The notes under the pieces are model-generated. The model made no database searches. It had not been told where the DNA came from and worked only from the letters and a program-made list of their open reading frames with translations. Shown piece after piece: positions 1 through 29,561 of a stretch of DNA of 29,561 nt (positions are counted from its first letter, which is position 1; the number at the start of each line of letters is the position of its first letter). Both the position numbers and the translations under genes were made by a program. The DNA lies in the IMG/VR virus record IMGVR_UViG_3300026229_000001, positions 1 to 29,561 of that record. One strand, given 5' to 3'. The stretch is from a virus.

Positions 1-127
1 CTTTGGGCCAGATTATGGCCGCTGTGCAGCCGCTGTTTGGTTTGGTTGCCGGGCTGGTGGCACGGTTGGCGCCAGTGTTCGGCCAGATTATTGGTATGGT
101 TGCCGGTTTGGCTGCCCAGTTGATGCC
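1..127. repeat. Terminal overlap of the record: bases 1-127 are identical to 29435-29561
   Basis: Read directly. Both copies spell ctttgggccagattatggcc...ggctgcccagttgatgcc. Both lie inside the tape-measure ORF in the same codon phase. The unique unit is therefore 29434 bp and the window is a circular permutation of a whole genome. Confidence 0.97.
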
Positions 128-1475
128 TGTGATTGGTATGCTGGTTGCCCGGCTGGTGCCTGTGATCACCCAGATTATTGGTGCGGTGACGCAGGTTGCT
201 GCCATGTTGTTGCCGGCGTTGATGCCGGTTATTCAGGCTGTTGTGGCTGTGATACGGCAGGTTGTTGCGGTTGTGTCGCAGCTGGTGCCGGTGTTGATGC
301 CTGTGATTCAGCAGATTTTGGGTGCTGTCATGTCTGTGCTGCCACCTATCATCGGTCTTATACGGTCGTTGATGCCTGTGATTATGGCGGTCATGCGTGT
401 GGTGGTTCAGGTTGTTGCGGTTGTGATACAGGTGGTGGCCCGTATTCTTGCGGTGGTGGCTCCGATGGTGGCTGCTGTGATCGGGTTTGTGGCCCGTATT
501 GTTGGTGCTGTCGTGTCGGCTGTGGCCCGTGTGATTGCTGCTGTTGCCCGTGTCATCGGGTGGGTTGTGGCCCATGTTGTGTCTGGTTTGGCACGTATGG
601 GTTCGGTGGTTCAGGCTGGCTGGAATCGTATTAGGGCGTTTACGTCTGCGTTTATTAACGGTTTCAAGTCGATCATTTCTGGCGGCGTGAACGCTGTTGT
701 GGGGTTTTTTGCCCGGCTGGGTTCTTCTGTTGCTTCCCATGTCCGGTCGGGGTTTAATGCGGCTCGTGGTGCTGTTTCTTCTGCGATGAATGCTATCCGG
801 AGTGTTGTGTCTTCGGTGGCGTCTGCTGTTGGCGGGTTTTTCAGTTCGATGGCTTCTCGGGTTCGGAATGGTGCTGTACGCGGGTTTAATGGTGCCCGGA
901 GTGCGGCTTCTAGTGCTATGCATGCTATGGGGTCTGCGGTGTCTAGCGGCGTGCATGGTGTGCTAGGGTTTTTCCGGAATTTGCCCGGTAATATTAGGCG
1001 TGCGCTTGGCAATATGGGGTCTTTGTTGGTGTCTGCTGGCCGTGATGTGGTGTCTGGTTTGGGTAATGGTATCCGGAATGCTATGAGTGGCCTCCTGGAT
1101 ACGGTGCGTAATATGGGTTCTCAGGTTGCTAATGCGGCGAAGTCGGTGTTGGGTATTCATTCCCCGTCGAGGGTGTTTCGTGACCAGGTTGGCCGTCAGG
1201 TTGTTGCCGGTTTGGCTGAGGGTATTACTGGTAATGCTGGTTTGGCGTTGGATGCGATGTCGGGTGTGGCTGGTCGGCTGCCTGATGCTGTTGATGCCCG
1301 GTTTGGTGTGCGATCGTCTGTGGGCTCGTTTACCCCGTATGGCAGGTATCAGAGTATGAGCGATAAGAGTGTTGTGGTGAATGTGAATGGACCCACGTAT
1401 GGGGATCCGAACGAGTTTGCGAAGCGGATTGAGCGGCAGCAGCGTGACGCTTTGAACGCGTTGGCTTACGTGTGA
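3..1475 (+). CDS. Tape measure protein, C-terminal part (continues from 28144..29434; whole protein 921 aa)
   Basis: The ORF is open at the window start and in phase with the ORF that runs off the window end. It has long hydrophobic LMPVI-type repeats and GFF/SSAM repeats. It sits after the G/T chaperones and before the minor tail genes. Stop TGA at 1473-1475. Confidence 0.93.
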   Translation: MGQIMAAVQPLFGLVAGLVARLAPVFGQIIGMVAGLAAQLMPVIGMLVARLVPVITQIIGAVTQVAAMLLPALMPVIQAVVAVIRQVVAVVSQLVPVLMPVIQQILGAVMSVLPPIIGLIRSLMPVIMAVMRVVVQVVAVVIQVVARILAVVAPMVAAVIGFVARIVGAVVSAVARVIAAVARVIGWVVAHVVSGLARMGSVVQAGWNRIRAFTSAFINGFKSIISGGVNAVVGFFARLGSSVASHVRSGFNAARGAVSSAMNAIRSVVSSVASAVGGFFSSMASRVRNGAVRGFNGARSAASSAMHAMGSAVSSGVHGVLGFFRNLPGNIRRALGNMGSLLVSAGRDVVSGLGNGIRNAMSGLLDTVRNMGSQVANAAKSVLGIHSPSRVFRDQVGRQVVAGLAEGITGNAGLALDAMSGVAGRLPDAVDARFGVRSSVGSFTPYGRYQSMSDKSVVVNVNGPTYGDPNEFAKRIERQQRDALNALAYV

Positions 1476-1490
1476 TTGGGGGTGTGGTTC

Positions 1491-2438
1491 ATGTTTATTC
1501 CTGACCCGTCTGATCGTGCCGGTTTGACTGTTACTTGGTCTATGTTGCCGTTGATTGGTAATTCTCCGGAGCGTGTGCTTCATTTGACGGATTATACGGG
1601 TGCGTCTCCTGTCATGTTGTTGAATGATTCGTTGCGCGGTTTGGGTGTCCCTGAGGTTGAGCATTTTTCTCAAACACATGTTGGGGTGCACGGCTCGGAG
1701 TGGCGCGGGTTTAATGTGAAGCCTCGCGAGGTGACGCTGCCTGTGTTGGTGTCGGGTGTTGACCCTGATCCGGCTGGCGGGTTTCGTGACGGTTTTTTGA
1801 AAGCCTATGACGAGTTGTGGTCTGCTTTTCCTCCCGGGGAGGAGGGGGAGTTGTCTGTGAAGACTCCTGCCGGTGTTGAGCGTGTGTTGAAATGTCGGTT
1901 TGATTCGGTGGATGACACGTTTACGGTGGATCCGGTGAACAGGGGCTATGCGCGCTATCTGTTGCATTTGACAGCTTATGACCCGTTTTGGTATGGGGAT
2001 GAGCAAAAGTTTCGTTTTAGTAACGCGAAGTTGCAGGATTGGTTGGGTGGCGGCCCTGTCGGCAAGGATGGCACGGCGTTTCCTGTGGTGTTGACGCCTG
2101 GTGTTGGTTCGGGTTGGGATAACCTGTCTAATAAGGGTGATGTGCCTGCGTGGCCTGTGATTCGTGTTGAGGGGCCTTTGGAGTCGTGGTCTGTGCAGAT
2201 TGATGGTTTGCGTGTGTCTTCGGATTGGCCTGTCGAGGAGTATGAGTGGATCACTATTGACACGGATCCTCGTAAACAGTCTGCATTGTTGAACGGGTTT
2301 GAGGATGTGATGGATCGTTTGACAGAGTGGGAGTTTGCCCCGATTCCGCCTGGCGGTTCTAAGAGTGTGAATATTGAGATGGTTGGTTTGGGTGCCATTG
2401 TTGTGTCGGTGCAGTACAGGTTTTTGAGGGCTTGGTGA
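1491..2438 (+). CDS. Minor tail protein (distal-tail position, first gene after the tape measure)
   Basis: The track ORF is 1476..2438. I prefer the ATG at 1491, preceded by GGGGGTG. Function is assigned by synteny only. Confidence 0.85.
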   Translation: MFIPDPSDRAGLTVTWSMLPLIGNSPERVLHLTDYTGASPVMLLNDSLRGLGVPEVEHFSQTHVGVHGSEWRGFNVKPREVTLPVLVSGVDPDPAGGFRDGFLKAYDELWSAFPPGEEGELSVKTPAGVERVLKCRFDSVDDTFTVDPVNRGYARYLLHLTAYDPFWYGDEQKFRFSNAKLQDWLGGGPVGKDGTAFPVVLTPGVGSGWDNLSNKGDVPAWPVIRVEGPLESWSVQIDGLRVSSDWPVEEYEWITIDTDPRKQSALLNGFEDVMDRLTEWEFAPIPPGGSKSVNIEMVGLGAIVVSVQYRFLRAW

Positions 2439-2445
2439 ATAGTTG

Positions 2446-3603
2446 ATGGCTGGTCTTGTTCCGCATGTAACATTGTTTACGCCTGATTATCGTCGTGTGG
2501 CGCCTATCAATTTTTTTGAGTCGTTGAAGTTGTCGTTGAAGTGGAATGGTTTGTCGACGCTGGAGTTGGTGGTGTCTGGTGATCATTCTAGGCTTGACGG
2601 GTTGACTAGGCCGGGTGCACGGCTGGTTGTTGATTATGGTGGTGGCCAGATTTTTTCTGGGCCTGTGCGTAAGGTTCATGGTGTGGGTCCGTGGCGTTCT
2701 TCGCGTGTCACGATCACGTGTGAGGATGATATTCGCCTGTTGTGGCGTATGTTGATGTGGCCTGTGAATTATCGTCCTGGTATGGTTGGTATGGAGTGGC
2801 GTGCCGACAGGGATTATGCCCACTATTCTGGTGCGGCGGAGTCGGTTGCTAAGCAGGTGTTGGGGGATAATGCTTGGCGTTTTCCGCCTGGTTTGTTTAT
2901 GAACGATGATGAGAGTCGTGGCCGCTATATTAAGGATTTTCAGGTGCGGTTTCACGTGTTTGCGGACAAGTTGTTGCCGGTGTTGTCGTGGGCTCGGATG
3001 ACTGTCACGGTGAACCAGTTTGAGAATGCGAAGTTTGATCAGCGGGGTTTGCTGTTTGATTGTGTGCCTGCTGTGACACGGAAGCATGTGTTGACTGCCG
3101 AGTCTGGTTCGATTGTGTCGTGGGAGTATGTGCGTGACGCCCCTAAGGCTACGTCTGTGGTGGTTGGTGGCCGCGGCGAGGGCAAAGATCGGCTGTTTTG
3201 CGAGGATGTTGATTCGATGGCCGAGGATGACTGGTTTGATCGTGTCGAGGTGTTTAAGGATGCCCGTAACACGGATTCTGAGCATGTGCATCTCATCGAT
3301 GAGGCTGAGCAGGCGCTGTCCGAGTTAGGGGCCACGTCGGGGTTTAAGATCGAGTTGGCGGAGTCGGATGTGTTGCGGTTTGGGCCCGGCAATCTGATGC
3401 CAGGGGATTTGATCTATGTGGATGTGGGCTCGGGGCCTATCGCGGAGATTGTTCGGCAGATTGATGTGGAGTGTGTATCGCCTGGTGACGGGTGGACGAA
3501 GGTGACACCTGTTGCGGGGGATTATGAGGATAATCCGTCGGCTTTGCTAGCACGGCGTGTGGCTGGTTTGGCTGCGGGTGTGCGGGATTTGCAAAAATTC
3601 TAG
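2446..3603 (+). CDS. Minor tail protein (second gene after the tape measure, tail-tip position)
   Basis: 385-aa ORF. ATG at 2446, 8 nt after the upstream stop. Function is assigned by synteny only. Confidence 0.85.
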   Translation: MAGLVPHVTLFTPDYRRVAPINFFESLKLSLKWNGLSTLELVVSGDHSRLDGLTRPGARLVVDYGGGQIFSGPVRKVHGVGPWRSSRVTITCEDDIRLLWRMLMWPVNYRPGMVGMEWRADRDYAHYSGAAESVAKQVLGDNAWRFPPGLFMNDDESRGRYIKDFQVRFHVFADKLLPVLSWARMTVTVNQFENAKFDQRGLLFDCVPAVTRKHVLTAESGSIVSWEYVRDAPKATSVVVGGRGEGKDRLFCEDVDSMAEDDWFDRVEVFKDARNTDSEHVHLIDEAEQALSELGATSGFKIELAESDVLRFGPGNLMPGDLIYVDVGSGPIAEIVRQIDVECVSPGDGWTKVTPVAGDYEDNPSALLARRVAGLAAGVRDLQKF

Positions 3604-3622
3604 AAAAGATTAGGGGTTTGTT

Positions 3623-4441
3623 GTGGGTATTGTGTGTAAAGGGTTTGATGGTGTGTTGACCGAGTATGATTGGGCTCAAATGTCTGGTCTGATGGGTAAT
3701 ATGCCGTCTGTGAAAGGGCCGGACGATTTTCGTGTCGGCACTACTGTTCAGGGTGCCACCGTGTTGTGTGAGGTCCTGCCGGGGCAGGCTTGGGCTCACG
3801 GGGTGATGTGCACCTCGAATAGTGTTGAGACGGTGACCGGCCAGCTTCCGGGCCCGGGGGAGACCCGATACGACTATGTGGTGTTGTCTCGGGATTGGGA
3901 GCAGAACACAGCGAAGTTGGAGATTGTTCCTGGGGGGCGTGCGGAGCGTGCCCGGGATGTGTTGCGTGCAGAGCCTGGCGTGTTTCATCAGCAGCTACTG
4001 GCTACTTTGGTGGTGTCGTCTAACGGGTTGCAGCAGCAGCTGGATAGGCGTGCTATAGCGGCTAGGGTTGCGTTTGGCGAGTCTGCTGCGTGTGATCCTA
4101 CCCCAATGGAGGGTGACCGTGTGATGGTGCCTTCGGGGGCTGTGTGGGCTAACCATGCCGGCGAGTGGATGCTGTTGTCCCCGCGTATCGAAACGGGTTC
4201 TAAGTCGATCATGTTTGGTGGTTCTGCTGTGTATGCTTACACGATCCCGTTTGAGCGGCCGTTTAGTAGTGCGCCTGTTGTGGTGGCGTCTATGGCTACG
4301 GCGGCTGGGGGCACGCAGCAGATCGATGTGAAAGCCTACAATGTGACTGCCCAAAATTTTAGTTTGGCGTTTATTACGAATGATAGTTCTAAGCCTTCTG
4401 GTGTTCCTGCGGTTGCGAATTGGATTGCTGTCGGCGTGTGA
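3623..4441 (+). CDS. Minor tail / baseplate-region protein
   Basis: 272-aa ORF with a GTG start after AGGGG. Composition matches the neighbouring late genes. No motif recognised. Confidence 0.8.
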   Translation: MGIVCKGFDGVLTEYDWAQMSGLMGNMPSVKGPDDFRVGTTVQGATVLCEVLPGQAWAHGVMCTSNSVETVTGQLPGPGETRYDYVVLSRDWEQNTAKLEIVPGGRAERARDVLRAEPGVFHQQLLATLVVSSNGLQQQLDRRAIAARVAFGESAACDPTPMEGDRVMVPSGAVWANHAGEWMLLSPRIETGSKSIMFGGSAVYAYTIPFERPFSSAPVVVASMATAAGGTQQIDVKAYNVTAQNFSLAFITNDSSKPSGVPAVANWIAVGV

Positions 4442-4482
4442 CCGGGCTGTTGTTGTGGCGGATGGTGTGATGTTGGGGGGCT

Positions 4483-4749
4483 GTGGTGTCGTGGTTTACT
4501 CCTGCACTGGTGGCCTCTATTTGTACCGCGTTGGCCACGGTTTTGGGTTCTGTTCAGGCTGTCACGTCTAAATCTCGGAGGCGTTTGCGGCGGCTGTCGG
4601 CGCAGGTGGATGCGATGGAAGAGTATACGTGGGGTGTGCGGCGTGAGGTGCGAAGGTTTAACGCCGGGCTTCCTGATGATGTGGAGCCTATGCATCTCCC
4701 TGATGTGCCCGAGTTTTTGAAAGATACTGTTGATGGTGGAGGTGAGTAG
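4483..4749 (+). CDS. Small protein with an N-terminal hydrophobic helix, in the tail-fibre region
   Basis: 88-aa ORF with a GTG start at 4483 or 4486. The helix WFTPALVASICTALATVLGSV is followed by a basic stretch. The gene is packed tightly between its neighbours. Confidence 0.65.
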   Translation: MVSWFTPALVASICTALATVLGSVQAVTSKSRRRLRRLSAQVDAMEEYTWGVRREVRRFNAGLPDDVEPMHLPDVPEFLKDTVDGGGE

Positions 4750-4751
4750 GG

Positions 4752-5558
4752 TTGAGGGAGTTGGAGGAGGAGAAGCGGCAGCGCCGCAATTTTGAGAAGG
4801 CTTCACTGGTGTTGCTGTTTTTGTCGCTTGTACTACTGGCGGTGGTTGCTGCGGGTGCTTTACGTTTCGGGGCTGTATCCTCTGAGAGGGATTCGGAGCA
4901 GGCGAGGGCCCAGTCGAATGGTACAGCCGCTAAAGGGTTGGCCAGCCGTGTGAAGCGGGTGTGTGCCCAGGGTGGTGTGGAGTCTGCGCGGCTGCACAGG
5001 TCTGGTTTGTGTGTGGATGCTGCGCGTACTGAGCGGAGTGTGCAGGGTGTGCCGGGTCCTGCCGGTGAGCGCGGCCCGCAAGGGCCTGCAGGTGCTGATG
5101 GCAAGGATGGTGTTAATGGTTCGGCTGGGCTGGTTGGCCCTGTTGGTCCGCAGGGTTCTCCCGGTTTTGATGGTGTGAAAGGTCCTGATGGTTTGCCTGG
5201 TGCTAACGGTTCGGATGGGCGTGATGGTGTTCCGGGCCTTGCAGGTGCTGATGGTGTGAATGGAGTTGACGGCGCTGATGGTCGGGATGGTTCGGCCGGT
5301 GAGCGCGGTGATGTGGGTACTTCAGGTCCTGCCGGCCCGCAAGGTGCACAGGGTGAACGGGGTGAGCGCGGCCCCGCCGGTGCGAACGGATCCGATGGTA
5401 AAGATGGTAAGGATGGCCGTTCTGTTGTGTCCGTGTACTGTTCCGGGGGCAGCCTGGTTGTGAAATATAGTGACGGTGTGGTTTCTACGATATCGGGTTC
5501 GGTGGCCTGCCAGGGTGTGAAACCGTCGCCTATAGTGACTATATCATCCCACAAATAG
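4752..5558 (+). CDS. Collagen-like tail fibre protein
   Basis: 268-aa ORF with an apparent TTG start after GGTGGAGGTGAG. It contains 41 uninterrupted Gly-X-Y triplets at nt 5046-5414, counted directly. An N-terminal hydrophobic helix (LVLLFLSLVLLAVVAAGAL) is present, and Cys residues flank the collagen block. Confidence 0.88.
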   Translation: MRELEEEKRQRRNFEKASLVLLFLSLVLLAVVAAGALRFGAVSSERDSEQARAQSNGTAAKGLASRVKRVCAQGGVESARLHRSGLCVDAARTERSVQGVPGPAGERGPQGPAGADGKDGVNGSAGLVGPVGPQGSPGFDGVKGPDGLPGANGSDGRDGVPGLAGADGVNGVDGADGRDGSAGERGDVGTSGPAGPQGAQGERGERGPAGANGSDGKDGKDGRSVVSVYCSGGSLVVKYSDGVVSTISGSVACQGVKPSPIVTISSHK

Positions 5559-5599
5559 AAAGGAGTGGCTGTGATGGTAGTGTTTGGTGGTGGTGTGTG

Positions 5600-6454
5600 G
5601 TGAGATACATTCCTGCGGCGCATCACTCGGCCGGTTCGAATAGTCCGGTGAATAGGGTTGTGATTCATGCGACGTGCCCGGATGTGGGGTTTCCGTCCGC
5701 CTCGCGTAAAGGACGGGCTGTGTCCACGGCAAACTATTTCGCTTCCCCATCGTCTGGTGGTTCGGCGCATTATGTTTGCGATATTGGGGAGACGGTGCAG
5801 TGCCTGTCTGAGTCTACTATAGGGTGGCATGCCCCGCCGAATCCGCATAGTTTGGGTATAGAGATTTGCGCGGATGGGGGTTCGCACGCCTCATTCCGTG
5901 TGCCAGGGCATGCCTATACGCGGGAGCAGTGGCTGGATCCTAGGGTGTGGCCCGCGGTAGAGAGGGCCGCTGTCCTGTGCCGGCAGTTGTGTGACAAATA
6001 TAATGTTCCGAAAAGAAAACTGTCGGCTGCCGATTTGAAGGCTGGCAGGCGTGGTGTTTGCGGCCACGTGGATGTGACGGATGCGTGGCACCAGTCGGAT
6101 CATGACGATCCTGGGCCGTGGTTTCCGTGGGACAGGTTTATGGCCGTCGTCAACGGCGGTAGTGGTAGTGAGGAGTTAACTGTGGCTGATGTGAAAGCTT
6201 TACATGATCAGATTAAACAATTGTCTGCCCAGCTTACTGGTTCGGTGAATAAGCTGCACCATGATGTTGGTGTGGTTCAACTACAGAATGGTGATTTGGG
6301 TAAACGTGTCGACGCCCTGTCATGGGTGAAGAATCCGGTAACCGGGAAGCTGTGGCGCACCAAGGATGCCCTGTGGAGCATCTGGTATTACGTGTTGGAG
6401 TGTCGTAGCCGTATTGACAGGCTGGAGTCTACTGTCAATGATTTAAAGAAGTGA
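5600..6454 (+). CDS. Endolysin, N-acetylmuramoyl-L-alanine amidase (amidase_2/PGRP-type) with a C-terminal wall-binding region
   Basis: The product begins (V)RYIPAAHHSAGSNSPVNRVVIHATC and contains ...GWHAPPNPHSLGIEIC.... From memory, this matches the C. acnes phage amidase. The start is GTG at 5597 or 5600. The gene lies directly upstream of the holin. Confidence 0.9.
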   Translation: MRYIPAAHHSAGSNSPVNRVVIHATCPDVGFPSASRKGRAVSTANYFASPSSGGSAHYVCDIGETVQCLSESTIGWHAPPNPHSLGIEICADGGSHASFRVPGHAYTREQWLDPRVWPAVERAAVLCRQLCDKYNVPKRKLSAADLKAGRRGVCGHVDVTDAWHQSDHDDPGPWFPWDRFMAVVNGGSGSEELTVADVKALHDQIKQLSAQLTGSVNKLHHDVGVVQLQNGDLGKRVDALSWVKNPVTGKLWRTKDALWSIWYYVLECRSRIDRLESTVNDLKK

Positions 6455-6460
6455 TGTGTT

Positions 6461-6862
6461 GTGGGTAAACAGTTTTGGTTGGGTTTGTTTGAGCGTGCCC
6501 TGAAAACTTTTATTCAAACGTTTGTTGCTGTGCTTGGGGTGACTGCGGGTGTGACTTATACTGCGGAGTCGTTTCGCGGTTTGCCGTGGGAGTCTGCCCT
6601 GATTACGGCCGGGGTTGCTGCGGTGCTGTCGATTGCTACCTCGTTTGGTAACCCGTCGTTTGTTGCCGGTAAACCGAAAACGACGCCTGTTGTGGATGCT
6701 GGGCTTGTTCCACCCGATGATGGGGGCATGGTTGAGCCGCACATGGTTGACGAAACGGATCCTGGCATGATAGAGCCTATCGACGATGCCGATGCTGGAG
6801 GCTATGTGCCGAGGCGTGCTGCTGAGTCGGAAGTTGGCACGGTAGAGTCTACTGTTGCATAA
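6461..6862 (+). CDS. Holin (r1t-type family by recollection)
   Basis: 133-aa ORF. It has the N-terminal motif FWLGLFERALKTFIQTFVAVLGV, a second hydrophobic segment ALITAGVAAVLSIATSF, and an acidic C-terminal tail. It follows the endolysin. Confidence 0.85.
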   Translation: MGKQFWLGLFERALKTFIQTFVAVLGVTAGVTYTAESFRGLPWESALITAGVAAVLSIATSFGNPSFVAGKPKTTPVVDAGLVPPDDGGMVEPHMVDETDPGMIEPIDDADAGGYVPRRAAESEVGTVESTVA

Positions 6863-6876
6863 GTGAATATATGTGT

Positions 6877-6932
6877 GTGCCCCAGCGGTGCTGCCACGAT
6901 CGTGTGGTGGTTGCTGCTGGGGCACTATTTTT
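6877..6932 (+). terminator. Intrinsic terminator between the convergent arms
   Basis: A 10-bp perfect stem, gtgccccagc (6877-6886) with gctggggcac (6916-6925). The internal loop can pair further. The stem is followed by tattttt (6926-6932). It lies 15 nt after the holin stop and 16 nt before the end of the last minus-strand gene. Confidence 0.7.
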
Positions 6933-6947
6933 GTGTCTACAGGGGTT

Positions 6948-7436
6948 TTACAGGTTGTCGTCTAGGGTGTCTTCGAGTGTCTGTTGTAGGAGTGCACACT
7001 CGGCGAGGGTGTCTTCAGCCTGGTCGACAATGTTTTGTTTTGCTATGCTTGGATAGTTGTCGCGGTGATTGTAGATGGCTTCCAGAATGTTGTCTGCCAT
7101 GATTTGTAGTGTTAGGGCCTGGTTGGTGATGCATTCCAGCTCGTCTAGGGCGGCCTGGCTAGCCTCCGGTTGCCGGTTGTCCGGATGTTCTGCAAGGTTG
7201 CAGTCCCACAGGATTTCTTGGCATGCATCCCTGGTGTCTGCGTCCACATCGATGTCGTCTAGGCTGACACCGTTGGCGTTGAGGCTGATGTTGTCGAGGT
7301 TGATGGGAACCAGATATTCGCTGCTGATGCTGCAGGTGATGTTTGCGAGTTCTGTCATGTTTCGTGGCTGCTGCTGTATGATGCGGCGGGCCGCGGTTTT
7401 GAGGGCTGTGACTGTTCGGTGTCTGTTACTGGGCAT
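6948..7436 (-). CDS. Hypothetical protein, strongly acidic (last gene of the leftward arm)
   Basis: I chose the ATG at 7436 (MPSNRHRTV...) because the longer track ORF would overlap the upstream gene. I counted 28 Asp/Glu and 10 Arg/Lys in 162 aa. The basic residues cluster in the first 25 aa. Confidence 0.75.
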   Translation of the reverse strand: MPSNRHRTVTALKTAARRIIQQQPRNMTELANITCSISSEYLVPINLDNISLNANGVSLDDIDVDADTRDACQEILWDCNLAEHPDNRQPEASQAALDELECITNQALTLQIMADNILEAIYNHRDNYPSIAKQNIVDQAEDTLAECALLQQTLEDTLDDNL

Positions 7437-7441
7437 CGTTT

Positions 7442-7822
7442 CTATTCTTCTTCCCCGGTGTAGCTGGTGGTGTTGGTGTACTGGGTGAGTGTGATCAGGC
7501 ACTGGTCGGCCCACTGTTTCACCGTCTGCCGTGTCACACCCAATCGTTGGGCTGCCACCGAATAGGTTTGATCATACCCGTAGACTTCCCTGAATGCGGC
7601 AAGCCGTGCTAGCCGTTTCCGCTGTTTGGATGGTTCACATGTGAGGGTGTAGTCGTCGATGGCCAGTTGTAGATCGATCATGGCTACAAGGTTGTTGCCG
7701 TGGTGTTGTGGCGCGGTTGGTGGGGGTGGCATGCCCGGTTCGACACTCGGTTTCCATGGGCCGCCGTTCCAGATCCATTGGGCGGCTTGGATGATGTCGG
7801 CTGTGGTGTAGGTTTGGTTCAC
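7442..7822 (-). CDS. DNA-binding protein with a C-terminal helix-turn-helix (sigma region-4-like)
   Basis: 126-aa ORF. The segment FREVYGYDQTYSVAAQRLGVTRQTVKQW resembles region-4 or LuxR-type HTH units. This is pattern recognition only. Confidence 0.7.
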   Translation of the reverse strand: MNQTYTTADIIQAAQWIWNGGPWKPSVEPGMPPPPTAPQHHGNNLVAMIDLQLAIDDYTLTCEPSKQRKRLARLAAFREVYGYDQTYSVAAQRLGVTRQTVKQWADQCLITLTQYTNTTSYTGEEE

Positions 7823-7825
7823 TGG

Positions 7826-8119
7826 TCACCCCTTGAACAGGTTGTCGAGGTTGTCGAGGTTGTCTGGGTTGCTGGTGTTGGTGGTGTCGAATCGTCCCAC
7901 ACAGTGGCAGTAGTCGTACATGAGTTTGATGATGTGTTGGTGGTCGCCGAGGTAGGTGTTTCCGCTGATGCTGTAGGTGGCTGTGCCGTCTTTTGCGATG
8001 GTGTATTTGGCGGTGATTGTTTCGGGTGTTTCGGTGTTGGTGATGATTGCTGTGGTGGTGGTGCCTACGGTTTGTAGCCTGGTGGTTTGGGTTCCGTCGT
8101 CGAGGATGGTAGTAACCAT
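7826..8119 (-). CDS. Hypothetical Thr-rich protein with a DNL x3 C-terminal repeat
   Basis: 97-aa ORF, tightly packed with 3-nt and 12-nt gaps to its neighbours. It contains a 9-bp tandem repeat at 7839-7865. Confidence 0.7.
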   Translation of the reverse strand: MVTTILDDGTQTTRLQTVGTTTTAIITNTETPETITAKYTIAKDGTATYSISGNTYLGDHQHIIKLMYDYCHCVGRFDTTNTSNPDNLDNLDNLFKG

Positions 8120-8131
8120 GAGGGTTGTCCT

Positions 8132-8452
8132 TTAGATGCTGGTTTGGTTGTCGGCTAGATGAATAATATCGGATAAAGGTTTCGGCTGGTCTAGGTGTTG
8201 TATGGTTTTGTTGGCTAGCCGTTTGGCTACTCTGTAGCACATTTTGGTATAGTGTTTGTTGTCTAGGTTGTGGTATTGTTCTCGCACCGCAATATATAGT
8301 AGGGAGTCTTGGTACAGGTCGTCTGCACTGATTGCGGGGTAGTGTCCGGCTGTTTTGGTGCATGCCCGGTTGAGTGTGCGAAGATGATGGTTTGTGGCCC
8401 ATCCCCACGATGCGGTGGTGGCCAGGTCTGCTTTTGTTGGTCGTCTGCTCAT
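8132..8452 (-). CDS. Hypothetical protein (weak sigma region-2-like patch)
   Basis: 106-aa ORF with ATG at 8452. The patch ISADDLYQDSLLYIAVREQ is reminiscent of sigma-70 region 2. The functional call has low confidence. Confidence 0.7.
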   Translation of the reverse strand: MSRRPTKADLATTASWGWATNHHLRTLNRACTKTAGHYPAISADDLYQDSLLYIAVREQYHNLDNKHYTKMCYRVAKRLANKTIQHLDQPKPLSDIIHLADNQTSI

Positions 8453-8461
8453 GGCACTATT

Positions 8462-9508
8462 TCATCTCGCTATCTGATAGTTGTTTGGTGTTTTGTTGTT
8501 TATAGTGTAGCACACTAGTCCGGGGTGGCCGGTGGTGCCCGTCTTGTGCCGGTACCAGACGGATTCTCCTTCCATGGATGGGCATTGGATGAAGGTGCGT
8601 TGTCCTTGCTCGGAGATTTCTAGGTGGTGCCGGTGCCCTGCCATGAGTATATGGGATGTGGTGCCGTTGTGGAATTCTTGGCCGCGCCACCATTCGTAGT
8701 GTTGGTTGTTGCGCCATTGGTGTCCGTGGGCGTGCAGGATGGTGGCGCCGGCTACGTTGACGGTGGTGGTCATTTCGTCCCGCTCAGGGAAGTGGAAGTG
8801 GATGTTGGGGTAGTGGTTGGTGAGCTGGTAGGCTTCTGCGATGGCGCGGCAGCAGTCCACGTCGAAGGAGTCATCGTAGGTGGTGACTCCTTTGCCGAAG
8901 CGTACTGCTTCACCGTGGTTGCCGGGGATGGAGGTTACGGTGACGTTGGCGCAGTGGTCGAACATGTGGACGAGTTGCATCATGGCCATGCGGGTGAGCC
9001 TGATTTGTTCCGTCAAGGGTGTTTGTGTGCGCCAGGCGTTGTTGCCTCCTTGTGACACGTATCCTTCGATCATGTCGCCGAGGAATGCGATGTGGACTCG
9101 TTCAGGTTTGCCTGCCTGTTGCCAGTAGTGTTTTGCAGCGGTGAGGGAGCGCAAATAGTCGTCTGCGAATCGGCTGGTTTCTCCGCCGGGGATGCCTTTG
9201 CCGATTTGGAAGTCGCCTGCCCCGATGACGAAGGCCGCAGTGCTGTAGTCGGTGCGGGTGTCCTGTTCGGGTTTTGGTGGCTGCCATTCGGCTAGTTTAT
9301 CGACGAGTTCGTCTATAGGGTAGGGGTTTGTTGCGGGTTGGTGGTCGATGATTTTTTGTACGGATCGGCCTGTTTCTCCGTTCGGTAAGGTCCATTCGGA
9401 GATGCGTGTGCGGCGCACGGTTCCGTTGGCTAGATTGTCGTCGATGGTGTCGATGGCGTTGTCGTGGTTGGCTAGCTGTGTGAGGAGCCGGTCAATATTG
9501 TCTATCAT
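8462..9508 (-). CDS. Calcineurin-like metallophosphoesterase (SbcD/Mre11-like fold)
   Basis: I chose the ATG at 9508, which forms an ATGA overlap with the upstream stop. The motifs GAGDFQIG, FLGDMIEG, IPGNHGE and HAHGH appear in the canonical order. Confidence 0.85.
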   Translation of the reverse strand: MIDNIDRLLTQLANHDNAIDTIDDNLANGTVRRTRISEWTLPNGETGRSVQKIIDHQPATNPYPIDELVDKLAEWQPPKPEQDTRTDYSTAAFVIGAGDFQIGKGIPGGETSRFADDYLRSLTAAKHYWQQAGKPERVHIAFLGDMIEGYVSQGGNNAWRTQTPLTEQIRLTRMAMMQLVHMFDHCANVTVTSIPGNHGEAVRFGKGVTTYDDSFDVDCCRAIAEAYQLTNHYPNIHFHFPERDEMTTTVNVAGATILHAHGHQWRNNQHYEWWRGQEFHNGTTSHILMAGHRHHLEISEQGQRTFIQCPSMEGESVWYRHKTGTTGHPGLVCYTINNKTPNNYQIAR

Positions 9509-9702
9509 CGGATATCCTCTTTCTTTTGCGGGGTGGCGTTGGCTTGTGTGCGGCGATAGTCTTTTATAACGGTGGCGGAGATGGGGTATCCGGCTTGGGT
9601 GAGCTGTTTTGCTAGCCACGAGGCGGGGATGGTTTTGTCGGCGAGCACGTCTGCGGCTTTGCGGCCGTAGCGTTGAATAAGGGTTTCAGTTTTTGTTGCC
9701 AT
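9505..9702 (-). CDS. Small putative DNA-binding protein
   Basis: 65-aa ORF, translationally coupled to the downstream gene. It has an HTH-like stretch, SWLAKQLTQAGYPISATVIKDY. Confidence 0.65.
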   Translation of the reverse strand: MATKTETLIQRYGRKAADVLADKTIPASWLAKQLTQAGYPISATVIKDYRRTQANATPQKKEDIR

Positions 9703-10246
9703 GATATCCTAGGGGTTGTGTGGTGGGCTGCCATCCGGTGCGGCAGTCGCCGTCGTGTCCTGGTTTGCGGGTGCACCATGTGATGGTGCCGTCTGTGTGG
9801 TTGAGTGTTTTGCCGCACATGACGTCACGCAAGTGCTCGGGCAGTACACTGTCATCCTGGTTGCTGGTTTGTGTGTCGAAGAGTGTTTTCTGGTTGGTGA
9901 AGTGTTCGGATACGGTGCCGTTGTGTACGGGGAGTATCCATGTTTTCCATTGTTGTTGTAGCCGTGTGTTCCAGTGGAATTGTTTGGCGGCGTTTTCTGC
10001 CTGTTTTATGGTTTTGTAGTAGCCGACTAGTATGCGCTGGTGCTGCTGGTCGGGCGGGTTTTGGCCTCGCCAGTATTGTGCCGCGACGGCGTAACGGTTG
10101 TTTTCTGTGAAGGTGTTCCAGCAATATTCGATAATGTTGTTGAGTGTGTCGTCTGTAACATCTGTGTCGCTGTTTAGTGTTTCTTGGGCGATGATGTCGC
10201 GGATGGCTTGCCGATTTTTGGTGGTGGGTTTGAAGGTGATGCTCAC
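9686..10246 (-). CDS. Hypothetical protein with a C-terminal Cys/His cluster
   Basis: GTG at 10246 forms a GTGA overlap with the upstream stop. The upstream part of the track ORF has a noncoding-like composition. The C-terminus reads CGKTLNHTDGTITWCTRKPGHDGDC. Confidence 0.7.
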   Translation of the reverse strand: MSITFKPTTKNRQAIRDIIAQETLNSDTDVTDDTLNNIIEYCWNTFTENNRYAVAAQYWRGQNPPDQQHQRILVGYYKTIKQAENAAKQFHWNTRLQQQWKTWILPVHNGTVSEHFTNQKTLFDTQTSNQDDSVLPEHLRDVMCGKTLNHTDGTITWCTRKPGHDGDCRTGWQPTTQPLGYHGNKN

Positions 10247-10806
10247 GATAGTACCGGCTCGTCTTGCAGGAACTGGTTGAAGGAGCCGTCTCCAGCATGT
10301 TGTGCCTGTGTGATGTCCTGGTCGGTCCAGTCGGGGTGCTGCTGTTTCAGATAGTGCCAGCGGCACGCATTGTAGGTTTCGTTTTGGAGCCGTGTGAGAT
10401 GGTTTTCGGTGATGATGTGTTTCCATATTTTCCAGGAGACGTCGAGTCTGCGGAGCATGTCCATGGCTGGCACATTAAACGAGTTCAGGAAGAGTATTTC
10501 TTCGGTGTAGTATTCCTTCTCGTACTGGCCCCATCCGCTTCGGTGCCTGTTGGGCTGGTTTTTAGGGTAGGCTTCCCGGCATACTTTGTGCAAACGTTTG
10601 GCCATGTCGTCGGGTAATTTAATGTCGGGGTTGGCGCGGATCATGGATCGCATCCCATCATAGGTGGTGCCCCAGGTGTGCATGATATGCAGTGGGTCTT
10701 CACCGTCTGCCCATTTTTCTGCACAGATGGCGAGGCGGATACGCCTCCTAGCGGCCTTACTCGTGTCGCGGCGGCTGGGGATGGGGCACGTGTCGAGGGG
10801 ATCCAT
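10243..10806 (-). CDS. Hypothetical protein
   Basis: 187-aa ORF with an ATG start and ordinary protein-like composition. No motif recognised. Confidence 0.75.
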   Translation of the reverse strand: MDPLDTCPIPSRRDTSKAARRRIRLAICAEKWADGEDPLHIMHTWGTTYDGMRSMIRANPDIKLPDDMAKRLHKVCREAYPKNQPNRHRSGWGQYEKEYYTEEILFLNSFNVPAMDMLRRLDVSWKIWKHIITENHLTRLQNETYNACRWHYLKQQHPDWTDQDITQAQHAGDGSFNQFLQDEPVLS

Positions 10807-10849
10807 GATGTTTTATATGCCTTTCTTTGTTGTGGTTGCTTGTGTGGTT

Positions 10850-11521
10850 TTACTGTAGCACAGTGTCTAGTGCTTGTGTCAACCCTGTTTTGCCGGCCTG
10901 CAGGTAGGTGTCTGTGACATCCCCAACTGTGAGGGGCACATGGGTGGCTTGCGGTAGTGCTTGGGCGAGTGTTTTTGCCATCTGGTGGCCTGCCGGGTCG
11001 GGGTCGGACCAGATGTAGATGTGGTCGTAGCCTTCAAAGAATTTGGTCCAAAAGTTTTGCCACGAGGTTGCGCCGGGTAGGGCTACGGCCGGCCATCCGC
11101 ATTGTTCGAGGATCATGGAGTCGAATTCGCCTTCGCAAATATGCATTTCGGCTGCCGGGTTGGCCATGGCGGCCATGTTGTAGATGGAGCCTGTGTCTCC
11201 TGCCGGGGTCAAATATTTGGGGTGGTTGTGGGTTTTGCAGTCGTGCTGGAGTGAGCAGCGGAAACGCATTTTTCGTATCTCGGCTGGGCCGCCCCAAACG
11301 GGGTACATGTATGGGATGGTGATGCACTGGTTGTAGTTTTCGTGGCCTGGTATGGGGTCATTGTCGATGTATCCAAGGTGGTGGTAGCGGGCTGTTTCTT
11401 CGCTGATGCCTCTTGCCGAGAGCAGGTCGAGAATGTTTTCGAGGTGGGTTTCGTAGAGGGCCGAGGCTTTCTGGATTCGGCGGCGTTCCGCAATGTTGTA
11501 TGGGCGTATGCTGTCGTACAT
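10850..11521 (-). CDS. DNA primase, TOPRIM/RNA-polymerase module
   Basis: 223-aa ORF. It has DnaG-like LSARGISEETARYHHLGY, the TOPRIM motif ICEGEFDSM, and IYIWSDPDPAG. Confidence 0.88.
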   Translation of the reverse strand: MYDSIRPYNIAERRRIQKASALYETHLENILDLLSARGISEETARYHHLGYIDNDPIPGHENYNQCITIPYMYPVWGGPAEIRKMRFRCSLQHDCKTHNHPKYLTPAGDTGSIYNMAAMANPAAEMHICEGEFDSMILEQCGWPAVALPGATSWQNFWTKFFEGYDHIYIWSDPDPAGHQMAKTLAQALPQATHVPLTVGDVTDTYLQAGKTGLTQALDTVLQ

Positions 11522-11768
11522 TCGGGTTTTCTTTCTCTAATTGTTGTTGTAGTTTGGCGAGTCCGCCTCCGACACCGCATGTGTGGCAGTACCAGACGCC
11601 CTTGTCGAGGTTGATGCTCATGGAGGGCTGGTGGTCGTCGTGGAACGGGCAGAGTATGTGTTGCTCGTTCTTGGACGGATTGTACCGTATCTGGTAGGTG
11701 TCGAGGAGGCGGCAGGTGTCAGAGGTGTGGGAGGAGCTCGTTGAGGGTTGATACCACATAGGCTTCAC
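11358..11768 (-). CDS. DNA primase zinc-binding (CHC2) module, in a different frame from the TOPRIM ORF
   Basis: It carries the motif CPFHDDHQPSMSINLDKGVWYCHTCGVGGG. Plausible starts are GTG 11768 or ATG 11759. Beyond about 11521 the frame turns Pro/Arg-rich and overlaps the TOPRIM ORF, so the true 3' end is uncertain. Confidence 0.75.
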   Translation of the reverse strand: MKPMWYQPSTSSSHTSDTCRLLDTYQIRYNPSKNEQHILCPFHDDHQPSMSINLDKGVWYCHTCGVGGGLAKLQQQLEKENPNVRQHTPIQHCGTPPNPESLGPLRNPPRKHSRPALGKRHQRRNSPLPPPWIHRQ

Positions 11769-12078
11769 TCCAGGGTTTGTTGCGCTGTTTCATGATGACG
11801 AGTCCGATAGTGGACTGGTTTTCGCGGTTTCGGTGTGTTTCGTAGTTGCGTGCCTCCCGGCTGGCTTGTCTCACGAATTCGGCGAGATGGGGCTGGCCCG
11901 CTTTCGCTTCTATCACATAGGTTTTGTTGCCGGTTTTGAGGATGAGGTCGCCTTCATCCTCTTTACCGTTGAGGTGGAGGCGCTCAATATTGTGTCCGGT
12001 GTCGCGTAGCTGGTGTAATAGTCGTGTTTCCCATTCTGCGCCTGCCCTGCGGTTGCGTGACTGTTGTGAAGCCATCAT
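11719..12078 (-). CDS. PD-(D/E)XK nuclease, archaeal Hjc-type Holliday-junction-resolvase-like
   Basis: 119-aa ORF. It shows the pattern GAEWE...GDLIL...YVIEAKAG (E, D, ExK). The ATGATG start overlaps the helicase stop. Confidence 0.75.
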   Translation of the reverse strand: MMASQQSRNRRAGAEWETRLLHQLRDTGHNIERLHLNGKEDEGDLILKTGNKTYVIEAKAGQPHLAEFVRQASREARNYETHRNRENQSTIGLVIMKQRNKPWSEAYVVSTLNELLPHL

Positions 12079-12938
12079 AGTCCTTTATGTTCTTGTGTCA
12101 TGTTCCATGGCTGTTTTTCGGCAAGTGGCCCGAAGAATGTGTATTCGGGGTAGGCTCGGAGCCGTTCGTATCGGGTGCCGTCGGGGCTGGATTTGCCGGT
12201 GCGCTGTTTAAGTACGGCGATGCGCGCCTCTGCCGGTATCGTGAGCCCGTTGCCGTTATCCTCGCCACCATACAATGAGACTCCGAGGATGAGTTGTGGT
12301 TTTTCGGAGAGGCCGTTTTTAATTTCCCTGCGTGCCGGCGGGTGTTCGATGTCGGAGCCGGTTTTGTCGGTTGCGTGGTGGGTGACAATAATGGTGGAGC
12401 CAGTATCTCTACCTAACGCTGTGATCCATTGCATGGCTTCTTGCTGGGCTTGGTAGTCGGATTCGCAGTCTTGAATGTCCATCAGGTTGTCGATAACAAT
12501 GATGGGCGGGAAGGTGTTCCACATTTCCATGTAGGCTTGTAGCTCCATGGTGATGTCTGTCCATGTGATGGGTGACTGGAATGAGAATGTGATGTGTTGG
12601 CCGTGGTGGATGCTGTCTCGATAGTATTCTGGCCCGTAGTCGTCGATGTTTTGTTGTATCTGGGCGGTGGTGTGTTGTGTGTTGAGTGAGATGATTCGTG
12701 TGGAGGCCTCCCAGGGTGTCATGTCCCCTGATATGTAGAGGGCGGGCTGGTTGAGCATGGCGGTGATGAACATGGCTAGCCCGGATTTTTGGCTGCCGGA
12801 CCGCCCCGCGATCATGACGAGATCCCCTTTGTGGATGTGCATGTCCAGGTTGCGGTAGAGGGGTTCTAGCTGGGGTATGCGGGGCAGTTCGGCTGCGGTT
12901 TGGGAGGCTCTCTCGAAGGATCTTTGGAGAGAGAGCAT
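12075..12938 (-). CDS. DnaB-like replicative helicase (RecA-fold domain)
   Basis: 287-aa ORF. Walker A is AGRSGSQKSG and Walker B-like is PPIIVIDNLMD. It sits next to the primase. Confidence 0.88.
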   Translation of the reverse strand: MLSLQRSFERASQTAAELPRIPQLEPLYRNLDMHIHKGDLVMIAGRSGSQKSGLAMFITAMLNQPALYISGDMTPWEASTRIISLNTQHTTAQIQQNIDDYGPEYYRDSIHHGQHITFSFQSPITWTDITMELQAYMEMWNTFPPIIVIDNLMDIQDCESDYQAQQEAMQWITALGRDTGSTIIVTHHATDKTGSDIEHPPARREIKNGLSEKPQLILGVSLYGGEDNGNGLTIPAEARIAVLKQRTGKSSPDGTRYERLRAYPEYTFFGPLAEKQPWNMTQEHKGL

Positions 12939-12978
12939 CGGGACCTTATCTATCTATCGGTTGGATGTGTATTGGCGG

Positions 12979-13452
12979 TCAGATGGAGTCGATGTCGATA
13001 TCAGCATCAGTTGAGGCTGTGGTGTCGTCTAGCTGACCGTTATCGCGCTTGTCTACATATTCGGCAACCTTATCGTAGATGGCGTCGTCTAATGGTTTGA
13101 GCACGACCGCGTTGAACCCGTTTTTGGTGCGTACGGTGGCTAGTTTGAAGGCCTGCTCCTCGCCAAGGTACGCCTCTAGATCGCGGATCATGGAGTGTGG
13201 GCGGTCATTGTTGCCGCGGGCTTTCTCAATAATAGCGTTGGGGATTGTTTCTGGGGTGCCATTGTTGAGATCATCTAGGGTGTGGAAGATGGTCACATCA
13301 GCATAGATGCGGTCGGCGGTTTGTCCGCCGTAGCCTTCGGTGTTGTGCTGAACGTCGCGGATTTTGAAGGCGATGGCGGTGGCATCCTGGTTTCGGGAAG
13401 GGTTGAAGAAGGTGCTGTTGCTGTTGTTGTTGCGGTAGTTTGCGAGTCCCAT
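12979..13452 (-). CDS. Hypothetical protein with an acidic C-terminal tail (possible ssDNA-binding or recombination accessory protein)
   Basis: 157-aa ORF with the RBS AAAGGAAA. The tail ...DDTTASTDADIDIDSI resembles the protein-recruiting tails of SSBs. No OB-fold motif can be verified by eye. Confidence 0.7.
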   Translation of the reverse strand: MGLANYRNNNSNSTFFNPSRNQDATAIAFKIRDVQHNTEGYGGQTADRIYADVTIFHTLDDLNNGTPETIPNAIIEKARGNNDRPHSMIRDLEAYLGEEQAFKLATVRTKNGFNAVVLKPLDDAIYDKVAEYVDKRDNGQLDDTTASTDADIDIDSI

Positions 13453-13503
13453 AACTTGATTTTCCTTTTACTGTTGTGTCTGTTTTTGTTGTCTTATATT
13501 GGT

Positions 13504-13914
13504 TTATCGGGTGAGGCTGTTTCGTTTGCTGCGGAAAGCCTCTGACACGTCACTGTTACTGGTAATGATCTTCTTGTACTGTTTCAGAAGGTCTGCTAGC
13601 TGTGCTTTGCTTGTTGCGTTGTTGATTTTGTTGATGATGATATCGTTTTCTTTGGATGCGATGTTGTTGACATAGTTTTTGGCTGCCTGGTTGTATCGGT
13701 CTTGGAGGATGATGGATGCGCTTGCTACCAGGGTGGCTAAATCCCAGTCTTTGGAGACTGTTTCATCTTTCAATCCTCCCAACAGATCGATGATGGCCTG
13801 TTTTGCCTGATCGGCGGTGTCTCCTCGGATGACTATCCATGGGGCAGCATAGTCTCCACCATATTTGAGTGTGATCGTGAATCGATCATTGTCTGTGATA
13901 TGCTCGTCGGTCAC
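13504..13914 (-). CDS. Hypothetical protein
   Basis: GTG at 13914 forms a GTGA overlap with the exonuclease stop. 136 aa, Lys/Asn/Ile-rich in the C-terminal half. Confidence 0.7.
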   Translation of the reverse strand: MTDEHITDNDRFTITLKYGGDYAAPWIVIRGDTADQAKQAIIDLLGGLKDETVSKDWDLATLVASASIILQDRYNQAAKNYVNNIASKENDIIINKINNATSKAQLADLLKQYKKIITSNSDVSEAFRSKRNSLTR

Positions 13915-14858
13915 GTGTTTTCCTTTTCTTTGTTTTCGGCTTCTGGTGGCTGTACTGTGGTTTCTATCGGGTATCTGTAGGCGTCTTTCCCGTCTACCGC
14001 CCAGCAGGCGTCCTTGACGGGGCATCCTTTGCAGAGTGCTGTGACGTGGGGTACGAAGATGCCTTGGCTGATTCCTTTCATTGCTTGACTGTACATGGAT
14101 GATACATGCCGGTAGGTGTTGTTGTCAAGGTCGTAGAGTTCGGTTGCTGTGCCCCGTGTCGGGGACTGGTCGTCGTTGCGGCTGGTGGCTGGCGTCCAAA
14201 ACATGCCTTTCGTCACATGGATGCCGTGTTGGTTGAGCATGTACCGGTATGTGTGCAGCTGCATACTGTCGGCGGGTAGGCGTCCGGTTTTGAGGTCCAA
14301 AATGAAGGTTTCACCCGTATTTGTATCTGTGAATACCCGGTCAATATATCCGACTATTTTTGTGCCGTCTTGGAGGGTGGTTTCTACAGGGTATTCGATG
14401 CCTGGCTGGCCGTCAATAACAGCGGTGATGTATTCTGGGTGGTTGCGCCTCCATGTTTTCCACCGGTCCACGAAGGTGGGGCCGTACATCATCCACCAAT
14501 TGTAGTCTTTCTTGTGTGGCCCGCCCGACTCGCACATGTTTTTGCACACTCGGCCGGAGGGTTTGATGTTTGTGCCTTCGGATTCGGCGAGGGCGACTTG
14601 GGTGTCGAAAATGTTTTTGAAGGATGAGAGTTTGTCTGGCAGTTCAGGGTATTCGGCGGGATTGTACAGGTGTAGGTCGTATTGTTCGGTGATGTGGTGT
14701 ATGGCGCTTCCGGCGATGGTGGCGTACCAGGTGTGGTGTTGGGTGTGGTAGCCGTGGGATAGGCGCCATTTTTCACCGCATTCGGCCCACTGTGACAGTG
14801 ATGAGTAGGAGATGTGGCCTGGATGGTGGATGGTTTTCGGGTATTGTGCTAGAGGCAT
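13911..14858 (-). CDS. Cas4/RecB-like PD-(D/E)XK exonuclease with a four-Cys cluster
   Basis: ATG at 14858 forms a TAATG overlap with the upstream stop. There is an N-terminal Cys in SQWAECGEKW and a C-terminal CKGCPVKDAC, and the core reads IDRVF...ILDLKTG. Confidence 0.85.
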   Translation of the reverse strand: MPLAQYPKTIHHPGHISYSSLSQWAECGEKWRLSHGYHTQHHTWYATIAGSAIHHITEQYDLHLYNPAEYPELPDKLSSFKNIFDTQVALAESEGTNIKPSGRVCKNMCESGGPHKKDYNWWMMYGPTFVDRWKTWRRNHPEYITAVIDGQPGIEYPVETTLQDGTKIVGYIDRVFTDTNTGETFILDLKTGRLPADSMQLHTYRYMLNQHGIHVTKGMFWTPATSRNDDQSPTRGTATELYDLDNNTYRHVSSMYSQAMKGISQGIFVPHVTALCKGCPVKDACWAVDGKDAYRYPIETTVQPPEAENKEKENT

Positions 14859-15217
14859 TACTGGTCGCCTTTGTGGGTGTTCCATGGGTTGCGGGTGTCT
14901 ACCCCGGCATTGTGTTGCTGGTATGCGAGGAGTGCGAGGCAGTGCCAGGCAGCATGTGCCAGGTGGGGTAGCCCGGATTCATAATCGAGGTTGTTTCCTT
15001 GCTGCCATGATAGCAGGTGCCTGTAGAGGGCGTCAACGCTGTGGCTCCACGGATAGCCGCCGGTCCAGTTGTTGTCGCCGTATTTGGTGGCGCCGTAGCC
15101 TGCCACGGAGCCTAGGGCGTGTAAGGCTGCGGGGTCGATGAGGGATAGCCTGCAAAGTTTGAGTTCTTTCTTGGCGCCAGTATCAGGGTCGGTGTACATG
15201 CGGGTGGGCTCATCCAT
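14858..15217 (-). CDS. DUF5664-like protein (family annotated as the N-terminal domain of phage dATP/dGTP diphosphohydrolases)
   Basis: 119-aa ORF with the RBS AAGGAG. The pattern GATKYGDNNW...ALYRHLLSW...ESGLPHLAHAAWHCLALL matches my recollection of that family. This is not database-verified. Confidence 0.65.
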   Translation of the reverse strand: MDEPTRMYTDPDTGAKKELKLCRLSLIDPAALHALGSVAGYGATKYGDNNWTGGYPWSHSVDALYRHLLSWQQGNNLDYESGLPHLAHAAWHCLALLAYQQHNAGVDTRNPWNTHKGDQ

Positions 15218-15242
15218 GGTGTGTGTGCTCCTTGAGTGTGGG

Positions 15243-15326
15243 TTACTGGTTGGGGTTGTGGGCGAGTGCTACGGCGAGGATGATGATGGCGAGGGTTTCT
15301 GCGATGAGGATGGGTGTTGTGATCAT
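15243..15326 (-). CDS. Possible 27-aa single-pass membrane peptide
   Basis: The sequence is MITTPILIAETLAIIILAVALAHNPNQ. The ATG forms an ATGA overlap with the upstream stop. It is very short, so this call is tentative. Confidence 0.45.
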   Translation of the reverse strand: MITTPILIAETLAIIILAVALAHNPNQ

Positions 15327-15526
15327 TTGGTGTCGCGGGGATTGGTGGTGAGTGTGGAGGCGCCTAGGAGGGTGGTGAGGGCGCATGCGGCGATGATGGC
15401 GAGGGCGGCTTTGTGGCTGGTGCCGGTGGCGTACATCCATGTGATGATGCCGCCTTGGATCCAGGCGAGGCTGGTGAAGAACGTTTCGTAGCTGTGTAGC
15501 TCAATGTTGTTGTTGGGTGTGTTCAT
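15323..15526 (-). CDS. Small two-helix membrane protein
   Basis: 67-aa ORF with hydrophobic segments LAWIQGGIITWMYA and ALAIIAACALTTLLGA. It has ATGA coupling on both sides. Confidence 0.7.
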   Translation of the reverse strand: MNTPNNNIELHSYETFFTSLAWIQGGIITWMYATGTSHKAALAIIAACALTTLLGASTLTTNPRDTK

Positions 15527-15750
15527 GCTTGCTCCTGAAGAATGGTGTTGATGGTTTTGTAAATGTTGTACAGGTCGGCTTCGATGGTTTGTAGCTGTTT
15601 GATTTGGTGGTCGAGGTTAATGTGTGGGTTGAGGGTGTTGATGCGGGAGGCGATGTCGGTGGCTGTGCGTAGTGTACCGCCGGTGTGGTGAATGATGTGT
15701 GCCGTGTCGGCGAGTCCGGTGGTGACAGCGTAGTGGGAGAGGAGAGGCAT
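15523..15750 (-). CDS. Hypothetical protein (75 aa)
   Basis: ATG at 15750 after AAGGA. The upstream part of the track ORF (15751-16092) overlaps the better-supported 15768..16301 gene and has Arg/Pro/His-rich off-frame composition. Confidence 0.65.
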   Translation of the reverse strand: MPLLSHYAVTTGLADTAHIIHHTGGTLRTATDIASRINTLNPHINLDHQIKQLQTIEADLYNIYKTINTILQEQA

Positions 15751-15767
15751 AGCGGTCCTTGACGGGG

Positions 15768-16301
15768 TTACTGTTGCGGGTTGATGTTGAGGTCGGTGAC
15801 GTTGGGGTGGTCTTCTGTTCCGGTGACGAGGCAGTGGACGGTGACGGGGAGTTTGGATGCTCCCGGCTGGCGGACGGTAGCGCCGTAGACGATGCTGAAC
15901 GTGTCTTTGCCAATAATTTTGTGGAGTTGGAGGTCGATGTCGGGGTTGCCGTTCCAGTTGACACCCTGTGCTGCGGCCTGTTGTTCGGCTTTGCGGTTGC
16001 AGGTGTGTGCCGCGGTGATCATGGTCAGCCCCTTGCTGGTTTCTTCCCCCCTTGCTTGGGCTTGCCGGTGGGCTTTGGCCTGCTCGGTCCACAGTGACTG
16101 TTCTGCGGCAGCCTGGCGGGCTTTCTTTTCGGCTTTGCGCTGTTGGACGGTTTCAGGTGTCCAGGCGGTGTTGGCTGTGGTGGCTTGTGGAGCTGGCTGT
16201 GAGGCGAGTGGCGGATTGTCGTCTGGGGCTGGCATGAAGGAGGCTGCGGCGATGATGGCGAGAGTGGCGCCGGCGATGGTGTAGCCTGTTTTCTTGTTCA
16301 T
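15768..16301 (-). CDS. Membrane-anchored or secreted protein
   Basis: 177-aa ORF. It has the N-terminal signal/anchor TIAGATLAIIAAASFM, a Pro/Gln/Ala-rich linker, and a folded C-terminal domain. The RBS GGAAAGGGG lies upstream. Confidence 0.78.
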   Translation of the reverse strand: MNKKTGYTIAGATLAIIAAASFMPAPDDNPPLASQPAPQATTANTAWTPETVQQRKAEKKARQAAAEQSLWTEQAKAHRQAQARGEETSKGLTMITAAHTCNRKAEQQAAAQGVNWNGNPDIDLQLHKIIGKDTFSIVYGATVRQPGASKLPVTVHCLVTGTEDHPNVTDLNINPQQ

Positions 16302-16372
16302 GGCTTTGTGTTCCCCTTTCCGGGGTGTTGTTCGTTGCTGACATGATCAATACTTTCAGCGGCTGGACCCAC

Positions 16373-16402
16373 TGTCAAGGTGTCGCTCAAGTGTTGTGAG
16401 CG
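16373..16402 (-). promoter_or_regulatory. Palindrome-plus-TTGACA box, copy 1 (candidate leftward promoter/operator)
   Basis: Read on the minus strand: CGCTCA-caacact-TGAGCG, then 5 nt, then TTGACA. The hexamer starts 77 nt upstream of the ATG at 16301. The architecture is the same as at 17135-17164. No convincing -10 hexamer at 17 nt. Confidence 0.45.
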
Positions 16403-16423
16403 ATGCTGTTGTGGCTTGGGGTT

Positions 16424-16732
16424 TTATCGGGCACACAGGGTTAGCAGGTGGCCCACATTGATGCGGGTCACATTCCAGTAGAGTTGCGTGGCTTCACCAC
16501 CAGTGAGCGGCTTCCACTCGTCATGGCTGAACACGGTGCCATCGGATGCGATGAATGTGTTGGGGCGTAGCTTGTGAAGTTCAGTCTCTACATGCTGCCG
16601 GTAGGTTTCGGCGAGGCTCTCGAAATCGAGGTGGTCGCAGGAGAGGTTTTCGAGGCGTGTCAGGTCGAAAGGCTCAGGGCAGTCCGGGGTGTGGGTGTAG
16701 AGCTGGGTGAAGTGGTTGGCGATCTTCTGCAT
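16424..16732 (-). CDS. Early-region hypothetical protein, paralogue A (102 aa)
   Basis: ATG at 16732 after AAAAGGAA. It aligns without gaps over the C-terminal 60 residues with the product of 16770..17078. Confidence 0.75.
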   Translation of the reverse strand: MQKIANHFTQLYTHTPDCPEPFDLTRLENLSCDHLDFESLAETYRQHVETELHKLRPNTFIASDGTVFSHDEWKPLTGGEATQLYWNVTRINVGHLLTLCAR

Positions 16733-16769
16733 GACGGGTTCCTTTTCTCGTGTGGTGGGTTGATGGTTT

Positions 16770-17078
16770 TTATCGTGTAGCTTCGGCAATGATGGCGTCC
16801 ACGTCGATCGTGTCGATCATGTCGTGGAGGTCTTCTGCCTCGTCCGGGGTGAGTGGCTGCCAGCCGGGTGGCCCATACACTGCACCGTCGAGGGTGACAG
16901 TCCACATGGGTCGGATGAGTCGTATGGCTTCTTGTACTTTAGCGTGGTACATGCGGCGCACCATAGCCAGATCCATGTCGTCTGAATGGTCTCCGGTGAG
17001 GCTGTGGAGGCTGAGGGGGTCGATTTCTGTCTGCCCGTAGAGGCTGGTGAAGGATGGTGTGATGAGTGTGCCATCCAT
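16770..17078 (-). CDS. Early-region hypothetical acidic protein, paralogue B (102 aa); first gene of the leftward arm
   Basis: ATG at 17078 after AAAGGAG. It has the same length as its paralogue and shares the residues Y, V, RP, DG, V, W, PLT, EA, L, I, V and R. Confidence 0.75.
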   Translation of the reverse strand: MDGTLITPSFTSLYGQTEIDPLSLHSLTGDHSDDMDLAMVRRMYHAKVQEAIRLIRPMWTVTLDGAVYGPPGWQPLTPDEAEDLHDMIDTIDVDAIIAEATR

Positions 17079-17134
17079 GGGTGTGCTCCTTTCGGTGGTG
17101 TAGGGATTGTCGCGGTTTCTAGAGTGTGCGGGCT

Positions 17135-17164
17135 GCGACCCCATGTCAAGGCTACGCTCATTCG
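17135..17164 (-). promoter_or_regulatory. Palindrome-plus-TTGACA box, copy 2 (candidate leftward early promoter/operator)
   Basis: Read on the minus strand: CGCTCA-atccgaa-TGAGCG, then 5 nt, then TTGACA. The hexamer starts 62 nt upstream of the ATG at 17078. Confidence 0.45.
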
Positions 17165-17749
17165 GATTGAGCGTTTCATGCTGGAGTGTCTGGTGTGACA
17201 GATGTCACTTAAGCCATTATGGCCTCTCTCAGCGCCTGATATATGTCCGGGGTAGGATTATATAGGGTTGGCCCTGCTGTTCGATTCTAGGGCCCTTCTA
17301 GGGCGTCTCAGGGGTATGTCTGGGTGATAGCGGGTGTGGCAGATGATCTAGCGAGTCAAGGTGCCGAGCTGAGACATAAGATCTATCATCTAGGTGTGTG
17401 AGATGCATCACATCCTCCTGGCTTAGTGTGCACCCTCAAGGCTACTCTGCCCATCTGGCGTGGAGGGTGTAGCCCAGAAATGCCGTTTAAAGCTTCAGGG
17501 GTACGCCTAGGAGCGCCTTGCAGGGTGGGGGCTAGGTATTTATACCCCCAGCATATTCTGATCGATTATAGACGCCTACAGGAGCTTGATACGCGATCCG
17601 CTATCCAGACGCAGATCATCAGCCCCCATCTTGCTTAGCTAAGCCTGCACTATGTGGACAGTGTGGGATGCTAAGAGGGAAGAAGGACACGGTAAAAAGA
17701 AGAGGGGGGAGCATCAGCCTTCACACCTTAAGGTCTTAGCACTGATGGA

Positions 17750-17786
17750 CTTAGCACCGAGCCCCTCAAGGGCTCGGCATCAGCCC
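17750..17786 (+). repeat. 37-bp perfect direct repeat, copy 1 (contains hairpin 17757-17777)
   Basis: The sequence cttagcaccgagcccctcaagggctcggcatcagccc is identical to 18272-18308. It holds an 8-bp stem, ccgagccc with gggctcgg, and a 5-nt loop. Confidence 0.95.
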
Positions 17787-18271
17787 GAGCAGGCTCAGCC
17801 CATCAGGCACAGCCCTGAAAGGGGTACACGCCATCAGGGAAGGCTTGAGAGTACGAGGAGCCTTAGCGACGAGTACTCGAAAGCCTGAGGGAACACCATC
17901 AGCACTGATGGGCCTAGCGTGTTCGGAAAGAACACAGGAGTACAGTGTGACAGCTGTCCGGGAGTGAACCCGTTCTGACTAGGGGTTTCAGCCTTAACCA
18001 CCCTCAAAGGTTACAAGACTCTAAGAAAATTTAAGGAAAAGTTTAGGTTTAATTTTTGGACCTTTACCACCAAAAACACCCGTTTACACCCCTCAAACCC
18101 GCCTATAGAGCCAAACGCCGATGTTGAGGGTATCTCTACCTAGTGTGATAGGCTGGACAGGTAGCCAGCTGGACGCAAGGCCAGAAAGTGCTGACGCACT
18201 TCCCATCCTCGCTTACCATCAGTCTACCAAACACTTAAAGACCTAAGGGCTTAGCGCTAAGGTGCTGATAG

Positions 18272-18308
18272 CTTAGCACCGAGCCCCTCAAGGGCTCGGC
18301 ATCAGCCC
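18272..18308 (+). repeat. 37-bp perfect direct repeat, copy 2 (contains hairpin 18279-18299)
   Basis: Identical to 17750-17786, offset by 522 bp. Confidence 0.95.
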
Positions 18309-18360
18309 TAAAGTCTTAAACACTTAAAGTACATATAAAACTTTAAAAGCTTAGCACTTA

Positions 18361-18660
18361 AGGTTATCAATAAACATTAAAGCTTTAAAATCTTAAAGTA
18401 AATATAACACCTTAAAGGCTTAGCACTTAAGGATATAAACTTTACATCAGTGTTTAAGACTTTAAAACTTAAAATAACTATTAAGACTTAAAGACTTATA
18501 AGCTTTAAACACTTAAAGTAACTATAAGACTTTAAAAACCTTAAGTACTTAAGGTTAACCATCAGTCTTAAACTTTAATATTATAACCTATAAGCTTTAA
18601 GACTTATAGGTTATAATATAATATAAGTTATAAAAGTTTTAGAAGAGCTAAAGGGTTAAC
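18361..18660. repeat. AT-rich core (23% GC) built from CTTAAAG / CTTTAAA / CTTAAGG-type motifs
   Basis: Hand count: 14 G+C in each of the five 60-nt lines 18361-18660, which is 70/300. It contains the 20-bp perfect palindrome at 18537-18556 and the 17/8/17 inverted repeat at 18578-18619. Confidence 0.9.
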
Positions 18661-19047
18661 TTCTTTACTTCTCTACTCTCTTTGGTACTTTCTCTCTTCT
18701 CTTCTTTTCTTCATCAGGGGAGAAGAGGAACCTTTACCGTCAACGCTGATGAGCTTTCACCGTGTGACTCGTGTACCACCGGTCGTACGCTCCCGGTTTG
18801 TACACTCCCCACACTTACTCTACCCGTGCCCCTTTAAGGCTTGGCGTGTTCGGCTGAAGGCGTACGGCGTGTCACGCCAACACCCTTAACACTAGGTAAG
18901 ACTTAAAGTGTATATTATATGTAGAAGACTTTAAAAACTTTAAGGGTGTTCCTGCTGAGCCCGTGTCCTTCAACGCTAGGCGCCAAGCGCTAAGCCTTGA
19001 AACGCGAACACACACCCACCCCCTTTTTTCTTTCGTGTCCTTCTCTT

Positions 19048-19076
19048 TTGACACAGCTGGGGGGCGATGTGATTTT
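19048..19076 (+). promoter_or_regulatory. Candidate rightward promoter upstream of the HNH gene and cos
   Basis: TTGACA at 19048-19053, a 17-nt spacer, and TG-t-GATTTT at 19068-19076. The -10 element is weak. The candidate rests on its position only. Confidence 0.3.
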
Positions 19077-19265
19077 TCTCACATGCCAGGGGGTAGTGGA
19101 GAAAACAACCACCCCAGAATATTCAAGACACCCCCTCAAACAAACAAAACAGCCCCTAGAATCGACTAGCAGGGCAAGGGTAGAGTATTCATACCCCCAA
19201 CGGTTCCCAGGCCGTTACAGAGGCAAATAAGACCCATACAAGGCTAGGCGAGGAACAGACACAAC

Positions 19266-19568
19266 ATGGCACGCACCAACCGCACAGCCACCGCAGCCCA
19301 CCGACGCTGGCGGCAACGACTCATCACCCAAGCCCGACAACAAGGCCAAACCGAATGCCCACTCTGCGGAGCAACCATCACCTGGAACACCCATGATCTC
19401 CCAACCAGCCCCGAAGCCGACCACATCACACCCGTCAGCAGGGGAGGACTCAACACCCTCGACAACGGGCAAATCATCTGCAGAACATGCAACAGAAGCA
19501 AAGGCAATCGCAGCGAACCAAACATCCAATTCCAACAACAAACCACAAAAACCCTGATCCCATGGTGA
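19266..19568 (+). CDS. HNH endonuclease
   Basis: 100-aa ORF with the RBS GAGGAA. The motif runs CPLCG...EADHITPVSRGG...LDNGQIICRTCNRSKGN. It lies 52 nt upstream of cos. Confidence 0.9.
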   Translation: MARTNRTATAAHRRWRQRLITQARQQGQTECPLCGATITWNTHDLPTSPEADHITPVSRGGLNTLDNGQIICRTCNRSKGNRSEPNIQFQQQTTKTLIPW

Positions 19569-19619
19569 AAAACCTGCCAACCCCCACCGGGGACACCCCC
19601 TGCACAGGCGTGCAAGACC

Positions 19620-19630
19620 TCGTACGGCTT
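19620..19630 (+). other. cos cohesive-end sequence (physical genome ends)
   Basis: The 11-mer tcgtacggctt is followed by agtgaaatacctccc. This matches my recollection of the 11-base single-stranded extension and the first bases reported for P. acnes phage genomes. It sits between the HNH and TerS genes. The recollection is unverified. Confidence 0.7.
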
Positions 19631-19685
19631 AGTGAAATACCTCCCTTTTGTGGATTTGTCTGTTTGTCGACTTTTTGTGTTGGTG

Positions 19686-20003
19686 GTGAGTGTTGTGCAG
19701 CCTGAGCTTCCCGGGTCTCGTGATTGGTGTGGGGAGACGCGTCGTTGGTGGCGTGTGTGGGGTGAGGATAGCCGCGCGCAGTATGTGTCTGATGAGGAGT
19801 GGCTGTTTCTCATGGATGCTGCGGTGATTCATGATGTGGTGTGGCGTGAGGGTCGCGCGGATTTGGTGGCTTCGCTTCGTGCTCATGTGAAGGCTTTTAT
19901 GGGTATGTTGGATCGGTATTCGGTTGATGTGGCGTCTGGTGGCCGTGGTGGGGGTTCTGCGGTGGCGATGATTGACCGGTATAGGAAGCGCAAGGGGGCC
20001 TGA
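19686..20003 (+). CDS. Terminase small subunit (by position)
   Basis: The ORF is open from 19632, but its first codons lie on the genome end and are T-rich. Plausible starts are the in-frame GTG/TTG codons at 19677-19695. It lies directly upstream of TerL. Confidence 0.7.
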   Translation: MSVVQPELPGSRDWCGETRRWWRVWGEDSRAQYVSDEEWLFLMDAAVIHDVVWREGRADLVASLRAHVKAFMGMLDRYSVDVASGGRGGGSAVAMIDRYRKRKGA

Positions 20004-20007
20004 GTAG

Positions 20008-21519
20008 GTGTCTGGTGTTGTTGGGTCTCAGGTTCCTCGTCATCGGGTGGCTGCGGCGTATTCGGTGTCTGCTGGCGGTGATGCTGGGGAGTTGGGTCGT
20101 GCGTATGGGTTGACGCCTGATCCGTGGCAGCAGCAGGTGTTGGATGATTGGCTTGCTGTGGGGGCTGGTGGCTGTTTGGCTTCTGGTGTGTGTGGCGTGT
20201 TTGTGCCTCGCCAGAATGGCAAGAATGCTATTTTGGAGATTGTGGAGTTGTTTAAGGCGACTATTCAGGGTCGTCGTATTTTGCATACGGCTCACGAGTT
20301 GAAGTCGGCTCGTAAGGCGTTTATGCGGTTGAGGTCGTTTTTTGAGAATGAGCGGCAGTTTCCTGACTTGTATCGTATGGTGAAGTCGATTCGTGCGACG
20401 AATGGTCAGGAGGCTATTGTGTTGCATCATCCGGATTGTGCCACGTTTGAGAAGAAGTGTGGTTGTCCGGGTTGGGGTTCTGTCGAGTTTGTGGCCCGTA
20501 GCCGGGGTTCGGCTCGCGGGTTTACGGTTGATGATTTGGTGTGTGATGAGGCTCAGGAGTTGTCGGATGAGCAGTTGGAGGCTTTGCTTCCTACCGTGAG
20601 CGCTGCCCCGTCTGGTGATCCTCAGCAGATTTTTTTGGGTACGCCGCCTGGGCCGTTGGCTGACGGGTCTGTGGTGTTGCGTCTTCGCGGGCAGGCGCTT
20701 GGTGGAGGTAAGAGGATTGCGTGGACGGAGTTTTCGATTCCTGACGAGTCTGATCCGGATGATGTGTCGCGGCAGTGGCGGAAGTTGGCGGGGGATACGA
20801 ATCCTGCATTGGGGCGTCGTCTGAATTTTGGGACTGTGTCGGATGAGCATGAGTCGATGTCTTCTGCCGGGTTTGCTCGGGAGCGGCTTGGCTGGTGGGA
20901 TCGTGGCCAGTCTGCTTCGTCGGTTATACCGGCGGATAAGTGGGTCCAGTCTGCTGTGGTTGAGGCGAGTCTGGTTGGCGGGAAGGTTTTTGGTGTCTCG
21001 TTTTCTCGTTCGGGGGATCGTGTCGCGTTGGCTGGTGCTGGCAGGACTGATGCTGGTGTTCATGTTGAGGTTATTGATGGCCTGTCGGGGGCGATTGTTG
21101 ATGGTGTGGGCCAGCTGGCTGATTGGTTGGCGGTTCGTTGGGGTGACACTGAAAAGATCATGGTTGCCGGGTCTGGTGCGGTGTTGTTGCAGAAGGCGTT
21201 GATGGATCGTGGTGTTCCGGGTCGTGGCGTGGTGGTTGCCGATACTGGGGTGTATGTGGAGGCGTGTCAAGCGTTTTTGGAGGGTGTTCGTTCGGGTGTT
21301 GTGTCTCATCCTCGTGCCGATTCGAGGCGTGACATGTTGGATATTGCTGTGAGGTCGGCTGTGCAGAAGAAGAAGGGTTCTGCGTGGGGTTGGGGTTCCT
21401 CGTTTAAGGACGGCAGTGAGGTTCCTTTGGAGGCTGTGTCGTTGGCGTATCTTGGTGCGAAGATGGCGAAAGCGAAGCGGCGTGAACGGTCTGGTAGGAA
21501 GCGGGTGTCTGTGGTATGA
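20008..21519 (+). CDS. Terminase large subunit
   Basis: 503-aa ORF with a Walker A-like VPRQNGKN and an acidic VCDEAQEL. Position supports the call. Confidence 0.9.
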   Translation: MSGVVGSQVPRHRVAAAYSVSAGGDAGELGRAYGLTPDPWQQQVLDDWLAVGAGGCLASGVCGVFVPRQNGKNAILEIVELFKATIQGRRILHTAHELKSARKAFMRLRSFFENERQFPDLYRMVKSIRATNGQEAIVLHHPDCATFEKKCGCPGWGSVEFVARSRGSARGFTVDDLVCDEAQELSDEQLEALLPTVSAAPSGDPQQIFLGTPPGPLADGSVVLRLRGQALGGGKRIAWTEFSIPDESDPDDVSRQWRKLAGDTNPALGRRLNFGTVSDEHESMSSAGFARERLGWWDRGQSASSVIPADKWVQSAVVEASLVGGKVFGVSFSRSGDRVALAGAGRTDAGVHVEVIDGLSGAIVDGVGQLADWLAVRWGDTEKIMVAGSGAVLLQKALMDRGVPGRGVVVADTGVYVEACQAFLEGVRSGVVSHPRADSRRDMLDIAVRSAVQKKKGSAWGWGSSFKDGSEVPLEAVSLAYLGAKMAKAKRRERSGRKRVSVV

Positions 21520-22841
21520 ACTCGGATGAGTTGGCTTTGATTGAGGGCATGTACGATCGTATTCAAAGGTTGTCTTCGTGGCATTGTCGCATTGAGGGCT
21601 ACTATGAGGGCTCTAATCGGGTGCGTGATTTGGGGGTTGCTATTCCTCCGGAGTTGCAGCGTGTGCAGACGGTGGTGTCGTGGCCTGGGATTGCGGTGGA
21701 TGCTTTGGAGGAGCGTCTGGATTGGCTTGGCTGGACTAATGGTGACGGTTACGGCCTGGATGGTGTGTATGCTGCGAATCGGCTTGCTACGGCGTCGTGT
21801 GACGTCCACCTTGATGCACTAATTTTTGGGTTGTCGTTTGTGGCTATTATTCCCCAGGGTGATGGTACGGTGTCGGTTCGTCCGCAGTCACCAAAGAATT
21901 GTACGGGCAAGTTTTCGGCTGACGGGTCTCGTTTGGATGCTGGCCTTGTGGTGCAGCAGACGTGTGATCCTGAGGTTGTTGAGGCGGAGTTGTTGCTTCC
22001 GGATGTGATTGTTCAGGTGGAGCGGCGGGGGTCTCGTGAGTGGGTTGAGACGGGCCGTATTGAGAATGTGTTGGGTGCGGTTCCGTTGGTGCCTGTTGTG
22101 AATCGTCGCCGTACGTCGAGGATTGATGGCCGTTCGGAGATCACTCGGTCGATTAGGGCTTACACGGATGAGGCTGTGCGCACACTGTTGGGGCAGTCTG
22201 TGAATCGTGATTTTTATGCTTATCCTCAGCGTTGGGTGACTGGCGTGAGCGCGGATGAGTTTTCGCAGCCTGGCTGGGTCCTGTCGATGGCTTCTGTGTG
22301 GGCTGTGGATAAGGATGATGATGGTGACACTCCGAATGTGGGGTCGTTTCCTGTGAATTCGCCTACACCGTATTCGGATCAGATGCGTTTGTTGGCGCAG
22401 TTGACTGCGGGTGAGGCGGCTGTTCCGGAACGCTATTTCGGGTTTATCACGTCTAACCCGCCTAGTGGTGAGGCTTTGGCGGCTGAGGAGTCTCGGCTTG
22501 TGAAGCGTGCTGAGCGCAGGCAGACGTCGTTTGGTCAGGGCTGGTTGTCGGTTGGTTTCCTGGCTGCCCGGGCGTTGGATTCGAGTGTTGATGAGGCCGC
22601 GTTTTTTGGTGATGTGGGTTTGCGTTGGCGTGATGCTTCGACGCCGACTCGGGCGGCTACGGCTGATGCTGTGACGAAGCTTGTGGGTGCCGGTATTTTG
22701 CCCGCGGATTCTCGGACGGTGTTGGAGATGTTGGGGCTTGATGATGTGCAGGTTGAGGCTGTGATGCGTCATCGTGCTGAGTCGTCTGACCCGTTGGCGG
22801 CACTGGCTGGGGCTATTTCCCGTCAAACTAACGAGGTATGA
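21516..22841 (+). CDS. Portal protein
   Basis: 441-aa ORF. It has an ATGA overlap with the TerL stop and follows TerL. Confidence 0.88.
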   Translation: MNSDELALIEGMYDRIQRLSSWHCRIEGYYEGSNRVRDLGVAIPPELQRVQTVVSWPGIAVDALEERLDWLGWTNGDGYGLDGVYAANRLATASCDVHLDALIFGLSFVAIIPQGDGTVSVRPQSPKNCTGKFSADGSRLDAGLVVQQTCDPEVVEAELLLPDVIVQVERRGSREWVETGRIENVLGAVPLVPVVNRRRTSRIDGRSEITRSIRAYTDEAVRTLLGQSVNRDFYAYPQRWVTGVSADEFSQPGWVLSMASVWAVDKDDDGDTPNVGSFPVNSPTPYSDQMRLLAQLTAGEAAVPERYFGFITSNPPSGEALAAEESRLVKRAERRQTSFGQGWLSVGFLAARALDSSVDEAAFFGDVGLRWRDASTPTRAATADAVTKLVGAGILPADSRTVLEMLGLDDVQVEAVMRHRAESSDPLAALAGAISRQTNEV

Positions 22842-22847
22842 TAGGCG

Positions 22848-23603
22848 ATGGCTTCGGGGGTTGAGGCGAGGCTTGCGGCGACTGAGTATCAGCGTGAGGC
22901 GGTCAGGTTTGCCGGGAAATACGCTGGGTATTATTCTGAGCTTGGCCGTTTGTGGCGTTCTGGGAAGATGAGTGACACACAGTATGTGCGTCTGTGTGTG
23001 GAGTTGGAGCGTGCCGGCCATGATGGTTCAGCATCGTTGGCTGCCAGGTTTGTGTCGGATTTTCGCCGGTTGAATGGTGTGGATCCTGGTTTGATCGTGT
23101 ATGACGAGTTTGATGCTGCCGCCGCGTTGGCGAGGTCGTTTTCGACTATGAAGATTCTTAAGAGTGACCCGGATAGGGCGAATGACACGATTGATGCTAT
23201 GGCTGCGGGTTTTGATCGGGCTGTTATGAATGCTGGTCGTGACACGGTTGAGTGGTCGGCGGGTGCGCAGGGTAGGTCGTGGCGTCGGGTGACTGATGGT
23301 GATCCGTGTGCTTTTTGTGCCATGTTGGCTACGAGGTCGGATTATACGACCAAAGAACGGGCGCTTACTACTGGTCATACGCGGCGTCATAAGCGTGGTG
23401 GTAAGCGCCCGTTTGGTTCGAAGTATCATGATCATTGTGGTTGTACGGTGGTTGAGGTTGTTGGCCCTTGGGAACCAAATAGGGCTGATGCCGCATATCA
23501 GAGGACGTATGAGAAGGCCCGTGAGTGGGTTGATGATCATGGTTTGCAACAGTCGCCTGGCAATATTTTGAAGGCTATGCGTACTGTTGGCGACATGAGA
23601 TGA
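22848..23603 (+). CDS. MuF-like / SPP1 gp7-like head morphogenesis protein
   Basis: 251-aa ORF after the portal gene, with the C-terminal metal-binding pattern DPCAFCAML...HDHCGCTVV. Confidence 0.78.
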   Translation: MASGVEARLAATEYQREAVRFAGKYAGYYSELGRLWRSGKMSDTQYVRLCVELERAGHDGSASLAARFVSDFRRLNGVDPGLIVYDEFDAAAALARSFSTMKILKSDPDRANDTIDAMAAGFDRAVMNAGRDTVEWSAGAQGRSWRRVTDGDPCAFCAMLATRSDYTTKERALTTGHTRRHKRGGKRPFGSKYHDHCGCTVVEVVGPWEPNRADAAYQRTYEKAREWVDDHGLQQSPGNILKAMRTVGDMR

Positions 23604-23705
23604 TGGTTTCCGGTTGTGTGCCGCCGGTTATCGGTGCACAGGGTTGTCTCCCGCACGGGGGTCAACAATGTTGTGTTGTTTTCCGCAAGGAGTATAGGTT
23701 AGGCT

Positions 23706-24263
23706 ATGGCCGATCAGAGTGTTGAAGAACAGAATGTTGACAATTATGCTGTTGAGCCCGGAAAGGGTGGAGACATTGTTGATGTTGTGAAGGATAGGCA
23801 GGCTGCCGGCGATGATCATGCCGGTGATGTTTCCGTGAAGGAGGAGTCTTCTTCTGGCACGGATTGGAAGGCTGAGGCCCGTAAGTGGGAGTCTCGTGCT
23901 AAAAGTAATTTCGCCGAGTTGGAGAAGCTTCGCGCCTCGGATGGTGATGCGGGGTCTGTGATTGATGATCTTCGCCGCAAGAATGAGGAACTCGAAGACC
24001 GGATTAACGGGTTTGTTCTTGAGGGTGTGAAGCGCGAGGTGGCTGCCGAGTGTGGCCTGTCGGGTGATGCGATCGCTTTTCTTCACGGTAGCGATAAGGA
24101 GTCGCTTGCCGAGTCTGCTAAGGCTTTGAAGGGTTTGATCGACCATAGTAGTGGTGGTGGCGCGGGTGTGCGCCGTCTTGCGGGGAGTGCCCCCGTTGAT
24201 GATGTTAAACGACGTGAGGGTGTCGCGTTTGTGGATGCTCTTGTCAATAATTCTAGGAGATGA
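23706..24263 (+). CDS. Scaffolding protein
   Basis: 185-aa acidic, helix-prone protein directly upstream of the major capsid gene. Confidence 0.78.
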   Translation: MADQSVEEQNVDNYAVEPGKGGDIVDVVKDRQAAGDDHAGDVSVKEESSSGTDWKAEARKWESRAKSNFAELEKLRASDGDAGSVIDDLRRKNEELEDRINGFVLEGVKREVAAECGLSGDAIAFLHGSDKESLAESAKALKGLIDHSSGGGAGVRRLAGSAPVDDVKRREGVAFVDALVNNSRR

Positions 24264-24269
24264 TTTATC

Positions 24270-25217
24270 ATGGCTGACGATTTTCTTTCTGCAGGGAAGC
24301 TTGAGCTTCCTGGTTCTATGATTGGTGCGGTTCGTGACCGTGCTATCGATTCTGGTGTTCTTGCTAAACTGTCACCGGAGCAGCCGACTATTTTCGGGCC
24401 TGTTAAGGGCGCCGTTTTTAGTGGTGTTCCGCGCGCTAAGATTGTTGGCGAGGGCGAGGTTAAGCCTTCCGCTAGCGTTGATGTTTCTGCGTTTACTGCG
24501 CAGCCTATCAAGGTTGTGACTCAGCAGCGCGTGAGCGACGAGTTTATGTGGGCTGACGCTGATTACCGTTTGGGTGTACTGCAGGATCTGATTTCGCCTG
24601 CTCTTGGTGCTTCGATTGGTCGCGCTGTTGATCTGATTGCTTTCCATGGTATTGATCCTGCTACGGGTAAGCCTGCTGCGGCGGTCAAGGTGTCGCTGGA
24701 TAAGACGAATAAGACGGTTGATGCCACCGATTCCGCTACGGCTGATCTTGTTAAGGCTGTTGGTCTGATTGCTGGTGCTGGTTTGCAGGTTCCTAATGGT
24801 GTTGCTTTGGATCCGGCGTTCTCGTTTGCTCTGTCTACTGAGGTGTATCCGAAGGGGTCTCCGCTTGCCGGTCAGCCTATGTATCCTGCCGCCGGGTTTG
24901 CCGGCCTGGATAATTGGCGTGGGCTGAATGTTGGTGCTTCTTCGACTGTTTCGGGTGCCCCGGAGATGTCGCCTGCTTCTGGTGTTAAGGCTATTGTGGG
25001 TGATTTCTCTCGTGTTCATTGGGGGTTCCAGCGTAACTTCCCGATTGAGCTGATCGAGTATGGTGACCCGGATCAGACGGGGCGTGACTTGAAGGGCCAT
25101 AATGAGGTTATGGTTCGTGCCGAGGCTGTGCTGTATGTTGCGATTGAGTCGCTTGATTCGTTTGCTGTTGTGAAGGAGAAGGCTGCCCCGAAGCCTAATC
25201 CGCCGGCTGGTAACTGA
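24270..25217 (+). CDS. Major capsid protein (HK97-fold expected)
   Basis: 315-aa ORF assigned by position and size in the canonical head module. Confidence 0.88.
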   Translation: MADDFLSAGKLELPGSMIGAVRDRAIDSGVLAKLSPEQPTIFGPVKGAVFSGVPRAKIVGEGEVKPSASVDVSAFTAQPIKVVTQQRVSDEFMWADADYRLGVLQDLISPALGASIGRAVDLIAFHGIDPATGKPAAAVKVSLDKTNKTVDATDSATADLVKAVGLIAGAGLQVPNGVALDPAFSFALSTEVYPKGSPLAGQPMYPAAGFAGLDNWRGLNVGASSTVSGAPEMSPASGVKAIVGDFSRVHWGFQRNFPIELIEYGDPDQTGRDLKGHNEVMVRAEAVLYVAIESLDSFAVVKEKAAPKPNPPAGN

Positions 25218-25264
25218 TTCATTTGTTGCGATAATGTTTATGCTGTGTGCAGGGGGTGGTGTTG

Positions 25265-25726
25265 ATGGGTATCATTTTGAAGCCTGAGGATATTGAGCCT
25301 TTCGCCGATATTCCTAGAGAGAAGCTTGAGGCGATGATTGCCGATGTGGAGGCTGTGGCTGTCAGTGTCGCCCCCTGTATCGCTAAACCGGATTTCAAAT
25401 ACAAGGATGCCGCTAAGGCTATTCTGCGTAGGGCTTTGTTGCGCTGGAATGATACTGGCGTGTCGGGTCAGGTGCAGTATGAGTCTGCGGGCCCTTTCGC
25501 CCAGACTACACGGTCTAATACTCCCACGAATTTGTTGTGGCCTTCTGAGATTGCCGCGTTGAAGAAGCTATGTGAAGGGAATAGTGGGGCTGGTAAAGCG
25601 TTCACTATCACACCCACCATTAATAGTAGATATGCACATTCTGAGGTGTGTTCCACGGTGTGGGGTGAGGGTTGCTCGTGCGGATCTGATATTAACGGCT
25701 ACGATGGCCCTTTGTGGGAGATATGA
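25265..25726 (+). CDS. Head-tail connector/adaptor protein
   Basis: ATG at 25265 after GGGGGTGG. 153 aa. Assigned by synteny. Confidence 0.75.
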   Translation: MGIILKPEDIEPFADIPREKLEAMIADVEAVAVSVAPCIAKPDFKYKDAAKAILRRALLRWNDTGVSGQVQYESAGPFAQTTRSNTPTNLLWPSEIAALKKLCEGNSGAGKAFTITPTINSRYAHSEVCSTVWGEGCSCGSDINGYDGPLWEI

Positions 25727-25727
25727 T

Positions 25728-26075
25728 ATGACCAGTTTTCCTTATGGTGAAACGGTTGTGATGCTTCAACCGACTGTTCGTGTCGATGATCTTGGAGACA
25801 AGGTGGAAGACTGGTCTAAGCCTGTCGAGACTGTGTACCATAACGTGGCCATCTATGCTTCCGTTTCGCAGGAGGATGAGGCGGCAGGCCGTGACTCTGA
25901 CGATGAGCATTGGTCGATGCTTTTCAAGCAGCCTGTTGTGGGTGCCGATTATCGTTGCAGGTGGCGTATCCGGGGCGTTGTGTGGGAGGCTGACGGGTCT
26001 CCTATCGTGTGGCATCACCCCATGTCTGGCTGGAATGCTGGTACGCAGATCAATGTGAAGCGCAAGAAGGGCTGA
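25728..26075 (+). CDS. Head closure / head-tail joining protein
   Basis: ATG at 25728, 2 nt after the upstream stop. The longer track ORF (25572) overlaps the previous gene. 115 aa. Confidence 0.75.
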   Translation: MTSFPYGETVVMLQPTVRVDDLGDKVEDWSKPVETVYHNVAIYASVSQEDEAAGRDSDDEHWSMLFKQPVVGADYRCRWRIRGVVWEADGSPIVWHHPMSGWNAGTQINVKRKKG

Positions 26076-26081
26076 TAGATT

Positions 26082-26372
26082 GTGGCTCAGGATGTGAATG
26101 TGAAGCTGAACTTGCCGGGTATTCGTGAGGTGTTGAAGTCTTCTGGTGTGCAGGGCATGTTGGCTGAGCGTGGCGAGCGTGTCAAGCATGCGGCCTCAGC
26201 GAATGTGGGCGGTAATGCTTTCGATAAGGCCCAGTATCGTGCTGGCTTGTCGTCTGAGGTGCAGGTTCACCGTGTCGAGGCTGTCGCCAGGATTGGCACC
26301 ACATATAAGGGTGGGAAGCGTATTGAGGCGAAGCATGGCACGTTGGCGAGGTCGATTGGGGCTGCGTCGTGA
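26082..26372 (+). CDS. Neck / tail-completion protein
   Basis: 96-aa ORF with a GTG start. Assigned by synteny. Confidence 0.72.
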   Translation: MAQDVNVKLNLPGIREVLKSSGVQGMLAERGERVKHAASANVGGNAFDKAQYRAGLSSEVQVHRVEAVARIGTTYKGGKRIEAKHGTLARSIGAAS

Positions 26373-26740
26373 TCGTCTACGATGACCCCAGGAAGTGGGC
26401 TAAACGCGTCCTCAAGGATGATGGCTGGCTGTCTGATATACCATGCACCGGGACAGTGCCGGATAGCTTTGAGGGTGACCTTATTTGGTTGGCTCTTGAT
26501 GGTGGCCCGCAGTTGCATGTTCGTGAGCGAGTGTTTTTGCGGGTGAACGTGTTTTCGGATACTCCGGATAGGGCTATGTCTTTGGCACGCCGTGTGGAGG
26601 CTGTGCTGGCTGATGGTGTTGATGGTGGCCCGGTGGTGTTTTGCCGACGTTCTACGGGTCCTGATCTTTTGGTTGATGGTGCACGTTTTGATGTGTATTC
26701 GCTTTTTGAGCTGATATGTAGGCCTGTCGAATCCGAGTAA
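26369..26740 (+). CDS. Tail terminator-position protein
   Basis: 123-aa ORF with a GTGA overlap with the upstream stop. Assigned by synteny. Confidence 0.72.
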   Translation: MIVYDDPRKWAKRVLKDDGWLSDIPCTGTVPDSFEGDLIWLALDGGPQLHVRERVFLRVNVFSDTPDRAMSLARRVEAVLADGVDGGPVVFCRRSTGPDLLVDGARFDVYSLFELICRPVESE

Positions 26741-26796
26741 ACGTTTTGTTTTGATATTGTTGTTTGTTTTTTGTTTGATATTGTTTTTTGGGGGTT

Positions 26797-27426
26797 ATGA
26801 TGGCTGGAACACGTACAGCGTCTAATGTTCGCTCTGCTGTTACGGGTGACGTCTATATTGGTAAAGCTCATGCCGGTGACACTATTGATGGTGTGAAGAC
26901 GGTTCCTGATGGGCTGACTGCTTTAGGGTACCTGTCTGATGACGGGTTTAAGATTAAGCCTGAGCGTAAAACGGATGATTTGAAGGCTTGGCAGAATGCG
27001 GATGTTGTTCGCACTGTGGCCACGGAGTCGTCTATCGAGATTTCTTTCCAGCTGATCGAGTCTAAGAAGGAGGTTATCGAACTGTTTTGGCAGTCGAAGG
27101 TTACTGCCGGATCCGATTCTGGTTCGTTTGATATTTCACCAGGCGCCACCACTGGTGTGCACGCTTTACTGATGGATATTATTGATGGCGATCAGGTTAT
27201 TCGCTACTATTTCCCTGAGGTCGAGTTGATCGATCGTGACGAGATTAAGGGTAAGAATGGCGAGGTGTATGGGTATGGTGTGACGTTGAAGGCGTATCCT
27301 GCCCAGATTAATAAGAAGGGTGATGCGGTGTCGGGTCGGGGGTGGATGACGGCTTTAAAAGCTGATACTCCTCCGACGCCTCCTCCTTCGCCGAAGCCGG
27401 ATCCTAATCCGCCGTCTGAGAACTGA
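26797..27426 (+). CDS. Major tail protein
   Basis: ATG at 26797 or 26800 after GGGGG. About 209 aa with a Pro-rich C-terminal extension (TPPTPPPSPKPDPNPPSEN). It lies upstream of the chaperone pair. Confidence 0.85.
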   Translation: MMAGTRTASNVRSAVTGDVYIGKAHAGDTIDGVKTVPDGLTALGYLSDDGFKIKPERKTDDLKAWQNADVVRTVATESSIEISFQLIESKKEVIELFWQSKVTAGSDSGSFDISPGATTGVHALLMDIIDGDQVIRYYFPEVELIDRDEIKGKNGEVYGYGVTLKAYPAQINKKGDAVSGRGWMTALKADTPPTPPPSPKPDPNPPSEN

Positions 27427-27453
27427 TACACGATTTTAGGGGTTTGTTGATAG

Positions 27454-27750
27454 ATGAGTGGCACAGGTTACACATTAAAGATCGGTGACCATAGCTGGGT
27501 GTTGGCGGATGCGGAGGAGACGGCTCAGGCTGTTCCTGCCCGCGTTTTCCGTCGTGCCGCTAGGATTGCCCAGTCGGGGGAGTCTGCGGATTTCGCCCAG
27601 GTTGAGGTGATGTTTTCTATGTTGGAGGCTGCCGCCCCGGCTGACGCTGTGGAGGCTCTGGAGGGGCTTCCTATGGTGCGTGTGGCCGAGATTTTCCGCC
27701 AGTGGATGGAATACAAGCCTGGCGGTAAAGGGGCTTCCCTGGGGGAATAG
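27454..27750 (+). CDS. Tail assembly chaperone (G-like, short product)
   Basis: 98-aa ORF between the major tail and tape measure genes. Confidence 0.85.
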   Translation: MSGTGYTLKIGDHSWVLADAEETAQAVPARVFRRAARIAQSGESADFAQVEVMFSMLEAAAPADAVEALEGLPMVRVAEIFRQWMEYKPGGKGASLGE

Positions 27751-28136
27751 TTTGGCTCCACGGCCTGATTGATGATTATCGTGGGGCCATCGAATACGAT
27801 TTCCGCACTAAATTTGGTGTTTCTGTTTATAGTGTTGGTGGCCCGCAGATGTGTTGGGGTGAGGCTGTCCGGCTGGCTGGCGTGTTGTGTACCGATACGT
27901 CTAGCCAGTTGGCGGCCCACCTGAATGGTTGGCAGCGCCCGTTTGAGTGGTGCGAGTGGGCTGTGCTGGACATGTTGGATCATTACAGGTCTGCTAATAG
28001 TGAGGGGCAGCCGGAGCCTGTGGCGAGGCCTACGGATGAGCGTAGGGCCCGGTTTACGTCTGGGCAGGTGGACGATATTTTGGCGCGTGTTCGTGCCGGT
28101 GGCGGGGTGTCTCGCGAGATTAATATTATGGGGTGA
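27454..28136 (+). CDS. Tail assembly chaperone (G/T-like fusion made by a -1 frameshift near 27741-27747)
   Basis: The -1 frame is open from 27729. It encodes protein-like sequence (WLHGLIDDYRGAIEYDFRTKFGV...) well before its first ATG at 27849. A G-run, ctg ggg gaa, lies just before the G stop codon. Confidence 0.7.
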
Positions 28137-28143
28137 ATAGTGT

Positions 28144-29561
28144 ATGTCTGGTGAGATTGCTTCCGCATATGTGTCGTTGTATACGAAGATGCCCGGTTTG
28201 AAGTCTGATGTTGGTAAACAGCTTTCTGGGGTTATGCCTGCGGAGGGTCAGCGTTCGGGTAGCTTGTTTGCTAAGGGCATGAAGTTGGCTCTTGGTGGCG
28301 CCGCAATGGTGGGAGCTATCAATGTTGCTAAGAAGGGTCTCAAGTCGATTTATGATGTGACTATTGGTGGCGGTATTGCTCGCGCTATGGCTATTGATGA
28401 GGCCCAAGCGAAGTTGACTGGTTTGGGTCATACGTCTTCGGACACGTCTTCGATTATGAATTCGGCTATTGAGGCTGTTACTGGTACGTCGTATGCGTTG
28501 GGTGATGCGGCTTCTACTGCGGCGGCGTTGTCTGCTTCGGGTGTGAAGTCTGGCGGGCAGATGACGGATGTGTTGAAGACTGTCGCCGATGTGTCTTATA
28601 TTTCGGGTAAGTCGTTTCAGGATACGGGCGCTATTTTTACGTCTGTGATGGCTCGCGGTAAGTTGCAGGGCGATGACATGTTGCAGCTTACTATGGCGGG
28701 TGTTCCTGTGCTGTCTTTGCTTGCCAGGCAGACGGGTAAGACGTCTGCTGAGGTGTCGCAGATGGTGTCGAAGGGGCAGATTGATTTTGCCACGTTTGCG
28801 GCTGCGATGAAGCTTGGCATGGGTGGTGCGGCGCAGGCGTCTGGTAAGACGTTTGAGGGCGCTATGAAGAATGTTAAGGGTGCCCTGGGTTATCTTGGTG
28901 CTACGGCTATGGCGCCGTTTCTTAACGGCCTGCGGCAGATTTTTGTTGCGTTGAATCCGGTTATCAAGTCGGTGACGGATTCTGTGAAGCCGATGTTTGC
29001 TGCCGTCGATGCTGGTATTCAGCGTATGATGCCGTCTATTTTGGCGTGGATTAACCGTATGCCGGCTATGATCACTCGAATGAATGCACAGATGCGCGCC
29101 AAGGTGGAGCAGTTGAAGGGCATTTTTGCGAGACTGCATTTGCCTGTCCCTAAAGTGAATTTGGGTGCCATGTTTGCTGGCGGCACAGCAGTGTTTGGTG
29201 TTGTGGCTGCGGGTGTTGGGAAGCTTGTCGCGGGGTTTGCCCCGTTGGCGGTGTCGTTGAAGAATCTGTTGCCGTCGTTTGGTGCTTTGAAGGGTGCCGC
29301 CGGGGGGCTTGGCGGCGTGTTTCGTGCCCTGGGTGGCCCTGTTGGTATTGTGATCGGGCTGTTTGCGGCCATGTTTGCCACTAACGCCCAGTTCCGTGCC
29401 GCGGTGATGCAGCTTGTGGCTGTGGTTGGCCAGGCTTTGGGCCAGATTATGGCCGCTGTGCAGCCGCTGTTTGGTTTGGTTGCCGGGCTGGTGGCACGGT
29501 TGGCGCCAGTGTTCGGCCAGATTATTGGTATGGTTGCCGGTTTGGCTGCCCAGTTGATGCC
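28144..29561 (+). CDS. Tape measure protein, N-terminal part (runs off the window; continues at 3..1475)
   Basis: ATG at 28144, 8 nt after the chaperone stop. There is no stop codon before the window end. The phase continues into the ORF at the window start through the 127-bp overlap. Confidence 0.93.
   Translation, partial: MSGEIASAYVSLYTKMPGLKSDVGKQLSGVMPAEGQRSGSLFAKGMKLALGGAAMVGAINVAKKGLKSIYDVTIGGGIARAMAIDEAQAKLTGLGHTSSDTSSIMNSAIEAVTGTSYALGDAASTAAALSASGVKSGGQMTDVLKTVADVSYISGKSFQDTGAIFTSVMARGKLQGDDMLQLTMAGVPVLSLLARQTGKTSAEVSQMVSKGQIDFATFAAAMKLGMGGAAQASGKTFEGAMKNVKGALGYLGATAMAPFLNGLRQIFVALNPVIKSVTDSVKPMFAAVDAGIQRMMPSILAWINRMPAMITRMNAQMRAKVEQLKGIFARLHLPVPKVNLGAMFAGGTAVFGVVAAGVGKLVAGFAPLAVSLKNLLPSFGALKGAAGGLGGVFRALGGPVGIVIGLFAAMFATNAQFRAAVMQLVAVVGQALGQIMAAVQPLFGLVAGLVARLAPVFGQIIGMVAGLAAQLM
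29435..29561. repeat. Second copy of the 127-bp terminal overlap
   Basis: Identical to 1-127. Confidence 0.97.

Follow-up and report, generated by a model that had tools for sequence, protein, structure and literature searches.

A large noncoding gap as a candidate composite control region in a PA6-type phage of Cutibacterium acnes

What function is served by the long stretch without genes in C. acnes phages is the question raised by positions 17079–19265 of the window analysed here, a stretch of 29,561 nt that represents a circularly permuted genome of the PA6 type (Pahexavirus) with 85–88% identity to 232 C. acnes phages in GenBank. The gap lies near the right cos end, with the last of the leftward genes on one side and the rightward HNH gene on the other; the cos overhang TCGTACGGCTT at 19620–19630 is the point at which the linear GenBank records end. 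The initial annotation had estimated the gap at about 7% of the genome and all other gaps at about 120 nt or less, and both figures hold: the gap occupies 7.4% of the window, and in the annotation of phage Kubed, in which the gp43-to-HNH interval is empty, the next largest gap is 120 nt. The gap itself is already described for C. acnes phages, as a low-GC, skew-switching putative origin (Marinelli et al., 2012; mBio, PMC3448167) and as a region with a ‘regulatory function’ (Brüggemann and Lood, 2013; PMC3652107). The present sequence matches this published Pahexavirus noncoding region in its locus, GC content below 25%, conserved low-complexity runs and change of sign of the GC-skew. The internal anatomy is absent from both papers, and the words ‘promoter’ and ‘hairpin’ do not occur in the 2012 text; new relative to them are three cassettes, CRP-type palindromes, a mirror architecture, a minus-strand hairpin, a map of dispensable and retained segments and a point concerning skew polarity. 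A search of plasmids and other phages found no homologue of the gap outside Pahexavirus.

The reading favoured here, with slightly better than even confidence, is that the gap is the central cis-acting control region of the phage and is a composite of several elements (Table 1). Each edge carries an ‘X’ element with a C-run or T-run, a TGTGA-N6-TCACA palindrome and a cassette of ~45 nt that has a CTAGAATCGAT core with a -10 hexamer of the actinobacterial type (TAGAAT). At the left edge, the tandem cassettes P4 and P1 would fire leftward into the early/replication operon, and at the right edge P3 would fire rightward into HNH. Between the edges, the core (17710–19015) is 1.3 kb of DNA that is not translated, and it can be divided in two. 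Its left half (~17714–18257), with GC hairpins, part of the CATCAG array and the minus-strand hairpin, may be an accessory module without which plaques can still form. An essential function such as replication initiation is most plausibly located in the right half (~18260–19015), which contains the AT-rich array and an invariant polypyrimidine block of 100 nt. C. acnes phages form a single, very uniform genus that is in development for acne therapy and as an engineering chassis, and genetic tools for the host are few; no other noncoding DNA in the genome is of appreciable size, and the gap probably contains all promoters of the phage and possibly its origin.

Table 1. Features of the gap and its right-hand neighbour (window coordinates; promoters and leader are predictions).
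Feature	Position	Strand	Details
Predicted 5′ leader of the leftward (early/replication) operon	17079..17277	-	From sequence; start codon 17078-17076, RBS GGAGC 17089-17085
CRP-type palindrome, third and weaker (TGTGA-CAGATG-TCACT)	17194..17209		At most 1 mismatch in 35/77 phages
Promoter cassette P1 (predicted), faces left	17245..17314	-	Box CTAGAATCGAA 17290->17280, -10-like TAGAAT
Perfect CRP/FNR-type palindrome, upstream of P1	17397..17412		Half-sites in 73/77 phages; 6-nt spacer varies
Promoter cassette P4 (predicted), faces left	17506..17571	-	Box CTATAATCGAT (consensus CTAGAATCGAT) 17571->17561
X element, left copy (AGAAGGACACGG-purine run-GGGGGG)	17681..17709		Inverted partner of 19016-19044; 29 nt, 79% complementary
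Hairpin cluster, GC-normal, with CATCAG and CTTAGCAC motifs	17712..17960		Quasi-palindrome 17843-17885, hairpin 17919-17935
37-nt repeat, copy 1: CTTAGCAC, 8-bp GC hairpin, then CATCAGCCC	17750..17786		-16.6 kcal/mol, z -3.25
Conserved block including C-rich patch 18061-18120	17960..18148		Alignment conservation and base counts
Covariation-supported hairpin, 69 nt	18160..18228	-	Covarying core 18170-18218; 5′ arm with CUGAUGG
37-nt repeat, copy 2	18272..18308		100% identical to copy 1
AT-rich core, 23.4% GC	18310..18660		About seven units of 34-44 nt, each starting ACTTAARG
Near-invariant 100-nt block, polypyrimidine on the plus strand	18625..18730		97-100% identity across 77 phages
GC-rich conserved block	18731..19015		Stem 18841-18848/18873-18880; in every phage including PAS50
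X element, right copy	19016..19044		Inverted partner of 17681-17709
Perfect CRP/FNR-type palindrome, ~85 nt upstream of P3 box	19068..19083		In 76/77 phages; spacer varies
Promoter cassette P3 (predicted), faces right	19128..19199	+	Box CTAGAATCGAC 19156-19166; GTATTCATACCCCC 19185-19198
HNH endonuclease gene, right neighbour outside the gap	19266..19568	+	Pfam HNH, E 2e-11; cos overhang after it

The gap is noncoding, as had been claimed from the single sequence. Among 77 distinct phage sequences (median pairwise identity, 86%), the stop codons of the two flanking genes are kept in 76 and 77 sequences, and the period-3 pattern of variable sites that is present in gp43 and HNH is absent from the gap. 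The small ORFs within it, on which GenBank annotators are inconsistent, were rejected because none has a stable frame or length across the 77 sequences; the best-kept one shares its stop in 69 of them, with lengths of 26–74 aa and shifting starts. The description of the region as variable does not fit the alignment, in which several blocks (17825–18100, 18149–18175, 18625–18730 and 18850–18925) are better conserved than the flanking genes, and the reputation of the gap for variability can be explained by indels in its AT-rich repeats.

Short motifs are enriched 7- to 80-fold in the gap, and for none of them was the observed value reached in any of 1000 shuffles: CATCAG occurs 11 times (0.43 expected), CTTAGC eight times (1.1), ACTTAARG eight times (0.2), CCCTCAA six times (0.2) and CTTAGCAC five times (0.06). 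Alignment of the phages, a check that the initial annotation had proposed, showed that several motifs are conserved, including seven CATCAG sites (kept in 69–76 of the 77 phages, with a strand bias of 9:2 per phage) and the half-sites of the palindromes (73–76 of 77). CATCAG was rejected as a host restriction motif, since the known type IIIB motif of C. acnes, AGCAGY, is a different sequence. The compositional landmarks first noticed by eye were also recovered by measurement: 26 C versus 6 G at 18061–18120, a GC content of 23.4% at 18310–18660, a pyrimidine/purine mirror in the form of a hairpin at 18693–18728, and two sets of boxes, at 17245–17571 and 19128–19199.

Of the roles suggested at the outset, that of a divergent promoter switch is the best supported, because the only conserved cassettes containing TAGAAT in the genome lie at both edges of the gap, face outward and are accompanied by CRP-type palindromes. 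To judge from these sequence features, transcription of both gene arms most likely starts from promoters in the gap. The 11-mer CTAGAATCGAT, with at most one mismatch, has exactly three copies in 29.5 kb, all of them inside the gap, two leftward and one rightward. Each box contains a -10-like TAGAAT or TATAAT of the form TAnnnT, in which positions 2 (A) and 6 (T) are invariant across phages and T1 is replaced by C in many copies of P3; the conserved GTATTYATACCCCC is also part of the cassette. The activity and direction of the cassettes are predicted, and a generic scan independently flags P1 (CTGAGA-16-TAGAAT, 9/12). Taken over all sites, the generic promoter and terminator scans gave no enrichment over shuffles, and intrinsic terminators (GC stem plus T run) numbered 3 against 3.4 expected, none of them inside the gap. 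The -35 regions are weak or unconserved, the candidates being CTGAGA (4/6) at P1 and CTCAAA (3/6) at P3, with poor conservation at P4. Stabilising hairpins at the 5′-termini after each cassette were considered and rejected, as these segments fold like shuffles (z 0.16 to -0.65); a small stem predicted by alifold is located at 17156–17176, within the putative leader of the leftward operon. The candidate promoters and operators may serve as tools for controlled expression in C. acnes.

The direction of P4 was at first read differently. A rightward promoter (‘P2’) had been placed at this element, with GTATTTATACCCCC taken as a -10 facing the core, and it is now re-read as the leftward P4: no TAnnnT hexamer is present in GTATTTATACCCCC, and the rightward reading was dropped because phages without P1 would then have no leftward promoter. 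P1 is absent from 6 of the 77 phages, the isolate genomes among them being L045/PAS50 and L048; the part of the leader above 17182 is missing in six phages that include the same two isolates. P1 is thus probably redundant, whereas P4 is found in all phages and is the sole minus-strand box that remains where P1 is missing, and its retention in all six phages without P1 argues that P4 is a leftward promoter. The quasi-palindrome GGGGGTATAAATACC (17549->17536) follows the P4 box.

The consensus TGTGA-N6-TCACA is that of operators of the CRP/FNR family, such as those of E. coli CRP, M. tuberculosis Crp and C. glutamicum GlxR. With up to one mismatch, it matches three sites in the phage, each of them inside the gap, the genome-wide expectation being 0.84. 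Two are perfect and one is a 9/10 match; as in such operators, constraint falls on the half-sites and leaves the spacer free to vary, with at least four versions of it at each of the two perfect sites. Their positions, ~-94 (P3) and ~-127 (P1) from the predicted starts, are only partly canonical for this family. The palindromes may serve as operators for a regulator of the CRP/FNR type or for a helix-turn-helix regulator of the phage, which encodes three helix-turn-helix proteins (Kubed annotation), and such a phage protein could be their real ligand. The left perfect palindrome is the mirror partner of the right one, and palindromes, cassettes and X elements together form an inverted duplication around the 1.3-kb core. 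The 29-nt inverted pair was also considered as transposon-like terminal repeats, and this was rejected because the pair belongs to the larger inverted duplication of promoter modules.

After joining of cos, P3 would presumably read on into the terminase and the structural operon in the manner of the lambda late promoter; read-through across cos is suggested because no other cassette is located upstream of the late genes. In lambda, late transcription crosses the joined cos. By analogy, the order P3, HNH, cos and terminase would allow the packaging and structural operon to be expressed only from circular or concatemeric DNA, although, in contrast to lambda, no antiterminator or late activator has been identified in the C. 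acnes phage. In a compared actinobacteriophage system, the structural left arm is transcribed rightward and the early right arm leftward from one or more strong early promoters near the right cos end. The phage studied here has the same arm layout and appears to have a similar arrangement, with a predicted early-arm promoter near the right cos end and candidate operators at or near the promoter. It differs in that there is no sequence similarity, the gap being found only in Pahexavirus, in that no genome-wide stoperator-like motif is present, the motifs being confined to the gap, and in that a much larger spacer, one with AT-rich repeats, is present.

Compensatory changes in the stems, which the initial annotation had also proposed as a check, were found above background in the hairpin at 18160–18228 and in none of the other local helices of the gap. 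This hairpin has 27 pairs, which are 99.7% paired in 55 distinct sequences, and four of the pairs show compensatory double changes, a result matched by none of 500 shuffles. G-U pairs make up 15.8% of the cells when the minus strand is read, and on the plus strand they would become A-C mismatches; the predicted folding energy is -35.0 kcal/mol (z -4.8) for the minus strand and -20.0 kcal/mol (z -1.6) for the plus strand. The hairpin most likely folds as RNA, presumably as part of a minus-strand transcript, and no promoter for such transcription was identified. A hairpin of minus-strand single-stranded DNA would give an equal tolerance of G-T pairs. A Y-shaped alternative fold was rejected (96.5% paired, with one base-helix pair broken in 15 of the 55 sequences). 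The covariance models of Rfam 15 gave only generic hairpin look-alikes (15–30 bits, against thresholds of 40–100), and no match was found to tRNA, tmRNA, Rfam families or the hammerhead, the last of which had been suggested by CUGAUGA and GAAA loops.

That the whole gap encodes one long structured noncoding RNA of 1–1.7 kb, as had been proposed, is very unlikely. Conserved hairpins are many, alifold energies beat column shuffles in many 120-nt windows, one hairpin has clear covariation, and 17681–17709 is complementary to 19016–19044 over a long range. However, a scan of local helices (span up to 300 nt) leaves only 18160–18228 above the level found inside the HNH coding sequence, the favoured folding strand varies by sub-region, there is no Rfam match, and the long-range pair can be attributed to the inverted duplication of promoter modules. 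In addition, the AT-rich part has large indels, 544 nt of the left core are missing from a viable phage, and once P4 is read as leftward no cassette points toward the core. Two genome-wide scans for long-range covarying helices were too permissive and noisy, and a stricter scan left one real helix.

The viable phage in question, PAS50 (L045), lacks ~0.7 kb of the gap, the covarying hairpin included. The left core 17714–18257 (544 nt) with its hairpin cluster is probably dispensable, because it is absent from PAS50, and the right half of the core, ~18260–19015, is retained in all phages compared. For engineering, such a parts list shows which segments can be removed and which have to stay, and the naturally dispensable ~0.7 kb suggests a payload site. 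It is conceivable, although rather doubtful, that the left core is a lineage-specific accessory module, transcribed on the minus strand into a structured RNA with the covarying hairpin and CUGAUG-tagged GC hairpins, which together with the oriented CATCAG array tunes replication initiation or the decision between lysis and the carrier state. Such a module could supply an RNA primer, form an R-loop or serve as the decoy of a protein that binds DNA or RNA; PAS50, having lost it, would then differ in lifestyle and still be able to grow. The apex of the hairpin in the 37-nt repeat is flipped in ~10 phages. A host origin of this GC hairpin was rejected, since its 21-mer is missing from the Cutibacterium reference genomes and gave three unrelated hits. 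The conserved block to the right of the cluster ends in a segment, ~18116–18148, with two unrelated alleles.

Pseudolysogeny is documented for C. acnes phages (PMC3094311), and the gap could be a site for partition or maintenance of the episome in this carrier state, or a platform for its silencing, for example through an AT-rich core that nucleates a host nucleoid-associated silencer between divergent promoters. Repeated oriented motifs and an island of 23% GC in a 54% GC phage, between outward-facing predicted promoters, would fit this idea. It is nevertheless improbable, because genes of the ParA/ParB type are absent from the scanned right-arm proteins, no plasmid similarity was found and no partitioning functions were reported by Marinelli et al. 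(PMC3448167). The partition site suggested in the initial annotation is therefore left with a repeated oriented motif in its favour and no positive evidence. A parts list of the gap would also offer tangible entry points into the so far unexplained pseudolysogeny of C. acnes phages.

The gap is also a possible replication origin. According to the proposal of Marinelli et al. (2012), extended here, the gap would be essentially an origin in which the AT-rich array unwinds, the repeats or CATCAG sites bind an initiator, the hairpins prime synthesis and the promoters are incidental; this is a tenable reading, less probable than that of a composite control region. In its favour are the AT-rich array, a core of 23% GC with direct repeats of 34–44 nt in variable copy number, and the invariant blocks that flank it. 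Among the genes of the phage are those for a DnaB-like helicase and a primase, the favoured strand is minus for the hairpin to the left of the array and plus for that to the right, and palindrome events at the DNA level (apex flips and quasi-palindrome correction) suggest frequent single-strandedness. On the other hand, the expected recognition elements were not found: the gap has a single 8/9 match to the DnaA box, which is at chance level genome-wide, and no cluster, the repeat units (34–44 nt, with spacings of 34, 35, 76, 44 and 56 and variable copy number) are not helically phased iterons, and no recognised initiator is present among the annotated or scanned phage proteins. The left 0.54 kb of the core is dispensable, and a reading as an origin alone fails to account for the location in the gap of the only promoter-like cassettes of the genome. 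With the parts list, a phage-derived replicon for vectors can be sought in a smaller region.

The skew has been the published argument for an origin here, and it is weaker than it looks. The GC-skew does change sign in the gap, being negative from ~18.0–18.2 kb, as reported previously (PMC3448167). The cumulative G-C skew, however, has its maximum at ~18.0–18.2 kb, and the cumulative T-A skew has its maximum at 17567, by P4, and its minimum at 19617, at cos; the switch inside the gap is of the terminus type, and that of the origin type is at cos. Moreover, strong reversed skew is limited to HNH, the gene in which the third-codon skew is most strongly reversed genome-wide, and to its leader, and does not extend to the core. 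Polarised substitution counts were tried for locating a mutational switch and rejected, because they mainly reflected which bases were available at the third positions of codons. Taken at face value, the skew polarity would suit a replication terminus or polar fork barrier, in which replication starts at or near the joined cos and an oriented array of CATCAG sites or hairpins stops the leftward fork, so that replication would be effectively unidirectional. The strong orientation of CATCAG and the G-T/G-U tolerance of the hairpin on the minus strand, as expected of the lagging-strand template of a leftward fork, agree with such a barrier. It is hardly probable, since the core skew is weak and mixed, the strong signal comes from HNH alone and perhaps reflects gene history or codon usage, no protein resembling Tus or RTP is known here, and PAS50 does without much of the CATCAG array.

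If the right half of the composite control region does initiate replication, its closest parallels may be transcription-activated or hairpin-primed origins, which include the T7 primary origin, ColE1 with RNA II, and RSF1010 oriV with ssiA/ssiB. As in these origins, candidate promoters are located beside an AT-rich segment, helicase and primase come from the replicon itself, the AT-rich array lies between two hairpins that favour opposite strands, and a purine-rich minus-strand transcript may be possible across 18730->18660. The gap differs from them in having no initiator protein or regular iterons and a dispensable left hairpin, and priming would be only putative. Within the right half, the AT-rich core varies between phages by copy-number indels of 30–157 nt and contains a perfect 17-bp palindrome at 18578–18619. 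The 13-bp hairpin at 18693–18728, with CATCAG in its loop, folds at -17.2 kcal/mol on the plus strand and -13.5 kcal/mol on the minus strand, and a small AT-rich block at 18895–18945, inside the GC-rich conserved block, carries TATAAT-like hexamers on both strands.

The window holds the circularly permuted genome of a Pahexavirus, a PA6-type phage of Cutibacterium acnes (85-88% identity to 232 GenBank records). The 11-nt cos overhang known from publications, TCGTACGGCTT, is found at 19620-19630, precisely at the ends of the linear GenBank records, and is flanked by the HNH endonuclease gene (left) and the small terminase gene (right). The rightward structural genes begin just past cos, and the leftward early/replication genes, with the operon start codon at 17078, encode a DnaB-like helicase, a Toprim primase, exonucleases, RusA and a dNTP pyrophosphohydrolase. 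Two paralogues open this operon (16770-17078 and 16424-16789, minus strand); both match phrog_919 (function unknown), and Pfam gave no match for either. For the gene-free gap between gp43 and the HNH gene (17079-19265), the best-supported reading, and on balance the probable one, is a composite control region, in which promoter, regulator, transcription and origin roles are proposed from sequence and comparative data. The finding as a whole is already known: a noncoding region of >1 kb near the right end, with the greatest variation, a GC content dropping to <25%, conserved runs of low complexity and a switch in GC skew, has been proposed as an origin of replication (Marinelli et al., 2012; PMC3448167). 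The literature searched yielded no account of promoters, operators, hairpins or transcripts within the gap, and its internal anatomy is apparently undescribed there.

The absence of genes, asserted in the initial annotation, is borne out by an alignment of 77 sequences, the window plus 76 distinct relatives from IMG/VR. One flanking gene keeps its stop codon in 76/77 of them and the other in 77/77, whereas within the gap no ORF has a stable frame or length across the alignment, and variable sites show three-base periodicity in gp43 and the HNH gene but not in the gap. The curated Kubed record (NC_027625) has no annotation from gp43 to HNH, and its second-largest intergenic gap is 120 nt. GenBank small-ORF calls conflict, with none in Kubed, three of 37-44 aa in PHL082M00 (KJ578768) and four others in PAVL33 (MW161466), and none of these annotated ORFs is conserved across phages. 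The boxes, hairpins, C-rich patch, AT-rich core and mirror into which the gap had been divided were all located where they had been placed. The variability attributed to it holds for indels of 30-157 nt within AT-rich repeats, which make up most of the variation, but not for the blocks 17825-18100, 18149-18175, 18625-18730 and 18850-18925, which are conserved more strongly than the neighbouring coding sequences.

At both edges, the composite region would carry outward-facing promoters, early on the left and HNH/late on the right, with CRP-type operators. The 11-mer CTAGAATCGAT (<=1 mismatch) occurs three times genome-wide, always in the gap and within a common cassette of ~45 nt (P1 and P4 at the left edge, P3 at the right). 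TAnnnT -10 hexamers are established for Streptomyces, Mycobacterium and Corynebacterium promoters, and TAGAAT inside the 11-mer, with A2 and T6 invariant across phages, is predicted to be a good actinobacterial -10 hexamer of this type; a generic promoter scan separately picks CTGAGA-16-TAGAAT at P1. The P1 box is absent from six phages through a deletion of 130-200 nt, and all six keep the second box, P4, which is therefore read as a leftward promoter redundant with P1. The second box had also been considered as a rightward promoter into the core, a candidate that was dropped given its retention in the P1-deleted phages. The CRP/FNR-type palindrome TGTGA-N6-TCACA has three matches genome-wide (0.84 expected), all in the gap (17194, 17397 and 19068). 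The two perfect palindromes (17397 and 19068) keep their half-sites in 73/77 and 76/77 phages while the spacer drifts, a pattern that marks sites for a dimeric protein, and a regulator would bind there. Together, the boxes, the palindromes and the inverted pair 17681-17709/19016-19044 (X element) constitute an inverted duplication, with a long left module and a compact right module around a 1.3-kb core from which the predicted promoters face outward. No cassette other than P3 precedes HNH, cos and the late operon, whose transcription probably runs through the joined cos, as it does in lambda.

Coordinates of promoter boxes, repeats, deletions and the HNH gene in the window
Feature	Position	Strand	Remarks
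CTAGAATCGAT box, P1	17290->17280	minus	
CTAGAATCGAT box, P4	17571->17561	minus	
CTAGAATCGAT box, P3	19156-19166	plus	
Exact 37-nt repeat	17750 and 18272		CTTAGCAC, 8-bp GC hairpin, CATCAGCCC
P1-region deletions			Loci L045 (PAS50), L019, L025, L048, L076, L081; isolate genomes L045/PAS50 and L048
HNH endonuclease gene	19266-19568	plus	100 aa; between gap and cos

Natural deletions divide the region further. PAS50, reported to be without almost 500 bp of the noncoding region (Lood and Collin, 2011; PMC3094311), lacks 17182-17374 and 17714-18257, the latter corresponding to the published PA6 27932-28419 interval (window 17732-18215). Its growth thus requires neither P1 nor the hairpin/CATCAG cluster, nor the C-rich patch or the covarying hairpin described below. 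Because PAS50 lost another 0.54 kb in addition to the P1 region, ~0.7 kb of the gap is dispensable and could hold payload in engineered phages. All phages keep 17375-17713 (palindrome, P4 and X element) and ~18532-19265, and any essential cis function should lie in these segments. The latter includes the near-invariant 18625-18730, whose plus strand is polypyrimidine and which has CATCAG in the loop of a 13-bp hairpin. The left core would be accessory, holding a minus-strand structured element, and the right core, retained in all phages, would be the best candidate for replication initiation.

The motif saturation noted initially is far above chance, with CATCAG observed 11 times (0.43 expected), ACTTAARG 8 times (0.2 expected) and CCCTCAA 6 times (0.2 expected), counts reached in 0/1000 shuffles. 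Conservation among relatives, a check proposed in the initial annotation, was found for seven CATCAG sites (17778-18712), kept in 69-76 of 77 phages; the median phage has 9 CATCAG on the plus strand vs 2 on the minus strand. Systematic screening for helices with compensatory changes, its power limited by the 77-94% identity of the relatives, gave a single clear case, the hairpin 18160-18228 on the minus strand. Its 27 pairs are 99.7% paired in 55 distinct sequences, with double compensatory changes at four pairs (e.g., GUGC/GCAC, CCGC/GCGG and CUGC/GCAG), and 0/500 shuffles and no slid register come close. G-U accounts for about 16% of cells on the minus strand, equivalent to A-C mismatches on the plus, and fold energy is -35.0 kcal/mol (z -4.8) for minus vs -20.0 (z -1.6) for plus, which establishes minus as the folded strand. 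Invariant tandem U-G/G-U pairs make RNA likelier than single-stranded DNA, and the element would then be transcribed; a minus-strand promoter was sought and none identified. The hairpin has no Rfam match and is better kept than an alternative, Y-shaped fold. With one such helix in the gap, a single long ncRNA is a very unlikely account of the region.

The other hairpins are too conserved for covariation testing and behave as DNA-level palindromes, with flipped apices, quasi-palindromes 'corrected' either way and apex deletions. In the 8-bp GC hairpin, the apex is flipped (CCCCTCAAGGG <-> CCCTTGAGGGG) at 17757-17777 in ~10/77 phages and at 18279-18299 in ~6/77, and the quasi-palindrome 17843-17885 has been made perfect in two different ways and has lost its apex in two phages; such flips and corrections are hairpin-templated DNA events. 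The GC hairpin has no Cutibacterium match among the representative genomes of genome_contigs. The segment ~18116-18148, abutting the invariant 18149-18175, has two unrelated alleles (TCTACCTAGTGTGA... and CCAGGTGGGGTATGA...), as if by cassette exchange.

These palindrome dynamics, together with the AT-rich repeat array, its invariant flanks and the phage-encoded helicase and primase, would also suit a region that is solely an origin, a tentative reading that overlaps with the composite one. However, the gap has no DnaA-box cluster, its AT-array repeats are irregular (34-44 nt) instead of phased iterons, and no initiator is known for the phage. The sole DnaA-box-like sequence, CTGTCCACA (minus strand), is included in an invariant 16-mer, ACTATGTGGACAGTGT (17649-17664), that shares a TGGACAG core with 18149-18175. 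A partition or silencing platform is improbable; the region matched no plasmid, its 231 matching phage records are all Pahexavirus, and it is confined to that genus.

Cumulative T-A skew peaks at 17567 (P4 box) and is lowest at 19617 (cos), and G-C skew turns at ~18.0-18.2 kb. Under the usual rule, the switch in the gap counts as terminus-type and the one at cos as origin-type, which argues against an origin in the gap; a terminus or fork barrier, which this polarity would fit, is itself very improbable. Only HNH (GC3 -0.75 and TA3 -0.84 at third codon positions, plus strand) and its leader have a strong reversed skew, and the core skew is weak and mixed. Given this polarity and the weak core skew, the published skew argument does not locate an origin in the AT-rich core. 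The third-codon skew of HNH is the strongest in the genome and opposite in sign to that of other genes, and may stem from codon usage, from the local direction of the fork, or from an old inversion or acquisition. The sampled late (10) and early (9) genes have a G/T-rich plus strand regardless of gene orientation.

Follow-up and report, generated by a model that had tools for sequence, protein, structure and literature searches.

A conserved, one-directional CATCAG array in the proposed replication origin region of Cutibacterium acnes phages

Described repeat arrays and the non-coding gap of Pahexavirus

In iteron plasmids, as illustrated by F RepE and pPS10 RepA, the initiator binds direct repeats as a monomer and an inverted repeat as a dimer. 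The GAGGC pentamers of SV40 T-antigen and the iterons of geminivirus Rep proteins are strict words of 5-8 bp in direct and inverted copies, which are lineage-specific, co-evolve with the initiator, and are accompanied by an AT tract and a hairpin or palindrome. The locus described here, an array of the hexamer CATCAG, resembles the iteron origins of F RepE, pPS10 RepA and lambda O by its same-orientation repeats next to an AT-rich region and its inverted copies nearby. In contrast, iterons have 17-22 bp, are regular and lie beside a rep gene, whereas CATCAG has 6 bp, its copies are irregularly placed and a Rep-like protein was not found. The array shares with those of SV40 and geminiviruses the strict short word, the direct and inverted copies, and the neighboring AT tract and hairpin or palindrome, although the viral words are recognized by origin-binding domains of SF3 helicases or by HUH Rep proteins, neither of which is encoded in the phage. 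A hairpin with conserved boxes near an iteron/AT-rich origin is also found in the G4-type ssi signals and in ssiA/ssiB of RSF1010, which use the RepA helicase and RepB' primase. Like RSF1010, the phage encodes an AAA_25/DnaB_C helicase and a dedicated primase; unlike in RSF1010, its units are direct rather than inverted, the primase is of the DnaG type, and most CATCAG copies have no hairpin. Short, strictly oriented one-strand words in the presence of phage sigma-like proteins are further known from the T4 late promoters (TATAAATA, gp55) and the -10 words of ECF sigma factors; CATCAG differs in being clustered in one gap instead of preceding genes, and the sigma region 2 resemblance in the phage is not significant. 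Finally, the stoperators of Cluster A mycobacteriophages (L5 gp71) are likewise asymmetric, orientation-biased with respect to transcription and found in actinobacteriophages, but they have 13-14 bp, are distributed genome-wide in short intergenic gaps and are bound by a known repressor, in contrast to the clustered 6-bp CATCAG.

The window, i.e. the whole stretch of 29,561 nucleotides that was analyzed, represents the complete genome, rotated, of a Cutibacterium acnes siphophage (Pahexavirus), and the CATCAG array lies within a non-coding gap of roughly 2 kb. The searchable text of Marinelli et al. 2012 (mBio, PMC3448167) describes the gap of P. acnes phages as longer than 1 kb, located near the right genome end, marked by a GC drop and a GC-skew switch and containing 'well-conserved low-complexity runs', and proposes the replication origin there; CATCAG, the palindromes and the unit formed by CTTAGCAC, a hairpin and CATCAG are not named in that text. 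The gap of the window is low in GC and the GC skew switches sign there. By composition, the cumulative G+T curve has its maximum at 17541 and its minimum at 19645, which marks a putative origin, and the skew over the whole genome indicates unidirectional fork movement. The plus strand of the gap is C-rich and G-poor, none of the gap ORFs has a family match, and a conserved promoter-like element at the left edge, present in both phage lineages, points inward. The region contains no detectable tRNA or tmRNA and has no similarity to plasmids or to phages of other genera. A cluster of actinobacterial DnaA boxes (TTGTCCACA) was not found: the gap holds one box with one mismatch (17653-17661), and matches with at most two mismatches number 62 genome-wide against 81 expected. 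Host DnaA is therefore not an obvious reader of the region. No transcriptome or transcript map of these phages was found in the searchable literature, which describes pseudolysogeny and tight superinfection immunity for them, with no repressor found.

Enrichment, orientation and conservation of the array

All eleven plus-strand CATCAG positions listed in the initial annotation proved correct, as did the CTGATG copies at 17742, 17905 and 18746 (the next one, at 19789, is outside the gap) and the 11-mer ACCATCAGTCT at 18215 and 18558. The claimed enrichment is significant against a dinucleotide-shuffled null: in 2000 shuffles of 17617-18717 CATCAG occurred 0.14 times on average and 3 times at most, compared with 11 observed copies, and CTTAGCAC occurred 0.05 times on average, compared with 5. 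When the whole gap is modeled as an order-2 Markov chain, no hexamer is more over-represented than CATCAG (11 vs 0.78 expected, z = 11.6). Chance and composition are excluded as the source of the array by these shuffles and Markov models. One-mismatch neighbors of CATCAG are not enriched, each of the 18 having at most one copy on the plus strand of the gap; thus, all six bases matter, and a degenerate family such as CMTCAR is excluded. CCTCAA, which occurs in hairpin loops and elsewhere, is a word of its own. The enrichment is confined to the gap, with 11 of the 15 plus-strand CATCAG copies inside one 1.1-kb stretch. Outside the gap both orientations follow composition (CATCAG 4 vs 2.7 expected, CTGATG 24 vs 26 expected), so the hexamer forms a local array, and a genome-wide polar motif is excluded.

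The forward orientation of 11 of the 14 copies is by itself modestly significant (~0.03, one-sided binomial). Since two of the three reverse copies each form half of a palindrome, approximately ten solitary forward copies stand against one solitary reverse copy. The array is irregular, with consecutive core sites 54, 385, 83, 145, 115 and 152 bp apart. Several copies have short flanks in common (a 37-bp repeat, the ACCATCAGTCT 11-mer, and CATCAGGGRAG), and outside the hexamer the flanks are mostly unrelated.

Comparison with 76-77 relatives demonstrates that the bias and most of the sites persist in related phages, with a mean of 9.2 forward copies per gap (range 4-13) and 1.75 reverse copies (range 0-3). 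Seven near-invariant core sites (17778, 17832, 18217, 18300, 18445, 18560 and 18712) are exact in 66-75 of 76 relatives, and four variable sites (17617, 17712, 17801 and 17897) are kept in 11-51 of 76. Averaged over the core sites, identity is 0.97 within the motif vs 0.75-0.97 per flank position. Compared with random hexamers drawn from this region, the sites are only modestly more conserved (P about 0.03-0.05), since these phages share 80-95% identity across the whole region. A viable natural deletion (L044, PAS50-type) takes out four or five CATCAG sites, and low-frequency gains and losses occur in both orientations at a ratio roughly as composition predicts. A search for further outgroups in IMG/VR returned matches to C. 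acnes phages only.

The gap of the C. avidum phage has no CATCAG. It contains two hairpin units, a pyrimidine tract and a 65-bp element, that is, the same architecture with different boxes, and the CATCAG reader thus appears to be lineage-specific. Among the small right-arm proteins, several show only 28-34% identity between the C. acnes and C. avidum phages or are missing from one of them. The AACCCGCCTATAGAGCCAAA and TGATAGGCTGGACAG blocks of the 65-bp element, exact in 87% and 78% of C. acnes phages, respectively, recur in the C. avidum phage (L084) with 100% identity and an unchanged spacing of 50 nt. The element is dispensable, as it is deleted in L044. A search for the shared element in 185,579 genomes found no match, and neither viral nor metagenome contigs contained the C. 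avidum hairpin unit.

Several other origins of the array were rejected. A coding origin (His-Gln repeats of ORF 17652-17888) is contradicted by frequent frame-breaking indels in relatives, the lack of a family match and the location of most CATCAG sites outside this ORF. A 'sponge' for start codons does not fit, given that CTGATG never coincides with a gene start. A restriction-modification target under selection is not supported by any genome-wide avoidance, the counts outside the gap matching composition; the reported active C. acnes system recognizes AGCAGY rather than CATCAG, and no literature link of CATCAG to host restriction-modification was found. A literature search for CATCAG with phage and origin gave nothing relevant. 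The array is real, one-directional and conserved, and it appears to be new, although the region itself is known. The features of the array and its surroundings are collected in Table 1.

Table 1. Sequence features of the CATCAG array and the adjacent region (window coordinates)
Feature	Position	Strand	Remarks
CATCAG, variable	17617..17622	+	exact in 40/76; variants CATCAA, CACCAG
Palindrome GCTTAGCTAAGC	17633..17644		exact in 33% of relatives; most carry GGTTAGCTAAGC
CATCAG, variable	17712..17717	+	exact in 51/76; variant TATCAG
CTGATG reverse copy, not conserved	17742..17747	+	exact in 9/76
Composite unit: A-CTTAGCAC, hairpin, CATCAG (17778, core), CCC	17749..17786	+	
CATCAG, variable	17801..17806	+	exact in 12/76; deleted in 36
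CATCAG, core	17832..17837	+	exact in 72/76; inside segment missing from L044 (PAS50-type deletion)
Palindrome locus 1, CCATCAG-CA-CTGATGG	17896..17911		perfect in window
Conserved element AACCCGCCTATAGAGCCAAA-N30-TGATAGGCTGGACAG inside array	18096..18160	+	
CATCAG, core (ACCATCAGTCT)	18217..18222	+	exact in 75/76; upstream flank variable
Palindrome CTTAGCGCTAAG	18250..18261		exact in 58% of relatives
Composite unit: G-CTTAGCAC, GC hairpin, CATCAG (18300, core)	18271..18308	+	second 37-bp repeat copy
AT-rich same-orientation repeats, period ~34-44 bp, unit ~cACTTAArGTaaaTATAA	18309..18600	+	
Unit: GCTTAGCAC, 18-nt AT-rich spacer without hairpin, CATCAG (18445, core)	18418..18450	+	
CATCAG, core (ACCATCAGTCT), never deleted	18560..18565	+	exact in 71/76; outside all large indels
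Perfect 17-bp inverted repeat, TATAAT on both strands	18578..18619		
Polypyrimidine tract, ends at CATCAG 18712	18640..18711	+	word TCTTTGGTACTTTCT common to C. avidum phage
CATCAG, core, never deleted	18712..18717	+	exact in 73/76; predicted in hairpin loop
Palindrome locus 2, degenerate CCGTCAACGCTGATGA	18737..18752		three mismatches in window
cos single-stranded end CCTCGTACGGCTT, right end of packaged genome	19618..19630	+	

Hairpin units, palindromes and AT-rich repeats

The five plus-strand copies of CTTAGCAC were confirmed, with no reverse copy and none elsewhere in the window. The initial annotation treated this box as an independent element interleaved with CATCAG; two of its copies instead lie within the 37-bp repeat and two head AT-rich repeat units. 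CATCAG is found 27-30 nt downstream of CTTAGCAC (start to start) in three or four units, as based on 158 box occurrences, and the spacer between them is usually an 8-bp GC hairpin. The first hairpin unit (CCGAGCCC CTCAA GGGCTCGG, 8-bp GC stem) forms a perfect 37-bp direct repeat with 18272-18308. Its hexamer, 29 nt from the box, is exact in 75/76 relatives and remains unchanged in the 9/76 in which the hairpin loop is flipped. The second unit sits at the left edge of the AT-rich block, at the GC-to-AT transition, and keeps an exact CATCAG in 74/76 relatives; the unit that lacks a hairpin does so in 66/76, with a start-to-start distance of 27 nt in 40 sequences. In a paralogous copy of the hairpin, CCGAGCC/GGCTCGG has become CTGAGCC/GGCTCAG, a compensatory change in the stem. 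Conservation inside the box is higher for AGCAC than for the part that resembles a -35 element. The 27-30-nt spacing from [G/A]CTTAG to CATCAG is compatible with the geometry of host promoters, for which a -35 consensus GnTTnG located 27 nt centre-to-centre from the -10 box has been reported in C. acnes.

A 16-bp palindrome, CCATCAG-NN-CTGATGG, exists at two distinct loci, and each of the two conserved reverse copies supplies one half of it; the partner, a forward or nearly forward copy, is exactly 2 bp away. The perfect palindrome CCATCAGCACTGATGG noticed previously at 17896-17911 is present in the window; in relatives, its right half is kept in 62/76, and the left half reads CCCTCAG in most of them, with CATCAG in about 26. 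The second locus occurs in relatives as a perfect CCATCAGCGCTGATGG, with CTGATG kept in 47/76 and the forward half exact in 18/77. Perfect versions of the palindromes thus exist in relatives, in one phage both together, and in most phages the palindromes are perfect in one half only. The two 12-bp perfect palindromes reported earlier (17633-17644 and 18250-18261) are both there. For the PA6 position homologous to the 17-bp inverted repeat, divergent sigma-70 promoters were predicted by Lood and Collin 2011.

The AT-rich repeats fall into families D1/D2, with a TRF period of 34 and 11 forward CTTAARRW words, and their copy number varies among relatives through 42-190-bp indels. The GC content of 18301-18700 is 24-28%, low enough for the AT-rich unwinding element of an iteron origin. 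The suggestion that the region holds iteron-like repeats has to be transferred from one element to another: CATCAG, a strict 6-mer with irregular spacing (54-385 bp) and no flank conservation, is not iteron-like in form, and the repeats at 18309-18600 are. The latter can loosely be regarded as candidate iterons plus unwinding element, fitting the iteron family better than CATCAG does.

Possible readers of the array

CATCAG is probably a protein recognition signal. We tentatively interpret the hexamers, from sequence comparison, as cis-acting half-sites for a phage-encoded DNA-binding protein in an origin and control region, an explanation that we hold to be possible rather than probable; we infer that the reader is a protein, that the phage encodes it and that the outcome is origin activation or regulation. 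The putative protein would act in Pahexavirus genomes at a region that combines the origin with early/late control. Single subunits would occupy the solitary sites, about seven of them conserved and all in the same direction, which flank and punctuate the AT-rich block (18300 at its left edge, 18445 and 18560 inside, 18712 at its right edge), and dimers would occupy the palindromes at 17896 and 18737. Such clustered and oriented occupancy could melt the AT-rich block or extrude the GC hairpins, which would lead to loading of the RepA/DnaB-like helicase and the DnaG-type primase, and it may also control the divergent promoters of the same interval. The two palindromic loci built from the same hexamer favor a DNA-binding protein, as the 2-bp-spaced inverted pairing is a classic signature of a dimeric binder of double-stranded DNA and parallels the monomer and dimer binding known from iteron plasmids. 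The enrichment of a strict hexamer, the seven sites kept despite variable flanks, the position in the proposed origin beside AT-rich repeats of variable copy number, the lineage specificity and the lack of a DnaA-box cluster also speak for this reading. Against half-sites, 6 bp would be a very short target for a specific DNA-binding protein, the hexamers are irregularly spaced, unlike iterons, and a binder of double-stranded DNA has no obvious need for a uniform direction of solitary sites. Furthermore, Pfam and PHROGs reveal no initiator, the palindromes are mostly half-perfect, four or five sites are lost in a viable deletion, and the conservation excess is modest. The fixed distance from box to hexamer across a co-varying hairpin points to a single-stranded or transcriptional reading.

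Three phage HTH proteins had been named as candidate binders in the initial annotation, and only for one of them does a HTH/sigma region 4 signal hold. The 7442-7822 product matches Sigma70 region 4 in Pfam (E = 1.6e-4, below the curated cutoff) and the PHROG 'sigma factor' (E = 5.6e-6). The structural model of the 8132-8452 product gives repeated matches to sigma region 2 that are not significant (TM 0.43-0.49, Foldseek E > 1, hhalign probability 0.4%), and no DNA-binding signature was detected in the 9505-9702 product. Among the right-arm ORFs, neither a Rep-like initiator nor a plausible binder was found by Pfam or PHROGs. A 'DNA adenine methyltransferase' annotated in one relative has no Pfam support for its window homolog (15523-16092), and gp41 (15768-16301), described as a membrane Ltp-like protein, was rejected as the binder. 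The replication proteins encoded by the phage include a CHC2 Zn-ribbon ORF and a Toprim ORF, which represent a DnaG-type primase, and the AAA_25/DnaB_C (RepA/DnaB-like) helicase.

Rather unlikely, in our estimate, is a transcriptional role, in which CATCAG is a -10-like element on the plus, non-template strand, read by host RNA polymerase with phage sigma-like proteins, and [G/A]CTTAGCAC is the -35 box. The array would then consist of tandem rightward promoters or sigma-dependent pause sites that feed the late operon (HNH, terminase and structural genes). This is consistent with a strict hexamer that lacks flank conservation, with every solitary copy facing the late operon, and with the fixed 27-30-nt distance over 158 occurrences, including the non-hairpin spacer of exactly 27 nt. 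GCTTAG fits the host -35 consensus and 27 nt equals the host -35/-10 centre distance, and the region 4 signal of the 7442-7822 product and the region 2 matches of the 8132-8452 model, a protein 28% identical in the CATCAG-less C. avidum phage, point in the same direction. However, neither T of the host -10 consensus TAnnnT is present in CATCAG, the similarity to region 2 falls short of significance, and 7-11 promoters within 1.1 kb but none within a 19-kb late operon would be odd. The co-varying spacer hairpin and the two palindromes are not explained either, and the better conservation of AGCAC than of the -35-like part of the box also speaks against this role. A more specific version, in which CATCAG and CTTAGCAC define a promoter or pause class read by a two-piece sigma (region 2-like 8132-8452 and region 4-like 7442-7822), is unlikely. 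If true, the 'origin' gap would also be a tandem array timing the late-transcription switch, and the hexamer change in the C. avidum phage would track the fast-evolving region 2-like protein.

A somewhat lower probability is assigned to strand-specific signals in single-stranded DNA, where the CTTAGCAC-hairpin-CATCAG units and the solitary hexamers would be ssi-like sites at which the phage primase and helicase start synthesis after the AT-rich block melts. Hairpins with conserved flanks on both sides, a compensatory stem change and tolerated loop flips are as expected, template recognition predicts the strict orientation and the short strict word, and the phage encodes the primase and helicase parts. 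CTG is the start triplet of E. coli DnaG, and the complementary strand 5'-CTGATG contains it. The sites lie at the proposed origin of a genome with a skew indicating unidirectional forks, and a comparable hairpin unit with other boxes is present in the C. avidum phage, whose primase parts are 37-47% identical. In contrast, known DnaG-type primases read triplets and not hexamers, the two hairpin units are direct repeats, unlike the inverted ssiA/ssiB of RSF1010, most core sites have no adjacent hairpin, the palindromes would play no role, and CTGATG elsewhere on the presumed lagging-strand template is exactly at the composition expectation.

Quite improbable is an RNA motif in a long untranslated transcript across the gap, with CAUCAG (or CUGAUG, if leftward) bound by protein or paired to control termination or read-through between the early and late programs, similar to an attenuator or P4-type RNA immunity. 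It could account for the absolute orientation preference, for same-strand complementary copies that form CCAUCAG/CUGAUGG hairpins at two loci, and for GC hairpins with co-varying stems. A C-rich, G-poor plus strand whose ORFs have no family match, the conserved promoter-like element facing the gap from its left edge in both lineages, and pseudolysogeny with tight superinfection immunity for which no repressor is found would also agree with it. However, Rfam 15 gives no family besides an artefact (two spurious mir-374 matches to the AT palindrome at 18578-18619, with 30 and 26 bits against the gathering score of 54), and the RNAalifold structures of seven blocks on both strands are weak and poorly supported. 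The divergent promoters at the AT palindrome, if real, would place 18712 and the other sites on different transcripts of opposite sense, and the hairpin loop flips without consequence.

It is less probable still that the array has no present function and consists of relics of segmental duplication in a repeat-rich, low-complexity region, its apparent conservation merely reflecting the 80-95% identity of known relatives. The short flanks common to several copies (the 37-bp repeat, ACCATCAGTCT and CATCAGGGRAG) suggest duplication, and the P value of only about 0.03-0.05, the viable deletion and the composition-like ratio of gains and losses agree with it, but decayed duplications would not spare exactly six bases at seven sites without leaving one-mismatch relatives, and palindromic pairing at two loci with a fixed CTTAGCAC spacing is unexpected under drift.

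Very improbable is a Chi-like polar signal that protects the early genes behind the array. Tandem Chi sites, which the clustering resembles, protect linear DNA in E. coli; the hexamers are found 0.9-2 kb away from the right cos end, on the strand that has its 3' terminus there, their orientation suits a RecBCD- or AdnAB-type nuclease entering that end, which is consistent but not specific, and CATCAG is missing from the gap of a phage that infects a different host species. Known Chi sequences, in contrast, are G-rich and over-represented genome-wide on the leading strand, and phage counts outside the gap match composition; to our knowledge there is no known Chi sequence for Cutibacterium, and the palindromes and hairpin units are not explained. 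The packaging signal considered in the initial annotation is a still less likely polar reading because the cos overhang, an exact match to the published 13-nt extension (PMC13022010), is distant (906 bp from the nearest CATCAG, 18712, which is on the opposite side from the terminase genes), and all sites, at least 900 bp away, are on the end packaged last.

These data support a real, oriented, conserved and cis-acting array in the region earlier proposed as the origin. The dominant skin bacterium is known to be infected by a single phage type, the C. acnes phages, and acne therapy based on them is in development, while their replication origin, early-to-late switch and the basis of episomal pseudolysogeny are uncharacterized, and no initiator, repressor or partition system has been found in them. 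Should the hexamers be ordinary protein-binding sites, they would extend an already proposed origin in a useful yet incremental way. A vague 'non-coding, maybe origin' region is resolved into testable cis-elements, namely seven hexamers, two palindromes, hairpin units and AT-rich repeats, of which natural deletion variants reveal the dispensable parts, and the hexamers provide direct bait for the missing trans-acting factor.

The gap between the two gene arms

A megablast search with 17200-19900 matched 232 records of Propionibacterium/Cutibacterium acnes phages with identities of 80-95%, and the window was therefore identified as a rotated, complete genome of the Pahexavirus type. The published 13-nt cohesive (cos) end (PMC13022010), CCTCGTACGGCTT, is found at 19618-19630. 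A gap of roughly 2 kb separates the minus-strand right-arm genes from the plus-strand block of HNH endonuclease, terminase and structural genes. It was left without annotation by most depositors of related phage records, and no ORF within it has a Pfam match. The available text of Marinelli et al. 2012 describes the gap as a putative origin (PMC3448167), and the CATCAG array was not found in the searchable literature, including the available text of that paper.

The plus strand has an excess of G and T across the whole genome, including the arm coded on the minus strand. This excess is weak or mixed over 17541-19100, strongly inverted over 19101-19600 (covering HNH and the sequence upstream of it), and returns exactly at the cos site, with the cumulative G+T excess peaking at 17541 and reaching its minimum at 19645. 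The skew switch was already noted by Marinelli et al. (PMC3448167), in the available text of which the sharp boundary at cos is not mentioned.

Features of the gap and the neighboring genes
Feature	Position	Strand	Remark
Core CATCAG sites	17778, 17832, 18217, 18300, 18445, 18560, 18712	+	kept in 66-75 of 76 relatives
Variable CATCAG sites	17617, 17712, 17801, 17897	+	alignment of 76 gap sequences
Promoter-like element	19155-19199	+	
Promoter-like element	17506-17550	+	degenerate
Promoter-like element	17271-17314		inverted
HNH endonuclease gene	19266-19568	+	directly before cos
Small terminase	19632-20003		right of cos; Pfam Terminase_7
Structural genes		+	right of cos
Right-arm genes	about 17179 down to 6948	-	

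Enrichment, conservation and repeat structure of the CATCAG array

All positions that the initial annotation listed, for CATCAG, for its reverse complement CTGATG and for the other motifs, agree with the window, and the proposed enrichment holds against a composition-matched null, since the 1.1-kb stretch contains 11 copies of CATCAG compared with a mean of 0.14 and a maximum of 3 in dinucleotide shuffles. CATCAG is also the first-ranked hexamer of the gap under an order-2 Markov model (11 observed, 0.78 expected, z = 11.6). The shuffles and the Markov ranking together rule out a composition effect as the source of the array. The word is strict, as each of its 18 one-mismatch neighbors occurs at most once in the gap. 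Outside the gap, the counts of CATCAG (4 vs 2.7 expected) and CTGATG (24 vs 26 expected) reveal neither a genome-wide polarity signal nor avoidance of these words; the genome-wide surplus of CTGATG is attributed to the strong G+T excess of the plus strand. The observation is thus real, and the array has more structure than was initially described.

From IMG/VR we obtained 80 related loci and aligned the window to the 76 different gap sequences among them. The orientation bias is present in all relatives, which have on average 9.2 forward copies (range 4-13) and 1.75 reverse copies (range 0-3). Conservation of the individual sites is divided: seven of the eleven forward copies form a near-invariant core, and four are variable. 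Averaged over the core sites, the motif positions are each 0.96-0.98 identical and the flanking positions 0.75-0.97, and no extended consensus emerges around these seven sites. The conservation of CATCAG exceeds that of random hexamers only modestly (P about 0.03-0.05) because the whole region is well conserved, and copies in both orientations are gained and lost at low frequency among the related phages. The functional set probably consists of the seven core sites and the palindromes. The latter account for the reverse copies at 17905 and 18746: the first pairs with the forward copy at 17897 to form CCATCAG-CA-CTGATGG, and the second belongs to a palindrome with a CG spacer that is degenerate in the window and perfect in several relatives. 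Both palindromes are perfect in one phage.

The box CTTAGCAC, reported alongside CATCAG, is a component of larger repeats. Two copies start a perfect 37-bp direct repeat, CTTAGCAC-CGAGCCCCTCAAGGGCTCGG-CATCAG-CCC, at 17750 and 18272, and two others start AT-rich repeat units (CTTAGCACTTAAGG). Considering all phages, CATCAG lies 27-30 nt after [G/A]CTTAG in 158 cases, a fixed distance. Two units have an 8-bp GC hairpin as the spacer between box and CATCAG. In a third paralogue, which about 20 relatives carry, the stem reads CTGAGCC/GGCTCAG, with C-G changed to T-A in a compensatory way; in a fourth unit (18418-18450) the spacer is AT-rich, is not a hairpin and measures exactly 27 nt. The GC hairpins at 17757-17777 and 18279-18299 are reverse-complemented (loop CTCAA to TTGAG) in 9 and 6 of the 76 relatives, respectively, with the adjacent CATCAG unchanged and the flanking boxes keeping their orientation.

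Downstream of these hairpins, the stretch 18309-18600 (24-28% GC) carries repeats in one orientation that recur every 34-44 bp or so, and this block is what may be called the iteron-like array of the gap. It is a copy-number hotspot among relatives (deletions of 42-190 bp, insertions of 40-134 bp), two of which lack it almost entirely (18312-18500). At its end the block has a perfect 17-bp inverted repeat, both strands of which carry TATAAT and where Lood and Collin predicted divergent promoters; the polypyrimidine tract that follows ends at the CATCAG at 18712. In Rfam the gap matches only mir-374, at 18565-18628 on either strand, with scores far short of the gathering score; these matches are artefactual and caused by the perfect AT-rich inverted repeat.

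Natural deletion and the C. avidum phage gap

One relative (L044) lacks exactly 17762-18283. The missing 522 bp equal the spacing of the two 37-bp repeats, and the deletion presumably arose by recombination between them. This deletion matches that of roughly 500 bp reported for the viable phage PAS50, indicating that the phage can dispense with four or five CATCAG sites and with all sequence between the two units, including a 65-bp element at 18096-18160. It also removes the highly conserved block 17800-18160. No deletion removes the sites at 18300 (as a merged unit), 18560 or 18712.

The only more distant relative found, Cutibacterium avidum phage CA1NRNZ, has a helicase 70% identical to that of the window and no copy of CATCAG in its 1.5-kb gap. 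Both gaps have a polypyrimidine word, a promoter-like element (CTAGAATCGACTrGCAGGG) and the 65-bp element AACCCGCCTATAGAGCCAAA-N30-TGATAGGCTGGACAG, whose blocks are 100% identical and have the same 50-nt spacing. A unit built like the box-hairpin-CATCAG unit, GATTAAC-[GC hairpin]-CAACAA, occurs twice in CA1NRNZ, with 26 nt from start to start; CAACAA has a 7:0 orientation in this gap, and its enrichment is not significant. The gap architecture is thus conserved and the words are lineage-specific, suggesting co-evolution of the reader with the phage or its host species. The replication proteins of CA1NRNZ and the window are 47-70% identical, and the small proteins 7826-8119, 8132-8452 and 8457-8717 only 28-34%; CA1NRNZ lacks counterparts of the genes from about 15240 to 17180.

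In its full form (CTAGAATCGACTrGCAGGG...GGTAGAsT...GTATWTWCCCMCCC) the promoter-like element has three copies in the gap of the window, one directed toward the early arm, one into the gap from the left edge and one upstream of HNH; in the C. avidum phage (L084) it lies at the left gap edge in the same orientation (30861-30905, plus strand). The 65-bp element, located at 31786-31850 in L084, allows outer GCCTAT/ATAGGC and inner TAGAG/CTCTA pairings in both phages around a differing interior; its second block contains TGnTAGGCT, resembling an extended -10, and a search of 185,579 genomes did not find the element. L084 also has a gene annotated as DNA methyltransferase (32370-33323) between the gap and the HNH gene, a position at which the C. 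acnes phages have nothing.

Candidate readers and interpretation of the array

Any explanation has to accommodate a strict 6-mer whose solitary copies all face one way and which pairs with itself as a palindrome at two loci. It also has to cover the constant distance to a second box, with a co-varying hairpin in between, the lineage-specific occurrence of the word, its location around the AT-rich repeat block in a proposed origin, and partial dispensability. No single model accounts for all of these facts. We tentatively rank first, as a possibility, that CATCAG is a half-site of a phage-encoded DNA-binding protein, which would bind the palindromes as a dimer and the solitary sites as a monomer, and whose binding would organize the region of origin and control. 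The most specific clue to it comes from the palindromes, and the location is in keeping with it too; against it stand the shortness of the word, an orientation that the model does not explain, and the failure of the searches to identify such a protein. Neither Pfam nor PHROGs revealed a replication initiator, and there is no cluster of DnaA boxes.

A more doubtful alternative is that phage sigma-like proteins use the sites as -10-like promoter or pause elements, which would account for orientation, strictness, lineage specificity and the spacing to a -35-like box, a spacing that matches host geometry. The product of 7442-7822 (minus strand) has weak Pfam and PHROG matches to Sigma70 region 4/HTH, and may be sigma region 4-like by sequence. 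The AlphaFold model of the 8132-8452 product (pLDDT 78.6) has no significant Foldseek match; sigma region 2 structures recur among its best matches (TM 0.43-0.49, E > 1), and hhalign against E. coli RpoE places region 2 in register at negligible probability. This protein may be sigma region 2-like, a lead rather than a result, as the likeness is structural only and not significant. The 8132-8452 gene (minus strand) evolves fast: its product is 64-94% identical between C. acnes phages, compared with 95-99% for the helicases of these phages.

The hairpin units would be explained best by single-strand priming signals that the phage primase and helicase use, a reading that we consider unlikely overall. 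An AAA_25/DnaB_C helicase (12075-12938), two nucleases and RusA were identified by Pfam and PHROGs. The DnaG-type primase is encoded by two overlapping minus-strand ORFs in different frames, with a Zn-ribbon (CHC2, 11358-11768) and a Toprim domain (10850-11521), the latter ORF spanning no more than positions 119-341 of the PHROG primase profile, which has 435; the gene could be frameshifted or split, or the two ORFs could encode distinct proteins. Elsewhere in the right arm, 14858-15217 (minus strand) strongly matches the N-terminal domain of dATP/dGTP diphosphohydrolase (PF18909, E = 2.7e-30); the C. avidum phage has this gene too. Two adjacent acidic ORFs beside the gap (16424-16789 and 16770-17144, minus strand) both match phrog_919, of unknown function, and are thus tandem paralogues; the C. 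avidum phage has no counterpart of either.

An RNA motif within a long leader is less probable again, an array without function is improbable, and a Chi-like or packaging polar signal is the least credible proposal.

The region itself was already known as a putative origin, and the CATCAG array, palindromes and hairpin units seem to be members of the origin/regulatory cis-element class that had not been described before. The array is not categorically new; its description is useful for a medically relevant and poorly understood group of phages.

Follow-up and report, generated by a model that had tools for sequence, protein, structure and literature searches.

An AT-rich repeat block near the right end of a Cutibacterium acnes phage genome as a candidate replication origin

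What is the role of a block of about 350 bp with 23% GC, filled with short repeated words, in a phage genome that is otherwise GC-rich? The block occupies positions 18310-18660 of the window, the whole 29,561-base stretch of DNA that was analysed, and a preliminary description proposed it as a replication origin on the basis of a perfect palindrome, an inverted repeat and iteron-like 19-mers. An origin is still the most economical reading of the block, but the palindrome, the hairpin and the 19-mers are not conserved and do not carry it, and the idea itself is not new. In a comparison of P. acnes phages, all were found to have a non-coding region of >1 kb near the right end, with a GC content below 25% on its left side, conserved low-complexity runs and a change of GC skew within it (Marinelli et al., 2012, mBio; PMC3448167). 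From the GC drop and the GC skew, the origin was proposed to lie there, and figure S4 of that study is titled "putative origin of replication" (PMC3448167). The hypothesis for this locus is already known and has been in print since 2012, so the present analysis is a refinement and not a discovery. A BPROM-type prediction also placed sigma-70 promoters of both directions at the block's right edge, with TTAAAG as the -35 element (Lood and Collin, 2011; PMC3094311), and the non-coding region has been called regulatory (Bruggemann and Lood, 2013). A literature search for experimental mapping of an acne-phage origin found none, which agrees with the earlier remark that no origin has been experimentally defined for this phage group. 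New here are the anatomy of the CTTAAAG words, the map of natural deletions, the lack of conservation of the palindromes, the placement of the skew switch at cos, and the comparison with a C. avidum phage.

The genomic setting is given by related phages. Megablast with 17900-19300 as the query returned 231 phage records, all of Propionibacterium/Cutibacterium acnes phages (genus Pahexavirus), at identities of 80-91% and in the same orientation throughout. In phage P100D (29506 in total), the query corresponds to 27582-29176. Because of this correspondence, the window is a complete, rotated genome of a C. acnes phage (Pahexavirus). An 11-base cos overhang has been published for phage KIT08 (PMC12426086), and its exact match marks the genome ends; IMG/VR and GenBank records of relatives end 52-66 nt past the HNH gene. 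The AT-rich block lies 960-1310 bp left of the right genome end. The leftward early arm, whose first conserved gene is more than 1.1 kb distant, flanks it on the left; on the other side follow, in rightward orientation, the HNH gene (19266-19568) and, past cos, the terminase genes.

17180-19265, no strand: large non-coding region close to the right genome end, flanked by the leftward early arm and the rightward HNH gene
19620-19630, plus strand: cos overhang TCGTACGGCTT (genome ends), exact match to the KIT08 overhang

The entire 2.1-kb stretch 17180-19265 is truly non-coding. Eighty related loci were fetched from IMG/VR via the HNH protein, 77 of them full-length, and the 2.6 kb upstream of and including the HNH gene was aligned. 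In the HNH gene, used as a control, the variable sites of the 80 relatives are distributed 22/13/45 by codon phase; a 3-nt periodicity of variation was found in no segment of 17180-19265 in the same 80 relatives. GenBank records have no feature annotated under the AT-rich core. The small ORFs gp44, gp45 and gp46 of P100D, which are annotated in some records, were rejected as genes, because their variation does not follow codon phase and this genome has them only in broken form. No second sizeable non-coding region exists in the genome.

The low GC content first noted for the block is exact: 70 of 300 bases at 18361-18660 are G or C, and 82 of 351 over 18310-18660, compared with 54.2% for the whole window. 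This block is the sole strongly AT-rich, easily melted stretch of the genome.

18310-18660, no strand: AT-rich core (23% GC; 23.3-23.4%), left two thirds a variable repeat array, right third conserved
18309-18439, plus strand: 69-bp repeat unit in two tandem copies, followed by looser ones at 18456 and 18500
18541-18640, no strand: least stable 100-bp duplex of the genome by nearest-neighbour dG, candidate unwinding element

The nearest-neighbour dG of 18541-18640 is -104.1 kcal/mol, 5.7 sd below the genome mean of -146.4 (sd 7.4 kcal/mol), and the segment sits directly right of the variable array, as an AT-rich unwinding element does beside repeats. A repeat search aligned the tandem units over 62 nt at 84% identity (18309-18370 and 18378-18439), and core-internal blastn matches among the repeat copies are 78-81% identical. 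The core words show no 10-11 bp signal of A-tract phasing or curvature, and an Rfam search of 17000-19800 gave only sub-threshold, chance matches to mir-374 on the AT hairpin.

The repeated words themselves are not random. Chance was assessed with 2000 dinucleotide-preserving shuffles of the AT-rich block itself, in which a repeated 15-mer was reached at a frequency of 0.0035. CTTAAAG, earlier listed as a core word, has 5 copies in the block against 0.25 expected, a count found in 0 of 2000 shuffles. GCTTAGCACTTAAGG does occur twice (18349 and 18418) and AACACTTAAAG three times (18230, 18319 and 18508). For AAGACTTTAAAA(A)C, the count of three copies was right but the positions were not: they are 18456, 18526 and 18925, instead of about 18467 and 18527 for the first two. 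The two symmetrical elements of the preliminary description were also found as described.

18537-18556, no strand: 20-bp perfect palindrome AACCTTAAGTACTTAAGGTT, specific to this genome (perfect in 1 of 80)
18578-18619, no strand: 17/8/17 inverted repeat ATATTATAACCTATAAG / CTTTAAGA / CTTATAGGTTATAATAT, AT-rich hairpin or cruciform, DNA fold -13.2 kcal/mol, z = -7.1

Both are perfect, the palindrome with a shuffle frequency of 0.006 and the inverted repeat with 17-bp arms seen in 0 of 2000 shuffles. The three 19-mers likewise exist, at 18323, 18392 and 18512, the middle copy having been misplaced by ten bases at 18402. A check of conservation among the relatives went against all three kinds of element. 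Only in this genome is the palindrome perfect; in relatives the site reads (G/A)ACCTTAAGTACTTAAAGTT, also given as ..ACTTAAAGTT. Its right half is the common CTTAAAG word, and a single A-to-G change gave the symmetry here. One relative (L036) is without the entire 17/8/17 hairpin, and about 15-20 more appear in the alignment to be without its right arm. The loop, TCTTAAAG in 65 of 80, is flipped to CTTTAAGA in this genome and 3 others. Relatives have 0-3 of the 19-mers (median 1; 3 copies here), with neither number nor spacing conserved, and the description of these as iteron-like, in the sense of 17-22 bp direct repeats, could not be upheld. Judged across the alignment, the palindrome, the hairpin and the 19-mers are strain-level accidents of a repeat-rich sequence, and the palindromes are dispensable.

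The shorter word CTTAAAG behaves as a local signature. Genome-wide there are 10 copies against 1.5 expected, all in 18234-18944 and none elsewhere.

18234-18944, plus strand: CTTAAAG span, containing all 10 genome copies
18234, 18323, 18392, 18411, 18487, 18512 and 18902, plus strand: CTTAAAG copies
18595, 18832 and 18938, minus strand: CTTAAAG copies

For the wider word family CTT-[A/T]0-4-AAG, 16 of 20 genome copies are within this span. Over the 80 relatives, CTTAAAG is found 614 times on the plus strand and 102 times on the minus strand, and its best-kept sites are those at about 18902 (77 of 80), 18548 (67), 18596 (65), 18411 (60) and 18512 (52). The copy number ranges from 3 to 12, and the spacing is irregular, with periods of about 8.5-9 and 35 bp. 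The conserved repeat word in these genomes is the 7-bp CTTAAAG alone, variable in number and spacing.

Relatives without the AT-rich block had been named as evidence that would speak against an origin. None was found: 77 of 77 full-length relatives keep the core, at lengths of 178-541 bp (median 355). The right edge of the core is fixed, and the left part gains or loses units, to the extent that in the natural-deletion map of the 80 relatives each part of 18304-18546 is absent from at least one. A core that is universally kept, yet free to vary in the number of its units, suggests redundant sites. Conservation is 0.92 over 18541-18660 in the alignment of relatives, and two blocks to the right of the array stand out.

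18622-18727, plus strand: nearly invariant block, core right edge plus a polypyrimidine tract ending in CTTCATCAGGGGAGAAGAG
18895-18945, no strand: second small AT-rich block, inverted CTTAAAG / CTTTAAG words around TATATTATAT

The polypyrimidine tract that closes the first block is given as CTTTCTCTCTTCTCTTCTTTTCTTCATCAGGGGAGAAGAG. The longest invariant runs of the 2.5-kb alignment are 18622-18647, 18654-18674 and 18688-18727, and 18629-18660 and 18693-18732 are never deleted among the relatives; one relative (L033) is without part of the pyrimidine tract. The core right third and the tract are more conserved than the neighbouring genes. The second block, with a conservation of 0.94-0.98, lies inside the never-deleted run 18834-18936 and has a perfect TATAAT hexamer on the minus strand (18919-18914). 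This pattern singles out about 18540-18730, the core right third with the pyrimidine tract, as the conserved candidate, and the CTTAAAG array is probably a redundant accessory.

A more distant comparison is offered by the C. avidum phage CA1NRNZ (PV441878), which has a 1.5-kb unannotated gap at the same place. Within the gap is a core of 130 bp and 23% GC, in which a 22-nt repeat occurs three times. This core is flanked by a 25-nt, 92% complementary purine/pyrimidine inverted repeat, with the tracts on opposite strands, and the right-hand tract is homologous to 18648-18712 of the window, the pyrimidine tract beside the AT core. A copy related to the upstream element at 19126-19224 (see below) is found at the left border of the CA1NRNZ non-coding region. 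The words CTTAAAG and CATCAG are both absent from the gap region of CA1NRNZ, and the other blocks that it has in common with this genome are rearranged in order; therefore, the module of an AT-rich repeat core and a pyrimidine tract survives divergence, and the words do not. The pyrimidine tracts of the C. acnes and C. avidum phages have the 15-mer TCTTTGGTACTTTCT in common. A scan of a 596-Gb genome collection with this 15-mer gave random matches in unrelated bacteria, the pattern being too short.

The rest of the non-coding region also contains repeated and palindromic elements on both sides of the core.

17750-17786, plus strand: first copy of a 37-nt GC-rich hairpin repeat (CTTAGCACCGAGCCCCTCAAGGGCTCGGCATCAGCCC), repeated perfectly and directly at 18272-18308
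18272-18308, plus strand: second copy of the 37-nt GC-rich hairpin repeat, immediately left of the AT core
17222-17321, minus strand: inverted ~100-nt upstream element, left copy, ending ~42 nt before the ATG at 17179
19126-19224, plus strand: inverted ~100-nt upstream element, right copy, its end 42 nt upstream of the HNH start codon at 19266
17397-17412, no strand: left-flank palindrome of the CRP/FNR type, TGTGAGATGCATCACA, perfect in 42 of 80 relatives
19068-19083, no strand: right-flank palindrome of the CRP/FNR type, TGTGATTTTTCTCACA, perfect in 72 of 80 relatives

The hairpin at 18272-18308 has a DNA fold of -10.7 kcal/mol (z = -4.0) and a conservation of 0.96. Phage PAS50 (L043 in the alignment) is without exactly the DNA between the two 37-nt copies. 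This phage is viable, and its deletion of about 500 bp in the non-coding region has been reported (Lood and Collin, 2011; PMC3094311). The two copies of the upstream element are 67% identical over 101 nt (blastn, E = 7e-8) and have CCCTAGAATCGA..AGCAGGGC in common; the left element is deleted in 6 of 80 relatives, and 19132-19221 is never deleted. No perfect TGTGA-N6-TCACA site exists in the genome besides those at 17397 and 19068, and at 19068-19083 the half-sites are fixed and the spacer is variable among relatives. Going by such motifs, the putative promoter-style features are located at the outer flanks, not in the core. The sigma-A consensus of C. acnes is GnTTnG, 16-19 nt, TAnnnT (PMC3848588). 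A strict search for it found no match in the core and a sole match in 17180-19300, at 17421-17448; this search needs both elements, and promoters with only a -10 element would escape it. In a generic promoter/terminator scan, promoter-like sites were at chance level (3 against 2.1 expected). DnaA boxes, sought as TTGTCCACA with up to 2 mismatches, number 62 genome-wide against 81 expected, with no cluster and none in 18300-18700; a lone box with 1 mismatch is at 17653-17661.

GC skew was considered as a locator of the core. Both genome arms have a skew of +0.26 to +0.31, and the non-coding region is near zero; the skew is weakly negative across the core and strongly negative over 19100-19600, the HNH gene included. 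The sharp change of sign occurs at about 19600, that is, at cos, about 1 kb from the core. Skew was rejected as a pointer to the core because the sharp switch falls together with cos and the HNH gene. GC skew is near zero in the right arm of the C. avidum phage, and therefore the skew there partly follows the coding strand.

The claim that the genome encodes its own helicase and primase was borne out by Pfam and PHROG matches.

12075-12938, minus strand: DnaB-like / AAA_25 replicative helicase, 287 aa, phrog_243 at 1e-96
10850-11768, minus strand: DnaG-type primase in two overlapping ORFs (zinc ribbon and Toprim), by profile matches

The Pfam scores of the helicase are 28.4 bits for AAA_25 and 26.8 bits for DnaB_C, both near the cut-offs; the primase ORFs match Zn_ribbon_DnaG at 1e-10, Toprim_2/3, phrog_849 and phrog_2304. 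The phage has neither its own polymerase nor its own RNA polymerase. Among the 20 early-arm ORFs, no initiator protein was recognised by Pfam and PHROG. A 126-aa phage protein has sub-threshold HTH/Sigma70_r4 matches and was named CI-like by the authors of KIT08 (PMC12426086). Candidate HTH proteins of this phage are the product of 7442-7822 and the gp27 homologue. The gene adjacent to the helicase (12979-13452) was considered as a candidate for an origin-binding protein. Its homologues are all at least 79% identical and apparently Pahexavirus/C. acnes sequences, and its AlphaFold model is mediocre (pLDDT 61.5). Foldseek with this mediocre model gave no significant match, only weak OB-fold/SSB-like ones at E > 0.09.

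The AT-rich block is best read as the replication origin of the phage, with a possible coupling to transcription; we give this reading a probability of roughly one half. The reading starts from observed features, namely the anatomy of the core, its conservation pattern, the instability of its duplex and the genes for helicase and primase. The AT core would most likely be the cis-acting heart of the origin, about 1 kb left of cos. The array of CTTAAAG-type words in one orientation may provide reiterated binding sites for a DNA-binding protein of the phage or the host. The array leads into the least stable 100 bp of the genome, 18541-18640, and opening would begin there. The DnaB-like helicase and the DnaG-type primase of the phage could then be loaded at this opened segment, with synthesis by a host polymerase. 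The polypyrimidine tract 18654-18727 would belong to the same module, and may mark the site of a priming or stabilising transcript.

The features computed here fit an origin or a promoter/operator region alike. Given the published prediction of promoters at the core edge, a role in transcription accounts for a large part of this anatomy as well. The main rival, possible though rather unlikely, is that the block is not an origin but a transcription control region, with divergent early (leftward) and late (rightward) promoters. Its place, with the leftward arm on one side and the rightward HNH-cos-terminase genes on the other, suits this, as do the divergent sigma-70 promoters with TTAAAG as -35 element predicted at the core right edge (Lood and Collin, 2011), the label of a regulatory region (Bruggemann and Lood, 2013), the perfect minus-strand TATAAT in the conserved block 18895-18945, and the analogy to the early leftward promoter near the right end of mycobacteriophage L5. 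The accompanying proposal, that CTTAAAG serves as -35-like elements or as operators for a phage HTH/sigma-region-4-like protein in a choice between lytic and pseudolysogenic states, is equally tentative; the CI-like 126-aa protein, with its sub-threshold HTH/Sigma70_r4 matches, speaks for it. However, the core has no strict sigma-A promoter and is at chance level in the generic scan, and 350 bp at 23% GC with 3-12 reiterated words far exceed what a promoter needs. The first conserved left gene is more than 1.1 kb off, separate promoter-like modules adjoin the first genes on both sides, and the invariant pyrimidine tract has no obvious promoter logic. In an improbable variant, the module of AT core and polypyrimidine tract is not an iteron origin but works through a transcript, with an R-loop of leftward RNA priming essentially unidirectional replication. 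Copied leftward from the invariant tract, this RNA would consist largely of purines, and the R-loop would persist at the border of the least stable duplex. Signals for helicase/primase loading or for priming, not initiator sites, would in this case be provided by the repeated GC hairpins and by the CTTAAAG and CATCAG words in their single orientation. Unidirectional replication of this kind would fit the GC and AT skews, which have the same sign in both arms.

A use of the block as a target of an architectural or nucleoid protein (Lsr2-like, IHF-like or a phage protein) is likewise improbable. Such a target could act in compaction, in silencing during pseudolysogeny, in segregation of the episome or as a help in packaging. 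In its favour, the block is an extreme AT island within a GC-rich genome, its one-orientation words are repeated as in centromere-like arrays, acne phages persist as episomes, and cos is about 1 kb away. Against this, partition genes are absent (Marinelli et al., 2012; PMC3448167), the words have no 10-11 bp phasing as needed for planar curvature, 1 kb from cos is far for an accessory site of terminase, and the adjacent invariant pyrimidine tract is left unexplained. More doubtful still is the view that most of the block is non-functional, slippage-prone, low-complexity DNA of which the right edge alone matters. The natural deletions that together cover every part of 18304-18546, the three-fold variation in core length and the strain-specific palindromes speak for this view. 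However, the array is lost in no genome and has a minimum of 178 bp, and the C. avidum phage has an array of its own; CTTAAAG stands, with its bias in orientation, at homologous sites in 52-77 of 80 genomes, and its count is far above local shuffles.

The replication origin, which we prefer, would also be of practical use. C. acnes phages are leading candidates for phage therapy of acne and for DNA delivery to a skin bacterium that is hard to engineer. A defined origin would enable phagemids or phage-dependent replicons for C. acnes, and would clarify the episomal persistence of these integrase-free phages.

Among known systems, the putative origin of Marinelli et al. (2012) is the same locus as the AT-rich block, and there is no essential difference. 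In ori-lambda and in oriR of the P1/pPS10 type, reiterated protein-binding words are likewise found beside an easily melted AT-rich stretch. The AT-rich part of ori-lambda is asymmetric in purines and pyrimidines. This asymmetry resembles the tract 18654-18727. Classical iterons are 17-22 bp long, fixed in number, regularly spaced, and located within or beside the initiator gene; in contrast, the acne phage has a 7-bp word in 3-12 copies at irregular spacing, and no recognised initiator gene.

Cluster A mycobacteriophages such as L5 have the same layout: the structural genes form a rightward arm, the early arm begins near the right end and runs leftward, and cos is preceded by a non-coding stretch. 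In L5, the early leftward promoter is near the right genome end, and this P-left is a compact sigma-A promoter with repressor operators, unlike the 350-bp block of 23% GC repeats in the acne phage. The replication proteins of the two are distantly related: the helicases are about 25% identical, and an L5 gp49-like protein is present. Origins of extrachromosomal mycobacterial prophages lie at the genome centre and concern prophage maintenance (Wetzel, 2020). With that central position and that role, they are a loose analogy at best, and were rejected as a model.

The primary origin of T7 and oriF and oriG of T4 consist of a promoter and a downstream AT-rich unwinding element. As in such transcription- or R-loop-activated origins, predicted promoters are found at the edge of the AT core in the acne phage, and RNA made in the leftward direction across the pyrimidine tract would be rich in purines, a composition that favours the stability of RNA-DNA hybrids. 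The acne phage differs in having no RNA polymerase of its own, and the R-loop step is pure supposition here. Finally, oriV of IncQ plasmids (RSF1010) is served by the plasmid's own helicase and primase. The acne phage has no RepC-like iteron-binding initiator, and its primase is of the DnaG type, not the RepB' type. It resembles the IncQ system in its own small hexameric-type helicase (AAA_25/DnaB_C-like, 287 aa) and primase, and in a cis site made up of repeats, an AT-rich segment and hairpins.

The non-coding region between the leftward early arm and the rightward HNH gene (17180-19265) contains the following repeated or symmetrical sequences, one of which is also found in the sequence L083.

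17194-17209, CRP/FNR-type site with one mismatch
17222-17321 (-) and 19126-19224 (+), inverted pair of a ~100-nt element, common core CCCTAGAATCGA..AGCAGGGC
17397-17412 and 19068-19083, perfect CRP/FNR-type palindromes (TGTGA-N6-TCACA), one on each side of the non-coding region
17506-17550 (+), third, partial copy of the ~100-nt element
17681-17711 (+), left purine/pyrimidine tract, AAAAAGAAGAGGGGGGAG
17750-17786 and 18272-18308, perfect 37-nt direct repeat with an 8-bp GC hairpin inside
19016-19044, right purine/pyrimidine tract, complement of the left: CCACCCCCTTTTTTCTTT
30855-30885 of L083, further location of the ~100-nt element

An ATG is located ~42 nt beyond the end of each copy of the inverted ~100-nt pair, and the likeness between the paired copies extends into the first codons (MKRSIR vs MARTNR). 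The pair may represent twin divergent promoter or leader modules. The left copy is absent from 6 of the 80 related loci compared. The two perfect TGTGA-N6-TCACA sites that flank the non-coding region are the only ones in the genome, and when up to one mismatch is allowed, all three sites found genome-wide are in the non-coding region. Both half-sites of the right palindrome are kept in 72/80 relatives while its spacer is variable; fixed half-sites around a variable spacer are the pattern to be expected of a real operator. The purine/pyrimidine tracts, 1.3 kb apart and one on each side of the central non-coding region, are also inverted: over 29 nt they are 79% complementary, and each ends in a G or C run.

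Phage PAS50 lacks exactly the 522 nt that separate both copies of the 37-nt repeat. Thus, this segment is dispensable, and recombination between the two copies is the probable cause of its loss, since the gap corresponds exactly to the inter-repeat DNA. In the 17/8/17 hairpin of the AT-rich core, the candidate replication origin, the 8-nt loop (18595-18602) reads CTTTAAGA in this genome and three relatives, and the reverse complement, TCTTAAAG, in 65 of the 80. The two versions differ by a short inversion, or "flip", of the spacer that the hairpin arms enclose.

The word CATCAG is concentrated on the plus strand, with 11 copies in 1.1 kb (17617-18712) against 4 in the remaining 27.5 kb. Several copies are within runs invariant among relatives: GGGCTCGGCATCAG (twice), CCATCAGTCTACCAAA and CTTCATCAGGGGAG. 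Counts per relative range from 4 to 13 on the plus strand (median 9), whereas the complement occurs 0-3 times. The invariant 20-mer AGGCGTACGGCGTGTCACGC (18858-18877) includes the 8-mer CGTACGGC; 750 nt further downstream, this 8-mer recurs as the central part of the cos overhang. This match is weak, because one recurrence of an 8-mer in 29.5 kb is about chance level.

Over the whole window, GC skew (+0.26 to +0.31) does not change sign between the rightward arm and the leftward arm, and neither does AT skew (about -0.3); therefore, the coding strand of the early genes is rich in C and A. A sharp change of sign at ~19600 coincides with the HNH gene and cos (19620-19630) rather than with the AT core.

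Two phage genes encode candidate DNA-binding proteins.

7442-7822 (-), gene of a 126-aa protein
12979-13452 (-), gene of a 157-aa protein, adjoining the helicase gene

The 126-aa protein has sub-threshold HTH_23 and Sigma70_r4 matches at residues 70-108, and is one candidate for binding the reiterated words. Apparently, this is the protein named CI-like by the authors on phage KIT08 (PMC12426086). The 157-aa protein is rich in beta structure and has a C-terminal tail that is acidic (..DDVDIDSI), and its homologues apparently come from Pahexavirus/C. acnes sequences only. Its AlphaFold model (pLDDT 61.5) gave weak, non-significant OB-fold/SSB-like matches. Possibly, the protein serves the phage in binding single-stranded DNA.

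The C. avidum phage CA1NRNZ (PV441878) differs in several of these respects. Unlike 17617-18712 of the C. acnes phage, its region is without CATCAG, and its right-arm skew is near zero, unlike that of this genome. The ~100-nt element is present in a single copy, oriented into the non-coding region. In place of the 37-nt repeat, it has an analogous 91-nt repeat pair with a different GC hairpin, CCGCCGCCCTTAAGGGGCGGC. Thus, the structure has been retained while the sequence has changed.
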